Shown piece after piece: positions 1 to 28,175 of a stretch of 28,175 nucleotides of DNA. The notes beneath the pieces are model-generated. The model made no database searches. It worked only from the letters and a program-made list of their open reading frames with translations, and was not told the origin of the DNA. The stretch spans positions 1-28,175 of the forward strand of contig JAOZFI010000001.1 of NCBI GenBank assembly GCA_027491395.1, given 5' to 3'. How positions within the stretch are numbered: position 1 is the first letter of the stretch; each line of letters opens with the position of its first letter. The position numbers and the translations under genes were made by a program. Origin of the DNA: Thermoproteota archaeon. GTDB taxonomy: Archaea; Korarchaeota; Korarchaeia; Korarchaeales; Korarchaeaceae.

Positions 1-683
1 CTTGGATCGCTAGCTATCTCCTGCGGCGTTCCCTCCGCTATCTTCACTCCGTAGTCCATCACGATTATCCTCTCCGAGATGTTCATAACGGCCCTCATAA
101 CATGCTCCACCATCAGGATCGTCACCCCTGACTCGTTTATCTCCCTGAGCAGCTTCAGCAGTTCATCCACCTCCGAGGGATTGAGCCCAGCCACGACCTC
201 ATCCAGCAGGAGAAGTTTTGGTTCGGTCGCTAACGCTCTAGAAAGCTCGAGCCTCTTCTTCTCAGGCAGGTTCAGGGAACCGGCCCTCATGTTCCTCTTC
301 TCGTAGAGGCCAGTGAGCTTCAGCACCTCCTCTGCACGCTTTCTTGCCTCATTCACTTCCGGGTGCCTCAGCAGGGCGCCGATCGCAACATTGTCGAGAA
401 CTGTGAGGTTTGACAGTGGCTTCACTATCTGGAAGGTGCGGCCCACTCCCAGCTTGGTTATCTCGTAGGGCCTTCGCCCCGTGATGTCCCTACCATCGAA
501 GAATATCTTGCCCTTGTCGGGCCTGTAGTAACCGGAGATCAGGTTAAATAGGGTCGTCTTTCCCGCACCGTTGGGTCCGATGAGCCCCACTCTCTCCCCC
601 TCATCCATTGAGAAGGAGACGTCATTGACCGCTATCAGCCCGCCGAACCTCTTCACCACTCCCTTGACTTCCAGCAGGCTCAT
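1..683 (-). CDS. livG: Branched-chain amino acid-type ABC transporter ATP-binding subunit (LivG-like), runs off the window edge
   Basis: Not in the ORF track. Read manually from ATG at 683: MSLLEVKGVVKRFGGLIAVNDVSF, Walker A GPNGAGKTT, RTFQIVKP, ALATEPKLLLLDE (Walker B), MVEH. ATGA overlap with the upstream livM stop. Confidence 0.93.
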   Translation of the reverse strand, partial: MSLLEVKGVVKRFGGLIAVNDVSFSMDEGERVGLIGPNGAGKTTLFNLISGYYRPDKGKIFFDGRDITGRRPYEITKLGVGRTFQIVKPLSNLTVLDNVAIGALLRHPEVNEARKRAEEVLKLTGLYEKRNMRAGSLNLPEKKRLELSRALATEPKLLLLDEVVAGLNPSEVDELLKLLREINESGVTILMVEHVMRAVMNISERIIVMDYGVKIAEGTPQEIASDP

Positions 684-1714
684 TCCTTTCTCACCTCACC
701 AGTCTCCCTTCCCTTCATCAGGTAGCCCCTCTTCTCGAGCCAGCCCATGATGCCCTCCGGCGCGAGTAACGATATGGCTAACAGGATCACGCCCAGCACG
801 AAGACGTGGAGCCCGTAGAACCTCGGGAACCTAGACACTATGTAGACCCTCACGTACTCGCTTATGGGGACGAACACAAAGGAGCCGACTATGGGACCGA
901 TGAAAGAGTATATGCCTCCCAATATGCCAGCTATGGTTATGTAGACGGAGACGGATATCAGGTCGAAGACTGCGAATGGGTCGACGAACCTGAACCTGAC
1001 CGTGTATATTCCCCCTCCTATACCGGTGAAGAGGGCGCTGAAGAACATGGCCACCATCTTGTACTTGAACGGGTTGATCCCTAGGCTCATGGCCGCGTCC
1101 TCGTCCTCTCTTATAGCCTGCAGGTAGTAGCCTATCCTGCTCTTCACCAACGGATACAAGACTAGGAGCTCGAGCCCCAGCAAACCTAGGGCTAGGTATA
1201 TGTAGACGTAGGAGCCTGCGTACTGCAGATAGTACAGCTTCTGCTCTTCCGGAACTATGGGAGACTGCAGGCCAGCTGATCCCCCAACATAGTCCCAAGA
1301 AATGAAGATGAGCTTGAATATCTCGCCCACAGCTATCGTAGCTAGGGCGAACCAATGGCTCCTCAACCTGAAGAGCGGAACGCCCAGAGCTAGGCCTACT
1401 AGGGCTGCTACCAGTCCTCCAACGAATACGCCCACCCAAGGAGTCACCCCGTAGTAGAGCATGAGGATCATGGTCGTGTAAGCGCCGACGCCGAAGAACA
1501 CCGCGTGTCCGAAGCTGAGCTGTCCGGTGTATCCCTCGAGTAGGTTCCAAGCCATCGCCATTATAGAGAACATGAGGCAGAGGAGCATGGCGTTGGCTGC
1601 GAATGGAAGGTCCAGCTTCCAGAAAATCAGGGGAGCTACCAGCATTACAGCAGCCACGATCACAAAATACTGGCCGTTTCTACCGCTTAGTCCCTCCCTC
1701 ATGAATTGTAACAT
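680..1714 (-). CDS. livM: Branched-chain amino acid ABC transporter permease (LivM-like)
   Basis: WNLLEGYTGQLSFGHAVFFGVGAY, LRSHWFALATIA, AIREDEDAAMSLGIN motifs; hydrophobic. Confidence 0.92.
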   Translation of the reverse strand: MLQFMREGLSGRNGQYFVIVAAVMLVAPLIFWKLDLPFAANAMLLCLMFSIMAMAWNLLEGYTGQLSFGHAVFFGVGAYTTMILMLYYGVTPWVGVFVGGLVAALVGLALGVPLFRLRSHWFALATIAVGEIFKLIFISWDYVGGSAGLQSPIVPEEQKLYYLQYAGSYVYIYLALGLLGLELLVLYPLVKSRIGYYLQAIREDEDAAMSLGINPFKYKMVAMFFSALFTGIGGGIYTVRFRFVDPFAVFDLISVSVYITIAGILGGIYSFIGPIVGSFVFVPISEYVRVYIVSRFPRFYGLHVFVLGVILLAISLLAPEGIMGWLEKRGYLMKGRETGEVRKE

Positions 1715-1720
1715 GTCCCA

Positions 1721-2596
1721 TCACCTCTGTTCTGTCCCGAAGAGCCCGGTAGGCTTCACCAGAATTATGGCGATGAAGAGAAGGAACGCAACGACATCCT
1801 TCAGCGATGGGGAGATGAAGAGGGCGCTAACAGACTCGGTGACTCCAATTATGATCCCACTTATGTAAGCGCCGAAGACGCTCCCGAATCCGCCGAACAC
1901 CACCACTATAAATGCTATGAGCGCGTAGAACCCACCCATCTCAGGGTGTATCGGGAGGAACGTGGCGACCAAGGTGCCGCCAACGGCAGAGATCCCTACC
2001 CCGATGCCGAATGCTATCCAGTACATCTTCCTCACATTTATGCCCATCAGATAGGCGGCCATCCTGTTCTGGGAAACCGCCCTCAAGGCGACTCCCGTAT
2101 ATGTGGTCTTCAGAAAAACGTAAAAGGCCACGGCCACTCCTAGGGACACGGAAAAGGCTATCAGCCTGGGGAGCTGGAGGCTTACCGTCCCGAACCTGTA
2201 TATCACGTCCGCGTAGGGGACGTAGATCCTCTTTGTGTAGGGACCGAAGGCGGCCTCAGCGCCGTACCTGATCATCAAGAGCACAGCGAACGTGGCGGTG
2301 ATCTGACTGACCATGGGAGCGTCTAGGACCCTCTCTATCACCACCCTCTGGGTGAGCACCCCCAGCGCGAAGGTCACTAGGAAAGAGAGGGGAACGCTCA
2401 GTAACGGATCCACTCCAGCTAGGGTGAAGGCCCAGTACGTTACGAAGGCCCCTAGCATCATGTAGTCTCCCTGAGCGAAGTTTATCACGTCCATTATGCC
2501 CCAGATAAGCGCGAGACCCATTCCGACAAGAGAGTAGACGCTCCCTATTAGGATACCACTGACTACCGCATTGGCAACGTAATCCAGACCTATCAA
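1721..2596 (-). CDS. livH: Branched-chain amino acid ABC transporter permease (LivH-like)
   Basis: GLALIWGIMDVINFAQGD, GVALRAVSQNRMAAYLMGIN, VVFGGFGS motifs. Confidence 0.92.
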   Translation of the reverse strand: MIGLDYVANAVVSGILIGSVYSLVGMGLALIWGIMDVINFAQGDYMMLGAFVTYWAFTLAGVDPLLSVPLSFLVTFALGVLTQRVVIERVLDAPMVSQITATFAVLLMIRYGAEAAFGPYTKRIYVPYADVIYRFGTVSLQLPRLIAFSVSLGVAVAFYVFLKTTYTGVALRAVSQNRMAAYLMGINVRKMYWIAFGIGVGISAVGGTLVATFLPIHPEMGGFYALIAFIVVVFGGFGSVFGAYISGIIIGVTESVSALFISPSLKDVVAFLLFIAIILVKPTGLFGTEQR

Positions 2597-2630
2597 AGCC
2601 GACCCTCCGCAAAAATAGGGATGGAGAAGT

Positions 2631-3924
2631 TTAGCCCCTCTCGCTCCACTTGGGCATGGGGAACACAGGTTCAGCAGTCGCGAACTCCTCAGGGAATACG
2701 GTATGGTACTTCCCGTCCTCCATCATCTGGACCACTATACCCTGACCGAGAGTGTTCTGGCCGCTGGAGTCGAACTTCACTCCCTTCCATGGCATGATCA
2801 GCTTGTCTCCGGGGATGTTCAGGCTAGCTAGGGCGTCTCTTATCGCCTTACGGAATTCCTCCAAGTTGGCAGGGCTGGCCTTCTTACCGGCCTCCTCCAG
2901 AGCGTAGTAGAGCACCCAAGCGCCGGTGTAGTCCCTAGCGGAGTTACCGTTGAGGTCCACCCCGTACTTTGCCTTGTACCTATCGTTCACCTCCTTCAGC
3001 TTGGGTATCTTCTGGCCGAGGTCCCAGTTGAAGACCTCCCTGCTGAAGATGTAGAACCCGTCCTTGCCCACCTGCTTGACGTAACTTGGGTTTATGAAGC
3101 CAGCATCCTGCGCCAGTATGGCCTTCGGGTTGAAGTCCCTCTGCTTGGCGGTCTGGACGAAGAGTATGGCGTCCTGCACGTAGCTGGCAACCAGCACGAG
3201 GTCAGGGTTGGCTGCCTTCAATGTATCTATCTCGCTGTCCATAGAGGTTATCGTAGCCGCGTGGTAGCTCACTACTTTCACTATCTGGTATCCGGCTTCG
3301 GTGAAGTATTTCTGCCAGGCCCTAGCTGTAGCGGTTCCCCACTCGGTGTCCTCATGTATTATTGCTATCCTCTTTATCTGGTTACCATACTTCTTGTTCA
3401 ACCAGTTCACGAAGTCTACGTGCTGCTTGGCAAACATCTCATCGTGAGGAGTGGTCCTGAAGAACCACTTGTAACCCCTAGCGGTGAGGGTGGGTGATGT
3501 AGACTCGGGGTTGAGCATCGGGACATGGGTACCTCTCACACACCTCGCTCACGGTCTTGGTGACGGCGCTCTGGTAGGAGCCAAGCATAGCAACTACTTT
3601 CTCCTCAGTTATTAGCCTCTCGGCCTCGGCTGCGCCGGTCTCGGGCTTGCCAGCGCTATCTCCAAACACAAGAACGATTTTAGCCCCTCCCAAGCTCTTT
3701 ATGCCGCCAGCCTTGTTTATCTCCTCGACGGCGAACTCCAATCCTCTCTTCAAGTCAGCACCGGTTTCAGCTAGCTTGCCCGACAGAGGGAGCACCACGC
3801 CGACCTTGACCTCCCTGACGGCGCCCCCTCCTCTCTGCATCATCAGAACGGCAACTGCCACGATAATGACAACGATTACAACTATAGCGGCAAGAAGGGA
3901 CTTACTTAAACCCCTTCTCCTCAC
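2631..3924 (-). pseudogene. livK: Liv-type ABC substrate-binding protein split by a single +1 frameshift at ~3527-3529 (real pseudogene or sequencing error)
   Basis: N-half (TM anchor, VKVGVVLPLSG, EINKAGGI, LGSYQSAV...VCERY) joins the C-half (HVPMLNPESTSPTLT...WFFRTTPHD) if one C is removed from TAC-CCAT. Likely GTG start at 3924 with AAAGGTGG SD. Confidence 0.88.
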
Positions 3925-3961
3925 CAATGCGACCACCTTTGATCTAATTGTGTTGGCAGCC

Positions 3962-4056
3962 TTACATATATACCTTTCCATTGAAAGGTAAAAATCTTTG
4001 AAAAATAAACGATTTTGACGACGGTAAAGATTAAAAGTTAGGTAAAGATCTTTGAT
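3962..4056. promoter_or_regulatory. Divergent liv/hyu promoter region with operator-like repeats
   Basis: Minus-strand GGAAAGG-TATATATG (BRE/TATA-like, ~3965-3979). Plus-strand GGTAAAG-ATTAAAAG (~4023-4037). Repeats GGTAAA(A/G)ATCTTTGA at 3987-4001 and 4041-4055. Inverted repeat TACCTTTC-CATT-GAAAGGTA at 3971-3990. Confidence 0.6.
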
Positions 4057-4086
4057 GGCAAAGAGTTGACCGGATCGGGATAGGAT

Positions 4087-6126
4087 ATGTGGAGGACGGG
4101 AGTCGACATCGGGGGTACCTTCACCGATATCGTCTTCCTAGATGAGGAATCCGGTAAATTGAGTGTTCAAAAAGTTCTAACAACACCTAAAAGGCCTAGT
4201 AAAGCTGTTTTATCTGGTTTAGAGGAATCCGAGGTAGAGTTATCTGAGATCTCAACTCTAGTGCACGCCACGACCTTGGGTACCAATATGTTCTTGGGTC
4301 AGGAGGGATTGGTCCCACCCAAGGTGGCCCTGATTACCACCAAGGGCTTCAGAGACATCTTAGAGATAGGGAGGCAGCGCAGGCCCGAACTCTATAACCT
4401 CTTCTTCGAGAAGCCACCGCCCCTAGTAAGGAGGAGGGACAGGTACGAGATTGAGGAGAGAATTGACGCTTGGGGAAACGTGCTAATCCCTCTCAACGTT
4501 AAGGAAGCCGAGAAGCTGGCGGATCTCATCTGTGAGAAAGGGTATGAGGTGGTCGCCATCTCCTTCCTCCACAGCTACATGAACTCCATCCACGAGGAGA
4601 AGATGCTCCAAGTACTCAAGGAAAGATGCCCTGACCTCGATGTCATACTCTCATCTAGGGTGAACCCCGAGCACAAGGAGTATGAGAGGACTAGCACCAC
4701 GGTGGTCAACGCCTTCCTGAGGAAGCTCCTCTCAACCTATCTGATGAACTTGGAGAGAGAGCTCCGGAGGAAGGGATTTGAGGGCAGGCTCTTGGTCATG
4801 CAGAGCAGTGGTGGGGTGTCAAAGGTCGAGTACGCTGTAGAGAGGCCTGCGGCCTTCATAGAGTCCGGTCCTGCGGCAGGAGCGGTGGCCGTCGCGCACT
4901 ACTCCAAGCTGGCCGGAGATGATAGGGTGATAGGTTTCGACATGGGCGGAACCACAGCCAAGGCCTCGACGGTGATAGGTGGAGAGCCGACGGTCACCAC
5001 AGAGTATGAAGTGGGTGGGAAGGTCCACGCTGGCAGGCTGGTGAAGGGATCTGGCTACCCCGTGCGATTTCCCTTCATAGATCTGGCGGAGGTCAGCGCC
5101 GGCGGTGGCACCATAGCTTGGATAGATGAAGGTGGAGCTTTAAGGGTAGGTCCCATAAGCGCGGGCGCCGAGCCAGGTCCAGCCTGCTACGGGAGAGGAG
5201 GGGACAATGCCACTATAACTGATGCGAACTTCCTCTTGGGCAGGTTAGGGAAGAAGCTTGCGGGAGGAAGCCTGATACTCAGGAAGGAGCTGGCTGAGAA
5301 GGCCATTGGCGGCCTGGCTGTCGAACTGGGTTTGGAGATGGAGGAGGCTGCTATGGGCATAATAAAGCTGGCCAACACGGTCATGGCCAAGGCCCTGAGG
5401 ATAGTGACGGTGGAGAGGGGTCACGATCCTAGGGACTTCGTGATGTACGTCTTCGGCGGTGCTGGTCCCCTGCACGGGGTGGAGCTGGCGAGGGAACTAG
5501 AGGCGAAGGAGGTGCTAATACCCATCCATCCGGGAGTCTTTTCAGCGTTCGGGCTCCTCCTGACGGACTACAGGGTTGACACCGTCAGGAGCGTGATGAA
5601 GCTAGCAGAGGAGATCGAGGACAGGGAGGTGGAGGAGGCGCTGGCCCAGCTCGAGGTGGAGGCCAGCAAGGAGCTCGAGGGAGTTAGGGAGGTGCATGCA
5701 ATCCCTAGTTTGGACATGAGGTACAAGGGGCAGGCCTACGATCTCAACGTACCGTGGAGGGGATCGGTTGATCAGGCCATAAGGGACTTCCATGCCACTC
5801 ACGGGAGGGTATACGGGTTCTCATCTCCGGATGAGCCTGTAGAGGTAGTGAATGTAAGATTAGCACTGATAGGATCCCTTAGGAAGCCCCAGTTCCCGAG
5901 AATGAGGGCCAAGGAATATAGACCGGAGGCCGAGGGATCAAGGGAGGTGTACTTCGAGGGCAGGGGGTGGGTAGATGCGTCAGTTTACTCTAGGGAGAAG
6001 CTTAAGCCCGGCGCCACGCTTGAAGGCCCGGCTGTAGTGGAGGAGTACGACTCTACGACGTTGATCCCACCGGGACACCTGCTGAGGGTGGATGAGTTCG
6101 GAAACCTGAGGATAAGGGTGATGTGA
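4087..6126 (+). CDS. hyuA: Hydantoinase/oxoprolinase family subunit A (N-methylhydantoinase A-like, ATP-dependent)
   Basis: GVDIGGTFTD, HATTLGTN, EYERTSTTVVNA, ESGPAAG, DMGGTT, AGGGTIAW, SAGAEPGPACYG, FGGAGPLH motifs. Confidence 0.93.
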   Translation: MWRTGVDIGGTFTDIVFLDEESGKLSVQKVLTTPKRPSKAVLSGLEESEVELSEISTLVHATTLGTNMFLGQEGLVPPKVALITTKGFRDILEIGRQRRPELYNLFFEKPPPLVRRRDRYEIEERIDAWGNVLIPLNVKEAEKLADLICEKGYEVVAISFLHSYMNSIHEEKMLQVLKERCPDLDVILSSRVNPEHKEYERTSTTVVNAFLRKLLSTYLMNLERELRRKGFEGRLLVMQSSGGVSKVEYAVERPAAFIESGPAAGAVAVAHYSKLAGDDRVIGFDMGGTTAKASTVIGGEPTVTTEYEVGGKVHAGRLVKGSGYPVRFPFIDLAEVSAGGGTIAWIDEGGALRVGPISAGAEPGPACYGRGGDNATITDANFLLGRLGKKLAGGSLILRKELAEKAIGGLAVELGLEMEEAAMGIIKLANTVMAKALRIVTVERGHDPRDFVMYVFGGAGPLHGVELARELEAKEVLIPIHPGVFSAFGLLLTDYRVDTVRSVMKLAEEIEDREVEEALAQLEVEASKELEGVREVHAIPSLDMRYKGQAYDLNVPWRGSVDQAIRDFHATHGRVYGFSSPDEPVEVVNVRLALIGSLRKPQFPRMRAKEYRPEAEGSREVYFEGRGWVDASVYSREKLKPGATLEGPAVVEEYDSTTLIPPGHLLRVDEFGNLRIRVM

Positions 6127-7779
6127 ATGGTTGATCCCGTCACCGTGGAGGTGATCAGGAGCTCCTCCTCCTACATAGCTGAGGAGATGGGTATCGTGCT
6201 GAGGAACGCGGCCTACTCCCCGAACATAAGGGACAGGATGGATCACAGCTGCGCGATCCTCCTAGAGAACGGGGAGATGATAGCTCAGGCTGAACACATA
6301 CCCGTTCACTTGGGGAGCATGGCCGTGGGGGTCAAGAACACCATAGATTACCTGCAGAGATCCTCTGTGGAGCTGGAGGAGGGCGACATAATCGTGCTTA
6401 ACGACCCGTACATAGCGGGAACTCATCTGAATGATGTGACCATGGTGAAACCCCTCTTCCACAGGGGGGAGATATTCGGGTATGTAGCGAACAAGGCCCA
6501 TCATGTCGATGTTGGGGGGATGGTCCCCGGAAGCATAAGCGGCAGCGCTAAAGAGTTGATTCAAGAGGGACTGGTCCTCCCTCCGCTGAAGATAGTCAGG
6601 AGGGGCCAGCTCGACATAAGCGTGCTCAACCTGATCCTGAGTAACGTGAGGGTTCCTAGATACACTAGAGGTGATTTGAAGGCTCAGATAGCTGCCCTCA
6701 ACGTTGGCGAGAGGAGGCTGAGGGAGCTGATAGACAAGTACGGGCTGGAGACGGTGATAGAGGCTTGGAACAGGACGATAGACTACACGGCCAACTACCT
6801 GAGGGGGAAGCTTAAGGAGGTGCCTCCGGGCCTCTACAGCGCCGAGGATTACATGGAGGCCGACGACGGGCTGCTGGCCATCAGGGTCAGGGTGCAGCTC
6901 TCTAAGGAGTCCATAAGGGTGGACTTCACCGAAACCGATGAGCAGGTCGACATACCCATAAACGCTGTTTACGGCGTGACCGTCGCGGCCACCTCCTATG
7001 CGATAAAGGCTGCCTTGGATCCGGATCTGCCCATGAACTACGGGTTCTTCAAGGTAGTCAGGGTAGAAACTAGGGAAGGAACGCTCGTTCACCCGAAAAA
7101 GCCTGCTCCTGTGGCAGCGGGCAACGTAGAGACTTCTCAGAGAATAGCCGAGACCGTCCTGAAGGCGCTGGCCGAGCCGCTAAGGGGAAGGATACCTGCA
7201 GCCTCCCACGGGAGCATGAACAACGTGATGGTGGGGGGAATACACGAGGGGAGAAGCTGGGCGTTCTACGAGACAATAGGAGGCGGGATGGGAGGCAGGC
7301 CAGGTAAGGACGGCGTCGACGGCGTTCACACTCACATGACCAACACCATGAACACCCCGATCGAGGTCATAGAGAGGGAGTGTCCGGTACTCTTCGTGGA
7401 GTACAGCCTCAGGGATGACTCGGGAGGCCCGGGTCAATACAGGGGTGGACTGGGGATAACTAGAGCGTTCAAGATCCTCTCAGGCAGGGCAGTACTATCC
7501 ATAGCTACTGAGAGAGTTAAGCTCAGACCTTGGGGATTGGAGGGAGGATTGGAGGGGAAGAACGGCTTCCACTACGTCGAGAGGAACGGAGAGAGGATCG
7601 TGCTCGGGGCCAAGGCCACCATGGAGCTGATGAAGGGGGATGTGGTCTACATAAACACCCCCGGTGGTGGAGGTTACGGGGATCCTAAGCTCAGGGATCC
7701 ATCTCTAGTGAAGGAGGACCTGCTGGATGGAAAGATATCAGAGGAAACCGCCCGAAAGGTGTACAGACTGACAATCTAA
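6127..7779 (+). CDS. hyuB: Hydantoinase B/oxoprolinase family subunit B
   Basis: AYSPNIRDRMDHSCA, HIPVHLGSM, NDPYIAGTHLND, HHVDVGG, HTHMTNT, PGGGGYG motifs; abuts subunit A. Confidence 0.93.
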   Translation: MVDPVTVEVIRSSSSYIAEEMGIVLRNAAYSPNIRDRMDHSCAILLENGEMIAQAEHIPVHLGSMAVGVKNTIDYLQRSSVELEEGDIIVLNDPYIAGTHLNDVTMVKPLFHRGEIFGYVANKAHHVDVGGMVPGSISGSAKELIQEGLVLPPLKIVRRGQLDISVLNLILSNVRVPRYTRGDLKAQIAALNVGERRLRELIDKYGLETVIEAWNRTIDYTANYLRGKLKEVPPGLYSAEDYMEADDGLLAIRVRVQLSKESIRVDFTETDEQVDIPINAVYGVTVAATSYAIKAALDPDLPMNYGFFKVVRVETREGTLVHPKKPAPVAAGNVETSQRIAETVLKALAEPLRGRIPAASHGSMNNVMVGGIHEGRSWAFYETIGGGMGGRPGKDGVDGVHTHMTNTMNTPIEVIERECPVLFVEYSLRDDSGGPGQYRGGLGITRAFKILSGRAVLSIATERVKLRPWGLEGGLEGKNGFHYVERNGERIVLGAKATMELMKGDVVYINTPGGGGYGDPKLRDPSLVKEDLLDGKISEETARKVYRLTI

Positions 7780-7780
7780 C

Positions 7781-7789
7781 TTTCTTTTT
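7781..7789 (+). terminator. Archaeal oligo-T terminator after hyuB
   Basis: TTTCTTTTT two bases after the stop codon. Confidence 0.5.
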
Positions 7790-8044
7790 ACATTTAGCCC
7801 TTCCTATTGACGACTGACTGGGTGGCTGGCATTCAAGTTTAAACTCCCGAACTGAAGTGAGGCTGCATACGCTTATAGGCATCATCGCACTGGTCGGGAT
7901 TGAAGCGGAACACTAAAACAGACTCGTTATATTCGCCCTTATGTTATAAAGCTTTTCCTAATTTTAGCTAATTTTCCAACTTTAGTATCTAAATTAGACC
8001 CAATCTTTATATTATATTGAATCTTGAACGCCCGGTGCTCTCAT

Positions 8045-9061
8045 ATGAACAGGAGAGTAGCCCTCTTTCTAGCCCTGTCGTTCGTACTCGTGTTTGGCGC
8101 CACCGTTTTTCCACTATCGGCTCAGAAGAAGGTCGTTGGTTTAGACGTAGCCCCGGGGAGAGTCAAGGACCTAGACGCCGAGATCGGTCAGAAATATCTG
8201 AAGAAGCTCAAGGATTACCTGATGTCTTGGGGTTACGAGGTAAAGGAACTGACCCAGCTGACACCGGAGTCCCTGAAGGACGTTGATGTGCTGATAATCG
8301 GTAAGATGAAGGACTACAACAGCAAGTTCTCCCCATCCGAGGTGCAGGCTATCGCCAGCTGGTTCAAACAGGGAGGAAAGCTTCTATGGGTTGGAGCTGA
8401 CTCCGACTACGTAGAACCCTATCTCAAGCCCGAAGATGTTGGATTCAAGGCTGAGGAGCCCAACAAGATACTATCGGCCGTAGGTTCATCCATAAGGATA
8501 GAGTACGCTAGCTTGGAGGATCCTGAGTCCAACGCCGGTGCGGCCTACAGGGTCGTGAGCTACAAGGCCAATCATCAGGGATGGGCCGCAGAGATAACTA
8601 AGGGAGCCGATAAGGTCCTCTTCCACGGACCCACCCTCCTAGCCGGATACAAGGATGGGAAGTTCGTCCCCTTCGACCAAGTTGTGGGTGACACGTGTGT
8701 CTGGCTCTACAGGAGCAGCGACAAGGGAACGGTTGTGAGCCACGACGGCATAGACCCGAAGGCCTATAGGGTGGGACAGACCGGCAGCTTCGTGGAAGCT
8801 GCGGCCGAGAAGATAGCTGTCGGCTCCACCTACAGCAAGCTGATAGTCACTGGCGAGTCCCTCCTCGGTGATAGAACCATAATAAGCGAGGAGTACCACG
8901 GCGTCAAGCTACAGGGACCGACCTTCGTGAAGAACGCCCTGGCTTGGGGCACCACTGTCGAGAGCGCCGGCCTGCCCATGGAGTGGATAGCTGCCATAAT
9001 CGTGGTGATAATAATCGTGGTGGTCGGCGCCTACCTGGCCATGAAGAGGAAGAAGTCTTAA
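8045..9061 (+). CDS. Secreted, C-terminally membrane-anchored protein (DUF4350/GATase-like fold, tentative)
   Basis: Likely ATG at 8045 (MNRRVALFLAL signal peptide). LTPESLKDVDVLIIG / EVQAIASWFKQGGKLLWVGAD pattern. C-terminal TM helix followed by KRKKS. Confidence 0.7.
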   Translation: MNRRVALFLALSFVLVFGATVFPLSAQKKVVGLDVAPGRVKDLDAEIGQKYLKKLKDYLMSWGYEVKELTQLTPESLKDVDVLIIGKMKDYNSKFSPSEVQAIASWFKQGGKLLWVGADSDYVEPYLKPEDVGFKAEEPNKILSAVGSSIRIEYASLEDPESNAGAAYRVVSYKANHQGWAAEITKGADKVLFHGPTLLAGYKDGKFVPFDQVVGDTCVWLYRSSDKGTVVSHDGIDPKAYRVGQTGSFVEAAAEKIAVGSTYSKLIVTGESLLGDRTIISEEYHGVKLQGPTFVKNALAWGTTVESAGLPMEWIAAIIVVIIIVVVGAYLAMKRKKS

Positions 9062-9100
9062 GTCTCCTCCTCCCCTCTTTTTCCCCGAAGGTGGTGCTCC

Positions 9101-10501
9101 GTGAATGTCAAGTATTTGCTCATAGTGGTCGCTATCTTGGTGATCGGTGCTGCGGCCCTTTTCCTGATCAAACCTAGTGGCGAGACGGCAACCACTACCC
9201 AGCAAGCTCAGAAGGGCATAGTCCTGAAGATAATAACTAGGCACGCCAGCGAAATCCAAGAAGTAACTAGGGAGAGGTTCCTAAAGACGGACCTTGCCAA
9301 GAAGTACAACATAGTGGATCTCCAGTTCTACAGCCCTCATGTCGCCCTGTGGAGAGATACCATACTTAAGCAGGAGCCGGACGTTGCTTGGGGCGGGGGG
9401 CCCGCATTATTTAACGAGCTGATCAGGCAGGGGCTTCTAGCACCGATAACAGACCCAGATGCCCTCAAAGAGATCGAGAGCCTCCCTGACAAGATAGGAG
9501 GCTCTGAGATAAAACACTACGAGAACGGTAAGCTCATGTGGGTTGCTGCGGCCATCTCCTCGTTCGGTTTCAGCGTAAACGAACCTCTGCTCAAGAAGTA
9601 CGGTCTACCGGAGCCTAAATCCTGGAAGGACTTGGCGAGCCCGGAGATGGCCAAGATCCTGCCTAAGCCAGCCATATCCTATGCTAGAGCCCTTACCTCC
9701 ACATCTCACACTAGGATATATCAGATCATACTCCAGAAGTACGGGTGGGACAAGGGATGGGAGATCCTAGCTAGGATGGCAGCCAATGGCAGGCCGTATG
9801 GCGGTTCTGTGGAGGCCCTCACGGCTGTGGAGACTGGGGAGACACCCATAGGCATAATGATCGACTTCTATGGGTACGGGGCCCAGATCGAGTTCCCCGG
9901 CCTGAAGTACATACTCCCATATAACGAGTCCATAGTCAACGGCGATCCCATCGCCCTCCTGAAGACCTCCAAACACTCTGACGCTGCCCAGGCCTTCATA
10001 AAGTGGGTGATTTCGGTGGAGGGCCAGAAGATATGGCTCCACAAGAAGATAAACAGGATGCCCGTCAGGGCCGATGTGTTCAACACTCCCGAGGGTAAGG
10101 AGAGGCCTGATCTTAAGAGGGCCTATGAGCAGACCGTCAACAACATAGGCATACCCTTCGATGAGAAGCTGGCCACAGAGATCCTGTTCTCCCTCAAGTA
10201 CTACTTCGACTCGGTGTACTGCGATCCACACGACCAGCTCGTGAGGACATGGGCGAAACTGGTCAAGGCCTACAAGGCGGGCAAGCTGACCGAGGAGCAA
10301 TTCAAGAAGTTCTCTAGGGAACTGGGAAGACCTCTTACGTGGACTGAGGATGGCAAGCAAGTCACCTTCACACTAGAATACGCCAAACAGATCAATGAGA
10401 AGTTGAGGGACACGGCCTTCGCCAACAAGATGCAGAAGATCTGGAGACAGGCCGCGGTGGAGAGATACGAGAAGCTTTACGAAGAGATACCCAACCCCTG
10501 A
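9101..10501 (+). CDS. ABC transporter extracellular solute-binding protein (AfuA/Fe3+-thiamine-like family)
   Basis: N-terminal TM anchor; PDVAWGGG, PEPKSWKDL, YGWDKGW, IDFYG, NGDPIALL, AQAFIKWV motifs. Confidence 0.85.
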   Translation: MNVKYLLIVVAILVIGAAALFLIKPSGETATTTQQAQKGIVLKIITRHASEIQEVTRERFLKTDLAKKYNIVDLQFYSPHVALWRDTILKQEPDVAWGGGPALFNELIRQGLLAPITDPDALKEIESLPDKIGGSEIKHYENGKLMWVAAAISSFGFSVNEPLLKKYGLPEPKSWKDLASPEMAKILPKPAISYARALTSTSHTRIYQIILQKYGWDKGWEILARMAANGRPYGGSVEALTAVETGETPIGIMIDFYGYGAQIEFPGLKYILPYNESIVNGDPIALLKTSKHSDAAQAFIKWVISVEGQKIWLHKKINRMPVRADVFNTPEGKERPDLKRAYEQTVNNIGIPFDEKLATEILFSLKYYFDSVYCDPHDQLVRTWAKLVKAYKAGKLTEEQFKKFSRELGRPLTWTEDGKQVTFTLEYAKQINEKLRDTAFANKMQKIWRQAAVERYEKLYEEIPNP

Positions 10502-10588
10502 TCTCTCACCACCCTAAATTTTTCACAGTCCTTCGTTCGAACCATAACTTTTTTAGAATTCCCCTCACTGGTGAGGGGGGCGAAGAGG

Positions 10589-11017
10589 ATGCCTTATATG
10601 AAGGTTGGAGATCTCCTGAAGGGGTACGGCTTCATAAGCGTTACCCCCGACAAGACCGTGAGAGAAGCGGCTAAGGTGATGGCGAACAAGGGGATCGGCT
10701 TCTTGGTGGTTGTGGACTCAAGCGACCCCCGAAAGGTGGTGGGGGTCCTCTCTGAGAGGGACATCATCAGGGCCTTGGCCAGCAACAAGGAGGATGCCAA
10801 GGTCGAGGAGCTCATGACCAAGGATGTCGTCACGGTGAAGGACACGGACACCCTCTATAAGGCAGCTAAGCTCATGAGGGAGCACAGAATCAGGCACCTC
10901 GTAGTCGTAAACGGGGACGGCATCCCGGTCGGTGTGCTCAGCATAAGGGATCTGACCTATGAGGAGGGCGCGCTCAAGGCCCTCGCCGAGGAGATAGAGA
11001 ACGAGTTCTCCCCTTGA
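10589..11017 (+). CDS. CBS-domain pair protein
   Basis: Two CBS repeats (VTPDKTVREAAKVM...VGVLSERDI; TLYKAAKLM...IRHLVVV...GVLSIRDL). Start probably ATG 10589 or 10598. Confidence 0.92.
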   Translation: MPYMKVGDLLKGYGFISVTPDKTVREAAKVMANKGIGFLVVVDSSDPRKVVGVLSERDIIRALASNKEDAKVEELMTKDVVTVKDTDTLYKAAKLMREHRIRHLVVVNGDGIPVGVLSIRDLTYEEGALKALAEEIENEFSP

Positions 11018-11474
11018 AGTAGGTGTAATAGAACCAGATCGCATCGTACTGTTGCTGGGTCTCTATAGAGCAAGGCCTCATGGACCTGAGGTGCTCAATG
11101 GCTTCATCAGGTCGCATTCCTTTTGAGACGAAGTAGGCGGCCAGGACGGTGCCGGTCCTCCCGCATCCCGCCAAACAGTGGACCAGCACCTTCTTTCCCT
11201 CTTCAACTTTCTGGTTGATCAGGTCGACTATCTGAGCTAGGAGCTCTACGGGCGGAGCCGAGAAGTTCTCGATGGGAAAGAAATAATGCTCCATTCCCAG
11301 CTCCCTCAATCTCTCGATCACACGCTCGTCATACTCCTCCGACTTCACGAGCGATACCACGACCTTTATTCCCTTATTTGCCAGCCAATCGATCTCCTCC
11401 GGTGAATAGAGAAAAGCGGAGCCGGCCACATGCTCGTCCACGAATGAGAAGTTTCTAGGCTTCCTCAATCTCAC
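10974..11474 (-). CDS. Dual-specificity/protein-tyrosine phosphatase family protein
   Basis: CX5R P-loop VLVHCLAGCGRTGTV, FPIENFSAP loop, RPCSIET..Q. Likely GTG start at 11474 overlapping the upstream TGA. Confidence 0.92.
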   Translation of the reverse strand: MRLRKPRNFSFVDEHVAGSAFLYSPEEIDWLANKGIKVVVSLVKSEEYDERVIERLRELGMEHYFFPIENFSAPPVELLAQIVDLINQKVEEGKKVLVHCLAGCGRTGTVLAAYFVSKGMRPDEAIEHLRSMRPCSIETQQQYDAIWFYYTYFKGRTRSLSPRRGP

Positions 11475-13288
11475 ACCGGCCAAGCCATATGCTTGAACGC
11501 TATAACTCTTAACACGTCTGACGCGTCCTCAACGGCATCTATCATGTTCTCGAAGAGCTCCACGAAGTCCCTCAGGTTCATGAGCTTGACCACATCTATC
11601 TTCACGTGGAGCAACTCCTCCATTGCCTGCTGATGTAATTCATCGAACACCGACTCGAGCGTGTCTATCTCGCTCACGATATCCAATGATGACTCGATGT
11701 CTTCTCTCATGATCTCTATTGCCCTGAAGAGCCTGTTTGAGATCCACTTGGAGACCCTAGCCATCTCCCTCATGAGCTCCCTTATCTTCGGGGGTATATC
11801 TTCTGGATCAAGGGTTCTGAGCCTCCTCGATGCGCCCAAGGCGAAAGAAGCGATCCTGTCCACCCTACCGACGAGCCTAGCGAAGTCTGCTTTGTCTTGG
11901 CCCGAGAGACTGCTGAACCAAAGTTGCCTGTCTATGGCTATCCTGATCTCGTCAGCTTGCCTCTCAAACTCCTTGACCATCTTGAAGCTCCTCTCATCCC
12001 TTACCCCACTTGAGTAATTGCTCACCATGTCGGCGAAGCTCTCTACCGCCTTCACGACCTTTGAAGCGTGATCCACCACCATGTCGTAGGCTGGCCAGAA
12101 GGGCCTCGTCTCCTTCATAAGGAAGATGAGGAAGGATCCAGCGGCCATCATCAGGGCGGTGAGCATGAAGGTACCTCCGAACCCGTAGACCTCGCCCACG
12201 GCCCCCAAGGTCAGGGCACCGGTCATATAGCCGAAGTCCCTGAGCGATGTGTACAGGCCCATTGATCGTCCCCTCACGGTGGGTGGGGCTGCGTCAGCCG
12301 AGATGGCGGGGAGTATAGGGTAGTAGAGGCCCACACCCAACCCTAAGGTGACGGAGGCTAGAGCCAAATATAGGGGATCTCCTAGGGAGTGGAGAAGATA
12401 TATGCTGACAGCCTTGATGGAGAATCCCATGAAGATGGGGATCCTCCTCCCGAAAACATCCGAGATCCTCCCGGAGAACGGCATCAGGAGGGCCCAAGAT
12501 AGAGTGTTCAGACCCTGTATGAAACCAATCTGGGTGGTCCCGAATCCCAAGGAACTCAGGTAGAGGGGTAAGAGCCCCCATATGAGCGCATCAGAGAACT
12601 GAGCTACGTGGCCGAGGAAGTAGGTGAGCCTCAGGGTCCCGCTTCTCAAACACATGGAATACGCTTGGACCGTGGGCATCTCCTCTACTTCTGCTCCCTC
12701 GACCCTCGTTTCGGAGATGCCCACCAAGGAGAGAATAAGAGCTAGGGCCGAGGTGACTAATGTTATGTAGAAGGCATCGGGTATGTTCCTGACTTCGGAC
12801 ACGTAGCCTCCCAAGAATGACCCAGCCGTGTATCCACCGTAAACAGAGGCCTCCATTATACCCAAACTAAGGCCGTGCCTCGCCCTCCCTCCGGCCTCCG
12901 ATAGAACTATCATCACACCGGAATCGACCAACCCCTGACTCCAACCCATCATGAGGGAGGCGGCGGCCACCATCAACAGGTCTCTGCTGTATATGAGCAG
13001 TAAGGTACCGGCGAAGAACATTCCAGCCCCTAAAACGACTGCTACCTTCCTGCCCAGCTTCTCAGACAAGTATCCGGCCAATAGATCAGCCAGACCCTTG
13101 AAGGCTCCGAATGAGAGTATGGGGAGGAGCACGATAAAGAGGTAAGAATAGGTCTGTTGGACGAATCCGCTCACGTACAGCGGGAGAACTGCCCTCTGCA
13201 CACCCATGCCCGCCCCTATTGAGAGGGTGGTCATGGCAGCAGAGACCATTATCCTTCCGGGGTCTCTCCCGCTCAATCCTCGAATCAC
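11471..13288 (-). CDS. MFS transporter fused to a C-terminal DUF47/PhoU-like domain
   Basis: About 390 aa of ~12-TM MFS with motif A twice (GYLSEKLGRK; GRISDVFGRR), then ~210 aa helical soluble domain (EFERQADEIR..I...L, DRIASFA, IDTLESVFDELH, FENMIDAVEDASD) typical of DUF47. Confidence 0.85.
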   Translation of the reverse strand: MIRGLSGRDPGRIMVSAAMTTLSIGAGMGVQRAVLPLYVSGFVQQTYSYLFIVLLPILSFGAFKGLADLLAGYLSEKLGRKVAVVLGAGMFFAGTLLLIYSRDLLMVAAASLMMGWSQGLVDSGVMIVLSEAGGRARHGLSLGIMEASVYGGYTAGSFLGGYVSEVRNIPDAFYITLVTSALALILSLVGISETRVEGAEVEEMPTVQAYSMCLRSGTLRLTYFLGHVAQFSDALIWGLLPLYLSSLGFGTTQIGFIQGLNTLSWALLMPFSGRISDVFGRRIPIFMGFSIKAVSIYLLHSLGDPLYLALASVTLGLGVGLYYPILPAISADAAPPTVRGRSMGLYTSLRDFGYMTGALTLGAVGEVYGFGGTFMLTALMMAAGSFLIFLMKETRPFWPAYDMVVDHASKVVKAVESFADMVSNYSSGVRDERSFKMVKEFERQADEIRIAIDRQLWFSSLSGQDKADFARLVGRVDRIASFALGASRRLRTLDPEDIPPKIRELMREMARVSKWISNRLFRAIEIMREDIESSLDIVSEIDTLESVFDELHQQAMEELLHVKIDVVKLMNLRDFVELFENMIDAVEDASDVLRVIAFKHMAWPV

Positions 13289-13833
13289 CTGAGGGTCTCG
13301 AACTCCTCACTGAGGAACTCGGGTAGAAGGGCGCACACCTCCCTATAAAAATCGACCCGGGAGTTGGCCCTCACGCACTCGCAGAACTGGGGCACCCACT
13401 GGAGCAGATGATCCTCCAAGAAGGATTTAGCCTCGCCCAAGGCCTCTTCCTCGCCTAATAGATAGAGGTAGCGGAGGAATTCGAGCTCCGCTGATATATG
13501 CTCTGGGAGGTCCTTGAACTCGTCGGAAATATCGACGCCGAAGGCCCTCATCCTGTCCTGAACGTCAACGGCTAGGTGGGACATGAGCACCTTTTCCTCG
13601 GTCCTGTACACCGATTCGTAGGGTGGACAGGGGATCTCCTTGCCAAATCTGAAGAGCCTTACGTACTCTTGATTCATTAGGTGGGGATCTTCCACCCTTA
13701 AATCAGCTTGAGGCCACCTCTCCCTAACCTTCTCAAGTAAAGGTTCGATCTCCTTTACCCACTCCTCCGTGGGCCTCATGAACGCTAGGGTGAAGAACTC
13801 GAGTAGCTCGGCACTCTCCTCTCTCTCGCTCAT
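13285..13833 (-). CDS. TorD/DmsD family redox-enzyme maturation chaperone
   Basis: EYVRLF, PPYESVY, LPEHISAELEFL, FLEDHLLQWVPQF signature motifs. Confidence 0.9.
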   Translation of the reverse strand: MSEREESAELLEFFTLAFMRPTEEWVKEIEPLLEKVRERWPQADLRVEDPHLMNQEYVRLFRFGKEIPCPPYESVYRTEEKVLMSHLAVDVQDRMRAFGVDISDEFKDLPEHISAELEFLRYLYLLGEEEALGEAKSFLEDHLLQWVPQFCECVRANSRVDFYREVCALLPEFLSEEFETLR

Positions 13834-13854
13834 AATCTGGGGTGGAAGCCCCCC

Positions 13855-13862
13855 ATATTAAG
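13855..13862 (-). promoter_or_regulatory. TATA box for a probably leaderless torD-MFS-phosphatase transcript
   Basis: CTTAATAT ending ~21 nt before the torD-like ATG (13833). Confidence 0.5.
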
Positions 13863-13863
13863 G

Positions 13864-14250
13864 TTATCTAAGGCAGCCGAGCGGCAGGTATCTCTCGCTG
13901 ACACCCTTTATCTTCCTCAAGGAGCCCTCGAGCTCGAGGATAGTTTGAGAATCCCCCTCGACGAAACTCACGTCAACACACACGCCCTCGGTGTGATGAT
14001 GCGTTCTGGTGACCACGCAGCTCCCGTACCTCTCCAATACTTTGGAGACCAATTCGCTGCTCCTCCCCTCCGATACCACGATCAGCACACCCCTGCACCT
14101 GTGGGGGGTTAGGAGGTGAACCCTATCCTCCATGACCTCCACCAATATACTCTGGATCAGAGATGACCTGCTCATCCCCAGCTTGGAGGATAGCTCATCG
14201 ATCTTCTCCACCAAGTCCTCGGGGAGGGAGATACCGAATCTCCTCTTCAT
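13864..14250 (-). CDS. NikR-like ribbon-helix-helix metal-responsive regulator
   Basis: RHH N-terminus (RFGISLPEDLVEKIDE...SRSSLI); ACT-like C-terminus with THHHTEGVC metal motif. Confidence 0.85.
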   Translation of the reverse strand: MKRRFGISLPEDLVEKIDELSSKLGMSRSSLIQSILVEVMEDRVHLLTPHRCRGVLIVVSEGRSSELVSKVLERYGSCVVTRTHHHTEGVCVDVSFVEGDSQTILELEGSLRKIKGVSERYLPLGCLR

Positions 14251-14256
14251 GCTGCC

Positions 14257-15069
14257 TTACCTTCCCCTTAGCAGGGATATCAGGTAGAATCCCAGCATGA
14301 CGATGCCTATAACCCCCGAAGGTGCCAATCCGGTGGCCACGCTTATCAGCAGGCCCATCAGGCCGCCGGCCAGCGACAGGAGGAACCCGAGTATCACTGC
14401 CACCCTGCCGCTCTTGGCTAGAGCGGACGCGGTTATGCCGGGGAGAAGGACCATTACGTGCTCGACCACGAATCCAACGGACTTCAACAGTCCAACGGTG
14501 GCTATGGCTAAAGAGGCGACCATCATGGCGTCGTAAAGGGAAGCCCTGACCCCCGACAGCCTGACGAAGTCTCTGTCCACCCCTATGAGTATGTGCTCCC
14601 TCAGGAAGGGAACCGTCAGGATCAGAACTATGGCGGAGACGGCGACGGTGAACCATACATCCTCCCAAGTCACGAGCAAGGGATCCCCGATTATGTATGA
14701 CCAGACGCTGGTCTCCATAGGGAAGGCCGTCAGTATGTAGTAGAGGGATATGGTGGTGAGGGACACGCTTATCGAGACGAATATGGCTGTGGCTGAGTCG
14801 GGCCTGACTCCCCTAGATATGAGGAGGGAAACCGTGGACACCAAAATGAGGCTGAAGATAATGGAGCAGATCTCGAACGGGCATCCCAGCAGGTTCATTG
14901 TTATTATGGCGAGGAGGGCCGAGAGAAGAGCAGAATGTGGAAGGGCTCCAGCTAGGAAGAGGAGCCTCCTCGCCACCACCACGGGGCTAAGCACCCCGTA
15001 GACAATAGAGGCGAGGCCCACCACTACGATCCATCTGGGATCCAGCATCAGCTCAAACGGCATAGCCAT
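14257..15069 (-). CDS. Metal (Zn/Mn/Ni/Co) ABC transporter permease (ZnuB-like)
   Basis: VVARRLLFLAGALPHSAL, YIIGDPL, DRDFVRLSGV, VGFVV...LLPG motifs. Confidence 0.88.
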   Translation of the reverse strand: MAMPFELMLDPRWIVVVGLASIVYGVLSPVVVARRLLFLAGALPHSALLSALLAIITMNLLGCPFEICSIIFSLILVSTVSLLISRGVRPDSATAIFVSISVSLTTISLYYILTAFPMETSVWSYIIGDPLLVTWEDVWFTVAVSAIVLILTVPFLREHILIGVDRDFVRLSGVRASLYDAMMVASLAIATVGLLKSVGFVVEHVMVLLPGITASALAKSGRVAVILGFLLSLAGGLMGLLISVATGLAPSGVIGIVMLGFYLISLLRGR

Positions 15070-15823
15070 CCACCACGTGGACGCACTTCTCTACTATGAA
15101 GACGCTCCTCCCGTAAACCTTGCTAAGCAGCTCCTCCTTTATGACCTGATGGGGCGGGCCCATCGCTACTACCCCCCTGTTCACGACCATAATCAGCTTG
15201 GCCCTGTCGAGGAACATGCTTGGGTCGTGGCTGCTCACCATCACCAGCTTAGATGAGGACATCTCCTTGATCATCCTGACCAAGTCAACCCTTCCCATCG
15301 GATCCACTGCAGTGAGGGGCTCGTCCATTATCAGGATGGAGGGATCCCATACCAAGGCCCTAGCTATGAAGACCCTCTGTCTCTGGCCCCCTGATAGCTC
15401 TGACAGCGGTTTGCCTGCTATATCATCGACTCCCATCCTCTTGAGGGCAGACTCTATCCTCCCCCTCTCGTTCTTTGGGAAGGAGAGCCTGGGAGGCCTC
15501 CTTCTCAGGGCTATGGCGGACTCGACTATTTCCCTGACGCTGACCGGGAAGCTGTAATCCTCACCCTTCCACTGGGGGACGTAGCCTATGAGCCTGCCGG
15601 CCCTCTCTGGCTTGCCAGTCACATCCTCTCCGTTGACTAGGACTTTTCCTTTAGCAGGTATCAGTCCTAAGAGCGCCTTGAACAGGGTGGTTTTTCCAGC
15701 GCCATTGGGACCCATTACCACCACTAGACCGGGTCCCTCGAGTCGAAAGTTCTCGTTAGAGAATATCTCCTCATCATCGTAGCTTACCTCGAGTCCCCTC
15801 ACCTCAAGGGTCAGCGCGCTCAT
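15053..15823 (-). CDS. Metal ABC transporter ATP-binding protein (ZnuC-like)
   Basis: GPNGAGKTT, IGYVPQ, LSGGQRQR, LIMDEP, SSHD. Likely ATG at 15823 (MSALTLEV) rather than the GTG at 15862. Confidence 0.92.
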   Translation of the reverse strand: MSALTLEVRGLEVSYDDEEIFSNENFRLEGPGLVVVMGPNGAGKTTLFKALLGLIPAKGKVLVNGEDVTGKPERAGRLIGYVPQWKGEDYSFPVSVREIVESAIALRRRPPRLSFPKNERGRIESALKRMGVDDIAGKPLSELSGGQRQRVFIARALVWDPSILIMDEPLTAVDPMGRVDLVRMIKEMSSSKLVMVSSHDPSMFLDRAKLIMVVNRGVVAMGPPHQVIKEELLSKVYGRSVFIVEKCVHVVDGYAV

Positions 15824-15875
15824 CGTGCACAAATTGGGTATATCAAATATAAAGGAGTGCACAAACTAAAGGGTG
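15824..15875. promoter_or_regulatory. Compact bidirectional promoter with two GTGCACAAA boxes
   Basis: AAATATAAA at 15845-15853 is centred between divergent ATGs at 15823 and 15876. GTGCACAAA at 15825-15833 and 15857-15865. Confidence 0.65.
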
Positions 15876-16838
15876 ATGAGGGCGGGCGCTGTGTTACTGC
15901 TGCTGGCTCTGGCACTGTTGGTTCAATCGTCTGAGGGCTCACCTAGAGGCCTCAATGTGATCGTGACCTTCTCCAACCTGAAGTACGATGTGGATCTCTT
16001 AGCATGCTCCTCCGACAGGGTGGTGTCCCTCGTACCATCCGGAGTCGATCCGCACGACTACGAGCTCAAGCCGGAGGATGTAAACTTGTTAAAGGAGGCA
16101 GACATCGTAGTATCAACAGCTCATGCTCCCTTCGAGAGGCTCATCAGGGAAAAGGTTGCCTCAGGTGAAATAAAAGCGGAGCTAGTGGAGATTCCTAAGC
16201 TAGGACTCAAGATCTTGACGAATCCAGCAACCAAGCAACCTAACTATCACATGCCCATCTACGATCCCGATAACTACCTCAAGTTCATGGGGCGTCTGAG
16301 AGAGATAATGGCTAGAGAGAACCCCGAGTGCGCCTCTCAGTATAAGGAGAGGTACGATCGGATAAGGGAGAGGATCTTAGAGATTAAGATGGAAGCGCCC
16401 CGCTTGAACCTGTCGGCTGTCGCCGTGAGTCCCGTCGCCCAGTACGCGGTCGAATGGGCTGGAGTGAAGGTGAGGTACCTGCTCCTTAAGGAGAGGGGGG
16501 TGCCAGCAACGCCTCCTGAGCTGGCGGAGATCAGGAGGAGGGCTCTTACTGGAGAGATAGGGATCATGTTATTGGTAGGGAATGCGAGGACCCCGCTCAA
16601 TAAGAAGGCTGTGGAAATGGCTGAGGAAATGGGCATACCTTGGATAAACGTCCCATCACCGCTCGAACCAAGGAGCATCATCGAAAAGCTTGAAGACGTG
16701 GTGAGAGCCCTCTCTAACATCGGAGAAGTTAGATCGGCGAGGATGAGATATGGGTATATCCCGCTGATTGTCACAGTGGTTGTGATAATCGCCTCACTGT
16801 CTGCGGCGCTCTACTTGCTGAGGAGGCAACCTAATTAG
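15876..16838 (+). CDS. Metal ABC transporter substrate-binding protein (ZnuA/TroA family) with C-terminal TM anchor
   Basis: Signal peptide; VPSGVDPHDYELKPEDV, NYHMPIYDP, NPECASQYKER; C-terminal TM helix plus RRQPN. Confidence 0.88.
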   Translation: MRAGAVLLLLALALLVQSSEGSPRGLNVIVTFSNLKYDVDLLACSSDRVVSLVPSGVDPHDYELKPEDVNLLKEADIVVSTAHAPFERLIREKVASGEIKAELVEIPKLGLKILTNPATKQPNYHMPIYDPDNYLKFMGRLREIMARENPECASQYKERYDRIRERILEIKMEAPRLNLSAVAVSPVAQYAVEWAGVKVRYLLLKERGVPATPPELAEIRRRALTGEIGIMLLVGNARTPLNKKAVEMAEEMGIPWINVPSPLEPRSIIEKLEDVVRALSNIGEVRSARMRYGYIPLIVTVVVIIASLSAALYLLRRQPN

Positions 16839-16860
16839 GTATGCTACTTCCCTTGAAAGG

Positions 16861-17109
16861 ATGAGTGAATGGGCTAGGAAGGCTCATCACTATCTCAATG
16901 TGACCGGGAGGTTCAGGGGCTTCAGAAAGCTAAGCGACGGACAGAGATACGAGGTCGTGAAGGAGGGCCTGCGGGAGTTCTTGGAGCAGAACCCCCTCAC
17001 TAGGGAAGAGGCTGAGGAGGCTCTTGAGTGGTTCCTCTCTAGGAGGAGGGTTCACGAGGCTCGGGCTCTAGCGAAGCTGATGAAGCTCAAGCTCGGGAAG
17101 AGGAGGTGA
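16861..17109 (+). CDS. Small basic hypothetical protein (82 aa)
   Basis: ATG after AAAGG; host-like codon usage; helical K/R-rich composition; no motif recognised. Confidence 0.7.
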   Translation: MSEWARKAHHYLNVTGRFRGFRKLSDGQRYEVVKEGLREFLEQNPLTREEAEEALEWFLSRRRVHEARALAKLMKLKLGKRR

Positions 17110-17689
17110 TCACATCTAACGCTATCTGGATAGCCCTCTTGATAGTGGATAGAGGCAGGCTGGGGACCGGTTTGTCCATCTTAGAAGCCATCTCAGAGGA
17201 GTATGGGACGTGGATGAAGCCAGCCGGTACCCTGAGGCCCATGATATCCAATGTCCTCAGCGTCTTGTACATGACATAATTGCACAGATACGTCCCGGCC
17301 GAGTACGACAGGAAAGCGGGTATGCCCTCCTCCCTCAAGGCCATCACTATCTCCCTAGTCGGGAGCAGGGAAAAGTAGCATGGAGGCCCATCCGGATCTA
17401 TGGGCACATCTACTGGCTGCTCTCCGTCGTTATCCGGAATCCTCGCATCTATCAGGTTTATTGCAACTCTCTCAATCCTGATAACGGGTCTTTCAGGAGC
17501 AAGACCGAGATTAAGCACTGCCTCAGGCCTGAGTTCCCTTATGAGCTTCTCCAGCCTCTCGCTCGCCCTTCTGAACGAGACTGGCAGAACTTCACCCACT
17601 ACTTCATCGCTCACGAGATGCTCTACCAAATCACTAGTAGGATTGGAGGGAATGTCATCCCAGCTCTCAAATCCAGTTAGTAAGATCAT
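17087..17689 (-). CDS. pcp: Pyroglutamyl-peptidase I (pyrrolidone-carboxylate peptidase)
   Basis: ILLTGFE...NPT, IERVAINLIDARIPDN (Glu), SAGTYLCN (Cys), GFIHVP (His). ATG 17689 preceded by GGGGTGA SD. Confidence 0.95.
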   Translation of the reverse strand: MILLTGFESWDDIPSNPTSDLVEHLVSDEVVGEVLPVSFRRASERLEKLIRELRPEAVLNLGLAPERPVIRIERVAINLIDARIPDNDGEQPVDVPIDPDGPPCYFSLLPTREIVMALREEGIPAFLSYSAGTYLCNYVMYKTLRTLDIMGLRVPAGFIHVPYSSEMASKMDKPVPSLPLSTIKRAIQIALDVITSSSRA

Positions 17690-17705
17690 GGGATCACCCC
17701 CTAAG

Positions 17706-17765
17706 GGGGCTCGGATCGGCACTGCGTCTTCATGACTCCGCGCCCCTTCGCCACCTCATCGCCCC
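17706..17765 (-). ncRNA. Candidate archaeal box C/D guide sRNA
   Basis: GGGGC-G-[C ATGAGGT]-12 nt-[D' CGGA]-GTC-[C' ATGAAGA]-12 nt-[D CCGA]-GCCCC: terminal stem, four GA-containing boxes, canonical 12-nt guides. Confidence 0.65.
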
Positions 17766-17974
17766 TCTCCAATAAGAGATGCGAAGAAAAACATCTTGCC
17801 TTGACTCCACCTATCCACCCACTTGGCTACGATATTGAGATTCCTCTCTGCACACCTACATTTTTCTATTTTGATGGAGGAAAAAATAAAAACAGTAGGA
17901 TTTGTCCGCGAGTAGGTTGTATTAGTGCAGGGAACACGTAAGGACTAATAAAATTCAGGTCGTAAATCCTCCCT

Positions 17975-19129
17975 ATGCAGAGACGTGAGTTCCTTAAGAT
18001 TGCTGTAGCAGGCGCTGCTGGCTTCGCAGTGGGATCTCTGGTGGGATTACCCATAAAGAAGAGCGGGATGGAAGGTGTCAGTGGGAAAGAGGTCGCTTCC
18101 AAGATACAGGAGGGTTCCCACAGAGTAGAGGCGCTCAAGGTGTATAACTGGTCCTATTACATCCAAGAGCTACTCCTAGATATATTTGCCAAAGAGGTGG
18201 GTATGGATAGGAAGAAATTGGTGTATGATGTTTTCGAGGATCCCTCAGAACCTTTCTCCAAAATAGCAGCTGGGGGTAGCGGATATGACTTGGTAGTTCT
18301 CCCAGACGCGGAAGCTGCTCTTGCTATAAGTAAGGGATTTGTCAGGAGACTGGACAAGTCCCTTATACCCAACCTGAGGTTCGTGGATCCGGATTTCCTG
18401 CATCCCCCATTCGATCCAGATAACGAGTACAGTGTAGTTTACATGTGGGGCATAACGGCTTATTCATGGAGGTCAGACTTCGTCCCTAAAGGTGTGACCA
18501 CCCTCAAGCAGATATTCGATCCAGAGCTGGACTTCTTGAAGAGGCATGGGAAGAGGGTGATGATGCTGGAGGAGGCCATGGAAGTCGTCCTCTCTGCCAA
18601 GGCCTACTTAGGTAAGGACCCCTATGACTGGGGTGATAAGACGATGGAGGAGGTGAAGGAAGTACTGATCAGGCAGAAGCCCTATTTGGCTGGCTACGGA
18701 GGAACAAGCGAGTATTACAGGGGCTTTGCCGAGGGAAGCATAGATGTAGCTCAAGCCTATAACGGTGACATAGCTCTCTTGAGGACCGAGGAACATCCAG
18801 AACTCGCCGACAAGGTCAAATTCGGAATACCGGAGGAGGGAGGGACTAGATGGACTGATAATATGCTGATACCAAAGGACGCTCCCCATCCCGAGGCGGC
18901 CCATCTCTTCATAAACTTCCTGCTGGACCCAGCTGTAGCTGCCGTCAACTCGCTTTACGTAAAGTACATGAGTCCAGTGAAAGACGCCAAACCTCTTATA
19001 GAGAAAGTCCTCAGCGATCCCGAGATATACCCCACCAACATCAAGGATAGAACTTGGTATGTACCGCTGCTCACGGAGGAGGATCATGCTAAGCTCATGA
19101 AAGTATGGAAGGAGGTCCAAGGGTCCTGA
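17975..19129 (+). CDS. potD: Spermidine/putrescine-binding protein (PotD/PotF family), Tat signal
   Basis: MQRREFLK twin-arginine signal; VYNWSYYI, GYDLVV, LDKSLIPNL, FDPDNEYSVVYMWG, AYNGD, PEEGGTRWTDNM, AHLFINFLLDP motifs. Confidence 0.9.
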   Translation: MQRREFLKIAVAGAAGFAVGSLVGLPIKKSGMEGVSGKEVASKIQEGSHRVEALKVYNWSYYIQELLLDIFAKEVGMDRKKLVYDVFEDPSEPFSKIAAGGSGYDLVVLPDAEAALAISKGFVRRLDKSLIPNLRFVDPDFLHPPFDPDNEYSVVYMWGITAYSWRSDFVPKGVTTLKQIFDPELDFLKRHGKRVMMLEEAMEVVLSAKAYLGKDPYDWGDKTMEEVKEVLIRQKPYLAGYGGTSEYYRGFAEGSIDVAQAYNGDIALLRTEEHPELADKVKFGIPEEGGTRWTDNMLIPKDAPHPEAAHLFINFLLDPAVAAVNSLYVKYMSPVKDAKPLIEKVLSDPEIYPTNIKDRTWYVPLLTEEDHAKLMKVWKEVQGS

Positions 19130-19139
19130 CCTCTGCGTC

Positions 19140-19318
19140 AGGATGAGATGGAGTGGGGGTTGCAACATCGGAGACCCCACACCCCCGGAGATATGCACCC
19201 TTCTCCACCATTGTCAGCTACCTCTACTTCTCATGTCCCAAAGAATCTCTGAACTGAGAAGTGCCTAGACCGACTGTGGACACCCTCATATCCGAGGTGA
19301 AGGGAACCTGAACTCCAT
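19140..19318 (-). pseudogene. Degenerate N-terminal remnant of an aldo/keto reductase
   Basis: ATG 19318 MEFR, then after a frameshift SDMRVSTVGLGTSQF...AYLRGCGVSDVA, matching the AKR start (S.L.VS.IGLGT.QF...A...G....D.A); two in-frame TAG stops. Confidence 0.6.
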
Positions 19319-19408
19319 ATGACTTCCAGTAGTGCTTCCTCAAATGGATTCGCGCCCAAAAAAACAAAACACTTATTACTCTCCACCCTGAGTGGGAGCT
19401 GAGGGCAA

Positions 19409-19834
19409 ATGGACGAAGTGGAGCAAATAGGGCTCAACTGGGATCGTTTCTCCCAGAGAATAAAGGAGGATCCCTACGAGTTCCTCAAGCTGGGGCCCGA
19501 GGAACTCAGGAGGGTGATAATGGAGAACCTCACCCCGTTGGCCAAGTTCCTAGGAGTAAATGCGATAATATACGAGTGCGGCAGGTGGTACGCTAGGATA
19601 GAGAGGATAGATCTGGAGGATGAGGAGCCAGAGCTGAGTGAGGTCATGGACAAGGAATGCTATGTCTCCTTGGAGGACGAGAATGGGTGCGATGTAGTGG
19701 TCTTGGCCATCAGGGAGGATGAGACAGGAGATGTGGAGGCATTCGCCCGTTCTGCTGGTGAAATACTTGAGATAATATTCAACGGGAAGGCCTGCGAGAA
19801 TCAAGACGTCCCGTGGGATGACTTCCAGTGGTGA
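19409..19834 (+). CDS. Acidic hypothetical protein (141 aa)
   Basis: GAGGG SD; host-like codon usage; D/E-rich with four Cys; no family recognised. Confidence 0.75.
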   Translation: MDEVEQIGLNWDRFSQRIKEDPYEFLKLGPEELRRVIMENLTPLAKFLGVNAIIYECGRWYARIERIDLEDEEPELSEVMDKECYVSLEDENGCDVVVLAIREDETGDVEAFARSAGEILEIIFNGKACENQDVPWDDFQW

Positions 19835-19866
19835 AAGCGTATATTTTTCACCCTCTCCTCTAGTTT

Positions 19867-20730
19867 ATGTCGGGATTGTCTGGGGGAACCGTTGATAGGC
19901 TCGAAGTTTACGTGTTGGCAGAAGAGCATGCTTCAGGCATGTTCTGGGCTCAGCATGGCATATCCTTCCTACTAAAGGTCCGCTCCGGTGAGCAGGTTCA
20001 TGAGATCCTCTTCGACACCGGAAACAGCTGGGAACCCATCGAACACAACCTCAGGCTGCTGGGCCAAGATGTATCGAGAGTTAAAGCAGTAGTCCTTTCG
20101 CACAGGCATTACGACCACACAGGAGGCCTCAGAGGTCTCCTGACAGATCTGAACAGGGAGATCACGATCATATCACATCCGGACCTCTTCAGACCGAACT
20201 TCGTCCTGCCTCTGAGGGAGATAGGTATACCCTTCACTAGGGAAGAGCTTGAAGGACTGGGTGCGAGGTTCCTCCTGACCCGCGATCCTATTGAAATAGT
20301 GTCCGGGGTTGAGACGACTGGGGAGATTCCCAGAACCTCTGAGTTAGAAAGGGAGATGACCATTGAGACCTACACGGTGGATGATGACGGGAGACTGGTT
20401 AGAGATCCCATAATGGATGATGTCTCCCTCATCGTGAAGCTGGGAGGGGGATCTGTGGTGCTAACCGGATGCTCCCATGCTGGAGTGGTGAATATAGTGA
20501 AGAGGGCACTGGAAATAGCCGGCCCGGTCAGAGCGGTGATGGGAGGCTTCCACCTCGTCAGTGCCTCTGAAGAGAGGATAGAGGCTACTGTCAAGGCCCT
20601 CCGAAACTTGGGTGTGGAGCAGGTAATCACCGGTCACTGCACAGGTTTGCCAGCGGAGTGCGCGTTCAGAAGAGCATATGGAGAAGGTTTCTCACAACTG
20701 GCCGTGGGAAGAGTGTTCAAATTTACCTAG
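19867..20730 (+). CDS. MBL-fold metallo-hydrolase (COG1237, MJ0301/dihydropteroate synthase-like clade)
   Basis: QHGISF, ILFDTG, LSHRHYDHTGG, TGCSHAG, MGGFH, GHCT motifs. Confidence 0.9.
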   Translation: MSGLSGGTVDRLEVYVLAEEHASGMFWAQHGISFLLKVRSGEQVHEILFDTGNSWEPIEHNLRLLGQDVSRVKAVVLSHRHYDHTGGLRGLLTDLNREITIISHPDLFRPNFVLPLREIGIPFTREELEGLGARFLLTRDPIEIVSGVETTGEIPRTSELEREMTIETYTVDDDGRLVRDPIMDDVSLIVKLGGGSVVLTGCSHAGVVNIVKRALEIAGPVRAVMGGFHLVSASEERIEATVKALRNLGVEQVITGHCTGLPAECAFRRAYGEGFSQLAVGRVFKFT

Positions 20731-20736
20731 AGAGGA

Positions 20737-21426
20737 TTAGAGAACATCAGACAAGTAGAACTCAATCATGTTTCCCTTCCTCCTCTCCCATACGAGGCCG
20801 CTCCTCTCGAGGACATTGAGGTGCCACCTCAAGCTTCCCAGACTCATCCCCAGATCCCTGGACATCTGTCTCAGGTAAGCGCCCGGGTTCACCCTCAGGT
20901 ACTCTATTATGGCCCTCCTCGCACTGCTCGATGCGACTCCACGATGCTGCGACATCAGCACCCTGAGCTGGCACTCCTTAAGCTCACAGCACCCAGACTC
21001 TTCAACGAGCACCAGCTGACCCGTGAGGGCGGAGAGGAATCCTGCTACGAATCCCCTGAGGAAGTTGCACCCACCCATCCCTCCCTGTTTCCTCACCTCC
21101 TCGGCCCCACTGACCCTGAGGACCGCGCCTTCCGGTCCTGAATTCAACACATCCATCTTTTCAGCCATGTTCAGATGGGAATTCACCTCCTCAAGGGCGT
21201 TCCACGGACTGATCGATGGATTGGCCTTTTTTACTGCCTCCCCAACTCTCTCACCGAGTCTCAATCCGAACATATAGACCAAGAGACCCCCCTCAGGTGT
21301 GGAGGTCTCTACCAAGCTTATCAGAGAGGAACAGGCGCTCCTCAGCAGATGACTGGAGGAAGGACCCAAGACCTCCTCGAGCACTTTCCCGATATGATTC
21401 CCTATCCTAGACCTATCTAGACTCAT
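20737..21426 (-). CDS. V4R-domain protein with C-terminal winged HTH (transcription regulator)
   Basis: V4R-like CNFLRGFVAGFLSALTG..V.VEESGCC...EC; C-terminal RRAIIEYLRVNPGAYLRQMSRDLGMSLGSLRWHLNVLE wHTH. ATG 21426 preferred; GTG 21495 possible. Confidence 0.8.
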   Translation of the reverse strand: MSLDRSRIGNHIGKVLEEVLGPSSSHLLRSACSSLISLVETSTPEGGLLVYMFGLRLGERVGEAVKKANPSISPWNALEEVNSHLNMAEKMDVLNSGPEGAVLRVSGAEEVRKQGGMGGCNFLRGFVAGFLSALTGQLVLVEESGCCELKECQLRVLMSQHRGVASSSARRAIIEYLRVNPGAYLRQMSRDLGMSLGSLRWHLNVLERSGLVWERRKGNMIEFYLSDVL

Positions 21427-21538
21427 TATAATTCTTGATATTACTTTATTACTTAAATGGGTTACTGACTTGAGGATTCTAGAGTTCCTAGACACTCGTG
21501 CTATATCTGTTATTCAAATCATATGATCAGACCTCTAG

Positions 21539-22009
21539 GTGATTGAGTTGGCCAAGAGGCTGATGATTGTGGTCAGTAAAGGAACCTTAGACATGGCCTA
21601 TCCCCCCCTCATATTGGCCCAGATCGGAGCGGCCATGGGCTTGGAGGTCGGTCTCTTCTTCACATTCTGGGGTTTCGACATAATAAGAAAGGACAGGGTT
21701 GATAACCTCAAGGTGACTCCGGTAGGGAATCCATCGATGGGAGTGCCGAACATACTAGCTATAATCCCAGGAATGACCGCAATGGCGACTGGCATGGTGA
21801 GGAAGAAGATAAAGGAGCTCAACATGCCTACCGTAAGGGATATGATAAAGGAATGCAAGGACCTAGGAGTGAAGTTCTACGCCTGCTCAACTACAATGGA
21901 GATGTTCGGCCTGAAGAGGGAGGACCTGATAGAGGAGGTGGATGATGTAGTCGGCGCGACTACTTTCATGAACATGGCCATGGAGGATTCCGTAGTGATG
22001 TTCGTGTAA
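21539..22009 (+). CDS. DsrE/DsrF/DrsH-like (DsrE2-type) sulfur-carrier protein
   Basis: SKGTLDMAYPPLILA, LFFTFWG, GVKFYACSTTMEMFG (conserved Cys), VGATTF motifs. Confidence 0.9.
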   Translation: MIELAKRLMIVVSKGTLDMAYPPLILAQIGAAMGLEVGLFFTFWGFDIIRKDRVDNLKVTPVGNPSMGVPNILAIIPGMTAMATGMVRKKIKELNMPTVRDMIKECKDLGVKFYACSTTMEMFGLKREDLIEEVDDVVGATTFMNMAMEDSVVMFV

Positions 22010-22049
22010 CCACCTAATAATCTTTCTAGGGTGGATGAGCTCCCGGCCC

Positions 22050-23362
22050 TCATTTCACCTCGTACTTACTCATGATCTGCTGCCTAGTGAGGAACCCTCT
22101 CTTAGTCAGCCTCCTATACGCTAGCTCAATGGAAGCAAAGGCTAGGACATTAATCCATATCGTGTAGAAAACTCGTTGGTCTGTTCGCCACTGATAATAC
22201 ATTAGGAGGGAGAATATGGCTAAGACCATGACTAGGCTGAAGGCTACGAGGGACTTACTCGCTCTCGTCTCATCGATCAGCCTCAGGTGAGATAGTATGG
22301 CGAAAATGTACACTAGGAGGAATGCCGCACTGCAGATCGCGGCGATCCCCTCTATGTTGAAGAGTAACGCGAAGATAATCCCCAATCCGGCCGTTATGTA
22401 GAGGCCCTCAGGAGCAGAGAACCAAGACCTTCTCTCGAAGACGGGAGGTAGCTCACCCTTTACAGCCAGCGCGTAGGCTATGTTCGCGCCTCCATAGAGG
22501 GTAGCATTTATGGCCGATGAGGTGGAAAAGAGGGCGCCCACTGATATGAATGTGAAACCCAGACTACCCAAGAACGGCTTAGCGGCCTCAGCAAGCGCGT
22601 ACTCCTTAGCCTTTATCAACTCCTCCACTGGCAGATTTCCTACGGCAACCACCGATATGGGCACGTAGACCAATGTCACTATAAGAAGGCTCAAATATAT
22701 TGCCCGAGGGACGTTCTTCTCAGGGTCCTCTATGTCCTCAGACGCGTTAGTTATCAATCCAAAACCAGTGTAGCTCAGGAAGAATATAGTAGCGGCATAC
22801 ACGGCTCCCATGACATGCTTGGAATCAAGCTGGGGTGCTACATAATCGGGATTGATAGTCCACAATCCCCCCCAGAACAAATATCCCAAGGACGAGGAGC
22901 TTACCTAGGACGATGAAGGACTCGGTCCTTCCCACCGTCTTGGATCCGAAGAAATTTAGGGCCACGAAGACCGCTACTACGACGATCTCAACCAACCCAA
23001 ACAGGAATGGGTCTCGAATCCCGATCAGGGCAAGGAGATAACCTGCAAAGGCATCTGAGAACAGGGATAGTGAGACGACGTAACTCATCCACATGAGAAA
23101 GGCCAGAGTTCCAGTAATCTCATTATCTCCTATGCCCCGGAGGATGAACTCTATTGGACCGGCATTGGATATGAATTTCGAGCCCAGCTTGGCGTAATTG
23201 TATGCCACTAGGTAGGCCGCCAGCGAGGATAGGATGAATGCTAGGGGAAGGCTCCTACCCGCTATCTCAGCGCCAACTCCTAGGATAGAGAATATACTAG
23301 CCCCTATTATTATACCAACCGCTATGGAAGTTGCTTCCCGGAACCGATAATTTCCTCTTCAA
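22050..23362 (-). pseudogene. APC-family amino acid permease with two +1 frameshifts (~23344 and ~22867-22873)
   Basis: TTG 23362 MKRKLS / FREATSIAVGIIIGASIFS...AYNYAKLG...GKLLVLGIFVLG / GLWTINP...FLSYTGFGLITNASEDIEDPEKNVPRAI. Each junction is restored by deleting one G. Confidence 0.85.
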
Positions 23363-23442
23363 AATTTCACCCTCATGGATTTCACAGGTAGGGTGAACTG
23401 CTATCCCTTAAATCTTCGATCTTATGTATCAGGGGGATCCTC

Positions 23443-24312
23443 ATGGTCGACCTCAAGCCGGAAACTTTGGAGGCCCTGCTCGAATTTCAGAGGAATGAGA
23501 TAACTGAATACAACGTTTACCTGAGTTTGGCCCAGAGGGTGGATGAAGAGAACAGGAGGGTTCTGGAGAAGATAGCTAGGGACGAGCTCAAGCATTACTC
23601 AATTTTGAGGAGATATACAGGCAGGGATGTGGAGCCCAACGCTAAGAAAGTCCTCCTCTACTCGTTGATGGCCAAGATATTCGGCGTCACTTTCGCGATA
23701 AAGCTTATGGAAAGAGGTGAGGAACTGGCTCAGGAGGGATACGAGAAGATAATAGATGAAATTCCAGAGGCAGCAACCCTCCTTCAAGAAGAGGAAGATC
23801 ACGAGAACCAGCTGATACAGCTCCTAAAGGAGGAAAGGGTGGAATATGTGGGATCCATGGTTCTTGGCCTCAACGATGCGCTGGTTGAGCTGACCGGAGC
23901 CCTTGCTGGTCTTACTTTAGCATTGCAGAATGCAAAACTCATAGGCGTCGCGGGTCTAGTCATGGGAGTAGCGGCCAGCCTATCCATGGCGGCGTCCGAG
24001 TACCTATCTAGGAGGTCGGAGGGGGCCGGAAATCCGATCAAGGGAGCCATCTACACAGGAACTGCTTACATAATCACCGTCGCTCTGATGGTATCTCCCT
24101 TCCTTGCTCTTCCCGATCCCTACGTCGCATTGACTTCGATGCTCAGCGTAGCTATATTGATAATTGGAATATTTTCGTTCTTCGTATCTGTCGTGAAGGA
24201 TCAGTCTTTCAAGAGGATGTTCTTGGAAATGCTGGCCATAAGCTTGGGTGTGGCCCTAATCTCGTTCGCTGTTGGGTGGATGGCTAGGGCCGCGTTCGGA
24301 GTTGAGATATGA
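23443..24312 (+). CDS. Ferritin/rubrerythrin-like domain fused to VIT1/CCC1 iron/manganese transporter (MbfA-like)
   Basis: Di-iron ExxH-type motifs (NEITE, DELKH, ERGEE, EEDHE) followed by VLGLNDALVE and SLSMAASEYLS VIT1 motifs. Confidence 0.9.
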   Translation: MVDLKPETLEALLEFQRNEITEYNVYLSLAQRVDEENRRVLEKIARDELKHYSILRRYTGRDVEPNAKKVLLYSLMAKIFGVTFAIKLMERGEELAQEGYEKIIDEIPEAATLLQEEEDHENQLIQLLKEERVEYVGSMVLGLNDALVELTGALAGLTLALQNAKLIGVAGLVMGVAASLSMAASEYLSRRSEGAGNPIKGAIYTGTAYIITVALMVSPFLALPDPYVALTSMLSVAILIIGIFSFFVSVVKDQSFKRMFLEMLAISLGVALISFAVGWMARAAFGVEI

Positions 24313-24360
24313 TCCACCATAAATTATAACAGTTACAACCATTTTTGGGAGCTGGCGGAA

Positions 24361-24391
24361 GGAAAAATGAAAAAAGAATTCAGAAGAAAAA
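24361..24391 (-). terminator. Oligo-T terminator region for cydAA'
   Basis: Minus strand TTTTTCTTCTGAATTCTTTTTTCATTTTTCC downstream of the cydA' stop. Confidence 0.5.
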
Positions 24392-24415
24392 GATAGTTAG
24401 TATAGTTATTAGGGA

Positions 24416-25567
24416 TTATCGCTCCTTGAGGAGCAGGTAGAACAGCGCTACCACAGCTGCCAGCAAGGGTATCAGGAAGACCGTCGTGATCATGTACAGC
24501 TCTGGGAGATTAGCTAGAGTGTTGGCATTTGTCGTGAGCAGCGCCTGCTTGAAGATCTCCGGGAGAGAGTTGACTACCTCTGGCTGAGCCACGAAGTAGG
24601 GGAGCTGGCTGTGCATGTTGAGCATCTCACCCACAAGCACCGTTGCCAAAGCTACGGGTCCGCCTATTTTGGCCCAGCTGATCTGGGTTTCTGTGAGCTC
24701 CCTTGGCCTGAAAACTTGATAGAGGACGATGAACTGAACTAAAACGAGGATCATTTTCACTATAAAGAGCCATCCAAAGTCGATCTCACCGGGCTTTCCT
24801 ATCAGCGACCCGAATATGTTGTAAAACTTGTACGGGGTCGTTATGAGGCTCACCGAGTACCACGCGCCGAAGAACATCATCAGAGCCAAGGAAGCGAAGC
24901 CGTAATTGGCGAACCTGCTCACCAGCTCTAGGTATCTCCCTTTAAGGGAACCCTCGGAGGACTCGTACCTGATGATGTACACGGTCACCATCATGAGGGA
25001 GCCAGCAGCTAGGGCTCCGAAAACGCTCTTCAGGTACAGCGGAAGGAATGTAGGATTCATCAGGGCTTCAACGACATCAAGGTAGGGTTTGGGCTCCAAG
25101 TGAAGCCCAGAAGGAACATTGAGGAATGCGAACACGGCACGGAAGCCGAATGGTATGAGATACCCGGAGAGGGCCATCAGGCCCCCGACGGCTAAGTGGG
25201 TCTGCGGTGGTGACCTGTCCCAAAGGTACCAGTAGAGCACTATAGTCAGGAACCTCAGGGCTATCATCAAAATTGCTAGCCCGAAGGGGACCCAAGTGAG
25301 GTGACCTGCCAGCCCTATGAACTGCGGGTAGAAGCTCAGCAGCATGACGGTAAACGCAGTCCCGAAGACTCCCGCGATGGCATAAGTGCTAGCGTAGTAC
25401 CTCATCAGGATCTTAGCTCTCTCCATTAGGAAGTCGTCGTTCTTCTTCCTAGCGAGCCACTCCATTAGAGGGATGAATGTGGCTATAGCCATGTCCAGAT
25501 TGACAAGGACTATGTGCACACCGAACGATAGAGACAGGAGGGCGGATATCGGTAAGGGAGCCTGCAT
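24416..25567 (-). CDS. CydA'-type second subunit of archaeal cytochrome bd oxidase (CydA paralog replacing CydB)
   Basis: CydA-like fold cues (GVHIVLVNL, YAIAGVFGT, FAFLNVPSG, NPTFLPL, VGEMLN) but degenerate heme/quinol motifs; 6 nt downstream of cydA. Confidence 0.8.
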   Translation of the reverse strand: MQAPLPISALLSLSFGVHIVLVNLDMAIATFIPLMEWLARKKNDDFLMERAKILMRYYASTYAIAGVFGTAFTVMLLSFYPQFIGLAGHLTWVPFGLAILMIALRFLTIVLYWYLWDRSPPQTHLAVGGLMALSGYLIPFGFRAVFAFLNVPSGLHLEPKPYLDVVEALMNPTFLPLYLKSVFGALAAGSLMMVTVYIIRYESSEGSLKGRYLELVSRFANYGFASLALMMFFGAWYSVSLITTPYKFYNIFGSLIGKPGEIDFGWLFIVKMILVLVQFIVLYQVFRPRELTETQISWAKIGGPVALATVLVGEMLNMHSQLPYFVAQPEVVNSLPEIFKQALLTTNANTLANLPELYMITTVFLIPLLAAVVALFYLLLKER

Positions 25568-25573
25568 TACCCA

Positions 25574-27172
25574 TCACCTCCTCCATAGGAACCAGTACAC
25601 AGCCAGCACTAGAACGACTAGTATCAGGCTCAGGTAGAGAGCCACTCCCATCAGCTGCCAAGCAGGTGGGGGATTGATGGTGAGCTCGGTTTGCACATCC
25701 ATTATACCGTAGATGGCCCATGGCTTTCTTCCCATCTCCCTGACCCCCCATCCAAGGAAGCTAGTGATCTGCGCGATGGCAGGAGATATCACAGCTATCC
25801 AGAGGACCCATGAGGGCCATTCCTCTCTTCTGAATGCGTAGAAGACGGCTAGCAGACCTATCAACCCTAAGAGAACGCCCAGTCCTATTTTCGTATAGTA
25901 CAGGTAGTGTATTATCAGGGGTGGCCTGTAATCGATGGTGATCACATCGTAGGACGGAAGCTTTGCATTAGGGTCTCCGTATGCTAGCAAGGGCATGAAC
26001 TGCTCCACTAATTGTTTCATGCCCAGCATGCCTGGTAGGCTGGTTATCTGAGTGGTAGTGGCCTCCATGGCCGCGAACTTCTCCGGATTGTACTTGGCCA
26101 CGGCGGCGCCCATGGCATGGCCAGACCCGGTTCCCTGAATGGCTATCAAGATCAAGGCCACCGCGGCGGCGAACTTTATGGCCCTCAGAAAGTACCCCCT
26201 ATCCCTGTCATCCTTGGACGTCTTGAGAAGCCTCAGGGCATAACCACCCAGTAGGGTGAATGCAGACACGGTGAGTGCAGCGCCCAAGGCATGGACGTAT
26301 GTGGCTAGGTATCCCTTGGAGAGGAAGGTTATCATGAATGTTCCAGCATTCTTCACCGTGTTCGCCACTATGGCATCGATCACAGTCTTTAGGGACACGG
26401 ATGAGAGGGACTGCAAGGCTTCGGGCTTGATGACGGCCGCAAGTGTGCTCTCACCTATCGTCTTACCGGCGAAGGCCTCTCTCATGAGCACCCTGACCAA
26501 GCCTGAGGGGAGAGTAACTGTTACCTGCTCTGGAGTGGCACTGATGACCTTGGCGCCTACAGCCGCCAGCTTATTCACATCCAAGGCTTGGGCTATCTGA
26601 GCTGGCACGAATAGGAGGACATCCGGAGGTGCCCAACTGGAAGGACCTGCTAATGGATCGTAGTGGGCTATCACGTTGACTGGAGCCTGCATGAAGGAGT
26701 TAACGCTTAGTATCATAGCTCCTGAGTACCAAGCACCCACGAAGGCCAGTATACCTATGATGAGGTGCGTCCTCGGGGACACCTTGTCCTCTGCATAGAA
26801 GTACATGTAGATGAAGATCCCCTCCATGAGAAAAGCGAATATCTCCATGTACAACGGGAAGTATATGTACCTACCCGCTGCCTCCGTCAAGTTAGGCCAC
26901 AACAGGACTAGTCCAAATTCAGAGGCGGTTCCCGTGGCGGCTCCCACTGCGAAGACCGCCACGAAGGCCTTCGCCAAGGTTCTCGAGAGTCTCTTCCAAT
27001 CATCATTACGAGTCCTTAGCCATATAGCCTCAGTGACCACTGCTAGAAAAGACAAACCCAGCACGTACTGCAGGATGAACCAGTGAACCTCTATACCTAT
27101 CATTGAGAGCAGTCTTTCCCAGCCAGCCGGGTAACCAGAAAACCACTGCTGAATCAAGCCGAAGGGGTCCAT
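25574..27172 (-). CDS. cydA: Cytochrome bd quinol oxidase subunit I
   Basis: EVHWF (H19), FAVGAATG, EIFAFLME (E99/E107), NSFMQAP, YVHA (H186), PEKFAAME (K252/E257), GWGVREMGRKPW (E445); E. coli numbering. Confidence 0.93.
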   Translation of the reverse strand: MDPFGLIQQWFSGYPAGWERLLSMIGIEVHWFILQYVLGLSFLAVVTEAIWLRTRNDDWKRLSRTLAKAFVAVFAVGAATGTASEFGLVLLWPNLTEAAGRYIYFPLYMEIFAFLMEGIFIYMYFYAEDKVSPRTHLIIGILAFVGAWYSGAMILSVNSFMQAPVNVIAHYDPLAGPSSWAPPDVLLFVPAQIAQALDVNKLAAVGAKVISATPEQVTVTLPSGLVRVLMREAFAGKTIGESTLAAVIKPEALQSLSSVSLKTVIDAIVANTVKNAGTFMITFLSKGYLATYVHALGAALTVSAFTLLGGYALRLLKTSKDDRDRGYFLRAIKFAAAVALILIAIQGTGSGHAMGAAVAKYNPEKFAAMEATTTQITSLPGMLGMKQLVEQFMPLLAYGDPNAKLPSYDVITIDYRPPLIIHYLYYTKIGLGVLLGLIGLLAVFYAFRREEWPSWVLWIAVISPAIAQITSFLGWGVREMGRKPWAIYGIMDVQTELTINPPPAWQLMGVALYLSLILVVLVLAVYWFLWRR

Positions 27173-27203
27173 CTAGATCCCCTTCGAGAAGCCTAACTTT
27201 TTT

Positions 27204-27236
27204 GAATTTAAAACTATTGGTTAGACATATTAACCA
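27204..27236 (-). promoter_or_regulatory. cydAA' TATA box with adjacent inverted repeat
   Basis: TTTTAAATTC (minus, 27204-27213); TGGTTA-N7-TAACCA at 27218-27236; embedded in an AT-rich tract. Confidence 0.5.
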
Positions 27237-27647
27237 TATGAATTTATAATATTTAGGTATATTTATTTATATTATTTTGAGATAAATTTCTCTATATATG
27301 TAATAGAACTTTGATTCTCTCTGAAAATGTAATCCGATTTTCCCGTGTTGATGATCGTAGGTACCATCTACATTAGGCGAAGATATTGCCTAAAATTCAT
27401 CATGATAATGGAATTAGACAATAACGCTCATGACTATCTCCTCTCGTGCTCCTTTCCATGATTCGGATATCGTTTCATCGCATAGAAAGAATATCATGAC
27501 GCCCACATCCAGCCTCGTAATAAAAGGAAGGATGCCCATCAGCTTGTCTGGATTTCCTCTTCCAGATTCAGTGCGAGCATAGATCCTAGTGGGATCATCG
27601 GCCCCACGCCCGAGCAGGCAAGGAATGTGAGGAGGGTAAGATAAATC

Positions 27648-28175
27648 TCACTTTCTCATACTCTCGTAAACTATTCGGTTTCTTATCTTACCAACACCCC
27701 ATATCTCTATCTCCACAACATCACCATGTTTGAGAAGTCTTGGAGGATTGGAGAAGCCACCCACCCCAGAGGGAGTTCCAGTGGCTATCACATCCCCTGG
27801 TTCTAGAGTCATCCCCTTGCTCAATATAGTGATCACATCCCAAGGTTTGAATATCATTTGACTTGAGCTAGCGTGCTGTCTCCTCTCCCCGTTAACCCAC
27901 GTGGTTATCCCTAGCTCTTCGAAGTCCACCGAAACGTCTATCCAAGGGCCTATTGGAGCAAATGAGTCGATACTCTTGCCCCTGACCCACTGACCATCCC
28001 TCCTCTGAAGGTCCCTAGCGGTGACGTCGTTGAATGCCATGTAACCCAGAATGGACCCCTTGGCCCCCTTCTCGTCGAGCCTACGCCCACCCTTCTTCAT
28101 AACAAAGGCTATTTCACCCTCATAATCCACCTCCCTAACGTAATCATCAGGTACTATCACATCGTCGTAGGGACC
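27648..28175 (-). CDS. Fumarylacetoacetate hydrolase family protein (5' part outside window)
   Basis: VDYEGE, NDVTARDLQ, QWVRGKS.DSFAPIGPW, TLEPGDVIATGTPSGVG motifs. Confidence 0.93.
   Translation of the reverse strand, partial: GPYDDVIVPDDYVREVDYEGEIAFVMKKGGRRLDEKGAKGSILGYMAFNDVTARDLQRRDGQWVRGKSIDSFAPIGPWIDVSVDFEELGITTWVNGERRQHASSSQMIFKPWDVITILSKGMTLEPGDVIATGTPSGVGGFSNPPRLLKHGDVVEIEIWGVGKIRNRIVYESMRK

Follow-up and report, generated by a model that had tools for sequence, protein, structure and literature searches.

Three overlapping genes in the genome of a hot-spring korarchaeon encode a TorD-like chaperone, an MFS permease fused to a DUF47/PhoU-like domain, and a Cys-based phosphatase, which raises the question whether they work as one system or are coupled neighbors with separate tasks. 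An earlier note had proposed the former, namely one module that would support the maturation of a distant oxyanion (arsenate) reductase, carry the substrate or product of this enzyme by a phosphate-gated MFS transporter, and hydrolyze an arseno- or phospho-ester. The genes lie in a window of 28,175 nucleotides, the whole stretch of DNA that was analyzed. The genome studied (G000) was compared with a genus set of 21 genomes and a phylum set of 43 genomes.

Anatomy of the locus

All three genes are located on the minus strand. The first (13285-13833, 182 aa) encodes a chaperone of the TorD/DmsD/NarJ family (REMP; PF02613), the second (11471-13288, 605 aa) the MFS-DUF47 fusion protein, and the third a Cys-based PTP/dual-specificity phosphatase. 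They are connected by two GTGA overlaps, at 13288-13285, where the GTG start of the MFS gene is overlapped by the TorD stop codon TGA, and at 11474-11471, where the same holds true for the phosphatase start and the MFS stop codon. The coupling and, by Pfam matches and the phosphatase P-loop, the families had been recognized correctly in the earlier note. The phosphatase reading frame covers 10974-11483 (169 aa) if it starts with TTG 11483; GTG 11474 (166 aa) is favored, because the N-termini of the orthologues read M-[RK]-x-P-R-N-F-S.

A NikR-like regulator gene with a ribbon-helix-helix and a NikR_C metal-binding domain (13864..14250, minus strand; PF01402 28.7 bits, PF08753 26.2 bits) is situated only 30 bp upstream of torD. 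It is preceded in the same orientation, with spacings or overlaps that do not exceed 6 bp, by genes for an ABC-3/ZnuB-like metal ABC transporter permease (14257..15069; PF00950 94.7 bits) and a ZnuC/MntA-like ATPase (15053..15862; PF00005 98.2 bits); the NCBIfam scores for NikR (29-36 bits) and MntA (146 bits) are under the respective cut-offs. The gene for a ZnuA-family metal-binding protein is divergently oriented (15873..16838, plus strand; PF01297 58.6 bits). Because of the short distance to nikR and the same-strand genes upstream, which had been overlooked in the earlier note, the trio is not an isolated operon. It is the tail of a longer run, znuC-znuB-nikR-torD-MFS/DUF47-PTP, in which all gaps are <=30 bp, and the three genes are probably co-transcribed.

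A TATA box of its own had also been ascribed to the trio. The TATA-like box CTTAATAT is present at 13862-13855 (minus strand), centered ~25 nt upstream of the start codon of TorD, and an AT-rich box is found at an equal distance from the ATG in the ~63% identical TorD orthologues of G025 and G017. However, the motif TTAATAT does not occur more often in the window than expected by chance (2 versus 1.53 expected; 49 of 100 shuffles reach 2). It is plausible that this candidate acts as an internal promoter, which would give rise to a leaderless TorD mRNA.

Gene order in sister genomes

The trio is present in only part of one Korarchaeota-like genus. In eight genomes of the genus (G014, G015, G018, G028, G030, G031, G032, G033) znuB, nikR and the PTP gene are adjacent without TorD or MFS, and in G022 and G019 the order is nikR-MFS-PTP and TorD is absent. 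The TorD gene of G020 is frameshifted by a 2-bp deletion. TorD and PTP of G017 flank what is left of the MFS gene, a piece of its DUF47 end that is interrupted by stops, and the MFS-PTP pair of G023 resides away from znuCB-nikR, which is not followed by a PTP gene. The stop/start overlaps are retained wherever genes of the trio adjoin, which agrees with co-translation and might point to a functional connection.

Each gene has thus been lost independently in related genomes, and therefore the trio resembles a patchwork operon tail and not a new arsenate/phosphate system. The best explanation, to which we assign a probability of about 0.6, is that the trio forms the end of an operon specific to the genus, znuC-znuB-nikR-torD-(MFS-DUF47)-PTP, that this end is labile in evolution, and that its genes are physically coupled but have three separate functions. 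The phosphatase, for its part, is the conserved archaeal PTP, whose gene in sister genomes just comes last, after nikR.

The fusion transporter

The N-terminal part of the fusion protein (12113..13288, minus strand; residues 1 to ~392) is an MFS permease domain with 12 transmembrane helices (PF07690, MFS_1, 127.5 bits). The C-terminal part (11474..12088; residues ~401-605) is a six-helix DUF47/PhoU_div domain (PF01865 78.7 bits versus a cut-off of 24.4, residues 402-597), which also matches the PhoU-like structure 3L39 (E 1.8e-6). The AF2 model (pLDDT 88.8) predicts 12 transmembrane helices and a subsequent set of six helices (H401-426 to H566-600). The linker between TM12 and the DUF47 domain is invariant, including E393, T394, P396 and W398, and the domain itself contains the invariant acidic columns E442, D446, D453, E545, D549, E580, D584, D588 and D591. 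The top Foldseek matches of the MFS part are OxlT, NorA, VMAT and YajR, i.e., generic MFS proteins (target-normalized TM-scores of 0.75-0.85 to OxlT, NorA and VMAT); a phosphate or organophosphate MFS is absent among the matches listed, and the fold gives no clue to the substrate. A 12-TM core followed by a C-terminal soluble domain is shared with Escherichia coli YajR (3WDO, Foldseek rank 15). However, the extra domain of YajR is a small alpha/beta domain, in contrast to the PhoU-like helical bundle of the fusion protein, and there is no sequence kinship beyond the MFS fold.

MFS-DUF47 is an uncharacterized archaeal family. It is encoded in 20 of the 43 phylum genomes, among the best 150 library representatives about 30 contain the fusion in full length, and it also occurs in records, MAGs among them, of Thermofilaceae, Methanodesulfokora, and Odin-, Baldr-, Heimdall-, Hod-, Hermod- and Thorarchaeota. 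Outside the genus, tblastn detected TorD, PTP, NikR or ZnuB within 3 kb at none of 28 MFS-DUF47 loci, and none of 78 neighbors at the 23 loci scanned matched PF02613, a PTP family or a phosphate-transport family. Together with the single losses inside the genus, this speaks against a conserved synteny of TorD, MFS-DUF47 and DSPc, on which the earlier proposal had depended.

PitR is a single PhoU_div protein, accessory-regulator families are described as each being tied to their own phosphate importer family, and Na_Pi_cotransporters with PhoU domains are mentioned, which is a precedent for an importer-attached PhoU-type domain (PMC13170248). The domain of the fusion protein has the family, the six-helix fold and the conserved acidic motifs in common with PitR/DUF47 of Pit and with PhoU-domain Na/Pi cotransporters. 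In contrast to PitR, it is fused to an MFS permease that resembles OxlT, NorA and VMAT, lacks a phosphate-transport gene nearby at all of the 23 loci, and is unpaired with PHO4: PF01384 (Pit/PHO4) was found in none of the 21 genus genomes, G000 included. A canonical PhoU is present in G000, and in other genera of the phylum Pit and DUF47 genes form canonical pairs. By analogy to PhoU-Pst, PitR-PitA and the PhoU-domain Na/Pi cotransporters, the cytoplasmic PitR/PhoU-like domain, joined to TM12, would sense the cytosolic phosphate (or metal-phosphate) status and gate its own transporter. The best guess for the substrate would be phosphate or a phosphate-containing anion.

The phosphatase and its link to the transporter

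The phosphatase matches the Pfam models PTP-SAK (76.5 bits) and DSPc (56.8 bits) and contains the P-loop HCX5R(S/T) (VHCLAGCGRTGT, HCLAGCGRTG). Its closest solved relatives are the engineered ShufPTP (9E9L; 3.6e-23), Tk-PTP (5Z5A/5Z59/5Z5B; 2.8e-21), DUSP23 and SsoPTP (2I6I); the archaeal PTPs are matched over nearly the full length, with E values from 3.6e-23 to 4e-12, and share the HCX5R(T) P-loop. Judged by its sequence, it is a conserved archaeal PTP of the Tk-PTP/SsoPTP type. It differs from Tk-PTP in its position after an MFS gene and in the general acid: the Asp of Tk-PTP (PIPDF) aligns with an Asn (PIENF), which is preceded by a Glu. The position is non-acidic in nine of ten MFS-linked PTPs, with N in seven, V in one and G in one, whereas all eight nikR-PTP genomes and most orthologues outside the MFS-linked group have D or E there.

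Cys phosphatases without a general acid may cleave phosphoanhydrides. Transporter and phosphatase might form a two-gene phosphate-homeostasis pair, in which the PTP would attack either the transporter itself or a compound that offers a good leaving group (polyphosphate, pyrophosphate or another phosphoanhydride), the PhoU-like domain would gate the flux, and TorD would be a passenger. The PTP gene follows the MFS gene directly, with overlapping stop and start codons, in all ten genus genomes with MFS, even in G023 away from znuCB-nikR. The non-acidic residue in nine of these ten may be a sign that transporter and phosphatase have co-evolved; the three replacement residues fall on separate branches of the PTP tree, and the genus lacks Pit/PHO4. 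Against this stand the missing PTP neighbors at the 28 loci outside the genus and the presence of PTP orthologues in 35 of 43 phylum genomes regardless of MFS. In addition, the preceding Glu, which is found in all MFS-linked PTPs but that of G023, may serve as the acid, G025 with MFS and G017, which has lost it, both keep E, and the genomes are related, so that the pattern may be plain phylogeny. A dedicated pair is thus unlikely, and a conserved PTP at the end of a labile operon is the preferred reading.

The TorD-like chaperone and its predicted client

The TorD-like protein matches PF02613 with 88.9 bits (cut-off 22.2; profile positions 19-136 of 136) and with 89.5 bits in the genome profile search, in which it was the sole PF02613 protein of G000. 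Its best PDB match is 2O9X, annotated as 'Reductase, assembly protein'. It shares the PF02613 match with the TorD/DmsD/NarJ REMPs but stays under every NCBIfam equivalog cut-off (TorD 64.4 versus 132 bits, DmsD 50.7 versus 162, type II DMSO-reductase chaperone 49.2 versus 152.3). It also differs from them in that its length falls about 40 residues short of that of the Mo-enzyme-linked paralogues of the phylum (212-231 aa) and in that it forms a long-stemmed clade of its own (7 rows, support 100/99). This clade is not sister to the TorDs of genus g2 that adjoin the closest orthologues of PsrA. REMP genes are usually, but not obligatorily, located in or beside the operon of their client, and the other TorD paralogues of the phylum have a PF00384 gene within ~3 kb. 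In contrast, this torD gene resides inside the metal-transporter/nikR operon; as the earlier note had stated, none of the 29 ORFs of the window encodes a PF00384 molybdoenzyme (Pfam), and the four PF00384 matches of the genome are on contigs C52, C43, C28 and C32, all outside the window contig.

Candidate clients are encoded by two operons that resemble psrA-psrB-psrC, one at the end of contig C32 and the other at the end of C28. Both have the A-B-C order and encode Molybdopterin plus Molydop_binding domains, a 4Fe-4S subunit and NrfD. The order agrees with that of PsrABC/PhsABC; both psrA-like genes are cut by the contig ends, and one contains an in-frame TAG. The PsrA orthologue of G017 is intact (838 aa, 74% identical over 470 compared residues) and starts with MNMIKMTRREFVK, including the Tat leader TRREFVK, which is known from this orthologue and not from G000, because the G000 N-termini lie beyond the contig ends. 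It has no adjoining TorD, and G017 has one TorD in all; TatC is present in G000. The best NCBIfam model for the PsrA-like enzyme is PhsA (thiosulfate/polysulfide reductase) with 381.7 bits versus 135.7 for ArrA (cut-off 1600); by score it is therefore PhsA-like and not ArrA-like, and the substrate is left unassigned because the PhsA score is below its cut-off of 694.

NrfD above the cut-off is present in seven of the eight genus genomes with this TorD type versus none of the 13 without it, a count over related and thus not independent genomes. The TorD genome without such an NrfD, G025, contains a PsrA-like pseudogene with six stops, and the Psr operon of G020 is fragmented along with its TorD; in G021 and G029 PsrA was not found and only PsrC is present, at contig edges. 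Subgroups of torD/dmsD are described as associated with operons of nrfD, and roughly two out of three annotated 'TorD' sequences as being without torAC (PMC4464133). Most probably the TorD-like protein has a molybdo- or tungsto-enzyme encoded elsewhere in the genome as its client. The distant reductase of the earlier note has thus found candidates, which are PhsA-like and not ArrA-like, and the co-occurrence with Mo-enzymes is confined to TorD, while MFS-DUF47 and the phosphatase show no such tie. TorD would hold the twin-arginine leader of these PsrA/PhsA-like Mo/W-bisPGD sulfur-compound reductases until the cofactor has been inserted, and the enzyme would then be exported by the Tat system.

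Alternatively, TorD might resemble YcdY, a TorD-family chaperone with a non-molybdenum client, and help to insert metal into a protein encoded at the NikR/Znu locus, perhaps into the DUF47 domain, which has acidic motifs. The partner of E. coli YcdY is described as the zinc-binding phosphatase/hydrolase YcdX, and no CISM is known to pair with it (PMC4464133). The position of torD between a NikR-like regulator gene near a ZnuABC-type transporter and the overlapping MFS-DUF47 start, the short length of the protein and its separate clade would suit such a role. However, the presence of TorD tracks Psr/NrfD and not MFS (G022 and G019 have MFS without TorD, G017 TorD without MFS), it decays with Psr in G020, and its NCBIfam matches are TorD, DmsD and the type II DMSO-reductase chaperone, which makes this role very unlikely.

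The proposed oxyanion module is the least probable of all readings, with hardly any likelihood left: the overlapping genes behind a possible promoter, a distant bisPGD enzyme and the tie of the DUF47 family to phosphate importers (PMC13170248) are outweighed by the separate loss or decay of each gene in sister genomes, the PhsA-like score of the enzyme, the lack of comparable neighbors at the 28 other MFS-DUF47 loci, the absence of an arsenic-related model among 16 NCBIfam matches of the MFS and the single one of the PTP (NCBIfam may hold no ArsJ model), and a phosphatase of the archaeal protein-phosphatase type without an LMW-PTP (ArsC-type) model among its nine Pfam matches.

Implications for the MFS-DUF47 family

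Under the preferred reading of a labile operon tail, the only unusual points of the locus are the fusion transporter and the altered general-acid residue in the phosphatases encoded 3' of it. As a tentative and rather doubtful extension, MFS-DUF47 may represent a fourth, archaeal class of self-regulated transporters for phosphate (or a phosphate-containing anion) with their own PitR/PhoU-type sensor and a distribution that includes Korarchaeia, Thermofilaceae and Asgard archaea. In this Pit-less genus it would have teamed up with a PTP-fold enzyme without the general-acid Asp, which may cleave phosphoanhydrides, to form a compact unit of phosphate homeostasis.

Gene organization of the locus

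The window is contig C54 of its genome, designated G000 (1.72 Mb, 62 contigs), and the close relatives of its proteins bear the names 'Candidatus Korarchaeota archaeon' and those of Thermoproteota/Crenarchaeota MAGs. The TorD-family gene (13285-13833), the gene for a 605-aa MFS protein with a C-terminal DUF47/PhoU_div domain (11471-13288) and the gene for a Cys-X5-Arg phosphatase (PTP; 10974-11474/11483, with the GTG at 11474 favored as start by the N-termini of orthologs) all lie on the minus strand. The gene-level description in the earlier note is confirmed: the anatomy is correct, both GTGA stop/start overlaps are located exactly where they had been placed, and no Mo-bisPGD enzyme gene was found in the window. 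The three genes are thus real and tightly packed, but they do not form the stand-alone three-gene operon that had been proposed. They are the last three genes of a run of six on the same strand, which begins with a znuC-like ATPase (15053-15862), a znuB-like permease (14257-15069) and a nikR-like regulator (13864-14250), all on the minus strand. The widest gap of this run is 30 bp, and it contains a TATA-like box. A znuA-like gene, starting at 15873, is divergent from the run, and a CBS-pair gene is convergent with the phosphatase end.

Two further minus-strand genes of the window are each split into two overlapping ORFs. In the gene for a LivJ-type periplasmic binding protein (2631-3981), ORF 3478-3981 covers positions 1-90 of the Peripla_BP_6 profile and ORF 2631-3539 positions 91-315, likely reflecting a frameshift or a pseudogene. 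In an amino acid permease gene (22050-23208), the ORFs 22825-23208 and 22050-22889 cover profile positions 47-165 and 181-420, respectively.

A putative promoter upstream of TorD

The TATA box that the earlier note had assigned to the trio stands in part. The about 63%-identical loci of G025 and G017, two genomes of the same genus, also have an AT-rich box equally far from the TorD start codon ATG, and genomes with nikR directly followed by the phosphatase gene have 3-15 bp between the two genes and no AT-rich box. The motif count is not informative, because TTAATAT occurs twice in the window and 1.53 occurrences are expected. It is plausible that an internal promoter upstream of TorD would generate a leaderless mRNA. 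In a look-up of sequencing runs, one DNA run, with 5% of the sampled words, and no RNA run was listed.

A short inverted repeat, TGGGG-N8-CCCCA (13838-13855, minus strand), separates the TATA-like box from the TorD ATG; it is present in close relatives, in some with single mismatches, and absent from G025 and G017. It may serve the adjacent NikR-like regulator as an operator, or have arisen by chance. The only other TTAATAT of the window (27227-27233, minus strand) is found about 55-60 nt upstream of a cytochrome bd subunit I-like gene (25574-27172), which precedes a second, weaker CydA-like ORF (24416-25567).

Distribution of the three genes in related genomes

To judge from their distribution in 43 genomes of the phylum, which were searched with inspection of the flanks and include 21 genomes of the window's genus, the trio represents three functions with separate histories, and not one system. 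The order TorD-MFS-PTP is confined to part of the genus, namely G000, G026, G021, G016, G029 and G025, plus G020, in which a 2-bp deletion has frameshifted TorD. Two genomes (G022 and G019) have nikR-MFS-PTP without TorD. In G017, nikR-TorD is followed by about 430 bp, riddled with stops, that are left of the DUF47-encoding end of the MFS gene, and then by the phosphatase gene. In G023, MFS-PTP is located elsewhere, and znuC-znuB-nikR adjoins an unrelated convergent gene. In eight genomes (G014, G015, G018, G028, G030, G031, G032, G033), znuB-nikR-PTP is uninterrupted. They group as a single clade of the phosphatase tree (support 100/99), nested among MFS-bearing lineages; a single deletion is the simplest reading of this pattern, given a tree whose rooting inside the genus is not firm. 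Each gene of the trio has therefore been lost or broken somewhere while the remaining ones persisted, and the proposed conserved unit is not borne out.

The TorD-type chaperone and Psr-type reductases

The TorD of the window is the only PF02613 (TorD/DmsD/NarJ family) gene of G000, and a genome-wide profile search retrieved four matches to PF00384, the family of Mo/W-bisPGD enzymes. Two are an Fdh-alpha-like protein of 644 aa and an FDH-N-like protein of 1207 aa. Enzymes of these 1200-aa and 650-aa types also occur in genomes without any TorD, e.g., G023 and G014, and therefore they do not need TorD. The other two are PsrA-like genes, one at an end of contig C32 and one at an end of C28; downstream of each are genes for a 4Fe-4S subunit and for NrfD, a membrane subunit. 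The C28 copy (locus L082, 10624-12042, minus strand) has an in-frame TAG between its Molybdopterin and Molydop_binding parts, and its ortholog in G026 is an open reading frame. The PsrA ortholog of G017 is intact (838 aa, with 74% identity to the C32 copy across 470 compared residues) and starts with a twin-arginine leader, MNMIKMTRREFVK. It has no adjoining chaperone gene, and the sole PF02613 gene of G017 is the window-type TorD. A TatC gene was found in G000.

Window-type TorD is present in eight genomes of the genus, and NrfD scores above the cut-off in seven of them (G000, G016, G017, G020, G021, G026, G029), whereas this is the case for none of the 13 genomes without it (G033 reaches a sub-threshold 19.8 bits); these counts come from related, non-independent genomes. 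The eighth, G025, contains a PsrA-like pseudogene with six stops. PsrA was not found in G021 and G029, which have PsrC alone, at contig edges. Joint decay is seen in G020, where the frameshifted TorD is accompanied by a fragmented Psr operon, in which psrA is broken into three ORFs, psrB and psrC are both truncated, and TAA and TGA stops occur. The co-occurrence and the joint decay support the view that TorD would act in trans as a chaperone for Psr-type reductases encoded on other contigs. In published surveys, torD/dmsD subgroups are tied to nrfD operons, and many 'TorD' genes occur without torAC (PMC4464133).

A complex prediction for G017 TorD with residues 1-60 of G017 PsrA yielded scores of 0.30 and 0.14 (mark 0.34) and weighs neither way. 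The TorD tree did not include the frameshifted fragment of G020 (L042). In it, the window type branches on a long stem as a clade of its own (7 rows, support 100/99). Orthology with the TorDs that adjoin the closest PsrA orthologs in genus g2 was considered and receives no support from this tree, in which the two are not sisters.

The earlier note had envisaged a distant oxyanion reductase as the client. Compared with the NCBIfam models, the PsrA-like enzyme matches PhsA best, with 381.7 bits (cut-off 694), versus 135.7 bits for ArrA. By these scores it is of the sulfur-compound reductase type, with the substrate unassigned since PhsA remains below its cut-off, and not an arsenate reductase. 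Of the co-occurrence with ArrAB/PsrA-type genes that the earlier note had proposed to test, the Psr/NrfD part holds for TorD. The arsenate/phosphate module is not supported, as the three genes have separate histories and the enzyme is not of the arsenate reductase type.

The phosphatase

The best solved relatives of the phosphatase are ShufPTP, Tk-PTP, DUSP23 and SsoPTP, and orthologs are present in 35 of the 43 genomes; from its sequence it is an ordinary archaeal PTP with a housekeeping role. In its PIENF motif (11255-11269, minus strand; residues ~70-74) Asn occupies the place of the general-acid Asp in the PIPDF of Tk-PTP. In the ten genomes of the genus with the phosphatase gene after the MFS gene this residue is N in seven and V, G and E in one each, while it is D or E in the eight nikR-PTP genomes and G017, and D in most other genera. 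The N, V and G variants sit on different branches of the PTP tree, and the Glu one residue before the changed position may take over as acid. A link between MFS and PTP is kept alive by this unexplained correlation, and we regard it as improbable.

The MFS-DUF47 fusion

The fusion is present in 20 of the 43 genomes, all of one family: 10/21 in the window's genus g1, including G000, and 4/5, 1/1, 4/4 and 1/5 in g2, g3, g4 and g5. When 1.84 billion representatives were searched exhaustively without a profile, 51 proteins reached E 1e-30 or better. Full-length fusions (590-690 aa, 23-52% identity) make up about 30 of the best 150 representatives. The taxonomic range was taken from the ESM Atlas, with a 64-member archaeal cluster carrying PhoU_div and MFS_1 on 100% of its members, and from a scan of species-representative genomes with 37 fusion loci, in records that include Thermofilaceae, Methanodesulfokora, Odin-, Baldr-, Heimdall-, Hod-, Hermod-, Thor- and 'Promethearchaeota'.

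At the 28 loci outside the genus, tblastn (E 0.01 or better) detected no TorD, PTP, NikR, ZnuB or CBS relative within 3 kb of the fusion, and the 78 ORFs that flank it at 23 loci include no match to PF02613, a PTP family or a phosphate-transport family. Neighbors in other genera and phyla are creatininase, an HtrA-like protease, a CCG/Fer4 protein, M24 peptidase and PolB, and no recurrent functional partner was found among these neighborhoods.

Heimdall-, Hod-, Hermod- and Thor-type records have a conserved same-strand ORF of 327-345 aa without Pfam family about 1-1.5 kb upstream of the fusion, and a family B DNA polymerase gene often lies directly downstream of the fusion gene (Asgard loci L113, L115, L116, L119, L120, L122, L124 and L125). 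In the Methanodesulfokora-type genus g4 (loci L022, L023, L025), an upstream ORF of 227-248 aa runs into the start of the fusion gene and has weak sub-threshold TIM-barrel Pfam matches (E about 2e-4) in the L025 copy only, and a creatininase-family gene converges downstream.

The AlphaFold model of the fusion, based on an 18-sequence alignment, is confident (pLDDT 88.8, pTM 0.82) and has 12 TM helices, which an invariant linker of 10 residues (ETRPFWPAY region) joins to six long helices. The DUF47 part has invariant acidic columns (E442, D446, D453, E545, D549, E580, D584, D588, D591), in our view reminiscent of the E/DxxxD motifs of PhoU proteins. Foldseek returned generic MFS relatives alone (OxlT, NorA, VMAT, YajR), without a substrate clue, and NCBIfam sub-threshold efflux and other MFS models only.

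PHO4, the Pit phosphate transporter, was not found in the window's genus, G000 has a canonical two-repeat PhoU, and ordinary Pit+DUF47 gene pairs exist in other genera of the phylum. Replacement of Pit by the fusion was considered: PHO4 is absent from g1, g3 and g4, where 15 of 26 genomes have the fusion, but g2 has both (PHO4 5/5, fusion 4/5), and therefore the complementarity is not clean. Complementarity with proteins of about 400 aa that match PhoU_div weakly in fusion-less genomes is rejected, because the pattern arose from sub-threshold scoring and the 396-aa protein of G014 has a 60%-identical ortholog in the fusion-bearing G000.

PitR, a single PhoU_div protein, acts together with its cognate importer in the regulation of phosphate homeostasis, and every family of accessory regulators is paired with an importer family of its own (PMC13170248). 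By analogy with PitR and its importer, the fused DUF47 domain would gate its own permease according to the cytosolic phosphate status. MFS-DUF47 would thus be a self-regulated transporter from a wider archaeal family. Full-text searches found no paper tying DUF47/PhoU_div to an MFS fusion, and the novelty of the locus lies solely in this uncharacterized architecture.

Implications

Overlapping stop/start genes behind one promoter need not make one system, and the comparison of 43 related genomes resolved the trio into three independent histories. In Korarchaeota-like archaea, the presence of an orphan TorD-type chaperone follows that of Psr-type sulfur-compound reductases, and in one genome it has decayed along with them, which is an aid to annotating the respiratory capacity of these uncultured hot-spring organisms. 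The MFS protein with a fused PitR/PhoU-like domain is an uncharacterized transporter architecture common to Thermoproteota-type and Asgard archaea, and it would serve as a simple one-polypeptide model of transporter gating by PhoU-type domains.

Follow-up and report, generated by a model that had tools for sequence, protein, structure and literature searches.

The gene at 11471..13288 on the minus strand of the 28,175-nucleotide stretch analysed here (the window) encodes an MFS carrier and a C-terminal DUF47 domain as one polypeptide, and this fusion is real, old and conserved. We lean towards a carrier equipped with a cis-acting DUF47 sensor or throttle, whose substrate would most likely be phosphate or a related oxyanion or metal-phosphate. 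Regulation of the attached carrier in cis is the most likely role of DUF47; a phosphate or oxyanion substrate is no more than plausible, given that the MFS half is DHA1-like (NorA, YajR). The original prediction had described a single 605-aa ORF, without giving its strand, that joins an MFS transporter to a DUF47/PhoU-like domain; the permease is indeed complete, and both domains score above their Pfam cut-offs. The gene and its parts are as follows.

11471..13288, minus strand: whole MFS-DUF47 gene, a single ORF of 605 codons plus a TGA stop
13276, minus strand: alternative in-frame TTG start, 4 codons downstream of the GTG
12119..13261, minus strand: MFS membrane domain, residues 10-390, 12 TM helices (Pfam, AlphaFold model, fold match)
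12089..12118, minus strand: inter-domain linker, residues 391-400, the MKETRPFWPA region (alignments, AlphaFold model)
11489..12088, minus strand: DUF47/PhoU_div domain in the cytoplasm, residues 401-600, six helices arranged as two bundles of three
11951..11965, minus strand: acidic motif E442-R-Q-A-D446, located on bundle helix 2 (alignment)
11642..11656, minus strand: acidic motif E545-S-V-F-D549 in helix 5 (alignment)
11516..11551, minus strand: acidic stretch E580...D584..E587-D588..D591 in helix 6 (alignment)

The GTG start overlaps the stop of the upstream gene (GTGA). Because homologs P0002, P0004 and P0005 begin at the TTG four codons in, this may be the true start, giving a protein of 601 aa. 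The MFS part had been said to end at ...LIFLMKETRP near 12105; this segment occupies residues 387-396, with P396 ending at 12101. The acidic motifs quoted for the C-terminal part are likewise all found (ERQAD at 442-446, ESVFD at 545-549 and EDASD at 587-591).

The membrane half matches MFS_1 (PF07690) in Pfam with 127.5 bits against a cut-off of 33.4, and its model has 12 TM helices, six in each half, and places both termini in the cytoplasm. In MFS proteins, motif A has the form G-x-x-x-D/E-x-x-G-R-K/R and lies in the TM2-TM3 loop. Motif-A-like loops are present at residues 72-81 (G72-YLSEKL-G79-R80-K81) and, repeated between TM8 and TM9, at residues 273-282 (G273-RISDVF-G280-R281-R282). In the model topology, 14 K/R lie inside versus 2 outside, which places DUF47 in the cytoplasm. 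Charged residues at mid-membrane positions are conserved (R32, K64, E146, D233 and D351), with R32 in TM1 invariant in 38/38 diverse fused members and K64 in TM2 retained in 97%, and unfused relatives carry the same conserved charges.

Judged by sequence, the MFS half is DHA1-like without a named subfamily. Its nearest solved sequence relatives are NorA (72.6 bits), YajR (53.8 bits) and VMAT, and Foldseek ranks the oxalate:formate antiporter OxlT as the best MFS fold match (TMt 0.85), with VMAT at 0.82-0.85, although fold alignments with solved relatives reach only 17-19% identity. The top NCBIfam match is the multidrug-resistance superfamily model TIGR00880 (60.5 bits, under its cut-off of 131); no curated DHA1 subfamily cut-off is reached, and the MdtG, EmrD and Tet models fall far below theirs. 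A specific likeness to known MFS phosphate carriers is lacking. The PgtP model TIGR00881 scores 12.9 bits versus a cut-off of 407.75 (among the best 25 of 29 families), and for the OPA (PgtP/GlpT/UhpT) and PHS (Pho84/PiPT) groups, neither PiPT nor GlpT appears among 56 PDB matches, the sole OPA/PHS-type match being SLC37A4 at 25.8 bits with no single stretch passing alone. For distant fused members too, the PDB yields no matches beyond NorA and drug pumps. A Pho84-type identity of the longer fused sub-clades was rejected for P0098 and P0081, whose matches are confined to NorA and drug transporters.

These resemblances to proton antiporters and exporters weigh against a phosphate or oxyanion substrate, and they favor a different explanation, in which a DHA1-type proton antiporter would export something other than phosphate (for example a metal ion, metallophore, cationic metabolite or xenobiotic), and DUF47 would only tune efflux to phosphate or metal status. 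Membrane-embedded acidic residues are typical of proton-coupled antiporters, and the conservation of E146, D233 and D351 conforms to this pattern. However, the nearly or fully invariant K64 and R32 are basic residues of a kind unusual in cation and drug pumps, and we know of no counterpart of the TM1 arginine in NorA/YajR-type pumps. Efflux of such a cargo is thus a possibility that we hold only tentatively, and further evidence on it comes from the genomic contexts described below.

The C-terminal half matches PhoU_div/DUF47 (PF01865) with 78.7 bits versus a cut-off of 24.4, and the match spans residues 402-597 and profile positions 11-212 of 214. TIGR00153, a hypothetical equivalog model for stand-alone DUF47 proteins, gives 58.6 bits, below its cut-off of 104.3; the domain is here part of a fusion, in a genome without PiT. 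AlphaFold modeled all 605 residues with high confidence (pLDDT 95.9, pTM 0.93) as 12 TM helices, a linker and 6 helices, and the isolated DUF47 domain was again modeled with six helices (pLDDT 95.1). The isolated domain superimposes on the crystal structures 2olt, 2iiu, 3l39 and PhoU with TM scores of 0.69-0.83, and each of the 10 fold matches with E<=0.001 is a structure of DUF47 or PhoU. Five acidic residues (E442, D446, E545, D549 and E580) are invariant in 38/38 fused proteins and in 22/22 stand-alone DUF47 proteins, and D477 is nearly so (97% and 100%, respectively). Conservation of D584, E587 and D588 is lower in fused (68-79%) than in stand-alone proteins (82-100%), with E587 at 79% versus 100%.

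Within the linker region, conservation is highest at the junction between the two domains. Residues K392, E393, T394, P396, F397, W398, P399 and A400 are invariant across the 19 closest members, and among 38 diverse members P396 is invariant and W398 is present in 89%. Conservation of T394, P396 and W398 at this site is confined to the fused family. Such a pattern argues against an artefact in which mis-assembly, faulty sequencing or the loss of a stop codon joined two neighboring genes in this one genome. Nothing was found in favor of an artefact, although the source genome is a 62-contig draft, and we consider one vanishingly improbable. Independent assemblies, with contigs of up to 1.3 Mb, carry the same single frame. 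Both domains are in a single frame in 18 full-length homolog clusters that range from 94 to 43% identity, which puts the match far beyond chance. When related loci were sought in species-representative genomes with a 19-sequence alignment, 20 of 25 loci encoded the fusion, either whole or cut short by a contig end. The fusion is also present in 20 of 40 genomes of the class, 18 of them with frames of 603-708 aa. No split version was observed in these 40 genomes, where the only two short frames both stop at contig ends. An assembly artefact or split gene is therefore excluded by the homolog clusters, the loci and the class genomes, as well as by a profile search, in which at least 31 full-length fused representatives (50% clustering) were present among 150 matches listed from 1.84 billion entries. 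Among those listed, 26 of 29 newly found fused representatives have PF01865 at E<=1e-5. Neither of the two outcomes named originally as refuting the fusion, a C-terminus without DUF47/PhoU matches or orthologs divided into two genes, was observed.

The architecture had been regarded as an unrecognized one. It is indeed unusual, and no paper describing it was found in a literature search whose coverage excludes most subscription journals, but the representatives just mentioned and a single ESM Atlas cluster of 64 members establish that it is not unique. Its hosts include Korarchaeia-type MAGs, Thermofilaceae-labelled MAGs and Asgard archaea. When further fusion partners of DUF47 were sought in word-indexed searches, the MFS-DUF47 family alone came up, which leaves these searches uninformative on other fusions. 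In a tree built from the MFS half only, one branch divides 47 fused from 49 unfused proteins (SH-aLRT 96), and in a tree built from DUF47 only, one branch divides 38 fused from 22 stand-alone proteins (SH-aLRT 88). Sub-clades of the two trees are concordant. Because all fused proteins lie on one side of a single branch in both trees, the topologies fit a fusion that arose once, and early.

Phosphate-transport genes of the source genome and its class bear on what the fused domain might do. The source genome, which is 98.4% complete, lacks PiT, NptA (PF02690) and any second DUF47, and hence offers no PiT- or NptA-type partner in trans. DUF47 proteins had been expected to stand alone next to PiT-family transporters, and this is the case in 13/13 of the PiT-bearing class genomes; PMC13170248 describes the same for bacteria. 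A third DUF47 lineage in the class is encoded by the last gene of an oxyanion-type ABC importer operon. From these two arrangements DUF47 behaves as a transporter-attached module. All other DUF47s examined accompany importers of the anion type (PiT or an oxyanion-type ABC system), which disfavors export of a non-phosphate cargo. Nevertheless, two observations weaken the case for a phosphate carrier. First, PiT/DUF47 pair and fusion occur together in 5 of 20 fusion-bearing genomes, and 12/40 class genomes have neither, so the fusion is not essential and strict replacement of PiT is ruled out. Second, the source genome is already equipped with a Pst system that has a PhoU-domain gene beside it.

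The fusion gene overlaps both of its neighbors and lies near a metal-uptake cluster (13864..16838), arranged in the window as follows.

10974..11483, minus strand: downstream overlapping gene, Cys-based phosphatase of the DSP/PTP type, 169 aa, HCxxGxxR motif (ORF, context)
13285..13833, minus strand: upstream overlapping gene, chaperone-like protein of the TorD/NarJ type (PF02613, 88.9 bits)
13864..14250, minus strand: NikR-like regulator of the metal-uptake cluster
14257..15069, minus strand: ABC-3 permease of the metal-uptake cluster
15053..15862, minus strand: ABC ATPase of the metal-uptake cluster
15873..16838, plus strand: divergent ZnuA-like binding protein of the metal-uptake cluster

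The phosphatase gene adjoins the fusion in 10/10 fusion-bearing genomes of the source genus and in locus L017. It is adjacent in 0/10 fusion-bearing genomes of four other genera (g2-g5) and is kept by genomes without the fusion, and thus it is not an obligate partner. A partnership with the TorD-like gene, and with it a molybdate or tungstate reading, is similarly unsupported, since the TorD-like gene has no blastp match in loci L012, L014 and L017, and the four molybdopterin-enzyme matches of the source genome lie elsewhere. This genome also encodes a second PBP_like_2 system, whose permease is small. The metal-uptake genes, with znuCB and the NikR-like regulator, are co-linear with the fusion in the source genus, and there they point to metals as much as to phosphate, as export of a metal-related cargo would have it. 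However, this co-linearity is found only in loci of at least 72% identity and is absent from other lineages. Distant fused members revealed no conserved neighbor genes.

A further explanation is that the protein is a transceptor, wherein the MFS half would report substrate flux and the DUF47 half would signal to a cytoplasmic regulator, possibly one of the AbrB-PhoU type proteins of the genome, in a manner comparable to the bacterial signaling of PhoU and PitR to PhoR. Candidate targets exist, as the source genome has three further PhoU-domain ORFs, one adjoining the Pst genes, and in genome G006 an AbrB-PhoU gene adjoins the DUF47-linked ABC operon. Yet the loci reveal no regulator gene that accompanies the fusion consistently, and the mid-membrane charges shared with unfused relatives argue for a working carrier. 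We therefore find a signaling role of this kind unlikely.

A carrier regulated by its own DUF47 domain is the arrangement we prefer. In one polypeptide, a 12-TM secondary transporter leads through a conserved 10-residue linker into a complete PitR-like six-helix bundle, and this bundle would dock against the cytoplasmic side of the carrier, where it would act in cis as its sensor or throttle. The conserved acidic cluster would read cytoplasmic phosphate or metal-phosphate and set carrier activity, much in the way that Pst is controlled by PhoU, PitA by PitR and NptA by its own fused PhoU domain. The transported substrate would most likely be inorganic phosphate, a related tetrahedral oxyanion or a metal-phosphate complex. 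Direct gating by phosphate or metal, as suggested originally, is a reasonable proposal. Nevertheless, in a 2024 two-hybrid study in S. aureus, binding of PitR to phosphate transporters went undetected (PMC11705898), which speaks against this arrangement and means that direct contact between DUF47 and a transporter is unestablished even in the model system.

Several known systems resemble the fusion in part. The DUF47 half belongs to the same HMM family as S. aureus PitR and the structures 3l39, 2iiu and 2olt, with a fold similarity of TM 0.72-0.83, the same invariant acidic positions and, in common, a functional tie to a membrane transporter. However, PitR, a homodimer (PMC11705898), is a separate protein of ~205-230 aa whose partner is PitA/PiT, whereas the DUF47 described here is covalently fused to an MFS carrier and forms its own lineage apart from PiT-adjacent and ABC-adjacent DUF47s. 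NptA likewise places a phosphate-related secondary transporter and a PhoU-superfamily helical domain on one chain, but it combines Na_Pi_cotrans (PF02690), a transporter superfamily other than MFS, with PhoU (PF01895), a PhoU-superfamily branch distinct from PF01865; neither PF02690 nor PF01895 is in the Pfam list of our protein. That PhoU domains are fused to Na/Pi cotransporters, as had been stated originally, is reported in PMC13170248. The same paper describes PitR as acting together with PitA, and the PhoU domain fused to NptA as a regulator of phosphate homeostasis.

Among MFS proteins, NorA (7lo7 and others) and E. coli YajR (3wdo) share the 12-TM fold of the membrane half. YajR carries a small extra cytoplasmic C-terminal domain; unlike MFS-DUF47, these DHA1-type antiporters have no PhoU-like domain. 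The SPX domain of plant SPX-MFS proteins is N-terminal and unrelated to DUF47, and none of the 9 Pfam families that the MFS-DUF47 protein matches at E<=1 is SPX. These vacuolar phosphate transporters (PHT5/VPT) nonetheless provide the closest analogy, though not homology, for a possible working mode, as they unite an MFS carrier with a cytoplasmic helical domain that senses phosphate status (PMC4821872).

With regard to the direction of transport, a proton-antiporter-type MFS that exports surplus phosphate or oxyanion from the cytoplasm when its own DUF47 detects overload would constitute a sensor-gated release valve. Although we judge it rather unlikely, such a valve, if true, would give prokaryotes a functional equivalent of the exporters and sequesterers that SPX gates in eukaryotes (SPX-MFS/PHT5, XPR1), would already be present in Asgard archaea, and would provide the first natural evidence of DUF47/PitR acting through direct transporter contact.

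The PhoU superfamily is central to phosphate homeostasis, and there is no settled view of its action on transporters. In a 2026 survey that covered 926 bacterial genomes, each clade is tied to a single importer family (PhoU-Pst, PitR-Pit and fused PhoU-NptA). The conserved, single-origin fusion of a PitR-like domain with an MFS carrier is a fourth pairing, found in archaea including Asgard lineages, and it provides natural 'Rosetta-stone' evidence for DUF47 at the cytoplasmic face of a carrier. As a compact one-chain system with a very high-confidence structure prediction, the protein is suited to structural and biochemical studies of sensing and gating. It also offers a clue to what is done by a widespread, unnamed MFS subfamily that has the same conserved mid-membrane charges.

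The original prediction described one uninterrupted reading frame of 605 codons joining an MFS transporter to a C-terminal DUF47 (PhoU_div, PF01865) domain, and both points are borne out at window positions 11471..13288 on the minus strand, with each domain above its Pfam cut-off. MFS_1 covers the first ~395 residues at 127.5 bits (cut-off 33.4), and at the C-terminus residues 402-597 match profile positions 11-212 of 214 of PhoU_div/DUF47, with a score of 78.7 bits (cut-off 24.4). NCBIfam is concordant with Pfam for both halves, and the protein reaches none of the curated NCBIfam cut-offs, scoring 60.5 versus 131 for TIGR00880 and 58.6 versus 104.3 for TIGR00153. The acidic motifs that had been quoted are indeed present, at residues 442-446 (ERQAD), 545-549 (ESVFD) and 587-591 (EDASD). 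The GTG start shares bases with the stop codon of the preceding gene (GTGA), and the 3′ end likewise runs into the start of the gene that follows. An in-frame TTG lies four codons downstream of the GTG, and since this is where close homologs begin, the protein may be 601 residues long. We regard the MFS-DUF47 architecture as virtually certain.

The fusion is real. A join created by assembly, or orthologs split into two genes, had been named as a possible refutation; neither was seen, and the gene is single in independent contigs and genomes. A word-indexed search returned 73 homologs, comprising 18 fused proteins, one 366-aa fragment that also bears PF01865 and PF07690, and 54 MFS-only proteins of ~25% identity. 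In the 18 fused proteins (P0002-P0019; 598-618 aa, 94-43% identity) PF01865 accompanies PF07690, and their genes lie on independent contigs as long as 1.3 Mb. When 1.84 billion representatives were searched exhaustively with a profile, the 150 matches listed included 31 full-length (extending to profile position ~600) and 6 partial ones; PF01865 was detected at E<=1e-5 in 26 of the 29 full-length matches not already known, and was not found at that threshold in P0096, P0100 and P0101. In the ESM Atlas the architecture forms one cluster, whose 64 members are all archaeal and in 100% of cases have both domains. The archaeal class of the window's genome was covered by 40 genomes from 7 genera, and in 20 of them DUF47 lies inside an MFS-length frame; 18 of these frames measure 603-708 aa, those of G026 and G009 are shorter and end at contig ends, and no split form was seen in the 40 genomes. 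Among the 19 closest members there is hardly any variation in the linker K392-E-T-R-P-F-W-P-A400, and across 38 diverse fused members P396 is invariant and W398 is 89% conserved.

Species-representative carriers are MAGs labelled Thermoproteota or Crenarchaeota and placed in this class, and among the close homologs one carries the name Candidatus Korarchaeota. The gene also occurs in two genomes labelled Thermofilaceae (35-36% identity) and in three Asgard genomes (Thor-, Heimdall- and Hodarchaeota; 28-29% identity). We built quick trees of each half, without mixture models. For the MFS half (residues 14-395; IQ-TREE, LG+G4; 47 fused sequences and 49 unfused ones drawn only from the best 150 profile matches listed), a single branch (SH-aLRT 96) parts all fused from unfused proteins and one change of state is needed. 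In the DUF47-half tree, which contains 38 fused sequences and 22 stand-alone ones from the class and three Chloroflexia, one branch again parts the two sets with weaker support (SH-aLRT 88), and the PiT-adjacent and ABC-adjacent copies of the class each form a clade (both 99). Sub-clades of fused proteins are concordant between the two trees.

AlphaFold2, given a 96-sequence alignment, modeled all 605 residues (mean pLDDT 95.9, pTM 0.93) as 12 transmembrane helices joined by a non-helical linker (391-400) to six long helices (401-600); this pTM for a two-domain chain suggests that the mutual arrangement of the domains is confidently predicted. Loop charges obey the positive-inside rule (14 K/R inside versus 2 outside), which places the DUF47 domain in the cytoplasm. 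Foldseek matches to the full model span only the membrane half (TMq <= 0.56), where OxlT ranks first (TMt 0.85), followed by VMAT1/2, NorA, SfMCT and YajR; none is a solved structure containing both parts. The isolated C-terminal domain (model pLDDT 95.1) resembles the DUF47 structures 2olt, 2iiu and 3l39 and the PhoU structures 1t72, 1t8b and 4q25 (TM 0.69-0.83), and all 10 of its matches at E<=0.001 are DUF47 or PhoU structures. Next in the ranking for residues 396-605 are plant ALMT/QUAC anion channel chains (TMq ~0.5, probability 1.00). The matched part is presumably their cytoplasmic helical domain, and ALMT/QUAC may be a further case of an anion carrier bearing a helical bundle of the PhoU type.

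Within the DUF47 half, all 38 fused sequences keep E442, D446, E545, D549 and E580, and 97% of them keep D477, while the 22 stand-alone DUF47 proteins show no variation at any of the six; D584, E587 and D588 reach 68-79% in fused and 82-100% in stand-alone proteins. Conservation of T394, P396, W398, K439, D465 and K599 is confined to the fused family and does not extend to the stand-alone proteins. In the membrane half, the mid-helix charges R32 (TM1), K64 (TM2), E146 (TM5), D233 (TM7) and D351 (TM11) are 97-100% conserved in the fused family and remain at least 90% conserved when 49 unfused relatives are added, so the fused proteins have the same transport chemistry as a widespread, unnamed MFS subfamily. 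This subfamily seems prone to gaining C-terminal modules: of four unfused-type relatives that bear other cytoplasmic domains (P0132, P0136, P0137, P0113), three have rhodanese and one has a lipid-A-acyltransferase-like domain. The fused set is a single DHA1-like family whose distant members match NorA-type pumps, not PiPT. The main rival reading, which we consider less likely, is that the protein is a DHA1-type pump exporting a non-phosphate substrate, with DUF47 tuning the efflux; the conserved arginine, lysine and three acidic residues could fit a proton-coupled anion, zwitterion or metal-anion complex, and phosphate or an oxyanion is a tentative candidate for the substrate, short of an even chance.

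The window's genome (98.4% complete) lacks PiT, NptA and a second DUF47. It carries a Pst system, consisting of a PstS-like protein, PstC (270 bits, above cut-off) and a PstA-like permease, and three ORFs with PhoU domains, one adjoining the Pst genes (contig C48, ~19373-19639, 345-aa open frame). PiT occurs in 13 of the 40 genomes of the class, with a stand-alone DUF47 adjoining it in 13/13. It is absent from genera g1 (0/21), g3 (0/1) and g4 (0/4), where the fused copy is the only DUF47; fusion and PiT coexist in 5/40 genomes, and 12/40 have neither. A third DUF47 lineage, also stand-alone (227-238 aa), comes last in an ABC importer operon, as in genome G006 (L034:3989-8463), where it follows a 529-aa double permease and two ATPases with TOBE_2; the same ORF order recurs at L036, L037, L038 and L039. 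In Pfam and NCBIfam scans of the L034 genes, the best NCBIfam models were sulfate/tungstate/molybdate for the permease and PhnT2/WtpC for the ATPases, all below cut-offs. In G006 this operon is directly preceded, on its upstream side, by a 334-aa ORF that fuses an AbrB/MazE-type DNA-binding domain to PhoU (L058:1214-2218). DUF47 is thus attached to three transporter types in one archaeal class.

A survey of 926 bacterial genomes reports PitA in 97.8% of genomes with PitR (the DUF47 type), the two genes being adjacent with one exception, and PhoU going with Pst in 99.4%; PhoU, PitR and the fused NptA PhoU domain all regulate phosphate homeostasis in S. aureus (PMC13170248). The survey covers bacteria and single-domain PF01865 proteins only, so MFS-DUF47 lies outside its scope, and the DUF47-ABC pairing of the G006 type falls outside its PitR-PitA scheme. 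PitR forms homodimers, and interaction with either PhoR or the transporters of phosphate was not detected (PMC11705898). The nearest functional analogy may be the plant SPX-MFS proteins, described as vacuolar phosphate transporters (PMC4821872). We found no description of an MFS-DUF47 fusion in the literature searched; public databases already contain the sequences, with no annotation beyond 'MFS transporter'.

In the window, the fused gene sits in a packed minus-strand order of ABC ATPase, ABC-3 permease, NikR-like regulator, TorD-like protein, MFS-DUF47 and DSP/PTP phosphatase, with a divergent ZnuA-like binding protein beyond. Co-linearity of the Znu/NikR cluster is confined to loci of at least 72% identity. 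The TorD-like gene had no blastp match in L012, L014 and L017, and at L009:5386-6004, in a close relative, it lies upstream of the fusion broken into two ORFs, with matches of 70 aa and 113 aa, a state suggestive of decay. The phosphatase lies directly downstream in 8/8 loci of at least 51% identity with downstream sequence and in 10/10 fusion-bearing genomes of the window's genus, where genomes lacking the fusion retain it; in genera g2-g5, 10 genomes bear the fusion and in none of them does the phosphatase adjoin it. Distant fused members have unrelated neighbours. Genomic context thus does not settle what the fused gene does. Elsewhere in the window, a binding protein of the branched-chain amino-acid type (window 2631..3981, minus) is frameshifted into two overlapping ORFs, either as a pseudogene or through sequencing error:

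3478..3981, minus strand, Peripla_BP_6 part, profile positions 1-90
2631..3539, minus strand, Peripla_BP_6 part, profile positions 91-315

GC content falls to 0.436 at window 27001..28000 versus ~0.50-0.58 elsewhere, and no tRNA genes were found within the whole window.

We lean towards a family of archaeal MFS carriers of single origin in which a cytoplasmic, PitR-like domain acts in cis as sensor or regulator. Regulation of the carrier in cis by the attached DUF47 is probable, and the proposal that it is gated by phosphate or metal is plausible. For the DUF47 branch of the PhoU superfamily, both the transporter partner and the covalent form are new.
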